A stretch of 64,000 nt of DNA from Sulfolobales archaeon HS-7 (GCA_019704295.1 AP024596.1:544001-608000); one strand, 5' to 3'; counted from the first letter of the stretch, positions 1 to 64,000 are shown. The notes: a model not told the origin generated them from the letters alone. Translations and numbers: made by a program.

Positions 1-932
1 GTGAACAAAAGGAAATTCCTTACGTGATCCTCGTACTTTAGGGCTGTTAACGCTAATCCAGCGAAAGCTGCGTCTCTATGCCAAACGTAGTTGTATGTAT
101 CCCTGTTAAATCGCATTATGTCTGTATCTAGAGCCGCTGTTATAGCTCCGTTATTTTGCCAGTGAGCCGTTATTATAAGGAGACTCCTCCTTATCCAATC
201 CTCCTCTCCTTTAGCCTTGACTAACCATGCCCGCCAGTAATCCTCTGTTCTCTTAATTAAACCGCTAATGGTTTTATCTTCGATGTATTTGTTAAGTCGT
301 ATCAGCTCGGGATAATTTTTTCCAGCTAATAACAAACATTGAAAAGAGTCGGAAAAAGGTACCTGTATCCCCACTGCAGAATCGACCGATCCTTGAGCTA
401 CTGGATTCCCCGACAGTTTGCCGTCCTCACAGTCCTTCCAAGTTCCCTGTAACCCGTTTATTTCCTTGTATCCAGTTGCTAACTCAGAGAAGGGTCGAGT
501 GCACTTATACATAAACCATTTGTCGCGCTTATAGTGAATCATTCCTCCTGTCTTAAAGTCGACTAGTGCAGTATCTCCTATGTTATTTCCCATAATATTA
601 AAGTCCATAGTGAAGAATACCTTTACTTCTGAAGGAGAAGAAATACTTACATTCCTAAGCATAGCGTCAGCATGTATATCAACTGCGTCTGATATCTTTA
701 CTTTAACTTGATCAAACTCTGCCTCCATTGTTGAGGAAAGTGTGTCCTCTTGGTAAGCTACTTTTGGTTGAAGATCATGAACCCACGCAAACTTCCCGTC
801 CTTGAATATGCCTATTAGTGATTTAACTAGGTGATTATCTGTCGGCAGGGGATAGTATAACTCACGCATTCTATATTTGGAGTCAAAAAGTACAGTTAAT
901 GAGCCATTTCCTAAAATTATTGATCTAGTCAT
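1..932 (-). CDS. Glycoside hydrolase family 15 (glucoamylase-like), 5' part; runs off window start
   Basis: Not in ORF track. Manual translation from ATG at 932 gives MTRSIILGNGSLTVLFDSKYRMRELYYPLP...AALDTDIMRFNRDTYNYVWHRDA, with the GH15 Y-W-RD motif; paralogous to 22531-24381. Confidence 0.88.
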   Translation of the reverse strand, partial: MTRSIILGNGSLTVLFDSKYRMRELYYPLPTDNHLVKSLIGIFKDGKFAWVHDLQPKVAYQEDTLSSTMEAEFDQVKVKISDAVDIHADAMLRNVSISSPSEVKVFFTMDFNIMGNNIGDTALVDFKTGGMIHYKRDKWFMYKCTRPFSELATGYKEINGLQGTWKDCEDGKLSGNPVAQGSVDSAVGIQVPFSDSFQCLLLAGKNYPELIRLNKYIEDKTISGLIKRTEDYWRAWLVKAKGEEDWIRRSLLIITAHWQNNGAITAALDTDIMRFNRDTYNYVWHRDAAFAGLALTALKYEDHVRNFLLF

Positions 933-1468
933 ATTTTCACATCCATAATTAAAAATAATACAAATAAGAATTTATTTGAAAATTTTACACTATTTTTCAT
1001 AGTTTTCATACTTAGTAAATTGTTTTCTAATTTCCCATATATTACGTCACTAAGGACTCTTATAGGTCTCCAGGCACGAAAATCAAAAATTCTAATCGTA
1101 AAGTTTTCGAAATTCACCTTACATTCTCGTTAATAGCATTTGTAATTCTTTATTAAAAGTATTTGACTATATTCTACTTTGATAAGGTAATGAAAAGGCA
1201 ATTTCTTCACGTTTAAGAGAAACCTTTCTCCACAATAAAGAAAAACCTTTCCAGAATCTTTTCTGAAATTTTTACAGTACTTTTTACAAATTTTTACATA
1301 TAACTGACGTTAACAGATGTCATAATAGCCTTATTGGAATCTAGGCCTACATTAATCCATTTTTAGTGAGTGAGTGAAATTGATGAGTTTTCTACTATGC
1401 TAATTTGAATTTGGAGAGGAGTCTGGAATAACCATTACGTATATGAGGAATTTAACGGAGAAAATCAA

Positions 1469-1876
1469 CTACTGTCTCTCCTTCACTGCGTTTAAGATCC
1501 TTGAAAGGGCATGTTCGGTTCCTAATTTAAAGTGGCTTTCTATCCTTGCGCGAAATAATGATAGTATCGGACTTAGTTTTATATCCCATTCACTTACTAC
1601 TTCGTTAGGTAAAACGGACACGGTGTTAACTCCTGTGAAGGCACCGGAAAGAAAGTTCCATTGTTCGACGTAATCGTAAATGACTATTTTTATTTTTCCG
1701 CTGGACGGAAACGCAAATCTAATTTCTCCCTCATACACATTATCCTTCTTTATAACGTCTAGGTTTCTTATTCCTTTCCAATACTTCGGTGCAGCCTGCA
1801 CATCAGACACTATTTCCCAAACTTTGTTCATTTCCCCATCGTAGTTCATAGACACCTTAAAACTTACCTTTCTCAT
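1469..1876 (-). CDS. SRPBCC/START (polyketide cyclase-like) family protein
   Basis: VWEIVSDVQAAPKYW motif, beta-rich core and C-terminal helix; 135 aa. Confidence 0.75.
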   Translation of the reverse strand: MRKVSFKVSMNYDGEMNKVWEIVSDVQAAPKYWKGIRNLDVIKKDNVYEGEIRFAFPSSGKIKIVIYDYVEQWNFLSGAFTGVNTVSVLPNEVVSEWDIKLSPILSLFRARIESHFKLGTEHALSRILNAVKERQ

Positions 1877-1905
1877 GTTCCCCCTCCCGCTGAAAATCCT
1901 TCACC

Positions 1906-2364
1906 TCATCTGGATTTGATGAAAGGAGGGGGATTTTTGGTAAATTTATAATACCTATATAAAAGAATTATTATTCCAACTTGACCCCAGTCAAATTGCA
2001 GTGCAGCAGTACCGTTGTATTTTATATAAATAAATAGAGGAATAGGAAACATAATAGGATGCCAGGTTTCAGCAATTGCGTAGTAATTAAGGTAATTTAA
2101 AATAATCATGGAAAGACCAGAGCTTTCAATAAAGAGATTACCGACGAAACTATCGGATGAGAAGTAAAGTATCGAAGTAATTATGAAAATTATCAAACTG
2201 ACGAATACAGAAAACGATAATCCTACCGGTGCTTTCAAATGGTATTCCGCAATAAAGGCAGCTTCAGAACTTGGAGCAAACGGATATAGAGATAGGGATA
2301 TAGCGAACAATAATAAGGACATCCCAACTACGTATTCATAATACTGCTTTAAGGTATGGCTCAT
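1906..2364 (-). CDS. Hypothetical membrane protein
   Basis: 152 aa with about 4 hydrophobic segments; upstream of and co-oriented with the SRPBCC gene. Confidence 0.7.
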   Translation of the reverse strand: MSHTLKQYYEYVVGMSLLLFAISLSLYPFAPSSEAAFIAEYHLKAPVGLSFSVFVSLIIFIITSILYFSSDSFVGNLFIESSGLSMIILNYLNYYAIAETWHPIMFPIPLFIYIKYNGTAALQFDWGQVGIIILLYRYYKFTKNPPPFIKSR

Positions 2365-2603
2365 GTAACCTATCGCCCAAAAATAAGGTTTGTTTCACGT
2401 AGTATACAGTTTATTAAAAGTGTATTTAACTTAAAGGAAAATCGTGTTCTCATCGTTTTCATTCGTCTTATTATTATTAACATAATAAGCGAATATTCAG
2501 CTATTCCACTACACAATTGATAAATTGCGACAACTCTTGCGTGGGTGATATTTCCCATCCAAAATACCTTACCCTCTTCTAGTAAAAAATATTTCCATAG
2601 CAT

Positions 2604-3525
2604 TGAATCTAGGACAAATTAGTCTAATGGGTTCCAAATTTGCATATCATTTCATGATTTTTAATCTAACGCATTGCATCACAGTAGGTCGTGAATCAGG
2701 ACCGTCAAGTGGATCATCTCCTCTTAACCCTGTTTATGGTCCACCCTGTCCTCCTTGGAGGAGATCAGGGACTCTGCCTTCTCACACTTGACTCTTTCAT
2801 TCCAGCGGGCTCATGAACCTCAATATTATCTCCACCTTCTCCCTCCTTTCCGCGTGGCGTTAGACTTAGGTGTAATAGACCTTGAAATCAGCGAAAGTCA
2901 TAAAGTGTAGACTTGGCGTAGTGTTTGTCAACCCTCAATGAGTCCGCTTCCACGCTTAGAACCCTCAGGATCCCGAGGGCCTCGTAACTCTCTCCATCTC
3001 AAGAGAGAGTAACTAAACGATCAAGTTACTGCCCAAATCAAAGATGAAGCAGGTGCACCGTCACGAAGTCCTTCCCTTCCTTCACCTCTTCCCAAGACTT
3101 CTCCCCTTTATTCAGTAATGCTTACTAGGGAATAGCTTGTCCCGTCCATGATCATCTCAACCTTGAGGCCGTTAACGCCCTTTGAGAGCATGTTGCGGAG
3201 AATGACGAAGACGTCGGAGTCGGATAAGTCTCTCAGCCGTCTTCTAGCTTATCTCCTCCTTTACCAGTGACGCCAGTTCTGCGATTTCCCTGCTGGCTTA
3301 GGTATTCCTTGATTATCAGTACGCCGTGTAAGGTCAACTTGCTTTTCCTCCCTTGCTCTCCCATGTCTTCACTAACTTCCCTTCATCTATGTCCCGCCTT
3401 AACTCTTGACCTAACCTCCTTAATCCATTGACTCCTTGAAATCCTCGAAGTTCTTCTGAGCTAACTTCTCATTCACATGTTCGTAATATAAAACAAGCAG
3501 TTCTAAAGTTTTTGTCCCGAAGTCC
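2604..3525 (-). mobile_element. Decayed IS element (DDE transposase relic, possibly IS5-like)
   Basis: GC-elevated, stop-riddled minus-strand relic (fragments such as MIMDGTSYS and FVTVHLL). Degenerate terminal inverted repeats: GAATCTAGGACAAA (2605-2618) vs TTTGTCCCGAAGTCC (3511-3525). Confidence 0.5.
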
Positions 3526-3877
3526 ATAACATCTCTACGTATTTATCTTCTTTACCTCACGTTATTTATCTTAATTTTCCACTATTGCAAGAAACGTGAT
3601 ATTACTTCTTCTGGTTTTACGTTATTAGCGTTAACAGATCCTAGAATGACCTATATGTGCACCGTCTCCCAAATACTAGGGTGTCATGCAATATTCCCCA
3701 AAGTGTTATTGGAGATTTTAAATACCACCAAAAGCTCATTCAAACAGCTATTATCGCTAGTTACGTAAAGGTTAGGAAAGCGATTTATTTTTGAACGCAC
3801 AATGTTCACGCATAAGCTCTACGCTATTCAGTCAAACGAACCGTATCAGAGAATGTAGTATCGAATATAGGAATTTT

Positions 3878-4696
3878 TTATATTATTACCTCTAGTAAGA
3901 CTTTTATAGTTGAATTATTATCTAACTTTAGTATACATTCATAATAATCCTCTTTTAATTCTACTAAACCGAAATTCACTGTGATACTATTTATTCCTGC
4001 AACTAATATGTTTGGAGAGACTCTATTAGGAGAGACAGTAAGCCCTAACTGTTCTATTACTGCCTCATTAATTTTTACTCCGCTTACATTAGAGTAAATA
4101 TTGAACATTGCCACTCCATTTGATCTTAATATGGCCCGTCCGCTCTGATATATAACGTCTGAATTTTTCTGTTGAATTATTGGATGTTTAGAATTCTTCA
4201 TCACTGGTAAGAGTTCCCCAGGGGTCACTAAAAACACCATCATCCATCCGACAAACCATATTAACGGTATGGCACAGATAATTAAAGCAAGGTTTAAATA
4301 TGCATTCTGTCGCATGTTAAGATTTACGTAAAAAGTCGAGGCAATTAATGCGTAGCCACATGAGAGGACAATTGCGCTTGCGATGTAAAGGGGATTTGTA
4401 AGTATTTGAACATAATCCTGTTTTAACAAAATTAAAGTACTAACTGTGGTGATGATTAGTAGACCAATTACTATTACTGAAAGAGAAACAACTACTAAAC
4501 CCTTATTGAAATATTGTGAAATGTCCTTAAAGCGAAAAATAATAAATACGAACAAAAAAATCAACCCCGCTATTACTGAAATACCTATTTGCTTAAAGAA
4601 GAGGGCGGCGGAACTTAGCAGAGTGGCCAAGAAAAGCGCAAGCGAAAAGTTCTTTATTAAACCGAGTATCCCCTCATTATTCGTTCCTTTCTCCAT
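3878..4696 (-). CDS. DUF973-like membrane protein
   Basis: N-terminal TM helices plus a C-terminal beta domain (GRAILRSNGVAMFNIYS...GINSITVNF) typical of this Sulfolobales family. Confidence 0.6.
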   Translation of the reverse strand: MEKGTNNEGILGLIKNFSLALFLATLLSSAALFFKQIGISVIAGLIFLFVFIIFRFKDISQYFNKGLVVVSLSVIVIGLLIITTVSTLILLKQDYVQILTNPLYIASAIVLSCGYALIASTFYVNLNMRQNAYLNLALIICAIPLIWFVGWMMVFLVTPGELLPVMKNSKHPIIQQKNSDVIYQSGRAILRSNGVAMFNIYSNVSGVKINEAVIEQLGLTVSPNRVSPNILVAGINSITVNFGLVELKEDYYECILKLDNNSTIKVLLEVII

Positions 4697-4782
4697 AATA
4701 ACTATCTATGGTCATATTCGGTTTTTAAAATTCCTTGTTATGATTTGCAAAGGTTAAATAAAAAAATTTAACTATAAATATA

Positions 4783-6762
4783 TTATCTTCTTCTAAGTAA
4801 TAATACCACAGCCGCTACAACTATTACAACTATAATAACCGCAATAACTGAGTACAGTAGAGTGGGTGGAACGCTAGTTGTGGTTGTAACTGTAGAAGGT
4901 GGAGTTGTTGTAGTTGTGACTGGAGGGGTTGTTGTGGTAGTAACGGATACTGGCGTAAATAAGCTATATGATAATCCGACTTGTAATAAGGCCGTCCCTC
5001 CTATTCCATAAAGTTCCTCTTGATATATCCAGGAGTTCGCAGGAGGTGCTACTATGTCCTTAGAGTTGTATACGAAGAACGCGTTCTCCTTAACTAGCGG
5101 TATTATTGGTATGAAGTAATTCATAGCGTATGCGATTTGATCGTTTGCCGATATAAGTTGTTGAGTTGAATTTGGTGATGAAGTCTCCTGATACAACTTA
5201 GTCAAATTATATGTTGTCCCGTTGGGTAACGTCACTAAATGATTCCATTGCGTCACGTTAAAGGGATATCCTCCTAGATAACTTAGTGGAAGCCCCCAAT
5301 CAACGGTCCCTGGGAAGTAACCTCCCCAGTTCTGTAAGACCATATCATAACCCTTCCCAGTATCATACATCTCATGATTGGTAGATGTAGTCGTGGAAAC
5401 AAAGTAGGTAGTTTTTATTCCAAATGACGTTAGTTCGTTAGTAATTATGTCCATCATGTTTGTAACTCCAGGTCCAGGGGAGAAAGGTACCATTATGTTT
5501 AACGTGAATTCGGAACCATTAGGTGCATACCACTCCCCGTTCGAGAAGGTGAAGCCGGCTTTTTCCAATAGTACCTTCGCTAAGGATAGATTGACGTTAT
5601 AGTGATTTAAATTAGATACTGCAGGAGTCATAAACTCCTGGAAATAGGTAAAGTTCGGTATACCGTTAGGCGTGTTAACAGGAGAGTACTTTATGCCTCC
5701 TGCAAGAGCTATCGCCGTTCTATTTAATACATAAGCTATTGCTTGCCTTACGTAAACACTATCTAGTAACGGATCCTTAAGGTTGTAATAAAGTGCATAC
5801 CCTCCTGGTTGCGGTATCCTAACTATATTATAGTAACTTGGTAAACTTGTCAAGATTGAGGATGGAGGAGAGTAAACTGCAGAGTAATCCAAAGATATTT
5901 GTCCGGACTCCAGTGCTGCTTCTGCAGTAGACGCTGAAGTATATTGATACACGACCGCTTGACTAAACGGTATCTGGTTAGCCGCGTAATAGTATGGGTT
6001 CTTATCTAATATTATTTCACTCGGAGTGATTTGTGCTACGTAGAACGGACCGTTATAATCTCCAGCTAGGCTTCCAGTAGGCTTATAACTGTGAATTATA
6101 CTTCTGAAGTCCTTTGTAGGAATCTTTCCTGACTGAAGCGCTGACCAGTTACCTATTATCTCGTTTATTATAGGTTTCCACTCGTTATATGGAATTATTA
6201 CAGCTACTTCTCCCAAACCTACGGTACACATTAATCTAAATGGCATATTATATGGGGATTCACTACCCTTGGGATAAGAAAAGACAACCGTATAGTTATT
6301 TATAACTGTAATATTCGCAAAAGGCGGAGCTCCATACATATCGAGAACATAGCATGTAGCTGCAATATCCCATGCTGTAACTGGAGTTCCGTCGGCCCAA
6401 CCTGAATCGTTTCTTATCGTATATGTGACGTTAACTGTTTGATTCTGCCAGACCTGCATCCAGTTAGCTGGCGAGAAAGACCAGTTCACTATCAACCCTG
6501 GAAGCATTTGCCCATTTGAAACGTTAAGAACCCCAGAATATGCGTAAACTATACCGTAAAAATCGCCTCCTAATCCCCCCGAAAATATGTTGGGATTATA
6601 CGTCGAGAGACTTTGAAATGCCGTAGATTCGACGAACGGAATGTATAATATATTATTTCCTTGAGCAGAGAGCAACGGTGTAAACGCGCCTAGCGAAAGC
6701 AATACTATAACGGCCAAAATAGAGAGCAGGGGTATAGATTTAACTATATTTTTCACATTCAT
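4783..6762 (-). CDS. ABC transporter substrate-binding protein, family 5 (probably oligosaccharide-binding)
   Basis: Signal peptide; WADGTPVTAWD, GPFY and VRQAIAY motifs; Thr/Pro linker and C-terminal TM anchor ending RRR. Confidence 0.9.
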   Translation of the reverse strand: MNVKNIVKSIPLLSILAVIVLLSLGAFTPLLSAQGNNILYIPFVESTAFQSLSTYNPNIFSGGLGGDFYGIVYAYSGVLNVSNGQMLPGLIVNWSFSPANWMQVWQNQTVNVTYTIRNDSGWADGTPVTAWDIAATCYVLDMYGAPPFANITVINNYTVVFSYPKGSESPYNMPFRLMCTVGLGEVAVIIPYNEWKPIINEIIGNWSALQSGKIPTKDFRSIIHSYKPTGSLAGDYNGPFYVAQITPSEIILDKNPYYYAANQIPFSQAVVYQYTSASTAEAALESGQISLDYSAVYSPPSSILTSLPSYYNIVRIPQPGGYALYYNLKDPLLDSVYVRQAIAYVLNRTAIALAGGIKYSPVNTPNGIPNFTYFQEFMTPAVSNLNHYNVNLSLAKVLLEKAGFTFSNGEWYAPNGSEFTLNIMVPFSPGPGVTNMMDIITNELTSFGIKTTYFVSTTTSTNHEMYDTGKGYDMVLQNWGGYFPGTVDWGLPLSYLGGYPFNVTQWNHLVTLPNGTTYNLTKLYQETSSPNSTQQLISANDQIAYAMNYFIPIIPLVKENAFFVYNSKDIVAPPANSWIYQEELYGIGGTALLQVGLSYSLFTPVSVTTTTTPPVTTTTTPPSTVTTTTSVPPTLLYSVIAVIIVVIVVAAVVLLLRRR

Positions 6763-6789
6763 GTTGATAAGAAACTACGTAAGGATGAA

Positions 6790-6981
6790 TTTAAACCTTT
6801 TGCAAAGTATAGAACCGTGTATACAGTTTTAATCCTAAATTACTGAATGGAACTATTCTTCGGAAACTTCCAGATATGCTATGACTATTGACTATTAGTA
6901 CTAAAAGTATCTTGCTTACATTAAAAATTATAGAATTTAATAACTTAAGTTATTGTATACCGTTTTGTAGAAGTTTTATAA
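6790..6981. promoter_or_regulatory. Divergent archaeal promoters with a shared TGTATAC motif
   Basis: TATA-like TTTAAA at 6790-6795 and TTTTATAA at 6974-6981, each about 25-30 nt from its ATG; TGTATAC at 6818-6824 and 6954-6960. Confidence 0.5.
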
Positions 6982-7005
6982 CTGCATAAATCATTATAGT
7001 ACCAT

Positions 7006-8001
7006 ATGAGAAGTTTATGGCTAATAAGAAGAGTAGCTATGGCGTTTATTACTGTATTAGTGACGATTATAATTAGCTGGGCCCTAATGGAATATTCACC
7101 TGAGTCGCCAGCTAATACCCTTCTTAATAATTTAAGGGTAACCGAATACTCTAATCCACGTCTCCTGATAGAGATGGAACAATACTTAAATACGTTAAGA
7201 CCTCACGGAAATCCTGTAGTAAATGCTCTCGAGTATATTTGGCAAATACTCCACGGAAACATGGGACTAGATGTAATATCGCAGATTCCAGTAACCAAAA
7301 TTATTGCGACTGCGATTCCATGGACGATTTTCATAGTATCTACCTCCCTTTTAATAAGTTTCGTCATTGGTATAAGGGTAGGACAATTTATGGGATATAA
7401 GAGGGGGACTAAGAGTGATTCGACCCTAACGATGCTATTTACGGTTATTAGATCTATCCCGATTTACATTTCGGGCGCTCTCCTCTTATTCATACTTGGA
7501 TATCAAATGAGACTGTTCCCGTCAGGCGGAGCGTATTCCGCTACGGTACAAGTAGGCCTGAATCTCCCATTTATAGAGAGTGTACTGTATCACTCCATAC
7601 TTCCTATAGCGACTTTAACTTTGGCAAATTTAGGTGGATGGGCGCTTCATATGCGGGCTAATACTATATACACATTAGGAGAGGATTACGTTACATATGC
7701 GGAGCTAAGGGGAATAACGAGTAGACAGATAGAGACTAAGTACGTGGGGAGAAACGCATTACTTCCACTTTACACAAGCTTGGTTATCGCAATTGGATTT
7801 TCCTTTGGAGGGTCGGTTTTCGTTGAACAAATCTTCAGTTATCCAGGAATAGGAAACCTTCTTTACTACTCTATAACGAACAACGATTATACATTGGAAA
7901 TGGGAATATTTATAATCCTCATCACGGCGGTAGTGATTGGTGTCCTATTAGCAGATCTGACGTATAGTTTGATAGACCCTAGAGTCAAAACTGGAGATTA
8001 G
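7006..8001 (+). CDS. ABC transporter permease (DppB/OppB type)
   Basis: EDYVTYAELRG loop, VEQIFSYPGIG, terminal IDPRV. Confidence 0.92.
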   Translation: MRSLWLIRRVAMAFITVLVTIIISWALMEYSPESPANTLLNNLRVTEYSNPRLLIEMEQYLNTLRPHGNPVVNALEYIWQILHGNMGLDVISQIPVTKIIATAIPWTIFIVSTSLLISFVIGIRVGQFMGYKRGTKSDSTLTMLFTVIRSIPIYISGALLLFILGYQMRLFPSGGAYSATVQVGLNLPFIESVLYHSILPIATLTLANLGGWALHMRANTIYTLGEDYVTYAELRGITSRQIETKYVGRNALLPLYTSLVIAIGFSFGGSVFVEQIFSYPGIGNLLYYSITNNDYTLEMGIFIILITAVVIGVLLADLTYSLIDPRVKTGD

Positions 8002-8979
8002 GTGAGTGAAATAAACACCGCCTTATCAGTAGAGGACTTATCAGTGGTATACCGAACACAGGGCGTAGACATTGCAGCATTAAAGGATATTACGTTTAAT
8101 GTAAACGACGGAGAGATATTTGGAATAATAGGCGAGAGCGGTTCTGGGAAGAGCACGTTAGCTAAGGCAATTCTAAGGAACATAAAGCCCCCAGGATTCA
8201 TAACAGGAGAACCTAGAATTTTTTGTTATGGCAGGAATATAATCTCTATGAGTCAGAGGGAATTTAGGGAAAAAATCTTATGGCAATTAATAAGTTATGT
8301 TCCCCAATCGAGCCTAAACTCATTGAACGGGACAATGAGAATTATAGATCACTTTTACGATACAGCTACATCTCACGGTATATCAAAGGAAAAAATAAGG
8401 GAAAAGGCTTTAGAACTATTGAAAATGGTAAGGCTGGAACCGGAGAAAGTAGCGGTTATGTACCCCCATCAATTAAGTGGGGGAATGCGACAAAGGGTAT
8501 TAATAGCATTGAGTCTATTGCTTAATCCTAAACTGGTAATTATGGACGAGGCGGTAAGCGCCCTTGACGTTGCGACGCAAAAGCATATTTTAGACATAAT
8601 AAAGGACCTCAACAAAAGCATGGGAATAACTGTAATTTTTATCACGCATGATATAGCAATTGCAGCATATTTAACACATACTATAATGGTTCTCTATGCA
8701 GGGGAAATAATGGAAATCGGGAAAACTGAGAGGATAATAAAGTCTCCATATCATCCTTATTCTGTATCGCTTATGTCCTCTGTGCCCTCTATAAGAGGTT
8801 CTTTAGAAGGAGTTCGTGTGGTAAAGGAGGGTTATCCAAGTCGAGTAGGATGTCCATTTAACACTAGGTGCGAGTACACCTCAGATATTTGCTTTAAAAA
8901 TCACCCCGAATTATACGAAATAAATTCAGATTACGTGAGGTGCTTTAATTACGCCACAAATAAGCCTAAGGGAAGTTGA
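8002..8979 (+). CDS. ABC transporter ATP-binding protein (DppD type)
   Basis: Walker A GESGSGKS, LSGGMRQR signature, C-terminal CPF..RC cysteine motif. Confidence 0.93.
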   Translation: MSEINTALSVEDLSVVYRTQGVDIAALKDITFNVNDGEIFGIIGESGSGKSTLAKAILRNIKPPGFITGEPRIFCYGRNIISMSQREFREKILWQLISYVPQSSLNSLNGTMRIIDHFYDTATSHGISKEKIREKALELLKMVRLEPEKVAVMYPHQLSGGMRQRVLIALSLLLNPKLVIMDEAVSALDVATQKHILDIIKDLNKSMGITVIFITHDIAIAAYLTHTIMVLYAGEIMEIGKTERIIKSPYHPYSVSLMSSVPSIRGSLEGVRVVKEGYPSRVGCPFNTRCEYTSDICFKNHPELYEINSDYVRCFNYATNKPKGS

Positions 8980-9913
8980 CGTTAGATATAAGTCAGGTTT
9001 TATCAATAAGCACTACTTTTACGCAATGAAAAAAATTAACTTAGATATAAACGAAGGTGAATCACTCGCTATTATCGGCGAGAGTGGAGCAGGGAAAACC
9101 ACATTAGGCCGAGTATTAGTGGGTCTACAGAGACCTGATGCTGGGGAATACCTTTACGATAACATCAACGTTTGGAAAAACAGAAGGGCAATGAAGCGAT
9201 TGAGAAAAGAAGTACAGTACATTTATCAAGATCCTATCTCGTCGCTAAATCCGTCAAAGACAATATACGAATCGATGTCGTTCCCATTGAGAAAACAAGG
9301 CCTTAGAGGAGACGCGTTAAGAGAAAGAGTCTCCGAACTTCTTAAAGAGGTAGGACTAAACGCTGGGGAAGTTGAAAGCAGATACCCAAGCCAACTTTCT
9401 GGAGGTCAGCTGCAGAGGGTTAACATTGCCAGGGCCCTATCGGTTAACCCACGTGTACTGATCGCTGACGAACCGGTAACTATGCTTGATGCGTCTTACA
9501 GAATAGGTATAATTGACCTTTTAGTTCGACTAAAAAAAGAGAGGAATTTAACCCTTGTATTTATAACACATGATCTAGCGATATCTCGGTATTTAGACTA
9601 TAGAATATCAGGAGTCAGGGGTATTGTAATGTATGGGGGGATTATTGTAGAACGAGGGGATTTAAACTCCTTGATAAAAAACCCAAGGCATCCATATTCC
9701 CAATACCTTGTAAACTCGACTATCGATATAGTTAATGATGGTGAATTGCAAAGCGTAAGTAAAAGTAACGTTGAAAATATTACGCGTGCGGAAATTGGAT
9801 GTCCTTACTCTACACATTGTCCATTCGTTATGGAGAAGTGTAAAGAGAAAGAACCACTATTAATGAAAATAGAGGAAAATAGAGAAGTTGCATGTTATAT
9901 TTACGGTGGATAA
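8951..9913 (+). CDS. ABC transporter ATP-binding protein (DppF type); probable true start ACG at 8951 (first ATG at 9026)
   Basis: Walker A GESGAGKT and LSGGQ. The frame is open upstream of 9026 and encodes PQISLREVDVRYKSGFINKHYFYA. Confidence 0.9.
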   Translation, partial: TPQISLREVDVRYKSGFINKHYFYAMKKINLDINEGESLAIIGESGAGKTTLGRVLVGLQRPDAGEYLYDNINVWKNRRAMKRLRKEVQYIYQDPISSLNPSKTIYESMSFPLRKQGLRGDALRERVSELLKEVGLNAGEVESRYPSQLSGGQLQRVNIARALSVNPRVLIADEPVTMLDASYRIGIIDLLVRLKKERNLTLVFITHDLAISRYLDYRISGVRGIVMYGGIIVERGDLNSLIKNPRHPYSQYLVNSTIDIVNDGELQSVSKSNVENITRAEIGCPYSTHCPFVMEKCKEKEPLLMKIEENREVACYIYGG

Positions 9914-9956
9914 AGGTAAGAGTGTCCTCTTATGTGTAAAGCTGAACACTGCTTCA

Positions 9957-10466
9957 TTATTGAAGTGATTCCGACATATAGAAAAAATACAAGAGTGAGG
10001 CTATAGTCTTACCGTCTTCTATTTTTCCCTCTCTTATCATAGATAGAATTTGCTCTCTTTCTAATGGGACTAATTCAATCACCTCATAATCTTCCAGAGC
10101 TTGGTCACCTTTTTCACAATTATTTGCTAAAAATACATGCATGATTTCGTTAGATATCCCGGGTGAGGGATAAAAGTCTAGTAGTTTCTTAAGGTCCGAT
10201 GATACTAATCCAGTTTCTTCCCTAAGTTCCCTTATTGCCGCCTGTTCTGGGCTTTCCCCCTCGTCTATCGTACCTGCAGGCAATTCAAAAATCCACTTCC
10301 CTATTACTGGCCTAAACTGCTTCTCCAAAACGATTTTCCCTTCAAAGTTAGCCATTATCACTACCGAACCAGGATGAGTTACTTTCTCTACTCGCTTACG
10401 CTTCCCATTAGGAAGTACGACCTCCTCAACATCAACACCGAACTTAGAACCTGAAAATACACGCAT
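9957..10466 (-). CDS. NUDIX hydrolase (ADP-ribose pyrophosphatase-like)
   Basis: Nudix box GTIDEGESPEQAAIRELREETG, plus QFRP and ELPAG. Confidence 0.9.
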   Translation of the reverse strand: MRVFSGSKFGVDVEEVVLPNGKRKRVEKVTHPGSVVIMANFEGKIVLEKQFRPVIGKWIFELPAGTIDEGESPEQAAIRELREETGLVSSDLKKLLDFYPSPGISNEIMHVFLANNCEKGDQALEDYEVIELVPLEREQILSMIREGKIEDGKTIASLLYFFYMSESLQ

Positions 10467-10518
10467 TTACTTAACTTTCGGAAGAGTGTTTTAAACTTGA
10501 TTTCCTATGATATAAGGT

Positions 10519-11058
10519 ATGATAACAAGAGATAATGATAGGCATATACCGGTTTTTATTCTTAATAATCCGTTCAGACGAATTATTGAAGATCCAAAAG
10601 AAGTCATAAAATGGGTAAAACCGGGTATGAAAGTCTTAGATGCTGGTTCTGGACCGGGTTATTACGCGGTGAGGATTGCCCGGCGTTTCCCCAATGTTGA
10701 AGTATACGCAGTTGATAGCGACCCTAACTCAATAAAAGCGTTACAGAGGATAAATCTCCCTAATCTCCATTCTTTCTTGGCTTCCGCAGCGAATATGCCT
10801 TTCATCAAAGACGAATCGATGGATTTCGTAATCAGCAAGGACGTATTATGCTGTACTGTTGATCATGAAGGAGTTGTTAGAGAGATCAGAAGAGTTTTGA
10901 AATCCTCTGGAATAGCGTATATCTCGATAAGGGTGGAAAGCCTTAGTAAAGACCCGAGGAATGTTAGTAAAAAAGAATGGGAAAGGCTACTTAGCAGTTT
11001 TAAAGTAATCGAGGCACATAATTCAAAATTCTCCTATAAGGCCATTGTAAGGAAGTGA
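10519..11058 (+). CDS. Class I SAM-dependent methyltransferase
   Basis: VLDAGSGPG motif I; EIRRVLKSSG. Confidence 0.88.
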   Translation: MITRDNDRHIPVFILNNPFRRIIEDPKEVIKWVKPGMKVLDAGSGPGYYAVRIARRFPNVEVYAVDSDPNSIKALQRINLPNLHSFLASAANMPFIKDESMDFVISKDVLCCTVDHEGVVREIRRVLKSSGIAYISIRVESLSKDPRNVSKKEWERLLSSFKVIEAHNSKFSYKAIVRK

Positions 11059-11606
11059 AAAGGAAAAGAATTAGCTATTATTTAGAACTTGTTCAATAGC
11101 AGTTTTCTACGTAGTAAAATCTTTGTCCAAATTAGACTAGTTTACTATGTAAAAATAAGAGTCCTGCGACCTTCCCTTACTGAATTAGTAGCGAGCTTAT
11201 GGAAAAAGGACACAATACTTTCCCAGCTTTTAGGGATTCCCGCGTATTTCGTATACAGTAATTGAAAAACTATTAATTACAGTATAGAAGTTTCAAAATA
11301 GTTAAAGATTAATTGCGTAAAATTGCAGAAGCTGAACATAAATAATCTAGCGCTAGAGAATGGACCACCAGGCTTGGTTGTTAAACTGTAATTTGTGAAT
11401 AAGATAGTATAATAAAGTAAACTAATTAGCGTAAATCCCTACCTTGTAAATGTGATAATATTCAATTAAATTCGTTATTTTTCTTTAAACAAACTAAATC
11501 CGTAAAGGAAATGTGAACGGCTCGGAGAATGTTTCAAGCAGAAAATATATATCTATATCGTGATAACATACACTTTATTTATTTTCCTTAAAAGACATGG
11601 TAGGTT

Positions 11607-12650
11607 ATGAAGGCAGTAATATTACATGGAGGACAAGGAACTAGACTGAGACCTTTAACTCACACCGGACCAAAGCAGTTAATAAAAGTGGCGGGGAAAC
11701 CAGTATCACAATGGGTTATAGAGCACCTTAGATCTGAAGGTATAAGAGATATAGTTGTCGTATTAGGTGACAATAATCCTACTCGTGTTATAGAGTATTA
11801 CGGAGATGGAAGTAAATTCGACGTCAGCATTACCTATGTTTATCAAGGTAAAGCTAGAGGACTAGCAGATGCGGTCTACAGGGTCAGAGAGGTTGTAGAC
11901 GGAAGGTTTGTCGTGTATTTAGGTGACAACTTAGTACTCCACAACATGTCTTCCTTAATCAACACTAAGGCTGCAGCTTCTGTTATGTTAGCTAAGGTGC
12001 CTAACCCCCAAAGGTTTGGAGTTGCGGTAATAAAAGGGGGGAAAATAGTTAAACTTGTGGAAAAGCCAAAGGAACCGATTTCAGATTTGGCATTAGTAGG
12101 TGTTTACTCGTTTACAGAGGAAATATTTGACGTAATAGAGACATTAAAGCCTAGCTGGAGAAATGAATTGGAGATCACTGACGCAATTCAAGGTTTAATT
12201 GATAGGGGTAGAGATGTGGAATATTCGATAGTAAATGGATGGTGGAAAGATACCGGAACTCCTGCGGATATAATTGATGCTAATATGACTCTACTGGATA
12301 GATTCTCCGCCAGAAGGATAACTGGGGAAATCGTTAACAGTAAAGTGGAAGGAAGAGTAGAGATAGGGAGTGGCTCAAAGGTTAAAAACTCGGTAATTAG
12401 AGGTCCCGCAGTTATAAGTAAGTCTTGTATAGTTGAGAACTCATTTATAGGTCCATATACCTCAATTGGAGATAACGCGAAAGTAGTAAATGCGGAGATA
12501 CAAAATTCCGTAATTCTTGATGAGGTCTCAATAAGCGATATCGCTATAACCGACTCAATTATAGGCCAAAAGTCCGTTATTGAAAGGGGAAATAATCGTC
12601 CTGTTGCTAACAGGATAGTAGTTGGTGAGAACTCGTGGATTTCCCTTTAA
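11607..12650 (+). CDS. rfbA: Glucose-1-phosphate thymidylyltransferase (long form)
   Basis: GGQGTRLRPLT..PKQL, EKP and LEITDA motifs; C-terminal hexapeptide region. Confidence 0.93.
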   Translation: MKAVILHGGQGTRLRPLTHTGPKQLIKVAGKPVSQWVIEHLRSEGIRDIVVVLGDNNPTRVIEYYGDGSKFDVSITYVYQGKARGLADAVYRVREVVDGRFVVYLGDNLVLHNMSSLINTKAAASVMLAKVPNPQRFGVAVIKGGKIVKLVEKPKEPISDLALVGVYSFTEEIFDVIETLKPSWRNELEITDAIQGLIDRGRDVEYSIVNGWWKDTGTPADIIDANMTLLDRFSARRITGEIVNSKVEGRVEIGSGSKVKNSVIRGPAVISKSCIVENSFIGPYTSIGDNAKVVNAEIQNSVILDEVSISDIAITDSIIGQKSVIERGNNRPVANRIVVGENSWISL

Positions 12651-13576
12651 CGTTAATAATAGGAGGAGCCGGATTTATCGGGTCTTCCTTCGCTAGGTTA
12701 ATTCAAAACCCGGTGATATACGACGCATTAACCTATGCGGGTAGAAAAGAGAACTTAACTGACCTACGTCATGAATTAATAGTCGGTGACGTTGCTTCAC
12801 CCATTTTACACGAGGTAATTAAGAGTAAAAGACCTGAAATCGTAATTAACTTCGCAGCGGAAACGCATGTAGACAGGTCTATCAATAGACCTGAAAACTT
12901 CATCTCCACTAACGTATACGGAGTACTTAACGTTCTCGAAGCGTCTAGGAAATATGATTTTAAGTATATCCACATATCTACAGATGAGGTCTATGGGGAA
13001 GAGTGTGCAGACGAGGAAAGTCCTCTAAAACCGTCCTCCCCCTACGCCGCATCAAAAGCAGCTGGTGATCTCTTCGTAAAATCTTATGTAAGGACCTACG
13101 GAATTAACGCAGTAATAATAAGACCGTCAAATAATTACGGTCCGAGACAATATCCAGAGAAATTCATACCAAAGGCTATAATTAGAACTCTCTTAGATAT
13201 GGAGGTTCCAGTTTACGGTTCGGGAAACCAAGAACGAGACTGGATATATGTGGAGGACACCGCCAGAATGATTGCCGAACTAGCATTAACTGGAAAGGGA
13301 GGGGACGTGTATAACTTGCCCGGAGAAAATAGGACCACTAATTTGAAAATTCTTGATGAGATATCTTCAATTTTAGGAAGGAAGATTAAAATTAAATTCG
13401 TAAAGGATAGACCAGGTCACGATAGGAAATATTGTATGACGACAAAACTAAAATTCAACAAAACGCCACTAAGCGAGGGACTAAAGAAAACAGTAGAGTG
13501 GTATATCCGGAATAGATGGTGGTGGGAACCATTAATATCCGATGAGTTTTTCATAAAGGATGAGCCCTGGACATAA
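12635..13576 (+). CDS. rfbB: dTDP-glucose 4,6-dehydratase
   Basis: GGAGFIG, AAETHVDRS, STDEVYG, YAASK, DRPGHDRKY. Confidence 0.95.
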   Translation: MDFPLTLIIGGAGFIGSSFARLIQNPVIYDALTYAGRKENLTDLRHELIVGDVASPILHEVIKSKRPEIVINFAAETHVDRSINRPENFISTNVYGVLNVLEASRKYDFKYIHISTDEVYGEECADEESPLKPSSPYAASKAAGDLFVKSYVRTYGINAVIIRPSNNYGPRQYPEKFIPKAIIRTLLDMEVPVYGSGNQERDWIYVEDTARMIAELALTGKGGDVYNLPGENRTTNLKILDEISSILGRKIKIKFVKDRPGHDRKYCMTTKLKFNKTPLSEGLKKTVEWYIRNRWWWEPLISDEFFIKDEPWT

Positions 13577-14378
13577 GCCTAAGACTTTCATCGATCGAAA
13601 GATCTACATCTACGTATTTCTTGACGAGCGATGTATCTAAAGATGAGTCGTAGGGTCGCTTCGCTATCAAAGACTGTATATTATCTACCTCGACCACATT
13701 GACCTTAAGGTTTAACGCTTCTCCAATTCTTTTCGCAAGTTCATACCTAGAGATCCTGTCTCCAGCTACATTTATTATGCCTGTCCTTCGTTGTTTAATA
13801 AGCTCGTATGTGGCTTGAGCTAATAATTCAGCGTGTATTGGGGAATAAAAACCCCTCAGAGCTTTAATCACCTCTCCCTTTTTTGCATTTTCAATTACCT
13901 TTACTGGAAAACCTTTATGAGAGAATACTCCTGAAGTCCTCACTATTAATGCGTCATCGTAACTAGTAGCGAAAGCGTCGCCAATAAGTTTCGAAACCCC
14001 ATAATAATTAATTGGGTTGGGAAGATCGTCCTCCTTATACATGCCTTTCTCACCATCAAAAACGTAGTCTGTGGAGAAGTGAACTAGGTAAGCCTCTATG
14101 ACCTTCGCTATTCTGACTAAATTCCTTACGAAAAAACCGTTAGTTTGCATAGCGGTTTTCTTATCAATCTCGCACCTATCGACATCGGTCATAGCGACGG
14201 CATTTATTATTACCTTTGGTCTTAATTTTAGTATGAGGTCTTCTAATAAAGGAGTATTGAGAACATCGAGTTTTAATCCACCCTCAACCTGTCCTGAACG
14301 ATAAGTGATTGCGGCTTCGGGGATTATTTTCCTTAATGAACTCCCAAGTTGCCCGCTACCTATTATCAAATATTCCAT
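13551..14378 (-). CDS. rfbD: dTDP-4-dehydrorhamnose reductase
   Basis: GSGQLG, TDVDRCE, STDYVFDG, YGVSK, RPYDSSL. Confidence 0.92.
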   Translation of the reverse strand: MEYLIIGSGQLGSSLRKIIPEAAITYRSGQVEGGLKLDVLNTPLLEDLILKLRPKVIINAVAMTDVDRCEIDKKTAMQTNGFFVRNLVRIAKVIEAYLVHFSTDYVFDGEKGMYKEDDLPNPINYYGVSKLIGDAFATSYDDALIVRTSGVFSHKGFPVKVIENAKKGEVIKALRGFYSPIHAELLAQATYELIKQRRTGIINVAGDRISRYELAKRIGEALNLKVNVVEVDNIQSLIAKRPYDSSLDTSLVKKYVDVDLSIDESLRLMSRAHPL

Positions 14379-14410
14379 ACTGTTTTAAATTCAGGTTAAT
14401 TAAAAAATAA

Positions 14411-15502
14411 TTACTTCCATTCTATCCTAACTTTTATTTCTCCAGGTTCCTTTTTTGAGAGGACGTTTAGAACGGAATCCGGGTCTTCTATCCTTACCGT
14501 TCTTGTTATTAGGCTAGACGTGATCTTAGGCCATATCGTCTTCCATGCAGCTAAGTGTAGTAAAGCCTGCTGATAATGCGGCTTTTGGCCATTAACTAGA
14601 CCTACAATAACATTTGCATTAAGGACGAAATTCTGAACATCGTTAGCGTGCATTGAGACAATTCCTGTATGGGGAAACCCAAAGAGTCCTAAAACACCGT
14701 TCCTCTTTAACATCCTGAAAGTGGGATTGAGAATTTCGGCTTCAGCACCAGTAGTGTCAATGATGAGATCGAATCCTTCTACTTTTGAGATAAGTTCATC
14801 ATATCCTCTTGAGGAATTGAAAAAATTAAGCCCAGCAGTATCCACGACAGTTTGTTCCTCAGTGTTAAGTTCTCTTCTATTCACGAACCACACGTCGAAT
14901 TGATAGCTCTTTAGAACTAGTGAGAATAAAGTGCCTATAGGACCAGTCCCTAAAATGAGCACTTTTCTGCAATCTAAAGTACCGTCATTACACGTCCAAA
15001 TTAACCTCCGTTGAACGTTTAAGATCTCCTCAACGGATTTCTCAATATCAGCCAACGGTTGAGCCAAAATAGCAATATCCTCTAATTCGTGAGGTACTTT
15101 AATAAGAAATCGTGGACTATCAAGCCAAAATTCCCTCATGAAACCATCAGCTCCTACGATTCCAGTTTCGACAAACTCACCCGTCTCACAAAAATCCGGT
15201 CTACCGGCAAGGCAGTTTATGTCCTTATTACACGGTCTCCTATTTACGGGCATAACTAAATCACCCTTTTTAAAATAGTCATTACCTTCTTCAACTACGC
15301 CCAAGGCCTCATGACCCAACACCGTTTCCTGTTTTCCTGGTGGCATTGTTATACCGATCCTCCTGCCATTCACTATCTCTCTATCAGTGCCACATACACC
15401 GTTATACAGTGCTCTTATCTTTACCTCTCCATAGTTTTCTGCGTCGTTTATCTCCTTAATTCTAGCTCCAACCTCTTTGGAAGTAACGACAATTGCTTTC
15501 AT
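14411..15502 (-). CDS. gdh: Glucose 1-dehydrogenase (Zn-dependent MDR)
   Basis: CGTDRE, GHEALG, RPDFCETG, GTGPIG, FGF; closely resembles Sulfolobus GDH. Confidence 0.9.
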   Translation of the reverse strand: MKAIVVTSKEVGARIKEINDAENYGEVKIRALYNGVCGTDREIVNGRRIGITMPPGKQETVLGHEALGVVEEGNDYFKKGDLVMPVNRRPCNKDINCLAGRPDFCETGEFVETGIVGADGFMREFWLDSPRFLIKVPHELEDIAILAQPLADIEKSVEEILNVQRRLIWTCNDGTLDCRKVLILGTGPIGTLFSLVLKSYQFDVWFVNRRELNTEEQTVVDTAGLNFFNSSRGYDELISKVEGFDLIIDTTGAEAEILNPTFRMLKRNGVLGLFGFPHTGIVSMHANDVQNFVLNANVIVGLVNGQKPHYQQALLHLAAWKTIWPKITSSLITRTVRIEDPDSVLNVLSKKEPGEIKVRIEWK

Positions 15503-15664
15503 TAGAGTTGAACTTCTTATTTTACATAAAAACTTGTTCTCTCAACATGGCGTTAAAGAATAGGAAATTATTACCTATACTTGAATATTCTAAAGTCTTT
15601 ATTGAAACTATATTGAACCCAGTAAGGGCTATGTGGCAAAAATAATTTATATAGAATATTAGTT

Positions 15665-16339
15665 ATGAGGTATAAAATGGATTACGAAAGGAAAATAACT
15701 ATTACTGCTTTAGGTTTAATTGTTATATATTGTATCTTATCGGTTTTAGTAAAACTCTTTGGAGAACAAGGATTCCCTGGAAATATAGTAATTTTCAGAA
15801 TGATCAATAATAATCAAATATATTTACTCAACGGGTTGATGATATTTCTTAGCAAATACGGAAGAGAATACATATGGATTCCAGTCACGGCAGTTTTATT
15901 TGCATTAGGCGGAAAATATAGGAAATCCTCACTAATATTGGTAGGTGCCTTTTTACTTGCAATAGTTACAGGGGAGATCTCTAAGTTCGTGATGGCTCAA
16001 CCCAGACCTTTTCTCGTTCTACAGGGAGTTCACGTCATCGTACCTAAACCCCTAGACTATAGCTATCCATCAGGTCATGCCCTAATCGTCGGAACGGGTG
16101 CAATCGTCGTCATGCTTACTCTTCCGTATTATATTTCTTTCCCATTGACGGCTGAGGCAATCCTAGTCTCGTATTCAAGAGTGTATGTAGGTGTCCATTG
16201 GCCTGTTGATGTATTTGCGGGATGGATTTTAGGAGCAGGATTAGCGTTAGCCTCATTAAGATTATATCCTTTCATTTTAAGGATATACAAAGGCGTCTTG
16301 AGGATATTTGGACTTTCGGATAATTCTGTCCTAACTTGA
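15665..16339 (+). CDS. PAP2-family phosphatase (polyprenyl-diphosphate phosphatase-like)
   Basis: K..RP, SYPSGH and SRVYVGVHWP motifs. Confidence 0.88.
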   Translation: MRYKMDYERKITITALGLIVIYCILSVLVKLFGEQGFPGNIVIFRMINNNQIYLLNGLMIFLSKYGREYIWIPVTAVLFALGGKYRKSSLILVGAFLLAIVTGEISKFVMAQPRPFLVLQGVHVIVPKPLDYSYPSGHALIVGTGAIVVMLTLPYYISFPLTAEAILVSYSRVYVGVHWPVDVFAGWILGAGLALASLRLYPFILRIYKGVLRIFGLSDNSVLT

Positions 16340-17126
16340 ATTCTAGTATGAGATAGTATCCAATCCGTAATTAACACGAATAATTAGATAAACTAAAAAG
16401 TTATGAAACATATTCGTCTACAATTGAGTTCGTGGACGATTCAGGTTTCCATTGCGAATTGTAATTATAGCAAAGATAGATTAAATAAAGGAAATTGTTA
16501 AGTGCGAATCTCTACCTAGTCCATACGATCGTATTCAATTAAATTCATTCCATCTTACTAAATAAAGTGAATTTGCAATGAACGCGTGAACGGCCCGAGT
16601 TCGTTTAATTACAAAAAAGATGATATTATAAAATAGATTTATTAAGTTTTGTAACATTAACAACTTAATTTTTCAAAATCTAGGCTCGAGGCGGGCTTTT
16701 ATCATGATGAGTTTAACGCTTACTGGTTGTTCTGACCTGTGAGTATTGTAATTCTATTGGATTAGCAAAGGTATTCAATCTCTCACAATCCACCCTAAGT
16801 ATTATCCACTAATTACACCTTCGCGGTATTTCCATAGCTTAAAATCCGTTTCTTTGTCTAACATTTACTGCTACAGTAGACGCTATTCCGTGAGAACGTT
16901 CAAGGTGATACGAAAGCCCTCACTTAAGCTTTTAGCAATATGTTGGTTTTGTATTTAGAATTGCTTTTATTATTAATATCCTTATCATTGAAATAAGGAT
17001 AAACTAAGCTCATCTGCTGGTAAGGATGTATTCTCTTAACCCACATTAAGGTAAATCGTTACGGTATTCCCATAGGTTGTCCAGGTCGTCAGAACTTATT
17101 AACCAAAAAGTACCTACTCTCCTAAA

Positions 17127-18218
17127 ATGTCACTAATAACACCAAACTATGAACAAAGCTTATACTCCCTTGCATGCGGTATATCAAACTTCCTTGGGGT
17201 TAAGAGAGATTGTTCTAGTATGAACATATCAGGAAATAGAATTGTGTTGGCTCTCTTGGACGGCTTTGGGTGGTCTACAATGAGGAAAGCGGGTATTGAG
17301 GTAAAGGAGGCGAGGAAAATACATACTGTTTTTCCGTCTACAACGGCAACAGTTATTTCCACACTTTTCACTGCTATGACACCTGGAGAGCACGGAATAC
17401 TTGGGTTCAATACTTACTCCATGAGATTAGGTGGAATAGTTAACGCAATGAGGTATACTTATCCTGCAGTTAAAGAGAGAGATTCGATAAAGGACTCCTT
17501 ATCCTTCTCCACCGCGTTTCCTTCTCTACAAAGTTACTTAAAAGAGGTAAACGACGTAAAGACAGCTAGCGTCATTCCAAAGGGGCTAGAGGACGTTGAG
17601 TTCACTGGTGTAACTCATGGCTATGTGAGTGAGACCAAAACTTACATTGATTTCTGGGACGCTTTTTTCAACTTAGAGCAAACGTTACAAAAGGATTTCA
17701 AATTCATTTATTTTTACATACCTGATATAGATTCTCTGTCTCATAAATACGGCCCATACTCTGAAGTGACGTTAAAGGCTACGCGAGACATCTTCGAAAA
17801 CCTGTATAATATTGCTAAAAAACACACAGAATTCACCTTTCTTATAACAGCCGATCACGGCCATATGACAACTACAGAGACCATACTGCTCGATCAAATT
17901 CCAGAACTAATAAATAAACTCGAAATTCCACCCTACGGTGATTCTAGGGCGGTCTTTCTCAGAACCCGTAACGATATTCACGATTACTTATATACCAAAT
18001 TCGATAGCATAAGAGTTTTCAAGAAAAACGAAATTCCCTCTCTTTTAGGCAAAGTTAACGACGAGAAAATACTTCCGGATTACATAATGGTGCCGACTGA
18101 CGGGAGAGCGTATATATACCTTTTCAAGGAAAAGGATGAATACTATAAATTAGTTGGTCACCACGGAGGACTAACTCCAGACGAATTTGAGATTCCCCTC
18201 ATCACCGTAAACGGATAG
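17127..18218 (+). CDS. Alkaline phosphatase superfamily protein (nucleotide pyrophosphatase/phosphodiesterase type)
   Basis: LLDGFG, FPSTT (Thr nucleophile), [18 protein letters not shown]. Confidence 0.88.
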
Positions 18219-18229
18219 GGGATAAGCGG

Positions 18230-19282
18230 TTGCTGTGGATAGTATTTACCACTGGAAAATGTAATTTGACTTGTAGGTATTGTGGGGGATCCTTTGAGAA
18301 AGAGGTCGTACCGTACGGGACAAAATATGATCTCAGAAAACTTAAAGTCCTAATAGAGTCGGATCCCAACTCCACAGTGGTTTTCTACGGGGGAGAACCG
18401 CTAGTTAATAGGGAATTCATTTCAAACTTTACCAGGGAAATAAGGGCCAAGCGATACGGCGTCCAAACTAACGGTACCCTTGTAAGATTACTCAAGCAGG
18501 AAGTTTGGAAAAGGATGGACTTCGCATTGTTATCTATTGATGGGAGAGAGGAAACTACTGATAAGATGAGGGGTAGGGGTATCTACTCTACCGTAGTTAG
18601 AAACGCTAAATACCTAAAGGAATTGGGACTGGAATTAATAGCTCGAATGACAGTCACCGAGCATTCTGACATATATGAAGACGTTACCCACTTATTATCG
18701 TTAGGACTCTTCGACAAGATCCACTGGCAGTTGAACGTTGTGTGGACTGAGAAATGGAATGTTAAAGAGTGGTCTACAAGGAATTACATTCCAGGAATAG
18801 AGAGGTTAATGGAACTTTTCATGAAGAACCTTATGGAGGGCAGAGTACTGAAAATTATACCAATATTAGGAGTTTTAAGTTCGCATTACTTCGAAGGATA
18901 CAGGGGATCACCTTGTGGTGCAGGATACGGTTCGGTATCGATAACTCCAGACGGTAGAGTTCTTTCATGCCCTATAGCAGTTAGGGAAAAGTGGGCCGAA
19001 CTCGGTACGGTAGAGGAATTCAAACTTTATGAGGAACCTCTCCCAGAGGAGTGCAGAAATTGTAAGTTTAATAGGTATTGTGGAGGGAGATGCTACTACT
19101 CGTCACAGGAAAAATACTGGGGAGAGGAGGGTTTCCAAGATGTAGATGAGATAACGAAGAAATACCTCTGCATAGTCTTGAAGTATATTCCAGTTATTGA
19201 TGAGGCCTTGAGAAAAGGCATAATTAAAAGGGAAATGCTGTATTACGATCCTAAAGAGGATTCAACGGAAGTCGTTCCCTAG
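18230..19282 (+). CDS. Radical SAM/SPASM domain protein (TIGR04084/AF0577-like)
   Basis: CNLTCRYC and YGGEP; SPASM cysteines CGAG..CP..CRNC..CGGRC. Confidence 0.88.
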
Positions 19283-19291
19283 GGGTATCCC

Positions 19292-20547
19292 TTGCTGAAT
19301 TTCGTAGCGCTAGGAATCATGATACTGGTTTACGTAATGATAGCGCTTAGAGGAGTTAGGGGTTTTGCCATCCCTCCCTGGGCCTCAATGCTAATGGGTG
19401 GAGTTCTGATGATAGCTACTTCGGTAGAGACCGTAAAACAGGCAATCCAATCAATAGATCTTAACGTTATCTTATTCCTCATATCGCTTTTCACAATATC
19501 TTCAGCACTAGAAGTCTCAGGTATACTCAGGTATATAGCAGGGGCAATAATAAGAAAGGCAAAGACTGGAAACCGACTTACTTTTCTCATAATGTTAGTT
19601 TCAGCCCTGTTATCCCTCTTCATCACTAATGATGGGGTCTCCACTACTTTCACACCTATCATAATAGAGAGTTCCAAACTTACGAAAACTGATCCTAAAC
19701 CCCTTCTTTTCTCACTAGCTTTCGGTGTAACGATAGGAAGTGTGATGATGCCTACAGGGAATCCTCAGAACCTCCTAATCGCCTTACAGTCTGGTTTGAG
19801 GACTCCTTTCATTTCCTTTGTTGAATTTCTCACCATACCTACTTTTTTAAATATTATTCTCACTTTTTACATGATTAAACTTTTCTTTAAACCTGAAGTG
19901 GTCATTAATGAAATTCCACCGTTATCAGTAAAGGATAGTTTTTAGGAGGACTTTCCGTCGCCGTTTTGCTTTTCCTCATTCCAATGTTTTTCATCACTGA
20001 GGTGATTCAGATAGGCCAATTCAATCCTGTATCCCTTTCCCTAATTGCCATGAGCGTAATCCTGCTCCTATCAAAGAGGAGAAGAGAAATTATCAAAAAC
20101 GTGGATTGGAGTACTATCGTTTTCTTCATTGGTTTATTCATATTTACCCAAGGAGTTCTATCCTCAGGAGTCATAAATCTATTAACAGATCTTTTCCCCC
20201 TCTCAGCAAGTATAGGGTATGTATTACTGATAAGCGTTCTTTACAGCCAAATCCTCAGCAACGTTCCCATGGTAGCAATATACATTCCGCTACTCAGAGG
20301 AGTACCTGGAGTGGGAACATTTACCTGGCTGGCACTAGCGGCAGGGAGCACAATAGCGGGAAATTTGACCTTGCTAGGCGCTGCGAGTAATATAATAATA
20401 TCGGAAATGTCAGAAACTAGAGATGGTCCCCCTCTTCACTTTCTGGAGTTCTCGAAATACGGGATTGCAGTTACGTTAGTTAACGTTATGATTTATTATT
20501 TATTTCTCATGCTCCCGAAAATCCCAATACATAGCTTATTACCATGA
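19292..20547 (+). pseudogene. ArsB/NhaD/SLC13-type anion transporter, split by a frameshift at about 19939-19945
   Basis: N-half (LFITND, PTGNPQN) and C-half (SNVP, LLGAASN) lie in different frames. Adding one T to the TTTTT run joins them as ...KDSFLGGLSVAVLLFLIP... Confidence 0.8.
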
Positions 20548-21718
20548 GATAGTCCCTAAGATGTCTTGTTATAAGAAAGTTATTCTTTACATGTTCACGT
20601 CCATTTTTCCCTAACTGTTCGGAGACTTCGCGCTTTCTTAGCAAGTATAAAGAGTAATGAGCCGCTTGTTCTACCGAGTTAACTAGATAACCTGTCACAC
20701 CGGGTATGACCTGAAGAGGGATGCCCCCAGTGTTTCCACCGATAACTGGCTTTGCTTTCCACAACGCCTCACTAACGGTTAACCCAAATCCCTCTTTCAC
20801 CGACTTCTGCATTATTACACTTCCTCCCCTCTGAAAAGCGTTTATTTCTAGATCACTAAAGGGAGGCAACATTAATAGGTGTATATCGGGATCCGAACCG
20901 GCTTCAGCCAAGGTTTTCCTGTACACTTCCTCCCCCTCAGGATCATCTGATGCAGGACTCCCCACATATGCTAACTGGACATCTACGTGATTCTTAACTA
21001 TTTTGTAGGCCTTTATAACCCCTACTGGGTCCTTAGCGTAGTCGAATCTAGATATTTGCACTATAAAAGGCCTTTCAGGATCTATATCATATTTCATGAC
21101 GATTCTCTTCACAGTTGTATCGGATATATACTGATTTTTCACTGACAATGGATCAATCGACGGGGGGATTACGAACTGGGGAACGCTTAAATCACCTCTT
21201 CCGAATATCGGAGAGGATATGATCATGGCGTCGTATTTATTTATTCTCTCCTTTAGGAAACCCCAGACTTCACTCTCAGGTGAGGATATATCTATATGGC
21301 AACGCCATATCCACTTGCCTTTCCTTCTATAATCTATTAACCCCAGAGGTTGTGGATCGTGAATAAACATTACGTCGTAATCTAGAGGTAATTCGGAGGA
21401 ATTTATTGACTGCCACTTTTCGTAAGTCTCCTTCCAACCCTGAGGAACGTATGAATTACCCGTTTGAAGTGAATTGTGTATTCCCTTTGTAACCCTAAAG
21501 AATTCCTGATCTCCTCTTATTATCTTCCAGTCTACGTTAATTCCGAGTTCCTTCATAAGAGGAACCATTTTGTGTAAAATCTCCGCAACGCCGCCTCCTT
21601 CCTTCGTCGAATTTACGTGAAGTACTGAGATTCCCCTTAATCTTTCGGCTATCTTAAATATGGAATCCATTTCGTTTTCTCCTATAATTGGGAGATACTT
21701 CTCTATCAAAGGAACCAC
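20507..21718 (-). CDS. treT: Trehalose synthase (glycosyl-transferring, GT4)
   Basis: GGGVAE, IHDPQP, WRCHID, SRFD..KDP, EGFGLTVSEALWK. Confidence 0.92.
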   Translation of the reverse strand: MVPLIEKYLPIIGENEMDSIFKIAERLRGISVLHVNSTKEGGGVAEILHKMVPLMKELGINVDWKIIRGDQEFFRVTKGIHNSLQTGNSYVPQGWKETYEKWQSINSSELPLDYDVMFIHDPQPLGLIDYRRKGKWIWRCHIDISSPESEVWGFLKERINKYDAMIISSPIFGRGDLSVPQFVIPPSIDPLSVKNQYISDTTVKRIVMKYDIDPERPFIVQISRFDYAKDPVGVIKAYKIVKNHVDVQLAYVGSPASDDPEGEEVYRKTLAEAGSDPDIHLLMLPPFSDLEINAFQRGGSVIMQKSVKEGFGLTVSEALWKAKPVIGGNTGGIPLQVIPGVTGYLVNSVEQAAHYSLYLLRKREVSEQLGKNGREHVKNNFLITRHLRDYLMVISYVLGFSGA

Positions 21719-22368
21719 CTCTCCAAAACTAACAGTATGTCGCGTCTCAATTTTGTCTCGTCAGTATAGGTTTGAGGATCTATTTTAGATAGTTCATTAG
21801 CAGGTCCGTTTAGTCCCATACTTTCTAGCCAATTCGAAAAATCGTTCTTGGTGGTATATCCCATAACTCTTCTGAATACGAAGTGGTAAACCAAACCTCT
21901 AGCTGTCATAGTTGAAACAGAGTCGAGCAACTGACCAGGTGTTTCCACCCTTATCCCTGTGTCGTAAACAATAGGTGTACAACTCAGAAATGAAAACGGG
22001 TATCTGGCAACCCTGCTCGCCGAAAATTGAGAGAGAATGTTTATGATGTCCTTTCTGACATCTTCAACAGTTCTGGGTTCTCCGCCGGATATGTCGGAAA
22101 CCATATCCGCTATATCCTCTTCTTCTAACTGTGTCCTAAACCAGAACGCGAAGTCGTTATGGAGATCATCAGGTATGATATGAGACGTAAATACTGGATG
22201 GAACACGTGATAGAATATGGATAAACCGTTTGCCTTCTTAAGTCCCTCTATGAACTCCTGTAGGGTATAAGCCCTTATTCCAGTGTATATGGGAGGATAA
22301 TACGCTGCCCTAATTTCTAAAGGAACGGGGGCCTTTTCATCCAACTTTGAAAATAGACTACTTCTCAT
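21706..22368 (-). CDS. orfY: DUF5752 / OrfY TreT-associated protein
   Basis: Duplicated IFYH..NDF.W motif; overlaps the start of treT. Confidence 0.8.
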   Translation of the reverse strand: MRSSLFSKLDEKAPVPLEIRAAYYPPIYTGIRAYTLQEFIEGLKKANGLSIFYHVFHPVFTSHIIPDDLHNDFAFWFRTQLEEEDIADMVSDISGGEPRTVEDVRKDIINILSQFSASRVARYPFSFLSCTPIVYDTGIRVETPGQLLDSVSTMTARGLVYHFVFRRVMGYTTKNDFSNWLESMGLNGPANELSKIDPQTYTDETKLRRDILLVLERWFL

Positions 22369-22530
22369 CGCTTAGGATCTAGTATTTAAAAAAATTTAAA
22401 TCCATAATCTTCAGAGAATTACGTTGTACTCCACGAGAAGCCCAGCATCGACTTCTACTCAACACTTTACAGTATTAATGATAAACCCTAAAAGTGTATT
22501 ATACATAGCATTGAGTTCTGGAGTATCCAA

Positions 22531-24381
22531 TTAGATCAGATGAGAGGCTATTACGAATTCCGCATGGGACCAAACTAGCGGGATAACAGAGGACGATTTA
22601 TATGTATACGGGTCGACTTGTTCAGGTAAAAGACCGGCCGGGTTAGCCCTCTCTATAACCCAGTTTATCAGTGACAACGCTCCGCTTACGTTACCTAGCA
22701 TAGAGTTGTACTCAGCCATCCAGAGTGTACATATTATCCAAGGATTCGGTTTATCCGAAGTCCTCCTATATGGATCGTTCTCATACCTAGCAATTCCTCC
22801 TCCTGATGAGAGCAACGACTTAACCGCATTCATAGTTGCCTGCGACACCTTATCAAAAGGATCAAACATGCCGAAGAAGATTGAGGCGTAAACGCTCGAA
22901 TCAATAGTCTTATCTGGTACTAAATTTTCATCTAATCTCCTGATCATTCTTCCATCACTAACCATCCTCTTCATTGTTTCGCTCTTTACTTCCTCAGCAA
23001 CTGTCAACATATCCTTAGCCAATATGTCATCACCCATATCATTTACCAGCCTAGAAGCAGTCGTCAACGCGCCGTAGATGGTAGCAACAGTATAGGTATG
23101 TACACCGAACCTCTCCTCCCATAGATCAAAGGATGGCTTTGGAAGACCTTCTTCCATATAATTCATTATAAATCTGATAGCTGGCTTAGTGAATCTTTTG
23201 TAAATTTTTACTAATTCGTCTAAATCTTTGTAAAGTTCGTAATGTTTACCAATTGCCCAGACGGTTAATGCAGTCTCGTCCTCTTGAATAGGTAAGATCT
23301 CCTTTCCTGAGAAAACCCAGGGATGCCAGGAACTTGCCAACGTCATATCGGGATTGTATTTTTGAAATAGATAGCCCTCATCAGTAGCCATGCCCGAGAT
23401 GAAATTTAAGTACCGTAGACTCAAATCGCTATAACCCGCCACATCTAGCGCATAGCTTGCGTATGCCGCATCTCTAGGCCAAATATAATTATAAGTATCG
23501 CCATAGAGGTGGGCGAACGAGTAGTCAGAGGACGCTATTATTGAACCGTTGTCTCCGAGATGAGAACGAAGAACTAGGAGACTTATCTCGTATTCATTCT
23601 TTAAGGACTCTATGACTTTTTTCGCCCGCTTCATCCAGCTCTGCCAGAAAAGGTATGCCATTCCAAGTTCGCCCTCCATTAACGTTATGTCGATATTTTT
23701 GAGCCTAGATCTAATCGCCGAGAGATCTTCTGCTAACGTAAGCACGTGATAAAACCTGGAGGAGCCTGAGGGAGATAATTCAATTCTTACTTGAATTATA
23801 GACTCCACATCTCCTTGCGCTATTGGATAACTAAACACCTCCTCCTTTTTTACCATGTTCTCAATATCACTTTTACCCATCGCAAAAGAGAAAAATTGAG
23901 GTGATATCGGAGACATTACTTTCATGCCTACATATCTTCTAGATTTATAGTGTATTATGGAAAATGTCTTAGGATCGTAAAAAGAGGTATCGCCAATTGG
24001 ATTTCCGTAAAGATCAAAGTCATTAAGAAAAAACAATGAGATCTTCTGTTCCTTTTCAGACTTATTCTCAATTTTGAAAACCCTAAACAGAGTAGGCTGA
24101 TCAAGTTCTAAGTAAGAATGTGTAGTTAAGGTTACCCGTTTGTCTTTACATTCCGTGAACACAACAAAGGTATTTCTCTCGTACCTTGACTCGCAATTCC
24201 CTCCAGCGAAGTCAATTTCCTCCCCATTACTGAAGATTAATATCCTTTGGGTCTTTCCGTTTGTATGATTTTCCATTCCTACGTGTGGGTAATACAGATC
24301 GATAATCTCTCCTTTTAAATCGAAATTAATTAAGACCTTGCCGTTTCCAAGACTTATTGCCCTTTCATCAGTTAGCAACAT
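22531..24381 (-). CDS. Glycoside hydrolase family 15 (glucoamylase-like)
   Basis: YIWPRDA, QEDET, DLWEE, LPEQ, PLVWSHAEF. Confidence 0.92.
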   Translation of the reverse strand: MLLTDERAISLGNGKVLINFDLKGEIIDLYYPHVGMENHTNGKTQRILIFSNGEEIDFAGGNCESRYERNTFVVFTECKDKRVTLTTHSYLELDQPTLFRVFKIENKSEKEQKISLFFLNDFDLYGNPIGDTSFYDPKTFSIIHYKSRRYVGMKVMSPISPQFFSFAMGKSDIENMVKKEEVFSYPIAQGDVESIIQVRIELSPSGSSRFYHVLTLAEDLSAIRSRLKNIDITLMEGELGMAYLFWQSWMKRAKKVIESLKNEYEISLLVLRSHLGDNGSIIASSDYSFAHLYGDTYNYIWPRDAAYASYALDVAGYSDLSLRYLNFISGMATDEGYLFQKYNPDMTLASSWHPWVFSGKEILPIQEDETALTVWAIGKHYELYKDLDELVKIYKRFTKPAIRFIMNYMEEGLPKPSFDLWEERFGVHTYTVATIYGALTTASRLVNDMGDDILAKDMLTVAEEVKSETMKRMVSDGRMIRRLDENLVPDKTIDSSVYASIFFGMFDPFDKVSQATMNAVKSLLSSGGGIARYENDPYRRTSDKPNPWIICTLWMAEYNSMLGNVSGALSLINWVIERANPAGLLPEQVDPYTYKSSSVIPLVWSHAEFVIASHLI

Positions 24382-24428
24382 GGAAAAGATATATTAATAC
24401 ATCGTTTAAAATATCTCTGTTGATAAAA

Positions 24429-24478
24429 ATGATGACGAACCTCCGAGCTCTATGTATGGCTGAAACGCTCTGGGCTGA
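24429..24478 (+). ncRNA. Candidate box C/D guide sRNA
   Basis: C box ATGATGA (24429-35), 12-nt spacer, weak D', C'-like TGGCTGA, 11-nt guide, D box CTGA (24475-78). Length 50 nt; TTTAAA lies about 24 nt upstream. Confidence 0.5.
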
Positions 24479-24490
24479 AGAGGGATTCCG

Positions 24491-24781
24491 GTGAGAAGAT
24501 TCCTTCTTTCCTCAAATAGGACCCTCACGTATGTAATAACGATAGTAGCTGGTATTATAACGAAGATCGGTACGGGTTCCGATAAACTGACCGCAGCCAT
24601 CTTTTTCATTTCACTATATCCCTTAATCTTTTTAGAGGTCTCAAACGAGGCAGAGTTGACACTAATGTTATTCAGATCTACCGGTTTGGTGCTTTTACTT
24701 AGCATATCACTTGTTTTCTTACTTATAGCACGAGGAGGCCAAAAAGTAGCTAGAATATTTAGAAAAGGGTTTTTAAAATAA
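24491..24781 (+). CDS. Small hypothetical membrane protein
   Basis: 96 aa with three hydrophobic segments; GTG start. Confidence 0.45.
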   Translation: MRRFLLSSNRTLTYVITIVAGIITKIGTGSDKLTAAIFFISLYPLIFLEVSNEAELTLMLFRSTGLVLLLSISLVFLLIARGGQKVARIFRKGFLK

Positions 24782-24803
24782 TAGTAGTTTTATCTTAAAT
24801 AAG

Positions 24804-24875
24804 GGTTAGGGGGAGGAAGCCACTTGATGAAACTCCCTGTGTCGTGATTGGTAGGTAGGCTTCCTAGCCTAAGGG
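24804..24875 (+). ncRNA. Candidate hairpin sRNA with a K-turn-like motif
   Basis: TTAGG/CCTAA and GGAAGCC/GGCTTCC stems enclose TGATGA...GTGA; GC-rich island in AT-rich DNA; TTTTTAAA lies about 30 nt upstream. Confidence 0.4.
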
Positions 24876-25035
24876 AAGGAGTGATAAGGTTAAGTAACTA
24901 GTATTCACGAGAAGTAAGTGCTAATTACGATAAACGCAGAACTCTAATTTATGGCGGTAATACCCGGTGAAATATGCAAACAAGATTTTTCATTAACAGG
25001 AATTATTAACCTAATTTTTGAAATTCTTGATTATC

Positions 25036-26085
25036 TTATATCGAGTTTAATAGAACGTCTTCGACCTTTTCAATTTGCTCGTTTGTCCCTATCGATATTC
25101 TATAAAGTCCATCATTTACTCTCCTTATTGCAATTCCGTGAGAGAACAGCAGGGATTTCAGATCCCTAGCGTCCTTAATAAGTATAAAATTGGTAACGGA
25201 GTCATATACCTTAAATCCGGCGCGTCTAAGCTTCTCAGTGAAGTTAGACCTGATCTTCGATATTATCGTGGCGTTTTCTAGAGCATATGACGGATCCAGT
25301 AGGGCCTCTATTGCACCCTCCAAAGAAGGGGCTGACACATCAAAAGGTGTAGTCGCTTTTCTTAGCGCATTGGTTATGTTTTCATTAGTAACGAGATAAC
25401 CGACCCTGAAGCCCGCCATTCCAAAAGCTTTACTAAAAGTTCTAATTACTATTAGGTTATCGTATTTATCAACTAGTCTAGTTACAGAGTATCCGGCGAA
25501 CTCGTGATACGCTTCATCAACCACTACTAGCCCATTAGTGGTCTCCAGAATTTCCCTTATTTCCTCCTCTTTTCCACCGAATATTTTAGCGCCAGTAGGA
25601 TTATTGGGATCATCAATAAAGGTTACTTTAGCGTCTCTAACACTGTTAACCAAAGCGTCTGTGTCCGCTCTCCATGTGTAGTTTTCTTCAATCAGGTTCA
25701 CTTTAGTTAAACGCAACTCCTTAACAGAAGAATACACAGAGTACATTGAGTAGCTGGGGAAATTAACCACAGCCTTTTCTCCTCTCCTTAATAAGTTATT
25801 GACGATCAGGCGTATTGCACCATCCCCTCCAGGAGTAGGTATTACGTTTTCTGACTTAACCCCACAGTACCTCCCTGCGAGTACCTTAAACATTTCGACT
25901 CTTTCTGGATTGGGATATCTATTGCCTTCCCTCGCAACCTCAACTATTCTCTTAATCACTCTCTCAGATGGGGAAAAGGGTGATTCATTAAGGTGAAGCC
26001 GTATTATATCGTTATAATCTGTAAAATCGTAAGTCTGAAGTCCTCTTAGGTACTTCAACCTATTATCAAGTTCCTCATTTATCAT
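25036..26085 (-). CDS. hisC: Histidinol-phosphate aminotransferase
   Basis: LHLNESP, PNNPTG, DEAY, RTFSKAFGMAGFRVGY. Confidence 0.85.
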   Translation of the reverse strand: MINEELDNRLKYLRGLQTYDFTDYNDIIRLHLNESPFSPSERVIKRIVEVAREGNRYPNPERVEMFKVLAGRYCGVKSENVIPTPGGDGAIRLIVNNLLRRGEKAVVNFPSYSMYSVYSSVKELRLTKVNLIEENYTWRADTDALVNSVRDAKVTFIDDPNNPTGAKIFGGKEEEIREILETTNGLVVVDEAYHEFAGYSVTRLVDKYDNLIVIRTFSKAFGMAGFRVGYLVTNENITNALRKATTPFDVSAPSLEGAIEALLDPSYALENATIISKIRSNFTEKLRRAGFKVYDSVTNFILIKDARDLKSLLFSHGIAIRRVNDGLYRISIGTNEQIEKVEDVLLNSI

Positions 26086-26127
26086 GATCGAACATTAATG
26101 TTATTTACGTACATCGTAAAATAATTT

Positions 26128-26697
26128 TTGATGTCGCTAGTAGAGAAGGTGACTAGTGAGAGGACTCAAATCGTCTCATATTATAATCTACCTAAGTTGA
26201 CTATTGTAATTGAGGTTGCAAAGGCTGTGTCTAAGGAAAAACCTGTCTGTATATTTAACTTTGAGATATTGCAGAATATGATAACAGGGGAGGATATCAA
26301 GCTCTCATGTGTACCGGACTCTTACATAATTCAGATAGAACCGGAAGTAGTCAACCCTCGTTCAAACCTCGTTACCCTGATCAAGCCGACTAAGGGGTTT
26401 TTCCTAATTTCAGTCTCAAAGGTAGGTGATAGTAGATATTTAGCAGAAGGTGAGGATGGGTGGAAATGCTATTTCAAAATAACCGGGAACAGGTTAGAGG
26501 AAATTAAGCCAAGTAACGTCCAAGTCGAAATACTGAAACTCATTAGGGAAAACGGTTCCATGAAGATGAGGGACATTGTGGAGATAGTATCGAGGAGAAG
26601 CGGTATAGATAGGCAATGCATTAGAGAGGAAATAGGTGAACTCCTAAGGCGAAAAGCCGTAAAAATGGAAAAAGGCGTGGTTACTCCAGAAGAATAG
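26128..26697 (+). CDS. Hypothetical protein with C-terminal winged HTH
   Basis: EILKLIRENGSMKMRDIVEIV...IREEIGELLRRKAV wHTH pattern. Confidence 0.65.
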   Translation: MMSLVEKVTSERTQIVSYYNLPKLTIVIEVAKAVSKEKPVCIFNFEILQNMITGEDIKLSCVPDSYIIQIEPEVVNPRSNLVTLIKPTKGFFLISVSKVGDSRYLAEGEDGWKCYFKITGNRLEEIKPSNVQVEILKLIRENGSMKMRDIVEIVSRRSGIDRQCIREEIGELLRRKAVKMEKGVVTPEE

Positions 26698-29506
26698 CAG
26701 GTCTCAAGGGTATAGCAACTTTTCCAGTAAGATTTGTACCCTCACTTATTTCTATCTTATCCATTCCCGTTCTTCGCTTTATGAATTCGAGATTATCCCT
26801 TATGATATTATACTCGTTAAATTCATTTTCTAATAGGAACTTTCTGAACTCGGGTTCTAACTGGGTTACGACGTCGTAAAGTCTTTGAAGTGCCTTTACG
26901 TCAATCCTCTCCTCTTTTACGACTTCCCTTACGAACTCCTTAAATCCTCCTCCTTTTTCTAGGGAGTTAATGCACGTCCTGAGCAGTTTCATGTTATCCG
27001 AGAACGTTAATTTAGCAGTTTTCCCCTTCTTAATTTCCATTATCGACTGTATATCGGAAATGACCGAGTCGATATAATACTTAATCAGGAGCACATTAAC
27101 ATCGTACTCCTTATTCTCTGGCCATTTAGCATTGATGACAAAACCCTGTCCACCGTAAAGGTGCCATATTTCCTCCGATATATATGGAGCGAAGGGGGAT
27201 AACATAATCGCTAAGTTTTCGAAGAATTCCCTGATAACCTCTTGATTGGGTTCTTGACCAACAGATCTAACCCACTCGAGGTACTCATCATAGTACCTTT
27301 CCATCATGAAAAACGCGTCATTAACAGCTCCTCTGAAATCAAGGGTTTCCATTTCATCACTTACCTTTTTCACCGTTTTCTTTACAATAGAACTTAACCA
27401 CTTATCCTGAAGAGTGCAATACCGTTTTCTATTAGTGTCAAGTCCCTCTTTTGCCGATTGATAGATTTTCTTCAATTTACTGTTAATACTCTTGGCTAGA
27501 TCATCAGTGAAGTTTGCGTCAGACCACAAATCCGCTACACCTACTAACACAAGTCTGACCGTGTCAGGTCCGTACTTCTTAATAGCCTGTTCCAGAGGGA
27601 CGATATTCCTAAGTGATTTACTCATCTTTTTTCCCTCATACAGAATAAAGCCGTTTACGACTATTGACTTTGGCCATAGTTCCCTTGGAAACACCGCCAC
27701 GTGGTTAAACACGAAAAACGAAAGGTGATTAGCTATTAAGTCCTTTCCGCTGTGCCTGGAATCCAAGGGATACCAGTAGACGAATTCATCTCTCATCCTT
27801 TCCAACAATTGCCTATCGATCTTGTTCTCCTCAGACACCTTAACCGGGTCGCCTATACCAAGGAAAACGTAATCCCATAGGGATTGACTTAACTGAGAAG
27901 CCCTTATCTCATTCTCCTTTATTATGTGTGCAACGCAGTAAAAGGCCATGTAAATCGTAGAATCACTTAGGCTTTCTATTATCCACTTTCTATCCCATGG
28001 AAAGGGAGTTCCCAATCCTCTCGTTCTAGCACATGCCCTTCTATCAAGCCAATCGAAAACTGCCTCGAACTCCTTCCTTGCCTCTTGAGGGAATATCTGC
28101 ATTGCACTAAGGTATTCCTTTGCAGTCTTTTTCCACTCCGCGTTCCCGTAGTCTATAAACCACTGATCTTTAACCACATGAACTACAATCTCATTCCCGC
28201 ACCTACAGTAAACAGGCCTGTTCATTATCTCTAAAACTTTCGTACCGAGGCCTTTCTCAAGGATAAATTTCTTTACCACATCCCTAGCCTTTGGGACAGG
28301 CTGTTCAGCGATCATTGACGTTAATTCAGTATTTCCATTAACCAGTTTGCCGAGATCTTTTCTCATTTTTCCTGTGTTAAACTCCAACCTGTATAACTCC
28401 TTAGTTGCCTCCTCCAACTGTTCGTCGTTTTTGGGCTTCTTATCCTCCACTATTTTCTTAGCCGGAATCTCCCCTAGCGAATTCACTTCTATTACGGGAA
28501 TTGGGTTTACGTTCTTTCCCTCTTTAAGCAAGTAGTAATAGTCGAATGGCGCATGGGCGGGGACGCTCATAACTACCCCTGTCGCAGTTTTCGGATCAAC
28601 GAACGATGCGCCAATCACCTTCACTTTATTACCAGTTACCGGATTCATTACCTCCCTTCCGACCAGTTCTGCTCCCTTTAGGGCGACGCCCGTTTCCTTC
28701 ATATTCATCTGAAAGGAGAGTCTCTGGAAAGCCTTCCTAGAGATCCACCAATTACTTCCGTCTACTTCTACTTTAATGTAATCCTCCTTGGGATTGATCC
28801 AAAGGTTCGTTGCTCCGAATATCGTTTCTGGTCTTAACGTAGCAACGGGAAACACTCCATCTTCCGATTGAAAGAAAATAACTGTAAACTCGCCTATTTC
28901 AGGTTCCACATCGGACTTGGTATCATGCATGCCCACTGGCGTGTTATGAATAGGACACCAACCTACTGGATGTTCTCCCGTGACGATGAAGTTTTTTCCC
29001 TTCAGTTTAGAGAATTGCCATACAACCATCGCTGAGAACTCCGGATTGATGGAGGTAAATTCCCTTCTCCAATCTATGGAAAGACCTAGTTTTCTAAATC
29101 CCCTTTCAAATTCTCCCTTAAAGTAGTTAGCCATATATAGCGGATCGGCAAGCTTGGGTATTACGTCTTTGGGGATTTTATACAAGTTCTCGAAGATATC
29201 TATAAGCTCCTTGTCCCCCTTAGCTATATCATCAGCCATAGTAATAATCGGTGTCCCAGTAAAGTGAAAACCCATGGGAAAGAGGACGTTATACCCTCTA
29301 CTTCTCTTGTATCTCGCGAGGACGTCAGCTGTTACATATGTTCTGCCATGACCTATATGAGGTGGGCTGTTAGGATAGGGAAAGGCTGCCGTTACAAAGA
29401 ACTTCTTTCTTCCAGGTTCAGGTTCGGCATTGTGCACTCTGTTCTTTTCCCATTCGGCCTCCCATTTTCCGTAAATTGAAGAAAATTCGTCAATGTCATT
29501 CGTCAT
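26681..29506 (-). CDS. leuS: Leucine--tRNA ligase
   Basis: HIGH and KMSKS motifs; editing-domain TLRPET and GVVMSVPAHAPFD. Confidence 0.97.
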   Translation of the reverse strand: MTNDIDEFSSIYGKWEAEWEKNRVHNAEPEPGRKKFFVTAAFPYPNSPPHIGHGRTYVTADVLARYKRSRGYNVLFPMGFHFTGTPIITMADDIAKGDKELIDIFENLYKIPKDVIPKLADPLYMANYFKGEFERGFRKLGLSIDWRREFTSINPEFSAMVVWQFSKLKGKNFIVTGEHPVGWCPIHNTPVGMHDTKSDVEPEIGEFTVIFFQSEDGVFPVATLRPETIFGATNLWINPKEDYIKVEVDGSNWWISRKAFQRLSFQMNMKETGVALKGAELVGREVMNPVTGNKVKVIGASFVDPKTATGVVMSVPAHAPFDYYYLLKEGKNVNPIPVIEVNSLGEIPAKKIVEDKKPKNDEQLEEATKELYRLEFNTGKMRKDLGKLVNGNTELTSMIAEQPVPKARDVVKKFILEKGLGTKVLEIMNRPVYCRCGNEIVVHVVKDQWFIDYGNAEWKKTAKEYLSAMQIFPQEARKEFEAVFDWLDRRACARTRGLGTPFPWDRKWIIESLSDSTIYMAFYCVAHIIKENEIRASQLSQSLWDYVFLGIGDPVKVSEENKIDRQLLERMRDEFVYWYPLDSRHSGKDLIANHLSFFVFNHVAVFPRELWPKSIVVNGFILYEGKKMSKSLRNIVPLEQAIKKYGPDTVRLVLVGVADLWSDANFTDDLAKSINSKLKKIYQSAKEGLDTNRKRYCTLQDKWLSSIVKKTVKKVSDEMETLDFRGAVNDAFFMMERYYDEYLEWVRSVGQEPNQEVIREFFENLAIMLSPFAPYISEEIWHLYGGQGFVINAKWPENKEYDVNVLLIKYYIDSVISDIQSIMEIKKGKTAKLTFSDNMKLLRTCINSLEKGGGFKEFVREVVKEERIDVKALQRLYDVVTQLEPEFRKFLLENEFNEYNIIRDNLEFIKRRTGMDKIEISEGTNLTGKVAIPLRPAILLE

Positions 29507-29561
29507 GGTGTTAATAATATAACAAGCAAAATTTAAAGATATACTTCCGTGTTAGTTCACA

Positions 29562-30014
29562 TTGAGTAAATACATACCAAGAGATTCAAACCTCTTCTCA
29601 ATAATTAATGATATAGAAGAGCTTATTGCTAGGATTGAGCTAGCAAAGATAAAGGGTAACGATGAACAACTCTCCCAGGAATTATACAAAGTCCAAGGAG
29701 AGCTATTGCTAATTCAGAGAAAACTGTTAGGAGGTAATGAGGATATCAAGCAGTTAGTGAACAGGATTCGCGATAAGGTGGATGACTACAAGTCCAAAAT
29801 ATCCCCACCCAATCGATACGTAATGCCGAGCTCTTCCGAGAGCTTGATTTATCTGGATCTGACAAGGATATTTGCCAGGAAAATTGAAAATTCCCTTCTC
29901 AAATATAGAAAGGAGGATCAGGGAGTTGATACGTTTATAATAACATACATGGAAATGCTTTCACTACTTCTATTTTACATGCGCCTCTACATCGAAGGGA
30001 AAAAGGAAATTTAG
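29562..30014 (+). CDS. PduO-like (cobalamin adenosyltransferase fold) protein, degenerate
   Basis: RDS..IND IEELIARI, YVMPS and RIFARKIE align with the PduO helical bundle, but the N-terminal TGDxG motif is absent. Confidence 0.65.
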   Translation: MSKYIPRDSNLFSIINDIEELIARIELAKIKGNDEQLSQELYKVQGELLLIQRKLLGGNEDIKQLVNRIRDKVDDYKSKISPPNRYVMPSSSESLIYLDLTRIFARKIENSLLKYRKEDQGVDTFIITYMEMLSLLLFYMRLYIEGKKEI

Positions 30015-30376
30015 GTTTAACTGGGAATAATGAGGTACACTTTTAAGTAAATTATTTCGATCTTACGTACATGGCATCTACACATAGCGATTTCTTGTTT
30101 CTCACTAAAATCTAGATCCTGTAGAGGAGATTGGACAGAACCTTTCTATCACGACTTTCGGAAGACGGGTTTACGAAAGAGTCCAAACCCTTGAGTTCCC
30201 CATTCCATCGATATAACTTAGCTTTTAGGGCTAAGATCTAAGACATGTTACGGTTTCTCGTGTGATAATAGTATTTCCAATACAAGCTGTCCATCCTTAC
30301 GGATCTTTCCTTTTCCCTAACCTTCGTCATAGATAAAAGATAAAATTAACATTTACGTATAGTATAGGGATATATT

Positions 30377-30643
30377 GTGGCAGTGAAGAAGTTAGTGCTC
30401 GATGTTCTGAAACCGATAAAAGGGAGAACAATAATATCGATAGCGGATAGGTTGGCTAATTTAGACGGAATAACGACAGTTAACATATCGGTTACCGACA
30501 TGGATGTAGAGACAATGGGATTGAGCATCTTAATTGAGGGAGAGAATATAGTTTTTGATAAAATAGCTGAGGTACTAGAGGAGGAGGGGTGTGCAATACA
30601 TAGCATAGATCAAGTTATAAGTCAAGGAACCCGTGGGAAATAA
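30377..30643 (+). CDS. DUF211 family protein
   Basis: LVLDVLKP...[10 protein letters not shown] signature. Confidence 0.85.
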
Positions 30644-31596
30644 TGATTTGTGATAAATGCAAAAATAAGAATGCGGTCGTATATCAGCCTCACATCAGAT
30701 CAAACTTGTGCAGAGAATGTTTCATTAATGATATCAGAGAAAGAGTTAAGAACGAGCTAAGGCAGGCAGGAGTAAATAAGAATTCGAAGGTTCTATTAGC
30801 TGTCTCGGGAGGGAAGGACAGTTACGTTCTTATGGATGTGTTGTCGGACTATTTTGAGCCAAGTAATATCATCGCTTTGAACATAACGGAAGGAATAAAC
30901 GGATATAACAGGAGAGAACATGCGGAACAGTTAAAGAGAATTTCAAAGGAGAATGGAGTTGATATTTCCTTTACTAGTTTTAAGGAAGAAATTGGTAAGT
31001 CCTTAGACGAGATAATGGTTAGAAACCAAAGCGTGTCTGCATGTACCTTTTGTGGAGGATTCAGAAGGAAAATAATTAACTCAACGGCTAGGAACGCTTC
31101 TGCAGATTACGTTGCAACGGGGCATAATCTAGATGATGAGGCTCAAACGGTTATTATTAATATTCTTCGCGGCGACCTAATTCGCCTAGTAAGGTTTGGC
31201 GACCTCCCATTGAAAGTTTCAGATAAATTCGTTACCCGGATAAAACCCCTTAGAAAGATTTACGAATGGGAAACTACTATGTACTCTTTTCTGAACGGCT
31301 ATAAGTTTCAGGAAGTGGAATGTCCTTACATATCGAGAAGACCAACCCTAAGAGCCAAAGTAAGAGAATTGCTATATTCCATTGAGGAAGAAGATCCAGG
31401 TGCATTACTTAAAATCGTGGATAATTTCGATAGAATAGCGGAAGGGCTGAGGAAGACTATTAGTCTTGATAGCAATTTACCTACATGTAAAATTTGCGGA
31501 GAGCCTACAAGCTATGGACGTGATATATGTAAGAATTGCGAGCTTTTGCTAGAATCGGGTATATTGCAGGGAGAGTTACTCCGCCTTAATCGATAG
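30643..31596 (+). CDS. tRNA 2-thiolation protein (TIGR00269; TtuA/NcsA/Ctu1 family)
   Basis: PP-loop [22 protein letters not shown], and N- and C-terminal Zn fingers. Confidence 0.9.
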
Positions 31597-31976
31597 CTCC
31601 GAAACAGTTTTTCCCTTTTATGATTAAAATAGCAATATACTCCTCATATCATATTAGTTCCCATATTGGCCAAAATTGCTTATACCTGAGGTTTATGAGT
31701 AGGGAATTAGACCCAGTTCGTAACAACTCCGCGTCAAGCTGTCCTTTTGAAGGAGTTCATACGGGAGACGGTCCCTTCCGCCTGAAGCGTCTGGTAAGAT
31801 AAGAAACCCTACGGGCATAAGCTATTTGTGGAACTTCTCTTAACTATCCGTTTGTTGAAAGGTCCCGCAACCTTAGCTAACATTATGCTCGAAATCCTCC
31901 CAAAACGTTTAAATGCTAAATTTCACTATTAAGTTAAACCTAATTTTAATAGAGTATAAGAAATAGGATAAGGACA

Positions 31977-33803
31977 ATGCCCTTTGATTTGAGCGAATGT
32001 TATGAACAGGAATGGCTTATAACATTTGAAAACGGAGGCTACTCCTCATCTTCCCCATGTGGGATTAATACCAGAACTTACCACGGTTATCTAGTCCTAC
32101 CCCAAAACTCTGCAGAAAATAGATATGTTTTCCTTTCTAAGGTAGAAGATTTCATTGTAGGAGATGAACCGCTGCCTCTTTCTACGAATGAGTACTTAGG
32201 AGCTGTATATCCTCAGGGTTATAAATTCCTTGACTCGTTTGATTGGGAATCCAACTATGTGGAGTGGAATTACTCGTTCCCTGAAGGTAAGGTGAGGAAA
32301 AGGTTGATAGTAGACACAAAGTCAGCAACAGTATCATTAGAATACGGTGTAGAGGGGGATTGGAAACTAAGGATTTGCCCTTTAATTACCTTCAGAAGTC
32401 ACCATACTGTGAAACCCAGCGGATTTACTTACTTTACCTACAAGAAGGAAAACAACTTGTTAACAATATTTAGAGAACAGACGATTAAATTCCTTAACAT
32501 CCATGTACAAGGAAATTTCAACATGGAGGATACAGGTTATTGGTATTATAACATGCTCTATAGAAAGGACAAGGAAAACGGTAATAACTACCTCGATAAC
32601 GTATTTAATCCGTTTTGTATTGAAATATCAAGGAATAGTACTATTACGTTCTTCACAAATAAGTATAAACTAATCGAAATAAAAAAGAAACCGATGGATC
32701 CCTTGTCACTGCTTCGTCAGGCTGCCCTCTCATTTATAGTTAAGGATACCAATTACTCAATAATAGCTGGTTACCATTGGTTTGGAGAATGGGGAAGAGA
32801 TTCGCTGATCTCATTAGAGGGAATAGCGCTTCTAAACTCGCAATTCGAGGTGGCTAAAAACGTTCTGGAAAGGTATATAGCTAATAGTAATAGAGGGCTT
32901 TTGCCTAACTCCTTTGACAGCGAAGGGAATCCCACATATAGGGGAGTTGACGTATCGCTATGGTGGTTTATCGCCGCGTATAAGTACTACCAATACTCTC
33001 ATGATTTAGAGTTCATAAGAAAAAATCTTCCGCTAATGCAAGACGTTATTGAAAACTACATTAAGGGCAACGGAGTCGTTAAGTTCAGGAATGGTCTAAT
33101 CGAGCATATTGGAGCTCCGCGAACGTGGATGGATGCTGAATTCGAGGGTAATGTATACACACCACGAGAGGGATTTGCAGTAGAAATTAATGCCCTATGG
33201 TATAACGCGTTAAGGATCTTTGACTATTTCTATTATCTAGTAAATAAAACGCAAATTTATACCGAGATCTCCCAAAAAACCTTTGCCAAGTTTAACGAGT
33301 TGTTCGAGAGCGATTGGGGGTTGTACGATTACCTGACTTCTAATCTTAAAGGTGATACGTCAGTAAGACCAAATCAAATTTTTGCTGTATCCCTCCCTTT
33401 TCTCGTCGTTACCGAGAGGTTAGGGAAGAAGATACTCTACAATATTGAGAAGTTCCTGCTCAGACCTTATGGATTAAGTACGCTAAATGCAAATGATCCC
33501 AAATATAGGCCAGTCTACGAAGGGGATAGAAAAAGCAGAGATGCGGCATACCATAACGGACCTATATGGCCCTGGCTTATCGGAGGTTATATTGAGGCAA
33601 AAATTAAGCTCGAAAACGATGAGATACAGACGAAGCAATTAATGAGCAGATTGGAGACCCTTATAAAGTACGCTTACAAAAACAACGGATATATTCCAGA
33701 GCTCTTTGATGACGTACCACCATATAGACCAAGAGGATGTATAGCGCAAGCTTGGAGTGTAGCAGAGGTACTAAGATCGATTGATCTTATATCAAAGTAT
33801 TGA
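31977..33803 (+). CDS. Amylo-alpha-1,6-glucosidase (archaeal glycogen debranching enzyme, GH133)
   Basis: TRTYHG, AGYHWFGEWGRD, TWMDA, VEINALWY, RPNQ, YHNGPIWPW, QAWS. Confidence 0.93.
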   Translation: MPFDLSECYEQEWLITFENGGYSSSSPCGINTRTYHGYLVLPQNSAENRYVFLSKVEDFIVGDEPLPLSTNEYLGAVYPQGYKFLDSFDWESNYVEWNYSFPEGKVRKRLIVDTKSATVSLEYGVEGDWKLRICPLITFRSHHTVKPSGFTYFTYKKENNLLTIFREQTIKFLNIHVQGNFNMEDTGYWYYNMLYRKDKENGNNYLDNVFNPFCIEISRNSTITFFTNKYKLIEIKKKPMDPLSLLRQAALSFIVKDTNYSIIAGYHWFGEWGRDSLISLEGIALLNSQFEVAKNVLERYIANSNRGLLPNSFDSEGNPTYRGVDVSLWWFIAAYKYYQYSHDLEFIRKNLPLMQDVIENYIKGNGVVKFRNGLIEHIGAPRTWMDAEFEGNVYTPREGFAVEINALWYNALRIFDYFYYLVNKTQIYTEISQKTFAKFNELFESDWGLYDYLTSNLKGDTSVRPNQIFAVSLPFLVVTERLGKKILYNIEKFLLRPYGLSTLNANDPKYRPVYEGDRKSRDAAYHNGPIWPWLIGGYIEAKIKLENDEIQTKQLMSRLETLIKYAYKNNGYIPELFDDVPPYRPRGCIAQAWSVAEVLRSIDLISKY

Positions 33804-33879
33804 ACCTATGCTTTAGAGTTTTTTGTTCCCTTTAACCGCTTCCGCCTTGATATTATTACTTGTTAATTTTATTTCATGA

Positions 33880-34159
33880 ATGCTGATGTGAACAGTTTCA
33901 GATAAACTGTAAAGTTTATATACTTTATATATAAAACATATTTCATAAATCTTATCATCATATGTGGATGAGTTTTCTCGAAAGGTAATAGACTACACAA
34001 GATGTGCGCGTTTCCCCACATCTATGTGCATGTATGAGTTGGGGTTATCCGCTAGAGGGACGAAGACGCATGAACGGGGCAAACTTTGTGACTTTAATGA
34101 AGTCCAAGGACAGAGGATTGAGATGAAATATGAAATCTTATGAAGCGCAAACCCCAACT
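33880..34159 (+). mobile_element. Non-autonomous mini-element, copy A (IS607/IS605-type TnpB RNA region, no ORF)
   Basis: Aligns end to end with 38218-38495. TTTATATA core, then a structured region closed by a perfect 10-bp stem (34037-34046/34150-34159). Confidence 0.7.
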
Positions 34160-34161
34160 GT

Positions 34162-34192
34162 TTATAACTATTCTTATAACTAACTTATAACT
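34162..34192 (+). promoter_or_regulatory. Triple TTATAACT direct repeat overlapping the thi4 TATA box (candidate operator)
   Basis: TTATAACT at 34162, 34174 and 34185 (12- and 11-nt spacing); the last copy starts 28 nt before the thi4 ATG. Confidence 0.6.
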
Positions 34193-34212
34193 TCTTAATG
34201 GTATACTAATGT

Positions 34213-34998
34213 ATGAAACAGGTAAACGAGGTTAGAATTAGTAAATATATAATAAAGGAAACTATGGAAGATTGGTTAGACTTCATCGATCAAGACGTCA
34301 TTATAGTTGGGGCCGGGCCGGCTGGAATGTCAGCAGCCTACTATTTAGCCTCTGCAGGATTAAAGACTACTATCTTCGAAAGGAGACTAGGATTCGGTGG
34401 TGGTATAGGAGGAGGTGCGATGCTGTTTCATAAAATTATAATTGAAGAGCCAGCAAACCAAATACTAGACGAGATTCACGTTAAATACAAAAGGCTTGAG
34501 GAAGGAATTTACGTCGTTGATACCGCAGAGTTAATGGCGAAACTTGCCTCAGCGGCTATTGACGCAGGTGCTAGAATTATAAATGGGGTTTCCGTCGACG
34601 ACGTAATATTCAGGGAAAACCCACTGAGAGTAGCAGGGGTTGCGGTAGAGTGGACTGCGACTCAAATCGCAAACCTTCACGTGGATCCAATTTTTATTTC
34701 GGCAAAGGCAGTGATTGACGCCACAGGACATGATGCCGAAATAATATCGGTAGCATCAAGAAAGTTGCCTGAGCTCAACATAATGATTCCTGGAGAGAAA
34801 CCAGCTTATTCGGAAATAGCTGAGGAATTAACAGTGGAGAATACGGGTATGGTAGCCCCGGGTCTCTACGCTGCCGGTATGGCTGTAACTGAGGTTAAGG
34901 CGTTACCAAGAATGGGACCGATATTCGGTTCGATGTTAATGTCAGGTAAAAGAGTAGCTGAACTTATAATAAGTGATTTGCAAATTGTAAAGAAGTGA
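34213..34998 (+). CDS. thi4: Sulfide-dependent thiazole synthase Thi4
   Basis: GAGPAG, GGGIGGG, LHVDP (His, not the suicide Cys), ATGHDA, RMGPIFG. Confidence 0.95.
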
Positions 34999-35002
34999 TA
35001 AT

Positions 35003-35197
35003 ATGCCAATGGAACTTCACACGCAGGTCAACTCTTTACGATGCTACCAATGCGGAACCATAATCAGATCAAATCCTGTAGTTATAAAGACTTGCTGTGA
35101 TAATAAACCGAAAGTTTTTTGCAGTAAAAGATGTTATGAAGTTTGGTTAGGAAGATGGATGAGAAATCAGGAACAGGCCAGAGGCCGCTCGTTATAG
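35003..35197 (+). CDS. Small TRASH/YHS-like metal-binding protein
   Basis: CYQCG...FCSKRC motif. Confidence 0.7.
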   Translation: MPMELHTQVNSLRCYQCGTIIRSNPVVIKTCCDNKPKVFCSKRCYEVWLGRWMRNQEQARGRSL

Positions 35198-35784
35198 CAA
35201 TATCTGGTGCAAGCGGTATTCAATACGGATTAAGAGCAGTTTACCTTTTAAAGGAAATGGGGGAGAATTTCTCCGTAATAATAACAGAAGGAGCGAAAAA
35301 GGTTACTAAATCGGAATGCAGCGTGGATTTAAGAGAGGAGATCGAGAAAATTAGCGTAAAGGTTTTTGAGGATTCGGAATTAGACGCACCTTTCTCTAGT
35401 TCGAGTTATCTAATAAGGGGAATGATTGTTATACCCTGTAGTCTTGACGTATTAGCAATGATAGCTAGCGGGATAACTTCTACTTTAGTGGGGAGAGTTG
35501 CGGCTAACGTACTAAGGATGAGGTGGAGGTTAGTTCTAGTATTAAGGGAGACTCCCTTGGGTGTGATAGAATTGAGCAATGCATTAAAAGTGGCAAAAGC
35601 CGGTGGCATAATTCTTCCAACTTCTCCTGGATTTTATTCAGGAATGAGAACTGTGCGGGATGTAATAGACTTCGTTGTGGGAAAAACGTTTGATGCCTTT
35701 GGTATAGAGCACTCGATATATAAAAGGTGGTCTAAATATAATCAGCATCCTTGTGACCTAGCCTCTTTGACAGAATCTTCTTAG
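35155..35784 (+). CDS. ubiX: Flavin prenyltransferase
   Basis: ISGASG, FSSSS, IPCS, LRETP, SPGFY. Confidence 0.9.
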   Translation: MDEKSGTGQRPLVIAISGASGIQYGLRAVYLLKEMGENFSVIITEGAKKVTKSECSVDLREEIEKISVKVFEDSELDAPFSSSSYLIRGMIVIPCSLDVLAMIASGITSTLVGRVAANVLRMRWRLVLVLRETPLGVIELSNALKVAKAGGIILPTSPGFYSGMRTVRDVIDFVVGKTFDAFGIEHSIYKRWSKYNQHPCDLASLTESS

Positions 35785-36127
35785 CTGCCTTATCTATTTC
35801 ATCCTCGTATTCCATATCACTTTCCTCCTTTTTACCGTCATCCCTCTTTTCAATGGCGAAAGCACACTTATTTCCTGGAAGTAATGCCCTCTTATCGCAG
35901 TAAGCATACTGGCAATCTCCTGTAATACAGGTATCCCCGGCCCACCTACAGAAGCCAATTTTGTATGGATTTCCTTTCATATATTTGGTAGTTATCATAA
36001 GGGCTTTCTTATTACATCTAAAATAAGGGCAGAGATAGCTACATTTCTCCCCTAAAGGCATTGGTTTAAGTTCCCCATCAGAAATCTGAGGAGGTCTTCT
36101 CCCTATCAAATCATCACGTCTTGACAA
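35732..36127 (-). CDS. Conserved Cys-rich hypothetical protein
   Basis: 8 Cys in about 60 aa; TTG start preceded by GGAGG; last gene of the fbp-endA unit. Confidence 0.75.
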   Translation of the reverse strand: MSRRDDLIGRRPPQISDGELKPMPLGEKCSYLCPYFRCNKKALMITTKYMKGNPYKIGFCRWAGDTCITGDCQYAYCDKRALLPGNKCAFAIEKRDDGKKEESDMEYEDEIDKAAKKILSKRLGHKDADYI

Positions 36128-36163
36128 ACTCGTAAACCTCCAATACTCTTTCCTATTTCATTA

Positions 36164-36718
36164 TTATAATCTTACCCATTTAAATGTTACGTATCTTACA
36201 GTATTAAATTTTGAATTGACAAAAGCAAGTATAAGTTTTTTTCTAACACTATGAGATACTCTACCGAAGCCCATTATCTCGTTTGCAAGAAGATTACGAT
36301 CATCCTTCAACGCTATTACTAAATATGGTGCATGTTCTAGCCCCGGTCCTAAGTTGTATAGTGCGTAATCAGCTCCGTATTTTAATCCAGATCTTACAAT
36401 AAATCCCTTTTCTCTTAGAGATTTGTATACTGTAAAAAGTTCATCAAAACGCCTGTTGTAACCCTTTGCCTTCTCCATTAATTCACTATATCCTATCACC
36501 CTATTATCTATATCCCTTACCCTGAGCATCGAGCGCTCACTTAGGTAAACCGCTTCGACGAGTGAAAGCTCCAACGGCGTATTGACATCCTTTGCTTTAT
36601 TTACTCCTACTGGTTTTCCGAAGTAGCTGTAAATGTAAAGTCGTTTTGAGCTCTGAATATCGAATACTACAACTTTATCGCCGATTAGAACTCCATCGAT
36701 TGTCTGCTCACTTGCCAA
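36164..36718 (-). CDS. endA: tRNA splicing endonuclease, catalytic subunit
   Basis: LSLVEAVYL, GLKYGADYALY, GPGLEHA, RVSHSVRK (Y/H/K triad). Confidence 0.93.
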   Translation of the reverse strand: MASEQTIDGVLIGDKVVVFDIQSSKRLYIYSYFGKPVGVNKAKDVNTPLELSLVEAVYLSERSMLRVRDIDNRVIGYSELMEKAKGYNRRFDELFTVYKSLREKGFIVRSGLKYGADYALYNLGPGLEHAPYLVIALKDDRNLLANEIMGFGRVSHSVRKKLILAFVNSKFNTVRYVTFKWVRL

Positions 36719-36749
36719 AGAATTCCCCGACTTGGGAGCACTGTGAAAT

Positions 36750-37898
36750 TCAATCGCTACTAGTTTCGTTTACATGCTTTGATTCCTTGCCCCCTTTGAC
36801 GTCCTCCGCCTTCTTAAACCTTCCCTTTAATCTCTCCATGATTTTAGGCAACGTTGTATATTCCATTTCCGAAGGTTCTAATCTATGAGGCATAAAGGGT
36901 CCATGTCTTCTCATGTACTCTGTTACAATGTTCGCAGTTCTTCGGGTTTCGTCAAATGCCGGATCATCAAATAAGTCGCTAGGTCCTACCAGTTTCCCAT
37001 CTTTTATATTAAACCCTAACCCTATAAGACGGGGAGGGCCATCAAATCTAGTTGCCCTAGCATCCCTCTGTGATACCGGCATTAATGGTCCATAATGACT
37101 CCCCCTCATCCACCCTGCTACGAGATGAGGAAATGAAAAGGCTTCTAGGGCCTCTCCAAGGGCAGGAAATCCGTGTTGAAGCCTAACTATAAGCACTGGA
37201 TCGTCCTTTCCTACGTATTTCCCAGCTATCAGATTTAGTCTATCTACGGTTACAACAGTCGCCTGTTCGTCATCACCTCTTCTAAAGACTTTCCTAACTA
37301 TATACCTGCTCGGTGTTCCAATTAATGCTAGGATATCGTAAAGTTCCTCTGGGGATGATAAAGTTACGCTTTCCCCTTCGTATACGTCTAAAATTTCGAA
37401 ATTAAAACCTACATGCATTAGGGGGTCTATGACGAGCCCCGCCGTGTTAAAGGGATCAGCAAACATTTTGTATACTGGCAAATTGAACGCTCCAGGTTCT
37501 GTTTTATCCGCCATGAATATAGCTATAGGTTCCGACTTTCTCTCCTCAAATTCCATTTCAGCTACTCCTGGTCCCATACCTCTAATGTTTCCCGAAAAGG
37601 AATCCGATAATAGGTCTTGGCCTGCTGCATACAAACCTAATTCCTGAGCAACTTTTGTTGCTTCCTTAAATGCATTCCACGCTACCTCATGGACTTTTGA
37701 GTCATAAACTCCCCGGGTGTGAGTCATTATTAGCTCCATGTCATCTCCAACGTTAGTAATGTAAAAATCTCCAATTATCCCATCCTTTTTCGCCTGTGAT
37801 AACACTTTACTTGCGACGGCCATAGTATCTGGATGTGTTACATGATGTCCAGCTAATGAACCTATATCAGCCTTTATTACACTTATTGTAACCTTCAT
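36750..37898 (-). CDS. fbp: Fructose-1,6-bisphosphate aldolase/phosphatase
   Basis: KADIG, VGDD, GQDLL, DKTEPG, GKYVGKDDP, GWMRGSH, EMEYTTLP. Confidence 0.97.
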   Translation of the reverse strand: MKVTISVIKADIGSLAGHHVTHPDTMAVASKVLSQAKKDGIIGDFYITNVGDDMELIMTHTRGVYDSKVHEVAWNAFKEATKVAQELGLYAAGQDLLSDSFSGNIRGMGPGVAEMEFEERKSEPIAIFMADKTEPGAFNLPVYKMFADPFNTAGLVIDPLMHVGFNFEILDVYEGESVTLSSPEELYDILALIGTPSRYIVRKVFRRGDDEQATVVTVDRLNLIAGKYVGKDDPVLIVRLQHGFPALGEALEAFSFPHLVAGWMRGSHYGPLMPVSQRDARATRFDGPPRLIGLGFNIKDGKLVGPSDLFDDPAFDETRRTANIVTEYMRRHGPFMPHRLEPSEMEYTTLPKIMERLKGRFKKAEDVKGGKESKHVNETSSD

Positions 37899-37957
37899 AC
37901 CAACTTATTGAGTACTAGAATTAAATAGTTAGTCTGTGAGAATCGTCAATGGACTTT

Positions 37958-38659
37958 ATGAACGTGCTACCCCAAACCGTGATTTCCTGCTTCTGTGGGT
38001 AACCTGGATTCCTAACAAGGGTTTCATTTAAGGTATCCTGTAAGTATTGTACTAGAGAGATTATGAAGGGTCTTAACCGATGTAATTTACCGACTCAATT
38101 GGAACAACGTAGCTCAAGCAACCCAGGTCTTAGACACATTGTGTTTTTTACATTATAGAAACAATAAAGGGATTATCCTCCATGGAGCTTACATCCCCTA
38201 GTCCCCCTTCTTATTGAAGTGTCGTTGTCAACAGTTTCGAATAAACAGTAAAGTTAATGTATTTTATATATAAAATATATTTTTTAATCCAGTTACCGGT
38301 AAATGAGCTTCCCGGAAGGGTGACAGGGCACTAGATGCGCGTATGTTCCCATACATACATGAGCAGGTGTGGGTTAAGGTTATCCCGCTAAAGGGATAAG
38401 GGAGGATGAATAGGACAAACCCCCCTGACTTCGGCGAAGTCCAAGGGCTGAGGATTGGGAACAAATATCGTGAAATCCTAGAAAGCCCAACCTCCGTAGG
38501 CAAAACCCTTACAAGATTTTCAATATATCTCTGGAACATAATAATGAAACTAATGTTTTTCACATTTAAACTTAGGAAACCCCTTTACTTTTCAACGTTT
38601 ATCTTCATTTAGTGGTTCAATGGACTATCCATCCTCACGAGTCTTTCGCCCCCTTTGTA
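37958..38659 (-). mobile_element. Decayed IS605-type (tnpB) element, interrupted by mini-element B
   Basis: Right-end-like GAAGCAGGAA...GTTCAT at 37958-37995; GFPKFK-like relic near 38565-38585; left-end-like AAAGGGGGCGAAAGACTCG at about 38638-38656, matching the ends at 45050-45077 and 59985-60008. Confidence 0.5.
38218..38495 (+). mobile_element. Non-autonomous mini-element, copy B
   Basis: Homologous to 33880-34159 (AACAGTTTC..ATAAAC.GTAAAGTT, TTTATATATAAAA, GGTTATCC, GAAGTCCAAGG, GAGGATTG, TGAAATC). Confidence 0.7.
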
Positions 38660-38900
38660 TTAGCCTTTGTATTAGTTTGATTACCGTTCGCAGTCTGATA
38701 TCAATAACATTCATCGACAAAATAAGCATCACCTAGACGCCTAAGCGAAGATCGATGTGGTATGCCTCTGCTCCGATTACAGTCCCACGCTAGACACTAA
38801 ATGTTAACTACTGGTTGCGACTCTCAGAGCTAGTGGACCCCCATGTGTAAGGTGAAACCAAGAAACAAGAAGCTCCTTCTCTAGAGAGGGGTGGGCTCAC
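38660..38900 (+). mobile_element. SMN1-like IS605-derived mini-element relic
   Basis: AGACGCCTAAGC..GATGTGGTATGCCTCTGCTCC matches 53138-53416 (minus); ends with GAAGCTCC-hairpin..CTCAC. Confidence 0.55.
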
Positions 38901-38990
38901 ATTATCGTGCGACAGTTAATAATGTTTCCGCTCTTTTTGGAAACCTCCACATTTATAACTTAGATCTGCTTGATCTTACTGGGAAGGAAA

Positions 38991-39224
38991 ATGGGCAACA
39001 TATATACTAATGATATAAAGCGTATAGCGCAAAAAATATATGAGGAGCATAAAGCTGAGGTTACAAAAAAATTTGAGGATAACAAGAAACTTGTTTCAAA
39101 ATATCTAATTACGCCGTCAAAAAAGGTACGGAATAGAGTTGCCGGTTACTTGACTAGATACGCTAAGGTTGCTGAATCCTTAGCTAATAGGGAAATAAAG
39201 TACGAAGAGGAAGATAATGGTTAA
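38991..39224 (+). CDS. rps17e: 30S ribosomal protein S17e
   Basis: MGNIYTNDIKR...FEDNKK...SKKVRNRVAGYLTR. Confidence 0.95.
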   Translation: MGNIYTNDIKRIAQKIYEEHKAEVTKKFEDNKKLVSKYLITPSKKVRNRVAGYLTRYAKVAESLANREIKYEEEDNG

Positions 39225-39459
39225 GGTAAACTTTTACGGACCTCTTAAGAACTATTTTGGTAACACTGCGGAAGTAAAGGGAAGAACACTACTCGAAATT
39301 CTAAGCTCTATAGATGCTAATAACGTGCTCATAGAAAGGAAACAAAATAAAATAAAATCGGGAATCATAATACTAATTGATGGAATGGACTGGAGAATAA
39401 ACAGTGCTATCAACGATGAAAGTCAAATAGATATAATTCCCGTCAATCACGGTGGTTAA
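39217..39459 (+). CDS. urm1: Ubiquitin-like MoaD/Urm1/SAMP protein
   Basis: Beta-grasp size, IILIDG.DW, C-terminal NHGG; located between S17e and Cgi121. Confidence 0.85.
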   Translation: MVKVNFYGPLKNYFGNTAEVKGRTLLEILSSIDANNVLIERKQNKIKSGIIILIDGMDWRINSAINDESQIDIIPVNHGG

Positions 39460-39829
39460 ATTAAGTCAAATAGAAGTTGAGCGTATATCGTTAAGTGATA
39501 TTCGCTATGACGACGAGTGCGTAACGCAGATTGTAAGGGAAAAATCCCCTGAATTACTAATTAGGCAGGCGTGCTATATACTATGGAAAGAGATAGAGGG
39601 GAAAAAAACAATATTGAAAAATCCCACTGCAGAGCTTCTAATACTACTAGCAGGTACGAGAAATCTCAAGGAGGCTATGAATAAATTAGGAGCAAGCGAA
39701 GGGGAAAGGGGATTTTTAACACAGTGTTGCAAAGTTCACTTATCAACATTTAACCAAATGGATTACGTGATTAGTATGGAAGAAAGGCTAAAACTTTCAG
39801 CTAATGCCATCCTTCACGTGGAGATGTAA
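39452..39829 (+). CDS. cgi121: KEOPS complex subunit Cgi121-like
   Basis: ELLILLAGTRNLKEAMNKLGA motif; follows urm1. Confidence 0.75.
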   Translation: MVKLSQIEVERISLSDIRYDDECVTQIVREKSPELLIRQACYILWKEIEGKKTILKNPTAELLILLAGTRNLKEAMNKLGASEGERGFLTQCCKVHLSTFNQMDYVISMEERLKLSANAILHVEM

Positions 39830-39985
39830 AATTATATTTCCTATCTGAAACTCCGCGATGTCATTAATTCTGTCTTCTTAATAGTTCAAGATATTTCGAT
39901 TTATGACCTAATTTCCGCTTCTGATCACAATTTTATTAATCATGTATAACACTTAAATAACTAAATCCCTAACTTTATAAGGAAC

Positions 39986-41017
39986 ATGTCCGCGAACATT
40001 GGGATATTTATAATTAGGAGAATTATCAACGCTATAATAACTTTGATATTACTGATAGTGATACTATTTATCTTAATTCATATTATAGCGCCATCTCCTT
40101 TAGCCCTAGCGAGAATATATGCAGCAAATCCTCATGCCCCATATTCAGAACTCGATCAGATCATCAAAGAATACGGCCTAAATAAACCCCTTTACGTTCA
40201 GATTATAAACTACATAATAAACGTGTTACATGGAAATTTAGGTTTCGATCCAATATATAAAGTCCCAGAGATCAGCCTTATAGGGCAATATCTACCTATA
40301 ACTCTCGAATTAGTTATCCCCGCAACGATATTAGCCGTAGTAATAGGCCTATTATCGGGAGCAGTTGCTGCATCGAATAGGAACAAACCCCTAGATTACT
40401 TTGTCAAGGGAGTTTACCTAGTCACTTGGGCGTCTCCTCCTTTTCTCGTTGCAACTGCATTGCTTATATTTTTTGCATTTGACCTACACTTATTGCCGAG
40501 TAACGGCGTCGTAAATCCAACCCTTACTGCGCCCCCAAAATATACGCCTTTTCCAGTCCTCAACTCGATAGTTGCGGGTGACTGGACTTATTTCGCGAGT
40601 CTCGTTCATCATATGGTCTTACCGGTTTTGTCTCTATCTCTAGTAAGTTTCGGAATAGTTACCAGATTAACCAGGGCTTCAATGTTAGATTATATGGATA
40701 CAGATTTCGCTAGATTAAGTCTAATGAAGGGATTGAGCCGAAGACGCGTGATTTACGGTGTGGTCCTGAGAAATGCCTCTATACCATTAATAACTCTTAT
40801 AGCGTTACTTTTCGGATACTCGGTCGCAGGAGCAGTAGTTATAGAGGATATATATCACTATTTCGGAATGGGATACTTTATAACTCAGGCCATATTTAAT
40901 CTCGATTACATAGCTATACTAGATACCACGTTGATAATCGGAATATCAATAATAGCAGCCAACCTAATAGCAGATATATTATATGGAGTTGTTGATCCAA
41001 GGGTGAGACTAGAATGA
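39986..41017 (+). CDS. dppB: Peptide ABC transporter permease
   Basis: LP.TLEL, RLTRASML, DPRVR. Confidence 0.92.
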   Translation: MSANIGIFIIRRIINAIITLILLIVILFILIHIIAPSPLALARIYAANPHAPYSELDQIIKEYGLNKPLYVQIINYIINVLHGNLGFDPIYKVPEISLIGQYLPITLELVIPATILAVVIGLLSGAVAASNRNKPLDYFVKGVYLVTWASPPFLVATALLIFFAFDLHLLPSNGVVNPTLTAPPKYTPFPVLNSIVAGDWTYFASLVHHMVLPVLSLSLVSFGIVTRLTRASMLDYMDTDFARLSLMKGLSRRRVIYGVVLRNASIPLITLIALLFGYSVAGAVVIEDIYHYFGMGYFITQAIFNLDYIAILDTTLIIGISIIAANLIADILYGVVDPRVRLE

Positions 41018-41937
41018 CAGAGCAGGAGGAAGTTGAGAAGACCGTTCCCACCCAGGGGATCAGATTCTACATAAGAGCTCTCACAAAAGATCCTCTAGCC
41101 ATAGTGGGTTTAATAATAGTCGGCTTGTTTTTCATTTGGGGAGTAATACAGGGAATATTAGAGATCTTAGCAGGTTACCTTAGAAAACCCTATCTAGGGT
41201 ACATCTTACTTCCGCACGACCCCTTTGCTCTTGACATTAAATACTCTTTAATGCCGCCATCCAGTGAATTCTTATTAGGAACGAATACTGCCGGAGAGGA
41301 TATACTCTCCAGGATGCTTTATGCCATGCCCCGCGATGCATTCGTTTCAGTTGCAGTCGTATTCTCAGCGATAGCAATTGGTGGAATAATCGGTATTATA
41401 GCGGGGTATATCGGAAAATGGGCTGATGAGGTGCTTATGCGTGTTACCGATGCCTTTCTTTCGCTCCCCGCACTAATCTTAGTAATTGCTATAGCTGTAC
41501 CCCTTAAGGCAGGATTCGATGCAACATTAGCTGGATTAATGGTTGTATGGTGGCCAACTTATGCTAGATTCTTTAGGGCACAAACCCTTAAAATTAAGAG
41601 CATGGATTTCATTGATGCAGCGAAATTAAGCAATGTATCTAGGTTTAAACTGCTGTTTAGGTATATTTTCATGAATTCAATTGACCCAATAATCGCCTAT
41701 GCAGCCTTAGATTTCGGTAACGTGATACTTACTTACTCCACCCTTGCCTTTCTAGGAATTGGAATTCAGCCCCCCTATCCTGAACTTGGAGCCATGGCAT
41801 CAAATGGTGTAGATAACTTGCCTACTGCATGGTGGTACGCGTTATTCCCAGGGGTGGCAATACTAATAATCGTAGTGGGATTCGTGTTAATAGGGGATAG
41901 ACTTCAGGACATAATAGGGGGTAGAATCACCTACTAG
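41014..41937 (+). CDS. dppC: Peptide ABC transporter permease
   Basis: LGT..GEDILSR, MRVTDAFLSLP, FLGIG..PP.PELG. Confidence 0.92.
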   Translation: MTEQEEVEKTVPTQGIRFYIRALTKDPLAIVGLIIVGLFFIWGVIQGILEILAGYLRKPYLGYILLPHDPFALDIKYSLMPPSSEFLLGTNTAGEDILSRMLYAMPRDAFVSVAVVFSAIAIGGIIGIIAGYIGKWADEVLMRVTDAFLSLPALILVIAIAVPLKAGFDATLAGLMVVWWPTYARFFRAQTLKIKSMDFIDAAKLSNVSRFKLLFRYIFMNSIDPIIAYAALDFGNVILTYSTLAFLGIGIQPPYPELGAMASNGVDNLPTAWWYALFPGVAILIIVVGFVLIGDRLQDIIGGRITY

Positions 41938-42911
41938 TGATAAAGATGTTGTTAAAGGCCAAAGATCTCACCGTATACTACAGCACCATAATTGGAAAAA
42001 CAAAGATCCTCGACTCTTTAAACTTAAATATTGAAAAAGGGGAGTTGGTTGGAATTGTTGGTGAGTCGGGTTCAGGAAAATCTACACTAGGATTTGCCGT
42101 TGCGGGACTCATGCCACCTAATGCTGAGGTTAAGGGAAATCTAGAGATTGAGGGCAAAGATGTAGTCGGAATGAAGGAAAAGGAATTACAACAACTGAGA
42201 GGTACGGAGGTCTTCATGATATTTCAGAATCCGCTAAACAGCCTTAACCCGGTAAAGACGGTCGGGTTCCAATTGTTAGAGGCAGTTAGGGTAAGGGAGG
42301 AAAGGAAAAAGCTGAAATATAATGAAGAAAAGGCAGTGCAAGAAGTCATAGAAGTTCTCAAGGAACTCAGGTTTCCAGATCCTGAAAGGATATTGTCAAG
42401 GTATCCGCATCAACTTTCAGGGGGTCAAGTGCAAAGAATAGTAATTGCTATGGCTTTGTTACTTAAACCGAAGTTACTAATTGCGGACGAACCTACCTCA
42501 GCACTTGACGTTACAATCCAAGCTCAGGTGATCTCTTTGATAAGGCAATTAAATCAAGAGTATGGCATAGCGCTTATCTTCATTACGCACGATATAGCAC
42601 TTGCCAATGTGGTTTCAGACAGGTTAATAGTCATGTATGCAGGAAGATTGATGGAAGATGGTCCAACTGACAAGATCTTGAAAAATCCGCTTCATCCCTA
42701 TACTGCTGGACTTATATCAAGCATCCCAAAAATAAGAAAGGAAGATGGTGAATTACCTTCAATTAGGGGCGCGCCCCCATCCTTCTTAGTGCTTCCTAAA
42801 GGATGCAAGTTCTCACCTAGATGTGCGAAAGTAATGCAAGTATGTAAGGAAAGAGAACCTAGTGAGATTGAGGTAGAGGGAAGAAAAGTCAGGTGCTGGT
42901 TATATGGATGA
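41937..42911 (+). CDS. dppD: Peptide ABC transporter ATP-binding protein
   Basis: GESGSGKS, LSGGQ, DEPTSALDV, GCKFSPRC. Confidence 0.93.
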   Translation: MIKMLLKAKDLTVYYSTIIGKTKILDSLNLNIEKGELVGIVGESGSGKSTLGFAVAGLMPPNAEVKGNLEIEGKDVVGMKEKELQQLRGTEVFMIFQNPLNSLNPVKTVGFQLLEAVRVREERKKLKYNEEKAVQEVIEVLKELRFPDPERILSRYPHQLSGGQVQRIVIAMALLLKPKLLIADEPTSALDVTIQAQVISLIRQLNQEYGIALIFITHDIALANVVSDRLIVMYAGRLMEDGPTDKILKNPLHPYTAGLISSIPKIRKEDGELPSIRGAPPSFLVLPKGCKFSPRCAKVMQVCKEREPSEIEVEGRKVRCWLYG

Positions 42912-43869
42912 GGTCTTCAAATTAGAACGGGTGAAGAAATACTATCTAGCAACTAAGAGAGGCATCCTCGACTCTCTATTTGGAAGACCTAAATTTTTTG
43001 TTAAGGCGGTAGATGACGTTTCTTTCTCGATTTATAAGGGAGAAGTTTTGGGATTGGTTGGAGAAAGCGGTTCGGGCAAAACTACCTTAGGCAAAATCTT
43101 AGCCACTTTAGAAGAACCCACAGACGGAAAAATGTACTTTAATGGAAAATTAGTTGCTGGCGACGTAAAAAAGGAAATTAGAAAACAAGTACATATGGTA
43201 TTTCAGAATCCAATGAGCTCTTTAAACCCCAGATTAAGGGTAAAGAGTATTGTTGCAGAACCGCTAAGGAAATTCAACGAACCTTTAGTTAAGAAATCTC
43301 TCGAGATGGTCGGTTTAGATTACACATACATAAAGGACAAACTTCCGCGAGAGTTGTCAGGTGGTCAGCTACAGAGGGTAGCTATAGCTAGAGCGCTAGT
43401 AAAAAACCCAACATTTCTTGTGCTTGACGAACCGACCTCCGCTTTAGACGCATCAGTCCAATCGCAGATACTGAATCTCCTAGCTAAGATACAAAGGGAA
43501 CTTAATATTACCTACTTGTTCATTACTCACAACATATCTGTGGCAAGATATATCGCAGATAGAATAGTAGTGTTATACGCGGGGAAAATTGCGGAGGAAG
43601 GAAATACTGAAGACGTTCTTACCTCTCCTGCTCATCCCTACACTCAGGCTCTGCTGGACTCAGTACCAACAATTACAAAAAAGGATATAAAACCACCCAC
43701 TGGCGAAGTACCAAGTTTGATAAACCCCCCAAGTGGGTGCAGATTTCATCCTAGATGTCCTTTCGTCATGGAGATATGTAGGAAAAACGAACCTCCTCTT
43801 GTAGAAAAGGGTAGACAGAGAGTTGCGTGCTGGCTATATAAAGGTAGAGTGGAGAAAAACACTAGTTAA
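42904..43869 (+). CDS. dppF: Peptide ABC transporter ATP-binding protein
   Basis: GESGSGKT, LSGGQ, GCRFHPRCP. Confidence 0.93.
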   Translation: MDEVFKLERVKKYYLATKRGILDSLFGRPKFFVKAVDDVSFSIYKGEVLGLVGESGSGKTTLGKILATLEEPTDGKMYFNGKLVAGDVKKEIRKQVHMVFQNPMSSLNPRLRVKSIVAEPLRKFNEPLVKKSLEMVGLDYTYIKDKLPRELSGGQLQRVAIARALVKNPTFLVLDEPTSALDASVQSQILNLLAKIQRELNITYLFITHNISVARYIADRIVVLYAGKIAEEGNTEDVLTSPAHPYTQALLDSVPTITKKDIKPPTGEVPSLINPPSGCRFHPRCPFVMEICRKNEPPLVEKGRQRVACWLYKGRVEKNTS

Positions 43870-44236
43870 GAGCACCATAATTCTTCTAATTTTTTCTCTT
43901 TTCTTAGAAATAACAGATGTAGTGAACTACCTTATCTTTGTAGCGGTGTGGTACGGGTTCGTAGGGATTTACACTTTTTGGAAAACATCGTTTAAATATA
44001 ATATAGGGCAGAAAGAGATCGAGATCTGTGGTCTTCTCACCAGAAAAAGAATAAGCTATTCCTCAATTAAGGACTTGTTTGTATCTCAGGGGTTCCTAGC
44101 CAAGAGGTTTCATTGCGGATCTATCTACATAGTGACTAAAAATGGAGTAAATATTATACGAGATGTGAAGGAACCAGAGAGAATTTACACTGAGATCGCG
44201 AACATTATCAATAGAAATAACAAGTCAATTGAGTGA
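43823..44236 (+). CDS. Bacterial PH-domain (bPH_2) membrane protein; true start may be slightly downstream
   Basis: Two TM helices, then ISYSSIKDLFVSQGFLAKRFHCGSIYI. Confidence 0.75.
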   Translation: MRAGYIKVEWRKTLVKSTIILLIFSLFLEITDVVNYLIFVAVWYGFVGIYTFWKTSFKYNIGQKEIEICGLLTRKRISYSSIKDLFVSQGFLAKRFHCGSIYIVTKNGVNIIRDVKEPERIYTEIANIINRNNKSIE

Positions 44237-44328
44237 ACTGTCCTCACTAAACTTCAAGCTCTACAGTCTGGATCGCTGAAATAGCTTTACAGACTCCTGG
44301 ATCCTCCGCTCTCGTAATCCACATCAAG

Positions 44329-45072
44329 GTGAACTCACTCAGCCCTAAACGGGGCTTCCTGCTTCTCAGCTACACCTTGCCAGTACCGAAGTACTAGTAG
44401 AAGGTGGAACTACACAGGCCCTAAGGATCGCACCGACTGCGATCAGCGTAAGATTTTTAGGGAGGCGTTGTAATCGGGATCGGCTACCCATTCGCATTGA
44501 GGACAAGGAGAGCGCTCATTCAAAGAGGGTTAAATCTCCTCTCACACGACTACATTTAGCGCAGGTTTTGGATCCGTATGCGGGATCTACAAGGGTCAGT
44601 TCCCTGCGGCGCTTCTCCAACTGGTACTTCAAGACTAAATTCAGCTCATCGAAGGCGACATCGCGGAGCCTCATCCTCATTTTTCGGAGGGATCTGCCTA
44701 CAAGTTTCTTGACGTTTATGTCACCCACGACGACAACATCATAGTTTTCAGCGAAGTATTCACTAACTTCATATAGAGATCCCTCCTAAGGTTCTTAAGG
44801 TGCTCGTTGGCCTTGAACAACTTCATCTTTGCCTTGAACCAGTTTTTGGAGAGGAACTTCTTCCTCGATAAGATCGTAATTGAGTACCTCACCTTCCACA
44901 GAGCCCCTTCGTAAGGCTCGTGTTGGGGGAAATACTCCCCGTCTTACGTCGCAATGAGGTTCTTAATGCCCATGTCCGCACCACAACCTTATTGACTTTA
45001 GGTAGCCTAGGGAACTCGTAACTCTCGACTACGAAAAAGATGAAATCATCCTTCCGGGTTTTCTGCCCCCTT
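44329..45072 (-). mobile_element. tnpB: IS200/IS605-family tnpB pseudogene with both ends
   Basis: Fragments [31 protein letters not shown] and CPQCEWVADPDYNA. Right end ...GAAGCAGGAAGCCCCG..GTTCAC at 44329; left end follows TTCAA (45073-45077). Confidence 0.85.
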
Positions 45073-45136
45073 TTGAACCTATATAGAACGCCTCAATTAA
45101 GATAAAGATAAAAATATTTCTGACGAATTATCTTAC

Positions 45137-45373
45137 ATGGAGATAAAGGTATCTGACGAATTGTGGCCTAGGAGGAAGGATTGGTCGGGAGAAGTAGTCG
45201 AAGTTTTAGTTAAAGAAGGGCAAAGAGTAAAAAAAGGAGATGTAATATGCGAGATAGAAATCGAGAAGGCAGTCTTACAACTCGAATCCCCAATTGATGG
45301 GATTATCAGGAAGGTTTTCATAAAGTCTGGTGACGAGGTAAAACCTAACACTTTGCTAATGGTGATAGAGTGA
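45137..45373 (+). CDS. Stand-alone lipoyl/biotinyl-domain carrier protein
   Basis: 78 aa; VKEGQRVKKGD..EIEIEKA..ESP with the conserved Lys. Confidence 0.88.
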   Translation: MEIKVSDELWPRRKDWSGEVVEVLVKEGQRVKKGDVICEIEIEKAVLQLESPIDGIIRKVFIKSGDEVKPNTLLMVIE

Positions 45374-46215
45374 CAAAACCGGTAATTAGGGTACAAAATA
45401 GTGAAAAATTAAGGAAAATTGCTCTTATTGCAAGGGAAAGCCAAGTATCAACGGTTTGCGAAGAGGCCTTATGCCCTAATCTAGCAGAGTGCTGGTCTTC
45501 GGGTACGGCTACGTTCATGTTAATGGGAGATGTCTGTACGAGAGGATGTAGGTTCTGCTACGTTAAAAAAGGGAAACCCCAATCCCTAGACCTCGAGGAA
45601 CCACGCAGACTAATAAAGGCTATTAAGGAAATGAACTTAGACTACGTTACCTTAACTTCCGTTGATAGGGACGATCTTCCTGACGGGGGGGCCTCTTATC
45701 TATCGGAGACGATCATGATGATAAAGAATGAGGTTCCAAATACAATTGTGGAACTTTTAGCCCCCGACTTTCAAGGTGACACCTCGTTAGCGGAACAGGT
45801 AATTAGTGCTGGTGTTGACGTATTCGCTCATAATATAGAAACAGTACCAAGTCTGCAAAAACTGGTAAGAGATAATAGAGCTAATTTTGAAAACAGCACA
45901 TTAATTCTGAAATACGCTAAGAAAAGAGGAGTCGTTACTAAATCCTCCATACTCCTAGGATTCGGTGAGACTCAGGAAGAAATATATGAAACGTTTAGGA
46001 AAATCGTTGAGTTCATTGATATTTTAGTTATATCGCAGTATTTAAGACCAAGTGCTAAACAGCTCCCCGTTAAGAAAATTTACACTGAGGACGAATTCCG
46101 CGAGTTAGAAAGAAAAGCCTATGAAACGGGATTTAAGGCGGTAGTAGCAGGCAAGTTAGCGCGAACGTCCTACAGAGCAAAGGAGGCATACCTTAAGGCG
46201 ATTCAAAAATGTTAA
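45370..46215 (+). CDS. lipA: Lipoyl synthase
   Basis: CEEALCPNLAEC (CX4CX5C), CTRGCRFC, RTSY. Confidence 0.95.
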   Translation: MTKPVIRVQNSEKLRKIALIARESQVSTVCEEALCPNLAECWSSGTATFMLMGDVCTRGCRFCYVKKGKPQSLDLEEPRRLIKAIKEMNLDYVTLTSVDRDDLPDGGASYLSETIMMIKNEVPNTIVELLAPDFQGDTSLAEQVISAGVDVFAHNIETVPSLQKLVRDNRANFENSTLILKYAKKRGVVTKSSILLGFGETQEEIYETFRKIVEFIDILVISQYLRPSAKQLPVKKIYTEDEFRELERKAYETGFKAVVAGKLARTSYRAKEAYLKAIQKC

Positions 46216-46961
46216 GGGTTTTGCTAGACCTCTTTAGGGATCCTTACTGGAATATGGCAGTAGACGAGGCTATGTTAAATAAGGTGAAAGATACTGGCAA
46301 ACTAACATTGCGCATTTACGGATGGCAACCATATGCCGTGTCTCTAGGAAGAGGACAAAAAATGATGGATACGGTAGATCTCGAATTAGCTAAAAATATG
46401 GGATTGAAAATCGTGAGAAGACCTACAGGAGGTGGAGCACTAATTCACTCTCACGAAATTACTTACTCTGTTATTGCCCCTCCACGGCACGAGTTACTAA
46501 GGATGGATGTAGAGTCTTCAGCTATTTATATCGCTAATGGCATCGCAAAAGGCCTGAGGAAGTTAGGAATTAAGGCAGAGGTACGCGGATTCGCTGACAA
46601 ATCTAAATATAATCTTTGCTACATGAGAGTAGGTGCTAGTGATGTTATTGTAGATGATCTGAAAATATCTGGTAGCGCTCAAACCAGGAAGGATGGTCTT
46701 CTCCAGCATGGGACATTACTACTTTCGATTAGTGAAGAGGAATGGAATGTAATTAAGGGCGCGGATATTAGCGGAAAACTCACTTACTTAAATAATTATG
46801 GAAATTTTCAGATAGATGAGATAATTACTGCATTAATCTCAGGTTTTTCAGAAATATTTGGAGATTATGAGTTTGGGTCTCTGACACCCATAGAGGTGAA
46901 GGAGTCGATCGAGTTATATCAGCACAAATATTCAAGAAGTGAATGGAACACAGTCCCTTAA
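46209..46961 (+). CDS. Lipoate ligase family protein, LipM-like octanoyltransferase
   Basis: NMAVDE, RRPTGGG, a Cys before KISGSAQ, LQHGT. Confidence 0.8.
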   Translation: MLRVLLDLFRDPYWNMAVDEAMLNKVKDTGKLTLRIYGWQPYAVSLGRGQKMMDTVDLELAKNMGLKIVRRPTGGGALIHSHEITYSVIAPPRHELLRMDVESSAIYIANGIAKGLRKLGIKAEVRGFADKSKYNLCYMRVGASDVIVDDLKISGSAQTRKDGLLQHGTLLLSISEEEWNVIKGADISGKLTYLNNYGNFQIDEIITALISGFSEIFGDYEFGSLTPIEVKESIELYQHKYSRSEWNTVP

Positions 46962-47680
46962 ATTCGAGAGAAAATGAATTTATTGCTTTTAAATTTCTCG
47001 ACGTATTCATTTGCTAGGTACATTTCTTGCTCATGATAGGTTCTTATTTGGTAACCTTCTCCAAACCAAGACGAATAGGAGGAAATTATTTTGTCAATAA
47101 GTTGTTCACGATTTACTCTAATGAAATCAGTTAAATTAGCTGGTCTGTATTTGACCATATCAATGTTTTGTCTAACCTTACGCGGAGGAATTACGAGTGA
47201 TTTATACATCTCGTTAATGTCGGCGTTCAGAAGAATACTTCCATGAAGTAAACATTTCTTTCCAGATAAATATGCTGAATTACCACATATTTTCTTGTTA
47301 GAGTATACTATATCCGTATCATTTCTAATTTCTGTTTTAATCCCTAATGAATGGAAAGCGTTTACAATTCCCTGAAGAAGATTTGCGTATAGTTTATTCA
47401 CGTCGTAATCGCTACAAAAAGTAATTACGCTGTAATTAAGTACGCCATTATCATGATAAACTGTACCGCCTCCTGAGAATCTCCTGACTAGCTTAATTTT
47501 CGCTTTGTTTACATAGGATAGGTGAACTTCATCTGTTATTGCTGACATTACACCTAGTACAACTGATTTATCATTAATCCAAATTCTTAGTAAAGGGGGA
47601 GTAGCTATCCTAACTAAAGAATAATCAATTGCTATGTTAAGGTAAGGATCTTTAATTTCTTTGTCCAAAAGAACCTCCAT
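46958..47680 (-). CDS. lplA: Lipoate-protein ligase A, catalytic subunit (no C-terminal domain)
   Basis: RRFSGGGTVYHD, NYS, RND, KKICG, HGSIL; 240 aa. Confidence 0.82.
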   Translation of the reverse strand: MEVLLDKEIKDPYLNIAIDYSLVRIATPPLLRIWINDKSVVLGVMSAITDEVHLSYVNKAKIKLVRRFSGGGTVYHDNGVLNYSVITFCSDYDVNKLYANLLQGIVNAFHSLGIKTEIRNDTDIVYSNKKICGNSAYLSGKKCLLHGSILLNADINEMYKSLVIPPRKVRQNIDMVKYRPANLTDFIRVNREQLIDKIISSYSSWFGEGYQIRTYHEQEMYLANEYVEKFKSNKFIFSRI

Positions 47681-47717
47681 TGCGTTTTATACTAAAAAGA
47701 AAAATAAAGAAAAAATT

Positions 47718-49865
47718 TTACCTTCTTCTCAAGAACACTACTGCTATTGCAATTATTACTATAATTACTATGACTATAGCAACAATTTCTAAGGTACTAA
47801 CAGATGATGGGTGAGTTGTTGTAGTGACGGGAGGTACTGTCGATGTTGTGGTCACGGGAGGTGTGGTAGTTGTTGTGGTCACGGGAGGTGTGGTAGTTGT
47901 TGTGGTCACGGGAGGTGTGGTAGTATATGGTTGATAGTACATCATGTTATAGTAATAACCAGCAAATTCGTTATACTGAAAGTTCTTCACATAAGGTTGT
48001 ACAAAGTAATACGTGTAAGGAACTGGTAGCCATAGATATGGCGCCTGATGATATGTAATATTGTATATCTTAGCAGCCATTTCTATCTGTTCTGTAGCAT
48101 TCGTGATAAATGGAACTTGGTTATCCATTTGATTTACTACCGAATTATTTAACCACGCTAGATCTCCTGAAAGGCCTCCGTCCAATACGTTAGTTTGTAC
48201 GTCAAGTTGCTGGAAGATAGGATCTGGCCAATCGGGCACCCATCCAAGATCAACAAGGTCTGGAGTTCCACTGGGAGTACTCCAACCATCAGTGACTGAA
48301 GCGGTTACCAATTTTATAGAGGTAGGTATACCGATTTGCTCTAGATTCTGCTGGATAATTTCTAGTTCCTCTTGTACAAGGGGAGTTATGGGCGTTAGAG
48401 TGTATATTGCAAGTGTAGATAAAGGTGTAGCTGAAGAATTGCCTACAGTTGTTCCATTCGGAAGAGTTACGTAGAAGTGTCCCTCATATCCTGCCTCGTT
48501 GAGATAGGTCAACGCTAGTGATACATTATATGAATATGGCTGAATATGATCCATAGAGACTATCTGGTTATACACGGGGAACTGCGGAGAGATTGGACCC
48601 ACGAACTCACTAGCGAGTATCGTCCCATTATATGAGAAAATATGGAGAAGTGCAGAATAGTTAACAGCATGTACTAGTGCTAACCTAAATGCAGTTATGT
48701 TTGTTGGATACTCTTCCGTATTCATGGCAATATATAGCACTTCTGGCTGACTTCCAAAGTTAGCGAATATTCCAGATAGCGGAACAGTGTATTGGTAACC
48801 CGTGTATATTGAACCTATGTAGGGAACGCTAACGAAGGATATCTGAGCCTCATTTTTATCGAACTCCTCGACCCTTGCGGTATGACTCAGTCCGTATTCT
48901 ATCTCTATAATCGAAATGTGAGCTGGTTGGGCTACTGCTGGAACGCTTTCGCTAACCCCCCAGTAGTTGGGTACTGCTTTTAGAACAATTGTTGAGAACC
49001 CCTCAGCCACTGACACTATCTCATAAGGTCCTGTACCTGGCATTCCGTGAAGGTTTATGTAGGAGTTTGGAGTGTTCGGTTGGACCCCTCCGTGCTGATC
49101 AACGAAGACAGGGTCCTGTATTGCTCCCCACCACGCAGCAATGTCGTATAGGAAATACCTGTACGGTATCAAAGTACTTATCTCTACCTCGTAAGCACTC
49201 TTAACGACTACAGCCTGATATGGGTACTCCATTATCTTCTGGATGGTTGCGTTGTTAGCATTGAAGTTCGAGAGTATTGAGGCTAGCACGTCAGCGGCCA
49301 AAGTCGCGTTGGTATTAGTTGGCAATCCAGTGACGTTGTGTATAGCGTTCGCGACTCCCCAGGGTAACGCATATCCCGTCTGACCGTATTGAGTTGCGTT
49401 AAAGAGGAGGGTAATATAGTTCGAAACGCCGGGTCCCTGTCCCATAAGTATCATTCTGTAGAATGAGAACCAAACTGTTGAGGCGTTAACTTGAACGCCG
49501 TCGCTGAAGTGAACTCCTTGCCTTATGTAGAACGTGTAGTTCTCGTAGTTGGTCGTGGAGTAGTTCTGGGCAATTACGGGAACGAGTTGAAGGAAGTTAG
49601 AACCGTTGAACTCCACTAGTTCCTGGTAAACTGCAGTAAAAAGAGGACCGTCTTGAACATAAAAGCCAGTTGCAGGATCTAGAGCGTCAGGTGCAGCTGT
49701 TTGGGATACATCAACAAGTACAGAACTATTCGGAGGAACTATGGTAACTCCTTGTGCACTAACGTGTATAGGTATGAAGGCTAGAAGTCCTATTGACGCT
49801 ATCCCTACCAAAAATAGTAGTACATATCCTTCCAATTTATTATAATTATATACCTGACTATTCAT
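47718..49865 (-). CDS. dppA: Peptide ABC transporter substrate-binding protein
   Basis: PDALDPA, FSDG, GTGPY, FRLALVHAVN, W.PDWPDP; Thr/Pro linker, TM anchor and RRR. Confidence 0.9.
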   Translation of the reverse strand: MNSQVYNYNKLEGYVLLFLVGIASIGLLAFIPIHVSAQGVTIVPPNSSVLVDVSQTAAPDALDPATGFYVQDGPLFTAVYQELVEFNGSNFLQLVPVIAQNYSTTNYENYTFYIRQGVHFSDGVQVNASTVWFSFYRMILMGQGPGVSNYITLLFNATQYGQTGYALPWGVANAIHNVTGLPTNTNATLAADVLASILSNFNANNATIQKIMEYPYQAVVVKSAYEVEISTLIPYRYFLYDIAAWWGAIQDPVFVDQHGGVQPNTPNSYINLHGMPGTGPYEIVSVAEGFSTIVLKAVPNYWGVSESVPAVAQPAHISIIEIEYGLSHTARVEEFDKNEAQISFVSVPYIGSIYTGYQYTVPLSGIFANFGSQPEVLYIAMNTEEYPTNITAFRLALVHAVNYSALLHIFSYNGTILASEFVGPISPQFPVYNQIVSMDHIQPYSYNVSLALTYLNEAGYEGHFYVTLPNGTTVGNSSATPLSTLAIYTLTPITPLVQEELEIIQQNLEQIGIPTSIKLVTASVTDGWSTPSGTPDLVDLGWVPDWPDPIFQQLDVQTNVLDGGLSGDLAWLNNSVVNQMDNQVPFITNATEQIEMAAKIYNITYHQAPYLWLPVPYTYYFVQPYVKNFQYNEFAGYYYNMMYYQPYTTTPPVTTTTTTPPVTTTTTTPPVTTTSTVPPVTTTTHPSSVSTLEIVAIVIVIIVIIAIAVVFLRRR
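47844..47924 (-). repeat. Three perfect 27-bp tandem repeats encoding a Thr/Pro linker (9-aa unit)
   Basis: TGTTGTGGTCACGGGAGGTGTGGTAGT at 47844, 47871 and 47898. Confidence 0.95.
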
Positions 49866-50088
49866 TATTTAGAAACTGACTGCTTCTACTTATATGTCTT
49901 TTGCTAACGCTTACTACCTATTACTTGAAATTAGATATCTAGATAGTGGTTTATTCTAATTAATCATTATTAGTGTAGATAATTTCGCCAAAAATGCCAT
50001 TTTTTCACCTATTCAAGGTGTCCTTAGCGTTAACCAACACGTACAGTTAATTTGGAAGAGTATCGCCATACCCCACATAATGTAAGCT

Positions 50089-51081
50089 TCATCCACTCTT
50101 TGATTCTATATCTTGATAAATGCGCTTTAGTTTACTCCCTAGTATTTCTGGGGAATTCCTGGACGTAACTACTTCAATCTCCTTCTTGCTTACGGAGGTT
50201 CTGAAGTCCTCAGAATAAAGCAATTCCTTAGAGTAATTGATGAAGCAACCTATATCATCTGTTGAACATTTTAGATTATTGCTAGCTACTTCTGGAAGAG
50301 GTCCATAATCAGAAGTGACTACTGGTATTCCCATAGACATAGCTTCGAGTACGGTTATTCCATATGCCTCTTTTCTCGACGGAAAGATTAACAAGTCTAC
50401 ATCTCTAAGTAATTCGATTATTTTGGAATGGGGGAGCTTCTCTACATACTCAACGCCGTCCCTTTCTCTAGGTGTATTTCCGACGAACACTTTCCTAACA
50501 TTTCCGGGAAGCCTTTCAAATACTGCCTCGGCTATGTCACCCCCTTTTCTTTCATAATCAACTCCAATATAGGCTATAGTCTTATTCGATATTTCTTTGG
50601 GTGTGGGAGTTATAGGAGGTGGAAGGACTTCTACTCTCTTTATTCCCTCCTCTCTAAGACCTTTTGCACACCAATTAGTCCATCCAATTACTGTAGTACC
50701 GCGCATATTAAATACGTCTTTCATTAATTCTATCACTCTTTCCCGTAAAGAACCGATCTTAAGATAATCTGAAAAAACATTTGATAACGGCTGATCCAGT
50801 TCCTGAACCCAGGGACCTCGTGGTAAATACGCATTCAAAAAGAACGAATGAACAATTCCAGTTAACCTCAAGGATAGAATTGGCTCACCTAATAGTTTTA
50901 AAACCCACTTTAAGACGGTTTTTGAATTTATAACATAATCGTTAAATTCTGGACCTAATTTAGGAAACTCCTCCACTAATCTGTAACGTATGTCCTTAGG
51001 CGCGTATCTTAATCTGAGTTCGATCCCGCTTCTTAAGGTGTTGTCGATTCTGTTTCGCTGCACTATCGCAGAAACTTCCAT
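50089..51081 (-). CDS. Glycosyltransferase family 4
   Basis: RKGGD and EAYGITVLEAMSMGIPVV (EX7E). Confidence 0.9.
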   Translation of the reverse strand: MEVSAIVQRNRIDNTLRSGIELRLRYAPKDIRYRLVEEFPKLGPEFNDYVINSKTVLKWVLKLLGEPILSLRLTGIVHSFFLNAYLPRGPWVQELDQPLSNVFSDYLKIGSLRERVIELMKDVFNMRGTTVIGWTNWCAKGLREEGIKRVEVLPPPITPTPKEISNKTIAYIGVDYERKGGDIAEAVFERLPGNVRKVFVGNTPRERDGVEYVEKLPHSKIIELLRDVDLLIFPSRKEAYGITVLEAMSMGIPVVTSDYGPLPEVASNNLKCSTDDIGCFINYSKELLYSEDFRTSVSKKEIEVVTSRNSPEILGSKLKRIYQDIESKSG

Positions 51082-51224
51082 GACAACTATTTGTTGTAGT
51101 TACCCTTTATATTTATTTCCACACGTTATTTCAATACTGACCAGTGCTTTAATCCCCATTAGGCAAAAATTCTATATATTAATAAAGTATATATTTAATC
51201 TTCTAAAAGTGACTTCACTGCATC

Positions 51225-51617
51225 CTAAATATTACCTATCGTCGATTTATTAATAGTGTTTTCTTTATTCTCACTTAAACTGAAGTATACCTCTTCCAGT
51301 ATTTCCATAACTCTTATCAGCCAACTATGAATTATCTCAGGTTTTTCTCCCTCTATGTTGTTTACAAATTCGATAACATCAATTAATTGACCTATTAATT
51401 CTGGATTTATCATTTTATTTTTCATGAGGAAAAATATCATGCCGTGCATGTCATCGGTGGAGATCCCGTAATAAGACTTTATCTTCATTAATACCTCGTT
51501 GAGAAGACGCTTTGTCGCATTAACCGTGTCGGTTATAACCAAAGGACTCGTCGAGAACGTTTCCTCATCAATTAATGCAGCCTTTTCTATAATCTTATAA
51601 TCCTCCCAAAATCCCAT
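51225..51617 (-). CDS. HEPN/DUF86-like helical protein lacking the RxxxxH motif
   Basis: 130 aa, all-helical; L..NKMIN.EL pattern; no catalytic motif. Confidence 0.5.
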   Translation of the reverse strand: MGFWEDYKIIEKAALIDEETFSTSPLVITDTVNATKRLLNEVLMKIKSYYGISTDDMHGMIFFLMKNKMINPELIGQLIDVIEFVNNIEGEKPEIIHSWLIRVMEILEEVYFSLSENKENTINKSTIGNI

Positions 51618-51627
51618 ACGTTCTCCT

Positions 51628-51858
51628 CTATTGCGCCTCTCTCTCTATGATTTGTAATGCCGCTTTGAGTTTATCTCCTCTTCTCTTTGCATACTCCTTT
51701 ATGGCTTCGGTTGCTACTAAATTAAGCTTTTTCCTCTCAACCGCCGCCACAGTTACTAATAGATAATATATGTCTTCATCTATGTATAGGTTAAGGCGAT
51801 GCTTTTTCTTTTTATCTTCAGTTGGCACAAACCTCACCTTATGTATATTAAGTTCCAA
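51628..51858 (-). CDS. Ribbon-helix-helix DNA-binding protein
   Basis: RLNLYIDEDIYYLL..VAA.E.K.LNLVATEAIKEY. Confidence 0.8.
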   Translation of the reverse strand: MELNIHKVRFVPTEDKKKKHRLNLYIDEDIYYLLVTVAAVERKKLNLVATEAIKEYAKRRGDKLKAALQIIEREAQ

Positions 51859-51872
51859 AGTTAAAAGTGTTC

Positions 51873-52979
51873 TTACTCAAATTCTATTGTTGCAGGCGGT
51901 TTTGATGTAATATCATACATAACTTCACCAACGTCAGCAATGGTTATTATCCGTCTAGCGAGTGATTCTAGTTGTTCAATCGGTAATAACGGAACATCCG
52001 CCGTCATATAGTCTTCGGTATCTACTACCCTGATGACGACAGCGTATCGTCCGTTACTCTCTCTAATGGTATAAAGAGCGTGAGTTATATCATAGGCAAA
52101 TAATGCTCTTGCTGTATAACCTATATTGGGATATGGTGCACCTCTAGATATGGAGACTACTGATCCATATTGCCTGACATCTCCTTTTACCCCAGTGGCC
52201 TTAACTCTATATCTTTTGACCTGGTAGCCAACTATACTACTGAGCTTATCGTCGGGTATTGCATCATTCTCAAAAACTACTCCAAAAGTTTGAGAATGTC
52301 CGCTTATTTCATTTTCAATTATTCCAGTGACTTCCCTACACAGATTCAGTTTTTCAACGTTTATGGATCCAGGAACTCTAACGAGAAGACCAGGACCAGG
52401 AAACGGTTGTCTAAATATTATCTCTTTAGGTAAACCTAATCTCTCTGCAACAATCCTTACTTCGTTTTTGTATAGGTCCGCTAAAGGCTCAATAACGCTA
52501 AATCCGTACTCCCTTCTCGGATCTAACCCAATCTGAGTCAGAACATTATGTTGTGTTTTAATCCCCCCTTGGGTTTCAACCCAATCAGCAGCAATAGTAC
52601 CTTGAACGAGGTATTTAGCGCCTATTTCTCTCGCAATACTAGATAACGTTTCATAAAACGTTTTCCTGAAAACCTTTCTTTTTTGCTCAGCATCATAAAT
52701 TCCTTCTAATCTCCGATAAAATTCAGCTGATCTGTCAATCACGTTAACGTCCATAATTCCCTTAAGAAGTCTCTTCACATTATTCCCTTCGTTTTTCCTG
52801 AGCATTCCGGTATCTATTATTACGGGAAATACTTTTTCCCCTAATGCCTTATAAGTCAAAGCGACGGCGGTTGTGCTATCAACTCCTCCGCTTACCGCGG
52901 CTAAAATTCTACCCTTGTCCCCATAGTTATTCCTTAATTCCCTTATTGTCTCCTCAATGAACTTATCCGGATTGAACAT
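51873..52979 (-). CDS. guaAB: GMP synthase, ATP pyrophosphatase subunit
   Basis: SGGVDS, QGTI, IKTQHNV, RQPFPGPGL, KPPATIEFE. Confidence 0.94.
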   Translation of the reverse strand: MFNPDKFIEETIRELRNNYGDKGRILAAVSGGVDSTTAVALTYKALGEKVFPVIIDTGMLRKNEGNNVKRLLKGIMDVNVIDRSAEFYRRLEGIYDAEQKRKVFRKTFYETLSSIAREIGAKYLVQGTIAADWVETQGGIKTQHNVLTQIGLDPRREYGFSVIEPLADLYKNEVRIVAERLGLPKEIIFRQPFPGPGLLVRVPGSINVEKLNLCREVTGIIENEISGHSQTFGVVFENDAIPDDKLSSIVGYQVKRYRVKATGVKGDVRQYGSVVSISRGAPYPNIGYTARALFAYDITHALYTIRESNGRYAVVIRVVDTEDYMTADVPLLPIEQLESLARRIITIADVGEVMYDITSKPPATIEFE

Positions 52980-53137
52980 TAACTTAATGAAGGCATACTT
53001 TCTGATAAGTTTTTAGTTCTTTTTACACTTTTCCATAGTAAAGGACAAATTTATCGAAGCTAATTCAAGGTTAACCGGATTTAGCAATCACAAGCATTCG
53101 GTTAACCGTACTCCTCATAAACTTCAACATATTCAAT

Positions 53138-53416
53138 GTGAACTAACTCCGCTACCGGCAGGACTTTCTAATTCGTTACCCACCTTGCCTAAAGGGTGAC
53201 GGTCACATGTTAAGGTGGTTCCCAACATGCATTAAACTTTATGTCTAGGGTATCTCATACTATTACTGGAGCAGAGACTTACCGCATCAACCCTAGCCTA
53301 GGCGTCTTGATGACTCTATCAGCGGTTACCAGTAAATCCGCGTCTCTTTTTTTGTAGTTAAACTTAACTACAAAGCGATTCTCATCTCTACCTTAAAGAT
53401 GGAGTTTTCGCCTCAT
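53138..53416 (-). mobile_element. SMN1-like non-autonomous IS605-family mini-element (~280 bp)
   Basis: On the minus strand: TTTAA|ATGAGGCGAAAACTCC left end, near-perfect palindrome TTTGTAGTTAAGTTTAACTACAAA, no ORF, right end ...GGAGTTAGTTCAC. Confidence 0.8.
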
Positions 53417-53567
53417 TTAAACACTCAATAAAATTCTAGAGAGTTATACTAACGCTTTCTATCCTGAAGTAAACTAACAATGAACCTGTAGCCTAGGTTT
53501 AAGATGATGGAAGGCTTTATTAACAGTATAAACTAAGGGAAATATTGATAAGCAGATGAGTTGGGAT

Positions 53568-53696
53568 GGGCCCGTAGCTCAGTTAGGCAGAGCGTTGGGC
53601 TCCAGATAATCTTTGGGTCTTCCGACCATAAAGGGATGATATATATCTGGAGCGGGAGAGACCCAAAGGTCGCGGGTTCAAATCCCGTCGGGCCCA
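53568..53696 (+). tRNA. tRNA-Trp(CCA) with a 55-nt intron at 37/38 (53606-53660)
   Basis: GGGCCCG/CGGGCCC acceptor stem, TTGGG/CCCAA anticodon stem, CCA at 53602-04, GGTTCAAATCC T-arm; CTCC/GGAG helix at the splice sites. Confidence 0.95.
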
Positions 53697-53697
53697 T

Positions 53698-54765
53698 TCA
53701 TCGAACGAGGGAGAGAAGTATTGCGATGGCAAGAAGCGCTAAGAATATACTTTGCAACGAATTCAAGGTCTTCGTATTACTTATTAGCCTTCCTAATACT
53801 TCATTGAATAGTTTTCCTCCGTCTGTTATTATTAACGGAAGAGCGTTAAGAGCAGCTAAACTAAAGTTAACCACGTACATCCAGAAAACGAAATTGACTA
53901 TAGGGTAAAATGAAGCCGATATATCGTCTTCAACATAAATTCCGAGCTTTCCGCCCTTTGTAGTTAAGTTCCTTAATGTCATGACAGTACCGTTGGTCAA
54001 GATCGTGAGACTCACCTTAGGAGGTAAAGGCTCAACAGAAGAGAGTTGATTTACATCTCTGATCGTGATGTTATTTACCCTGACAATCACGTCTCCAGGA
54101 TGAAGAAATTCACCCGCAGGGTAAGTTGAATTAACGGAGACGATTAACACCCCATTTGAAGCCGTGTTGACTAAAGGGGTAAATAAAGCGAGAAAAAGTA
54201 AAGCCATTATTAAGTTAATGGCTATACCTGCCGATATGATTCTAATCCGTGATGAGCGCTTAGCTAAATTAAGTCCCTCCTCATCCGGTTCTACAAAAGC
54301 TCCAGGAAAAACAGCTAAAACGAATAGTCCTATTGACTTCACGGTAATTCCCTCCGATGTCGAAGCCAGTGCATGCATTAACTCATGTATTGTTATCGAT
54401 AAAACTAGGGCAATGGCTATATAGAGAAACTGATATATGGAGACGGTCACTCCAGGGATAATAGGCACTAACTTGGCTGAGGAATGAGACATGGTAAAAG
54501 AGGACAGGATAACGCTTACTACTAAGTATATGCCTAACGCCATCGATATAAACGCTACACCAGTTAATATATTATTAAATACTTTGAAAGCCCTGCTTCT
54601 AGTTAAGGTGGGTAACCACTCACTCCTACTTTTCCTTCTCCATATTAATAGAAGAGGAAGAAGTGTGATACCCTTTTTACTAAGGTATTCTGCTTTTTTA
54701 CTAAGTGCAACAGACAGCAGAATCCACGCTAGTAATATTAGCTCTACTATAATCAAGGATTGCAT
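53698..54765 (-). CDS. Site-2 protease (M50) with PDZ domain
   Basis: HELMH, GAFVEP, NALPL..DGG. Confidence 0.92.
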   Translation of the reverse strand: MQSLIIVELILLAWILLSVALSKKAEYLSKKGITLLPLLLIWRRKSRSEWLPTLTRSRAFKVFNNILTGVAFISMALGIYLVVSVILSSFTMSHSSAKLVPIIPGVTVSIYQFLYIAIALVLSITIHELMHALASTSEGITVKSIGLFVLAVFPGAFVEPDEEGLNLAKRSSRIRIISAGIAINLIMALLFLALFTPLVNTASNGVLIVSVNSTYPAGEFLHPGDVIVRVNNITIRDVNQLSSVEPLPPKVSLTILTNGTVMTLRNLTTKGGKLGIYVEDDISASFYPIVNFVFWMYVVNFSLAALNALPLIITDGGKLFNEVLGRLISNTKTLNSLQSIFLALLAIAILLSLVR

Positions 54766-54784
54766 ATATTAACTCATCTTATGA

Positions 54785-55429
54785 ATGATTATATCGTTTA
54801 TGGAAAGAAGCTATTCTCCAGAACATTGGAGTCTACTAAACTCACTAAGGAGAAGGGCGATAGCCATACTAGAGGAGTTGTCGCGAATGGGTATGCGGGG
54901 CAATGTTTACGGTTCGATAGCTAGGGGTGACGTAAACCAGCACAGTGATATAGACGTGGTTGTAGAGAATCCCGACTTTATAAAGCTTGATATGATACCC
55001 TATTCTCATAGATTCGTCGTACAAGCCACCCCTAAATCTACCCCTAAGGTATACATATCGCTTGATCCTGAGGAAAAGGAAATAATATCCTTTCCAATAG
55101 GTAAATTAACTAGAGATGAATACTTCTTCTTTAAATTCGGAGGTATGATTTCGCTTGATGAAATGAAAGAAGGGAAAAGGGTTCCAGGTATCAATAAGCA
55201 ATTACTTTTAATAATCCCGAGAAAGGATGGTCATACCTCCGTAGAAGTTAATGGAAACGAGGCCTACGTTTCAAAGGTAATTGGAATTCCTCTTTCCACA
55301 GTTAAGGAAAGGGAAAGAGTATTGCAGAAGAGGAAAGAACAGGGAAGAACTGGAGTCTTCTTTAAATATGAGTTGTATCCTAACGAGAGCATTTTGGAGG
55401 CCTTAAACAACATTAAGAGGAGAAGGTAA
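54785..55429 (+). CDS. Pol-beta-family nucleotidyltransferase (archaeal, COG2413-like)
   Basis: YGSIARGD...SDID; QATP..TPK; GRTGVF. Confidence 0.85.
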   Translation: MIISFMERSYSPEHWSLLNSLRRRAIAILEELSRMGMRGNVYGSIARGDVNQHSDIDVVVENPDFIKLDMIPYSHRFVVQATPKSTPKVYISLDPEEKEIISFPIGKLTRDEYFFFKFGGMISLDEMKEGKRVPGINKQLLLIIPRKDGHTSVEVNGNEAYVSKVIGIPLSTVKERERVLQKRKEQGRTGVFFKYELYPNESILEALNNIKRRR

Positions 55430-55944
55430 TGATTGAGTGTGTTGGCAAGAGGAAATATTATCTATCGGGAAGCTACGTTTGTGAGTTTAATCTTTTCGGG
55501 AAGAGGGTTGGATTATTAACGTTTTTTCCTAGAAGAGAAGTTTACTCACCCTGGGCCGACCTAGACTACTCGCCATGGCCACGTAAGTATAATAAGGAAG
55601 TAGATATAGTCACTTATCTAGTGAATCTAGTAGGACCTGGAGGGAAGGTAATGATCTCCTATGAAAGCGATGAAGAGACGAGAAAGTTGCTATTAAGGGG
55701 TATTCCACCTCAAATAACCCCCCTTGGTTTCTCAATGGTTAAAAGTGGGATAACCTGGTTTAAGGATTGGTACTTCGCAGAGGGAGGTAATGAGGGAAAC
55801 GTGAAATTACAAGGAAATGTGCCCCTGCATGAATCGGAGAGAAAGAGACAACTTTTAGAATTGCTAGAGGAAATTAAGAATTACGGTGACGCGTTAAGCG
55901 TTAAAGTAAAGAGGTATATAAATGATGAACTCAATCGTAGGTAA
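55429..55944 (+). CDS. DUF1122 family protein
   Basis: TPLGF...TWFKDWYFAEGGNEG..KLQG. Confidence 0.8.
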   Translation: MIECVGKRKYYLSGSYVCEFNLFGKRVGLLTFFPRREVYSPWADLDYSPWPRKYNKEVDIVTYLVNLVGPGGKVMISYESDEETRKLLLRGIPPQITPLGFSMVKSGITWFKDWYFAEGGNEGNVKLQGNVPLHESERKRQLLELLEEIKNYGDALSVKVKRYINDELNRR

Positions 55945-56950
55945 TCCGGAAGTTGGAATATACAGAGGACGCTTGCCAATTGGATGCGAATTATGTAGGA
56001 TTGGGGCTAAGCTGGTTATTTTCGTTACAGGAGAATGCGGAGATAACTGCTTCTATTGTCCAGTTAGTGAGAAGCGATTCGGAAAAGATCGGATTTTCGC
56101 GAATGAGAGTGAGGTTAATGACACTAACGAGATTATTTGGGAAGCGTATAGGATGTCAGCACTAGGAGCTAGTATAACTGGAGGCGATCCTTTACTTCAT
56201 TTGGATAGGACAGTCAAGATCGTTACTGCGCTAAAGGAGGAATTCGGTTCTCAATTTCACATACACCTCTATACAAGTGGAAGATATGCAACGACAGACG
56301 CGATAAGGGAATTAGCTTACGCTGGATTAGACGAAATCAGGTTCCACCCTATAAACGAGAAATACCTCAAATTTGCGGAGAGAGCCACTACATTTGATAT
56401 TGACGTAGGAATAGAAATACCAGCTGTTCCAGGTCAGGAAAAGTTTATAATTGATGTTATAAAATGGGCCGAAAATAACAAAGTGAAATTCGTTAACATA
56501 AACGAACTTGAAGTCACTGAAAGGAATTACACTAATCTTTTGCCCATGGGGATCAAAGTCGAACATGGAATAGCTGGGGGGAGTAAAAGTGCGGAATTAG
56601 CTATAGGAATAGTAAAAGAATTAGAACCTTCTAAAATATCACTACATTATTGCAGTTCAGTTTACAAGGATATAGTAGAAACTCGAACAAGGTTCATTCG
56701 GACAGCGAAGAACGTCAGAAAACCCTATGAAGAAATAACTGGCGAGGGAACCATAATAAGACTAGTTACCAAAAAATGGAACAGAGACCTTGAAACATAC
56801 GGGGAAGTAATAGGCAACGAGCTTCACCTTTCGCCTAATCTTGATAAGGAGATTTTACATAGCATAGATGAGGCGTGGTTAGTGGAAACGCACCCAGACG
56901 CGAGAAGACTTGAAATATCAAGAACTCGCATACGTTATCCTGAATCTTAA
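55922..56950 (+). CDS. Radical SAM protein (COG2108-like)
   Basis: GCELC..GAK, CGDNCFYC, TGGDP, LDEIRFH, NINELE, HYC. Confidence 0.88.
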   Translation: MMNSIVGNPEVGIYRGRLPIGCELCRIGAKLVIFVTGECGDNCFYCPVSEKRFGKDRIFANESEVNDTNEIIWEAYRMSALGASITGGDPLLHLDRTVKIVTALKEEFGSQFHIHLYTSGRYATTDAIRELAYAGLDEIRFHPINEKYLKFAERATTFDIDVGIEIPAVPGQEKFIIDVIKWAENNKVKFVNINELEVTERNYTNLLPMGIKVEHGIAGGSKSAELAIGIVKELEPSKISLHYCSSVYKDIVETRTRFIRTAKNVRKPYEEITGEGTIIRLVTKKWNRDLETYGEVIGNELHLSPNLDKEILHSIDEAWLVETHPDARRLEISRTRIRYPES

Positions 56951-57946
56951 TGTAGATGCGATTCCTCCTAGTGACTTTATCTTATCATACGCGTTTGATT
57001 CCTTAGGAACTATTCTTACCTTACCTCTCTGCTTCTCAACTTCCCTAAGGAGACTCTCAATTTTCCCTGATTCGTCAGATGTTATAATATCTTCTACGAC
57101 AAATAACGTATCTATAGCACCCAATTCAGAGGCTTTACTAACTTCCTCTAAGCCGTATGCGTAAAGCCCGGTGTCCCTCGACATCAAGTAAAATAACATC
57201 TCTACCTCTTTTTCGGTCTCGGAAAGTTCGTAATCTCTAATTGCTATGCTAACTATGTCTTTTTTCAATAGTTCGTAAAGTCCGCTCCTATCGGCATTAC
57301 TTACCCTATCCTCGTATATGGAGAGGGAGGCAAGATGTCGCTTAACCTTGTCCTTAAACGTACCGGGACCGGCAAGTATGACTTTGGTGATACCCCTATT
57401 CTTGGCATAAGAGATTATTCTCTTAGCTAACTCTAACGCGTTGTCCTCAGAGTAATCCAAATCGTCTGACGGCGGCTTTAGCGTCCCCTCCTCAATTACT
57501 TTCACCCCTTGGATCATGGGAATTGCAAATAGGTATTCATCATAATCGACTAGCACAATCATAACTCCCTCCCTCCTCTCCTCAGCCTTTCTTAACCTTT
57601 CCAATTCGAAGGTCGTCCACTTGGATTTGATTATCACTAATGGGTTTCCTAAATCTAGGTTTATTGTATGATGAAATCCTTTAATTCCGTATCTTTCAGG
57701 CGCTTCAATTATTATTCCATGGATTCTGAGTCTAGTCGTGAATTCCTGAAACTCGACTTTCTCTACCCTTAATCTAATGATGATGGGGATTCTTTTACTG
57801 GAAGTCTCATTACTTATATCCCTAGTTGTTTTCGCAATTACCTCATCGCCTCGCCTTAATATCACCTTAATTGTCCACAGATCGTCCTCAACTTCGGGCA
57901 AAATCTCCATTTCCCCCGTTTTTTCGTTAAAACTCAAAATCCTCAT
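56918..57946 (-). CDS. pelA: Pelota / Dom34 mRNA surveillance factor
   Basis: EDDLW, RLRIHG, HHTINL, AGPG, YG..EV..A..GA, LGGIA..LRF; likely start is the ATG at 57946. Confidence 0.93.
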   Translation of the reverse strand: MRILSFNEKTGEMEILPEVEDDLWTIKVILRRGDEVIAKTTRDISNETSSKRIPIIIRLRVEKVEFQEFTTRLRIHGIIIEAPERYGIKGFHHTINLDLGNPLVIIKSKWTTFELERLRKAEERREGVMIVLVDYDEYLFAIPMIQGVKVIEEGTLKPPSDDLDYSEDNALELAKRIISYAKNRGITKVILAGPGTFKDKVKRHLASLSIYEDRVSNADRSGLYELLKKDIVSIAIRDYELSETEKEVEMLFYLMSRDTGLYAYGLEEVSKASELGAIDTLFVVEDIITSDESGKIESLLREVEKQRGKVRIVPKESNAYDKIKSLGGIASTLRFRITYASS

Positions 57947-57962
57947 TGGATAATACAGTACT

Positions 57963-58424
57963 ATGGAAATCAAAATTAATAAGGCTAAACAGGAAGATTT
58001 GGAAGAAATTTACAATATAGAACTTCAGAGCTTCTCAACACCTTACCCTTACATGCTGTTAAGATCATTAATGATACTCTTTGGAGAACTTTTCATAGTT
58101 GCAAGAGACGAGGAAAATATAGCGGGCTACGCGATTGGTGCAATTAGACATAGGTACATGGGACACGTCATTTCCATCGCAGTCAAACCAGAATACAGAA
58201 ACAGAGGAATTGGTAAGTCGCTTCTTAGAACTTTGGAAACGTATTTTAGAAGCATGAATGCGCTGTATTCTTATCTAGAGGTTGACACAAGTAATTCCAT
58301 AGCGCTTAATCTATACAGGAAAGCTTCATATTTAGTTATGGGAACCCATAAGGATTATTATGGGAAAGGTAAGCATGCGTTTGTTATGATAAAGAACCTT
58401 CATCATAACCTAGATTTAGAATGA
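57963..58424 (+). CDS. rimI: RimI/Ard1-type GNAT N-acetyltransferase
   Basis: HVISIAV.PEYRNRGIG, LEV..SN..A..LY, YY. Confidence 0.88.
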   Translation: MEIKINKAKQEDLEEIYNIELQSFSTPYPYMLLRSLMILFGELFIVARDEENIAGYAIGAIRHRYMGHVISIAVKPEYRNRGIGKSLLRTLETYFRSMNALYSYLEVDTSNSIALNLYRKASYLVMGTHKDYYGKGKHAFVMIKNLHHNLDLE

Positions 58425-58479
58425 CACTGGACCGTTTCTCTTAAGAGTTACACAATTTTAGAGTTAGGCCTTTCGCCGT

Positions 58480-58650
58480 AATTATTAGTTATCCGTCCTC
58501 ATCACCCTCCTCTCTTGCCATCTACGGAACTGACTCGCATTTAGGACATGTGGAGTTTCGTTGAATGTTTCCCTTTCACATTGTTCATTTAATTCATTAA
58601 GGCGCCCTCCGTTTTAACATCTGCGTAAAAGTTTGAAAATTTCGGCTCTT
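58480..58650 (-). pseudogene. Highly decayed tnpB fragments
   Basis: Minus-strand remnants YADVKTEGAL (N-terminus-like) and TCPKC (Zn ribbon). Confidence 0.35.
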
Positions 58651-58890
58651 GCCCTTATGGAGCGAACGGATTCCGGATCAGCAGTAGAGTAAGTACGGAA
58701 AAAGGAGTGGTATAACAATATCCTCAAAACTGGGGGATAAGGGAAAAATACAGGGTAAGAAGTGAATTATAATTGGTATCTTACCAGATTAGGAGGAGTA
58801 GTCTGATTTACTATAGGGAGGCACTTTAGGACCTCCTATTCGTTAGCGTGAACGACTAGATCGATTTTGAAGTTATTAAAGGACTCCGAA

Positions 58891-59247
58891 TTATTGCTTG
58901 GATAGATATCCCGACATATAGGCAAAATTGGAAAGAACACCCAAAGCCAAAGCTAAATGTATGTAAGGGACTACAATACTGTATAAAGAAGAAGAAATCA
59001 GTACAAATCCAACGCCTAATAAACCGTTCAAGGCAATTATTATTGCATTGCCTAAGGACATACGTTTTATAATGGGGAATCTAGCATTTGAGTAAACCAT
59101 TATTGAAGCGAAAAATAGAATTAGCCCCAGAACGACATGTATAACAAGAATATAATTAAGGAATGAATTGCTTAAGATAAACCCTACAATAATGTCAATT
59201 AACGTTAACCAAGTTAGGTAAAAAGGGAGTTTAGCTTCACTGTTCAT
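58891..59247 (-). CDS. Hypothetical four-TM membrane protein
   Basis: 118 aa, hydrophobic, with two His in helices (IHVVLG, IHLALA). Confidence 0.7.
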   Translation of the reverse strand: MNSEAKLPFYLTWLTLIDIIVGFILSNSFLNYILVIHVVLGLILFFASIMVYSNARFPIIKRMSLGNAIIIALNGLLGVGFVLISSSLYSIVVPYIHLALALGVLSNFAYMSGYLSKQ

Positions 59248-59310
59248 AAAAACGTGTCTTTCTCCTGTTTATTAAGTTGTTGTACAAAGGGGTGTATTTG
59301 GCGCTCATAT

Positions 59311-60003
59311 ATGAACTCATTCCTTCCTAAAGGAAGCGACTTCCTACTTCTCAGACCCACCTTGTCAGTAATATAGGGTGGAGCTCTACGGGCCCTGAGG
59401 GTCGCACCGATCTACGTAAGATTTTCAGGGAATCGTTGTAATCTAGATCGGTTCCCTACCTACAATGGGAACAGAAAAAGATTCGATCGGAGAGGGTAAG
59501 GTGTTCCCTCGCTTGACAGTATTTAACGTGCAATAAATGTAATTTACTTTAAAAACTAACTTTTAGTACTTAGAAATAGCTACCTTAAAACGCTCAATTG
59601 GGGCAATAATACAGGGGACTATAAGGAATTAAACGGCTTGGTTTACTTCATAGGCTTGAAATATCCAGCAGTACCCTCAGTAAACGTCGACCTCATTGCC
59701 CTGAAAACCTCGTTTTTAGCCTTGATCCTTGAAAGATATGCTTAATAAACTAATTTTATATTATCTCTCCTCGCAAGCAAGCGAATTTAAATTCTAGATA
59801 GATTGTTTTATAACTTTTTAGTTTATTTAGTTATTCATGTTAATTATGCATTGAGCGCAATCCCAGGCCTTTAATGCCGTCAACTTTTATCGACGTAAGT
59901 CCTAAACTTAAATCCCACATCGGACACTGGGAGAACACTACGTCATGATTTGTTATTCTTTAGGACAAGGAGATATCCATTCCGTGCGGGTTTTTCGCCA
60001 CCT
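59311..60003 (-). mobile_element. Internally deleted IS605-type tnpB element
   Basis: 59311-59500 aligns with the right end at 44329-44530 (CTTCTCAG..CACCTTG..GGGCCCT..TCGCACCGA..CGTAAGATTTT). N-terminal relic DVGFKFRTY near 59900; left end follows TTCAA (60004-60008). Confidence 0.7.
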
Positions 60004-60355
60004 TTGAACCCTCTATTATAATATTATTAAGGTATTATCGTCGCAGAACCTATATTGTTAGTATTGCCTTACTTAATGACACGACCTAAGGGTTTAACAA
60101 TTTTAGTGAGATTTACAGGTCTGAGCTCAAAACTATCTCATCTACTCTTAATTTCTTGAAAATTCAGGAATTATAGAGAGGAAGATAGTGAACACTAGCC
60201 CGTTTAAAGCAAATTATGTCCTTAAGGAAAGGAACTAGGGTAATTTTTAACAACACAATAAATCGAGGGAACAAGTGAACAAAAAAGTAACTGCCTGTTT
60301 AGCTGTCATAGCGGATTTTAAAGTGATTATCTCAGTACAATTTGCAATTAGATAG

Positions 60356-60751
60356 TCATGGGATTACCGTTACTTGCACTTTCCTTTTCCTGGGACCATC
60401 AAACTCCAGTAATATAATCCTTTGCCAAGTTCCTAGATCTAATTTACCGTGACTAATGTTTACAGTTCTGGAGTTTCCAACAAGCGAACATATTAAGTGA
60501 GCGTGACCGTTGTTATCAATCTCGTTATGCTTATATCTGAAATCTACTGGAAAAAGTCTGATGTACTGTTCTATGAGATCATTCAAGAGACCCTTTTCCG
60601 CCTCATTAATTGTAATACAACAAGTAGTATGCTTTACTGAAATTAAGGCTATCCCATTTGTTACCGATTTAATTTTCTCTTCTACAAATTGAGTTATGTC
60701 AATAGCTTGGAATCTATAATTGGTATCTAATTCAATTTCGTCTATTAACAT
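60356..60751 (-). CDS. yjbQ: YjbQ/UPF0047 family (secondary thiamine-phosphate synthase)
   Basis: HTTC..TINE, NGHAH, LGTWQ, EFDGPR. Confidence 0.92.
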   Translation of the reverse strand: MLIDEIELDTNYRFQAIDITQFVEEKIKSVTNGIALISVKHTTCCITINEAEKGLLNDLIEQYIRLFPVDFRYKHNEIDNNGHAHLICSLVGNSRTVNISHGKLDLGTWQRIILLEFDGPRKRKVQVTVIP

Positions 60752-60847
60752 TCCTCTTCATAATAATTGCCCCTTATTATACGAAAAGTTTTTCTCATAA
60801 CCAAATCAGAAAATGTTATAACCCTGAGTGGAGGAAAGTGAAGGAAA

Positions 60848-61315
60848 TTGAAGTGGTGTTCAGTAATCATCAGAAATGGAAATCAGGTTTTATTACTTCA
60901 TAAGTCAAGGGGGTTGGGAACTGGCCTCATTACTTTTCCAGGGGGTAAAATAGAGGCGAATGAGACGGAAGAAGAGTGCGCTACTAGAGAGTCCAAGGAA
61001 GAAACTGGCGTTATGCCTAACGAACTAAGACAGGTTGCTAAAATAAACTTTAAAAGAGGAAATGAGGTTGACGTGATGTACGTATTTATAGGGACTGCTA
61101 CTGTTAAGAAAATTTACGAAAGTGACGAGGGTGTTACAGAATGGTATAATACCGATAACCTTCCCTTTGATAAGATGTGGCCTGACACCAGATTCTGGGT
61201 AGATTGCATATTAAAAGATAAATTCGTAAACTGTTTATTCGAATTCTCTGAAGATTATTCAAAATTCTTCGGAGGTGAATGTATCGCGACTCCTATAGAA
61301 TTGACAAATAATTAA
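60848..61315 (+). CDS. NUDIX hydrolase, 8-oxo-dGTPase (MTH1-like)
   Basis: K.RG.G, PGGKIE..ETEEECATRESKEETG, MWPD. Confidence 0.85.
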   Translation: MKWCSVIIRNGNQVLLLHKSRGLGTGLITFPGGKIEANETEEECATRESKEETGVMPNELRQVAKINFKRGNEVDVMYVFIGTATVKKIYESDEGVTEWYNTDNLPFDKMWPDTRFWVDCILKDKFVNCLFEFSEDYSKFFGGECIATPIELTNN

Positions 61316-61389
61316 GAACGAGAGGTTTCCTATACGGCCTTCGACAACACACTTTAATAACAAAGAAATATTATACTGTTCCCTGAAAG

Positions 61390-62778
61390 ATGTCGTTAGG
61401 ACTACTACTGTCTGGTATTATATTTATTCCGGCTATTGTTGTGATATTATTACAGATTGGTTTCTATATGTTAGGTCTAAAGAATACAATAAACGTTAAG
61501 CATGTAACAACCTTACCCTCTATCTCAGTGATAATGCCCATTAAGAATGAAGATGTAAATGTTATTCAAGGAGCACTTAATAATATAGCAGAACTGGATT
61601 ATCCAAAAGAGAAAGTTGAACTCGTGATCATATCCGATGATGATCAAGAACGTTTCAACTACATAATGAAGTCCTTAAACTTTCCTTTGGGTCTGGAAGT
61701 TAAGATTGTTAGGAGGGAGGAGAGGAAAGGATTCAAGAGTGGAGCTTTACAATACGGTCTCTACTTATCATCTGGTGAACTTATTCTCTCACTTGATGTA
61801 GACGGCAGACTTAAAAAGAACTCGTTGAGGCGAGCGGTATCAATAATGGAAGATCGAGGATGTGATGCAGTTGTCATGGATTGGAGAGGGTACTCCACAA
61901 ACAACAGTACGCTTTCTAAAGGATTGATAATTGGTACTACACTCGCCAGTGTTTCAGGAATTAAGGGAAGGGATAGGATTGGATTTCAGGTTTTCCCAGT
62001 CGGTTCAGGAACTTTATTCAAAAGGAGTGCTATTGTTGATGTAGGAGGTTGGAATCCATACATAGTTCAAGAGGATTTGGAGATAGGATGCAGAATGTTT
62101 TCTGGTGGGAAGAAGATATGTGGTTCGGACATACCGATAGAAGTTGAAGTACCATCAAGCTTTGAGGCATTCTATATACAACAAACTAGATGGGCCATGG
62201 GATGTATTGAGACAATAGCGCGAAGACTTAAAGATGTAGTGAATTCCAAGATTAGCATACTGAATAAGATAGATGCCATAATTTATCTATTACAATATCT
62301 ACCGGTTTCGTTAACTTTCGTTGGCACTTCCCTACTTGCTATGTTCACCTTATTAGGGTACGCAACATCCATCTCATTACCGTTATTCCTCGTTTGGATA
62401 GCGGTACTGGCGATATACGGTTATCTTTTCTTAAGAGTAGGAAAAAATATAGGCTTCCCCATTAAAGATATTTTATTCTCAATGGGAAGAGTGTCAGCCT
62501 TTACAGCGTCCCTATCTCCTTTTGTATTCTATTGGTCGCTAAAAGGTTTCTCCCGTAAAAGAGAATTTAGAATAACGCCTAAAGGAGGTTCGAGCGTTAA
62601 TTCAAAACTCAACGTTAAACTAATAATTGTAGGATTAGGTTTTCTATATATTTCAACCTCCGTAGTGGCAATAATTAGGGGGGAATTGCTGAGCGGATTG
62701 TGGCTATTTTACTATAGTTCAGCATACATTTACACTGGATTGGTCTCCCTATTAGAAAGTAAATTTAGTAAGAATTGA
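61390..62778 (+). CDS. Glycosyltransferase family 2, membrane-bound (cellulose synthase-like motifs)
   Basis: DD, GFKSGAL, DVD, EDLE, QQTRW, TPK and C-terminal TM helices. Confidence 0.88.
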   Translation: MSLGLLLSGIIFIPAIVVILLQIGFYMLGLKNTINVKHVTTLPSISVIMPIKNEDVNVIQGALNNIAELDYPKEKVELVIISDDDQERFNYIMKSLNFPLGLEVKIVRREERKGFKSGALQYGLYLSSGELILSLDVDGRLKKNSLRRAVSIMEDRGCDAVVMDWRGYSTNNSTLSKGLIIGTTLASVSGIKGRDRIGFQVFPVGSGTLFKRSAIVDVGGWNPYIVQEDLEIGCRMFSGGKKICGSDIPIEVEVPSSFEAFYIQQTRWAMGCIETIARRLKDVVNSKISILNKIDAIIYLLQYLPVSLTFVGTSLLAMFTLLGYATSISLPLFLVWIAVLAIYGYLFLRVGKNIGFPIKDILFSMGRVSAFTASLSPFVFYWSLKGFSRKREFRITPKGGSSVNSKLNVKLIIVGLGFLYISTSVVAIIRGELLSGLWLFYYSSAYIYTGLVSLLESKFSKN

Positions 62779-62779
62779 A

Positions 62780-62863
62780 CGCCGGGAGTGGGATTTGAAC
62801 CCACGCGGGGTTTCCCCCAACGGCTTAGCAGGCCGCCGCCCTACCAGGCTAGGCGATCCCGGC
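62780..62863 (-). tRNA. tRNA-Ser(GCT)
   Basis: GCCGGGA/TCCCGGC acceptor stem, anticodon loop CTGCTAA, long variable arm GGGG-AAA-CCCC, GGTTCAAATCC. Confidence 0.96.
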
Positions 62864-63360
62864 TTACAAGAATGTATAGAAAGAAAATAATTAAAAACCT
62901 TTCACTCCGTTTTGAAAGAGTTAGGTTAAAATATTATAACCAGTTTGCGAAGAGAAACTAATACTACGTTTGAAGGAACTTCCAATCTATCAACATTTCC
63001 TGACCTTAAGTATAACGGAGTTAATACGTCTTAAGAGGTTGTATCTCTCATTTGGTGGGCATAGGTATAGCTGACGAGATACGTGAAATAAGGGTCTTTC
63101 GTTAACAACCTCTATTCGCCTAAGGGGGAAGTGTTAAATGACCCCTCCACAGTCCCATTAAGCCCTCACTAATGCTGAGGAATGGTTAGTAGCCCTAATG
63201 GATTTTTATAAATATGGTGGGTTATCTACCCTAACGGATCTACCACCCCATTAACCCATCTTTATAAGGTGATGAAGAGTATAAGGGTGAAAGGTCAACC
63301 TATACAATTATTTCCGTATTGTTACCTGGTGAAAAGTTGTCGAACTTCTTATAGAGATCA

Positions 63361-64000
63361 TCACCTAACCCCTAATATCTTGTGAAACTGGGGCAGAACT
63401 CTAAAGTTATATCCTAACTTGGTAACCCATTCAGAGAGTTCTAATAACGCGTTAATATAGTCGCTACGGTTACCGTCAGGTTGAACTATTACCTTTTGTT
63501 CGCTAATTCCCTGGAATTGCACGAACTCCTTTATCTCCTTTAAATCGAATTCCGGATTTACAACAACGAACTTATAATAGGTGGCCCAATCGTCGTTTCT
63601 AAAGTCATATTTAGGTTTAAATCCACTATTACTCAGCTTAGGCGATACTGAGAAGAAATCAACGTACTTTCTAAGTTCCTCTCGGGGTTTTATAGTGCCA
63701 CTAGTTTCTAGTGCTACGATATATCCAGCTTGTTTTAGTTTAACAACGAGTTCGACAATATCTTGAAGTAGGGGTTCACCCCCAGTTATCGTCGTTAATT
63801 TAACTTCTGGAGAAATTTGACTTAGGATTTCTTCACTATTCATTTTCTTCCCATCCCGCATGTACCAAGAATACTTAGTATCGCACCAAACACATCTTAG
63901 ATTACAGCCCGCAAGCCTAACAAAATTTGACGGTCTTCCTATGAGAAGACCCTCTCCCTGTATAGACGTAAATATCTCTATAATATAGTAGTACCTTCTT
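63361..64000 (-). CDS. queE: 7-carboxy-7-deazaguanine synthase; start lies beyond the window end
   Basis: The frame extends upstream of the ORF-track start: EIFTSIQGEG..G.P..FVRLAGCNLRCVWCDT; also TGGEP, ETSG, SPK, PQFHK. Confidence 0.93.
   Translation of the reverse strand, partial: RRYYYIIEIFTSIQGEGLLIGRPSNFVRLAGCNLRCVWCDTKYSWYMRDGKKMNSEEILSQISPEVKLTTITGGEPLLQDIVELVVKLKQAGYIVALETSGTIKPREELRKYVDFFSVSPKLSNSGFKPKYDFRNDDWATYYKFVVVNPEFDLKEIKEFVQFQGISEQKVIVQPDGNRSDYINALLELSEWVTKLGYNFRVLPQFHKILGVR

Follow-up and report, generated by a model that had tools for sequence, protein, structure and literature searches.

The window analysed here is a 64,000-nucleotide stretch of the genome of Sulfolobales archaeon HS-7 (GCA_019704295.1, AP024596.1:544001-608000), and it contains two homologous cassettes of approximately 270 bp, copy A (33882-34155) and copy B (38221-38495). 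The flank of copy A adjoins the promoter region upstream of thi4 (ORF 34213-34998, identified as Thi4 by Pfam). The two cassettes align over their whole length with 70 % identity (BLAST, E 2.6e-23), which bears out the homology proposed in an earlier sequence-only reading; the limits have been slightly refined from a multi-copy alignment and end statistics. The element bodies proper occupy 33885-34155 in copy A and 38224-38495 in copy B, and the parts of each copy are the following.

33882-33884, + strand: left-junction trinucleotide remnant of copy A, GCT for the family GCC (end statistics and IS607 analogy)
33885-33913, + strand: left end of the IS607-type parent in copy A, with an imperfect 7-bp hairpin (profile matches)
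33914-33936, + strand: TATA region of copy A, corresponding to the parent's tnpA promoter (parent spacing and the RNA-257-1 5′ end)
33951-33992, + strand: short hairpin of copy A, kept from the tnpB zinc-ribbon coding region (covariation and comparison with the full-length RNA)
33998-34155, + strand: last ~155 nt of tnpB and right end in copy A, the guide-RNA scaffold region (BLAST, nhmmer and tblastn)
34156-34175, + strand: flank of copy A, readable as a guide of ~20 nt (position relative to the right end)
38221-38223, + strand: left-junction trinucleotide remnant of copy B, GTC (end statistics)
38224-38330, + strand: left end, TATA region (38262-38275) and degraded 5′ hairpin of copy B (alignment and profile)
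38331-38495, + strand: tnpB 3′ end and right end of copy B, the scaffold region (BLAST, profile and tblastn)
38496-38515, + strand: flank of copy B, readable as a guide (position relative to the right end)

The conserved left block, the AT-rich TATA region with its core and the common 3′ blocks described previously were all found in A and B. Of the two TATA boxes in copy A, the one at 33915-33922 is family-conserved and the other spans 33924-33936; transcription would be expected to start near 33943-33950. The hairpin at 33951-33992 corresponds to the apical part of the long hairpin on the 5′ side of the full-length RNA and has seven of nine stem pairs left, and the right end of copy A terminates in four C residues. 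In copy B, the region 38331-38495 contains a match to TnpB residues 371-433 at 52 % identity (tblastn). An ORF scan and tblastn searches detected no credible ORF, transposase gene or nuclease gene in either cassette, as had been claimed; the ORFs of 50-99 aa stem from the former tnpB frame or arose by chance, and a protein gene was ruled out by the broken frame. The dispersed arrangement of the copies excluded a CRISPR-like or tandem repeat, and a known RNA family was ruled out by Rfam, which gave no match at gathering thresholds on the whole window, nor at E up to 10 on 33700-38700.

The two ends of the repeat trace back to one parent. In related genomes, this is an IS607-type element of 1.90-1.94 kb that encodes a serine-recombinase TnpA and a TnpB, in the order left end with TATA box, tnpA, tnpB (420-435 aa) and a right end finishing in four C residues. 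The tnpA gene is leaderless, specifies a MerR-type HTH and a serine recombinase (Resolvase, PF00239), and starts approximately 65 nt past the left end in intact elements. The intact parent in L038, for example, has its left end at 650, tnpA at 714-1295 (Resolvase and HTH_17/MerR domains), tnpB at 1270-2568 (OrfB_IS605 and Cas12f1-like_TNB domains) and its right end at 2582. The repeat joins three pieces of such an element: the left end with the tnpA promoter, the hairpin tip from the zinc-ribbon coding region of tnpB (consensus positions 77-105), and the last ~155 nt of tnpB with the right end. The miniature consensus shares 86 % identity with the right end in L038. Within the HS-7 genome, three 1.9-kb units at 198.6, 623.3 and 665.5 kb resemble the cassette at both ends: its positions 1-50 match at the left, and positions 115/119-276 match the DNA directly 3′ of the TnpB zinc-ribbon matches at these places; the TnpB C-terminus was recovered in the right part of the cassette by tblastn. 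At their left ends, intact elements of relatives and decayed full-length HS-7 copies both align with profile positions 1-32, and positions 1-45/66 match intact-element left ends in L038, L063, L065-L067, L070-L072 and L075-L077.

Because their 5′ part is the left end and promoter of the parent and their 3′ part is the tnpB 3′ end with the right end, the cassettes are non-autonomous elements cut down to a promoter and a guide-RNA scaffold, as the sequence-only reading had suggested. The likeness to Sulfolobales tnpB 3′ ends that it pointed out amounts to 155 nt of tnpB 3′ end and right end. Without tnpA and most of tnpB, the miniature has the tnpA promoter approximately 10 nt upstream of the shortened 5′ hairpin and the tnpB end. 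The suggested IS605/IS607 origin holds for IS607 only, since the parent carries a serine recombinase and not a Y1 HUH transposase, which rules out an IS605 or PATE origin. Failure to align with ISC1904-type ends is already excluded, as A and B do align with them. In our view, A and B are probably two old insertions of a protein-free miniature of an ISC1904-type IS607 element, and non-functional relics in this genome that are maybe still transcribed and no longer serve as guides.

Of 47 Sulfolobaceae genomes, 30 carry the repeat family, which spans 12 of 14 genera and takes both miniature and full-length forms; its RNA structure covaries at the family level. The structure tested was hand-built from single-sequence folds, a choice that favours this structure in the comparison with slid partners; across genera, 89 % of its helix cells were paired, compared with 28-54 % when partners were slid, and 90 cells were changed on both sides, compared with 22-41 in the slid controls. 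RNAalifold returned only 11-18 pairs from the raw MAFFT alignment, as indels and decayed copies blur the alignment, and the hand-built structure was tested for this reason. The miniature-specific hairpin (helix 2) covaries across miniature-element subfamilies, with three or four pair types per position, which points to a selected guide-RNA lineage. On that basis, the miniature could be a long-lived lineage of self-promoted guide-RNA genes, selected across Sulfolobaceae since a TnpB acting in trans protects the copies from loss, with RNA-257 primarily a TnpB guide and a few better-kept HS-7 copies perhaps working with a non-cognate TnpB or as small RNAs; we consider this unlikely.

The description of A and B as structured RNA is valid at the level of the family only: the two copies themselves fold with the energies of shuffled sequences (z +0.13 for A and −0.58 for B), whereas the intact L038 RNA folds at z −6.3. 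The perfect 10-bp stem reported to close copy A is real (34037-34046 with 34150-34159), although only six of its ten pairs are family-conserved (helix 4, 94 % of cells paired) and the other four pair with flank outside the element. A divergent stem at the equivalent place in copy B was likewise recovered; it has 5 bp (38376-38381 with 38489-38493), with one change on both sides. The two compensated pairs in copy B and in a copy at 344 kb fit the closing helix that was scored; an alternative closing helix would join the G-rich stretch around profile position 125 to the final bases.

Sequence searches revealed approximately 19 near-full copies of the repeat, as well as fragments, dispersed on both strands of the 2.15-Mb Sulfolobaceae genome (a single contig, 91 % complete by marker genes), and the A/B pair is not special among them. 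The copies lie 7.6-30 % off their consensus (15.9 % for A and 20.3 % for B), with a mean pairwise identity of 67 % (range 54-84 %) against means of 83-99.6 % in genomes with live parents. Paired columns are kept at 0.775 and unpaired columns at 0.794 among these copies, and pairing stands at 77.9 % compared with 78.0 % in shuffles. Thirteen changes on both sides keep a pair, all of them GC to AT, one being that in the closing stem of copy B. No cassette region showed a sign of constraint among the HS-7 copies, which decay as if neutral. The least decayed copy (2069.5 kb) still folds at z −2.0, and so the extinction may have been fairly recent.

The closest described relatives of A and B are RNA-257 1-4 of Saccharolobus (Sulfolobus) solfataricus P2 (Tang 2005; Wurtzel 2010; Maertens et al. 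2013, PMC3674436), which belong to the same repeat family and are likewise intergenic and protein-free, with their own Box A/TATA promoter and a core resembling distal ISC1904 orfB (tnpB). The RNA-257-1 locus, located via the published primers (G028:739533; PMC3674436), matches the cassette profile over positions 1-270 (E 5.9e-40), and its 5′ end lies 61 nt past the left end and approximately 20 nt past the TATA box. The RNA-257 promoter has been put down to chance nucleotide changes (PMC3674436); at the level of sequence, our comparison shows it to be the transposon's own left-end promoter. In RNA-257-1, unlike in A and B, the long 5′ hairpin is complete and the length greater by approximately 30 nt, and its genome has nine intact cognate TnpBs, whereas A and B are orphaned and more decayed. 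RNA-257-1 is also a proven transcript with a demonstrated antisense effect, lowering the level of an mRNA with an ISC1904 end in opposite orientation in its 3′ UTR (PMC3674436). Given this precedent, and the presence of copies on both strands, the cassettes might have been co-opted as regulatory small RNAs that pair with mRNAs bearing an antisense element copy in a UTR. However, HS-7 copies as divergent as those described above would be poor partners for duplexes at growth near 75-80 °C, and the lack of any sign of constraint across the cassette also weighs against this explanation, to which we give only about one chance in ten in favour.

The view that A and B are relics is strengthened by the state of the partner proteins. 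Every cognate tnpA and tnpB copy in the HS-7 genome has stops or frameshifts, leaving no intact cognate TnpB or TnpA in this genome; intact cognate copies number 1-9 each in G020, G007, G036 and G028. Three intact TnpBs are present, with 26-35 % identity to the cognate TnpB over part of their length, and their 3′ regions gave no match to the cassette profile at E 10 with filters off. As the genome holds no working partner nuclease, relics of the ordinary kind are the most likely reading of A and B. The sequence-only reading had held that the cassettes would be dead MITEs if no intact TnpB existed in the genome; such TnpBs do exist, but they are distant, and with the cognates all broken the case is that of dead MITEs in spirit. 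A further proposal of that reading was that A and B are working stand-alone guide-RNA genes, transcribed from their TATA boxes and loaded in trans on TnpB or a nuclease-dead derivative. The architecture is exactly that of promoter plus scaffold, the structure covaries at the family level, gene-less elements with trans guide RNAs are an accepted idea (Meers et al., PMC10055086), and the distant TnpBs might conceivably use a foreign scaffold. Nevertheless, with the cognates broken and the intact TnpBs so dissimilar, the family fold lost in A and B, no excess pairing among copies that decay in a neutral-like manner, and no second perfect match in the genome for either guide, trans programming here is highly improbable and the proposal was not upheld.

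The sequence-only reading also stated that the guide of copy A would match the thi4 site. The only perfect match of this guide in the genome is its own site, and this carries no special meaning: for every such insertion the guide is the element's own 3′ flank, preceded by the element end and not by the inferred target-adjacent motif. A nuclease-dead TnpB regulator of thi4 of the TldR kind was therefore ruled out, there being no cognate protein and the guide being own flank by construction. It is also highly improbable that copy A acts as a mobile promoter, with transcription leaving its right end and entering thi4, which lies 57 nt further downstream in the same direction: despite this close spacing and shared orientation, and an RNA-257-1 template that passes the element end in S. 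solfataricus, TATA-like sequences at suitable start-codon distances between element and gene indicate a promoter region belonging to thi4 itself. In addition, the nearest thi4 relative in the named genomes (70 % identical, with different neighbours) lacks an upstream element, and no gene oriented like copy B lies within 470 nt of it.

End statistics also bear on how the family moved. The left-junction trinucleotide in relatives is GCC (G in 34, C in 36 and C in 38 of 38 junctions), with A-rich positions −2 and −1, and it is mutated in both A and B. By analogy with the TGGG/TCGG of IS607 (bioRxiv 2023.11.20.567912), we infer that GCC is a target-adjacent motif whose final two bases are the crossover dinucleotide CC; a search within the same genus with a G020 copy and its flanks found no unoccupied site. 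For genomes with live parents, a life cycle can be modelled on bacterial IS607 work. The serine recombinase would move the cassette in trans via the CC overlap dinucleotide, and the cassette's own promoter would drive a scaffold transcript of approximately 200 nt, from the tnpB-end region that gives rise to TnpB guide RNAs (omega RNAs), with the adjoining 3′ flank read as its guide. A TnpB encoded elsewhere would then use this RNA to cut the empty donor site, consisting of a GCC-type motif and the flank, and repair would restore the element. In the HS-7 genome, the parents are dead and the copies have drifted, and A and B most likely no longer act as guides; both keep a plausible TATA box and may still be transcribed.

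Several known systems resemble parts of this arrangement. The ISC1904/ISC1913/ISC1926-type IS607 elements of Sulfolobales (Boocock and Rice 2013, PMC4058570) have left and right ends homologous to the cassettes and, like them, a TTG motif near each end; the ISC1904-type parent encodes a MerR-HTH serine recombinase and TnpB, both of which the cassettes lack through deletion of approximately 1.65 kb in two pieces. PATEs, which are gene-less IS200/IS605 elements (Meers et al. 2023, PMC10055086), similarly consist of ends only, keep the scaffold and take transposase and nuclease from elsewhere. They move as single strands via a Y1 (HUH) transposase that reads end hairpins, whereas the cassettes' parent has a serine recombinase acting on double-stranded DNA, and, unlike PATEs, the cassettes carry a dedicated promoter from tnpA. 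SMN1, described as a 320-bp non-autonomous element of S. islandicus mobilized by ISC1733 (Berkner and Lipps 2007, cited in PMC3718332), is, judged by that description, another short Sulfolobus element without protein genes that is linked to an IS carrying orfB, differing in size and in its named partner. The clostridial IS607 IStron (bioRxiv 2023.11.20.567912) served as our mechanistic model, with serine-recombinase excision at a core dinucleotide in which the motif ends. Motif and right end differ at −3 in both systems (GGG against CGG in the IStron; putatively GCC against CCC in the cassettes), but the IStron is bacterial, contains a group I intron and has no sequence similarity to the cassettes.

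Overall, our analysis removes a false lead, as the cassettes are transposon relics to be annotated as such, and neither a thi4 regulator nor a new class of RNA. It links RNA-257, an antisense small RNA reported in 2013, with the end of an IS607 TnpB element that specifies the guide RNA, and describes a promoter-plus-scaffold miniature that is found in most genera of Sulfolobaceae and whose helices show compensatory changes. The family represents a convenient natural test case for archaeal trans guide RNAs, and species in which the nuclease persists, such as S. solfataricus, G020 or G007, are best suited to its study.

Cassettes A and B are homologous over their whole length (alignment A1, of A with B; BLAST E 2.6e-23), as the sequence-only reading had said. 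They are no private pair, and belong to a genome-wide repeat. Searching the HS-7 genome (2.15 Mb, 39.6% G+C, one contig) with BLAST and with a sequence profile built from the repeat, the cassette profile, returned about 19 near-full copies, along with fragments that hold only the left end or only the right end. The limits of both copies were set from a multiple alignment with flanks and from end statistics. A conserved junction trinucleotide forms the first three bases of each copy, and Rfam gave no match at A or B. The copies, and the stretches that would serve as their guides, are as follows.

33882-34155 (+), copy A
34156-34175, would-be guide of A, in its 3′ flank
38221-38495 (+), copy B
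38496-38515, would-be guide of B, in its 3′ flank

Three partial matches in the HS-7 genome, covering cassette positions 115/119-276 only, lie directly 3′ of TnpB zinc-ribbon (PF07282) hits at 198.6, 623.3 and 665.5 kb. Two of these three right-end matches are accompanied, about 1.9 kb upstream, by a match to cassette positions 1-50, and the DNA between the ends holds genes for a MerR-HTH serine recombinase and a TnpB, both broken. An intact parent is present in L038, a locus of the Sulfolobaceae genome G020.

650, left end of the element
714-1295, tnpA (Pfam Resolvase and HTH_17/MerR)
1270-2568, tnpB (433 aa; OrfB_IS605 and Cas12f1-like_TNB)
2582, right end (total element 1933 bp)

Nine further elements of this intact type, each 1.90-1.94 kb long, were found in relatives. 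The tnpB-linked matches, the broken genes between the ends and these intact versions together identify the parent as an IS607-family member in the size class of ISC1904/ISC1913/ISC1926. Over 169 nt, the cassette consensus shares 86% identity with the right end of L038, and its positions 77-105 derive from the part of tnpB that encodes the first CxxC of the zinc ribbon, approximately 100 nt further upstream. The tnpA start codon of intact elements lies about 65 nt past the left end, which makes the conserved TATA box (cassette positions 33-42) the promoter from which tnpA is transcribed as a leaderless mRNA. The miniature form joins this promoter to an RNA-coding tail, and the anatomy proposed earlier, a promoter plus a guide-RNA scaffold from the end of a tnpB element, was right.

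Other mobile-element debris was also observed. A second TnpB element family, unrelated to that of the cassettes, has left remains in the window at 44516-44785 (-), 44354-44572 (-) and 59312-59510 (-): a fragment of a different tnpB (89-aa open frame, partial zinc-ribbon hit) and relics belonging to the 3′ end family that goes with two intact TnpBs of HS-7, those of 419 and 424 aa. Outside the window, a second IS607-like unit (genome 684524-685108 (-) and 683246-683770 (-)) combines a serine recombinase only 33% identical to the cognate protein, that of the parent element, with an adjoining truncated tnpB. In G020, a separate dispersed repeat of about 98 bp adjoins a miniature element (L046:549-646) and recurs at about 30 other places with 83-89% identity; this repeat probably represents a further family of miniature transposons. 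The window also contains an Rfam tRNA at 53568-53696 (+) (129 nt, 59 bits) that was not reported by ARAGORN, presumably an intron-containing archaeal tRNA, and a tRNA splicing endonuclease gene at 36164-36718 (-).

Relatives supplied 52 right ends, whose final seven bases are invariant in 51-52 of them and terminate in four C; T or A comes next in 44. The left junction carries a nearly invariant GCCGT, preceded by two A-rich positions. In a bacterial IS607 element, the target-adjacent motif is TGGG and the right end is TCGG, the two having a GG crossover dinucleotide in common and differing at -3 (bioRxiv 2023.11.20.567912), and TTG occurs 2-4 bp from each ISC1904 end (Boocock and Rice, PMC4058570). 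By analogy, we infer a putative CC crossover, a GCC-type target-adjacent motif and an element body starting from GTTG. A search within the same genus with a G020 copy and its flanks recovered no empty site.

The repeat also connects to a published RNA. RNA-257 1-4 of S. solfataricus are transcribed intergenic paralogues (Maertens et al., PMC3674436). Their core corresponds to the distal part of the SSO1182 coding sequence, SSO1182 being the orfB of a transposon in the ISC1904 family (PMC3674436). The published RNA-257-1 forward primer occurs once, in genome G028, and the cassette profile matches this locus over positions 1-270 (E 5.9e-40); therefore, A and B are members of the RNA-257 family. 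The RNA-257-1 5′ end lies about 20 nt downstream of the TATA box, at 61 nt past the left end, and its reverse primer extends about 10 nt beyond the element end. The RNA-257 promoter is the left-end promoter of the transposon, contrary to the proposal that it arose by chance (PMC3674436). Overall, A and B are almost certainly miniature ISC1904-type IS607 derivatives of the RNA-257 family.

The final 300 nt of full-length elements form a long 5′ hairpin together with a multi-helix 3′ domain (L038: -133.9 kcal/mol, z -6.3). A hand-built structure of 43 pairs was tested on A2, a 60-sequence alignment of 14 miniature copies and two decayed right ends from HS-7, to which 11 other genomes contributed both miniature and full-length copies. 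In A2, 89.1% of cells were paired vs 28-54% with slid partners, and both sides had changed in 90 cells vs 22-41, a contrast inflated by the origin of the structure from alignment members; the observed covariation score was reached by none of 500 shuffles. As the parent moves as double-stranded DNA via a serine recombinase, selection on an RNA would be the natural reading of this covariation. At three consecutive positions, the stem of the miniature-specific hairpin occurs with three or four different pair types. This hairpin (A2 columns 86-91 with 116-121; miniature copies from eight genomes) is retained in the miniature form only, and its stem sequence differs between genera while the pairs are kept, which suggests that miniature elements evolve as separate lineages rather than arising repeatedly from each parent.

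The structural signal that holds for the family across genera is absent among the copies of HS-7 itself: pairing there (77.9%) equals the shuffle mean (78.0%), paired columns are no better conserved than unpaired ones, and the folds of A and B are no different from those of their shuffles (z is -2.7 for RNA-257-1 and -2.0 for the best HS-7 copy). Wear is about equal in all cassette regions (0.72-0.85 conserved), divergence from the consensus is 7.6-30% (A 15.9%, B 20.3%), and mean pairwise identity is 67% vs 83% in G020, 86% in G007 and 99.6% in G036. Searching HS-7 by tblastn with the intact G020 proteins found no intact cognate tnpA or tnpB, only broken copies. Genome searches agreed: the best HS-7 copy has seven stops, against one intact cognate gene in G020, two each in G007 and G036, and nine in G028.

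The cassettes had been proposed to program a TnpB in trans. HS-7 does encode three intact TnpBs (414, 419 and 424 aa), whose genes lie at genome positions 1019780-1021054, 1659169-1660413 and 1939711-1940970, but these are only 26-35% identical to the cognate protein, over part of their length, and their 3′ regions gave no cassette-profile match at E 10 with filters off. With cognate genes broken, intact TnpBs distant and copies decayed, the proposal finds no support in this genome. Nor did guide matches beside a motif emerge: the only perfect match to each would-be guide in the genome is its own site, which follows the element end and not the motif, and no motif accompanies the near matches, which carry 2-3 mismatches. 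For the same reason, the match of the guide of A to the thi4 operator is inherent in every insertion of this type and no evidence of regulation. TATA-like sequences persist between 34156 and the thi4 start at 34213. The gene itself (34213-34998 (+), Pfam Thi4) had a single Sulfolobaceae relative (70% identity) in a pattern-based search of named genomes, followed by Nezhaarchaeota and Methanomethylicia (~60%), which gives no more than a hint that the gene has an unusual history, the search being biased by its peptide patterns.

Elements of this kind are already known, both from RNA-257 and from gene-less elements that carry guide RNAs (Meers et al., PMC10055086); A and B add new, decayed members. 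We read the pattern as neutral decay following extinction of the family in the HS-7 lineage, and A and B are likely to be relics in this genome.
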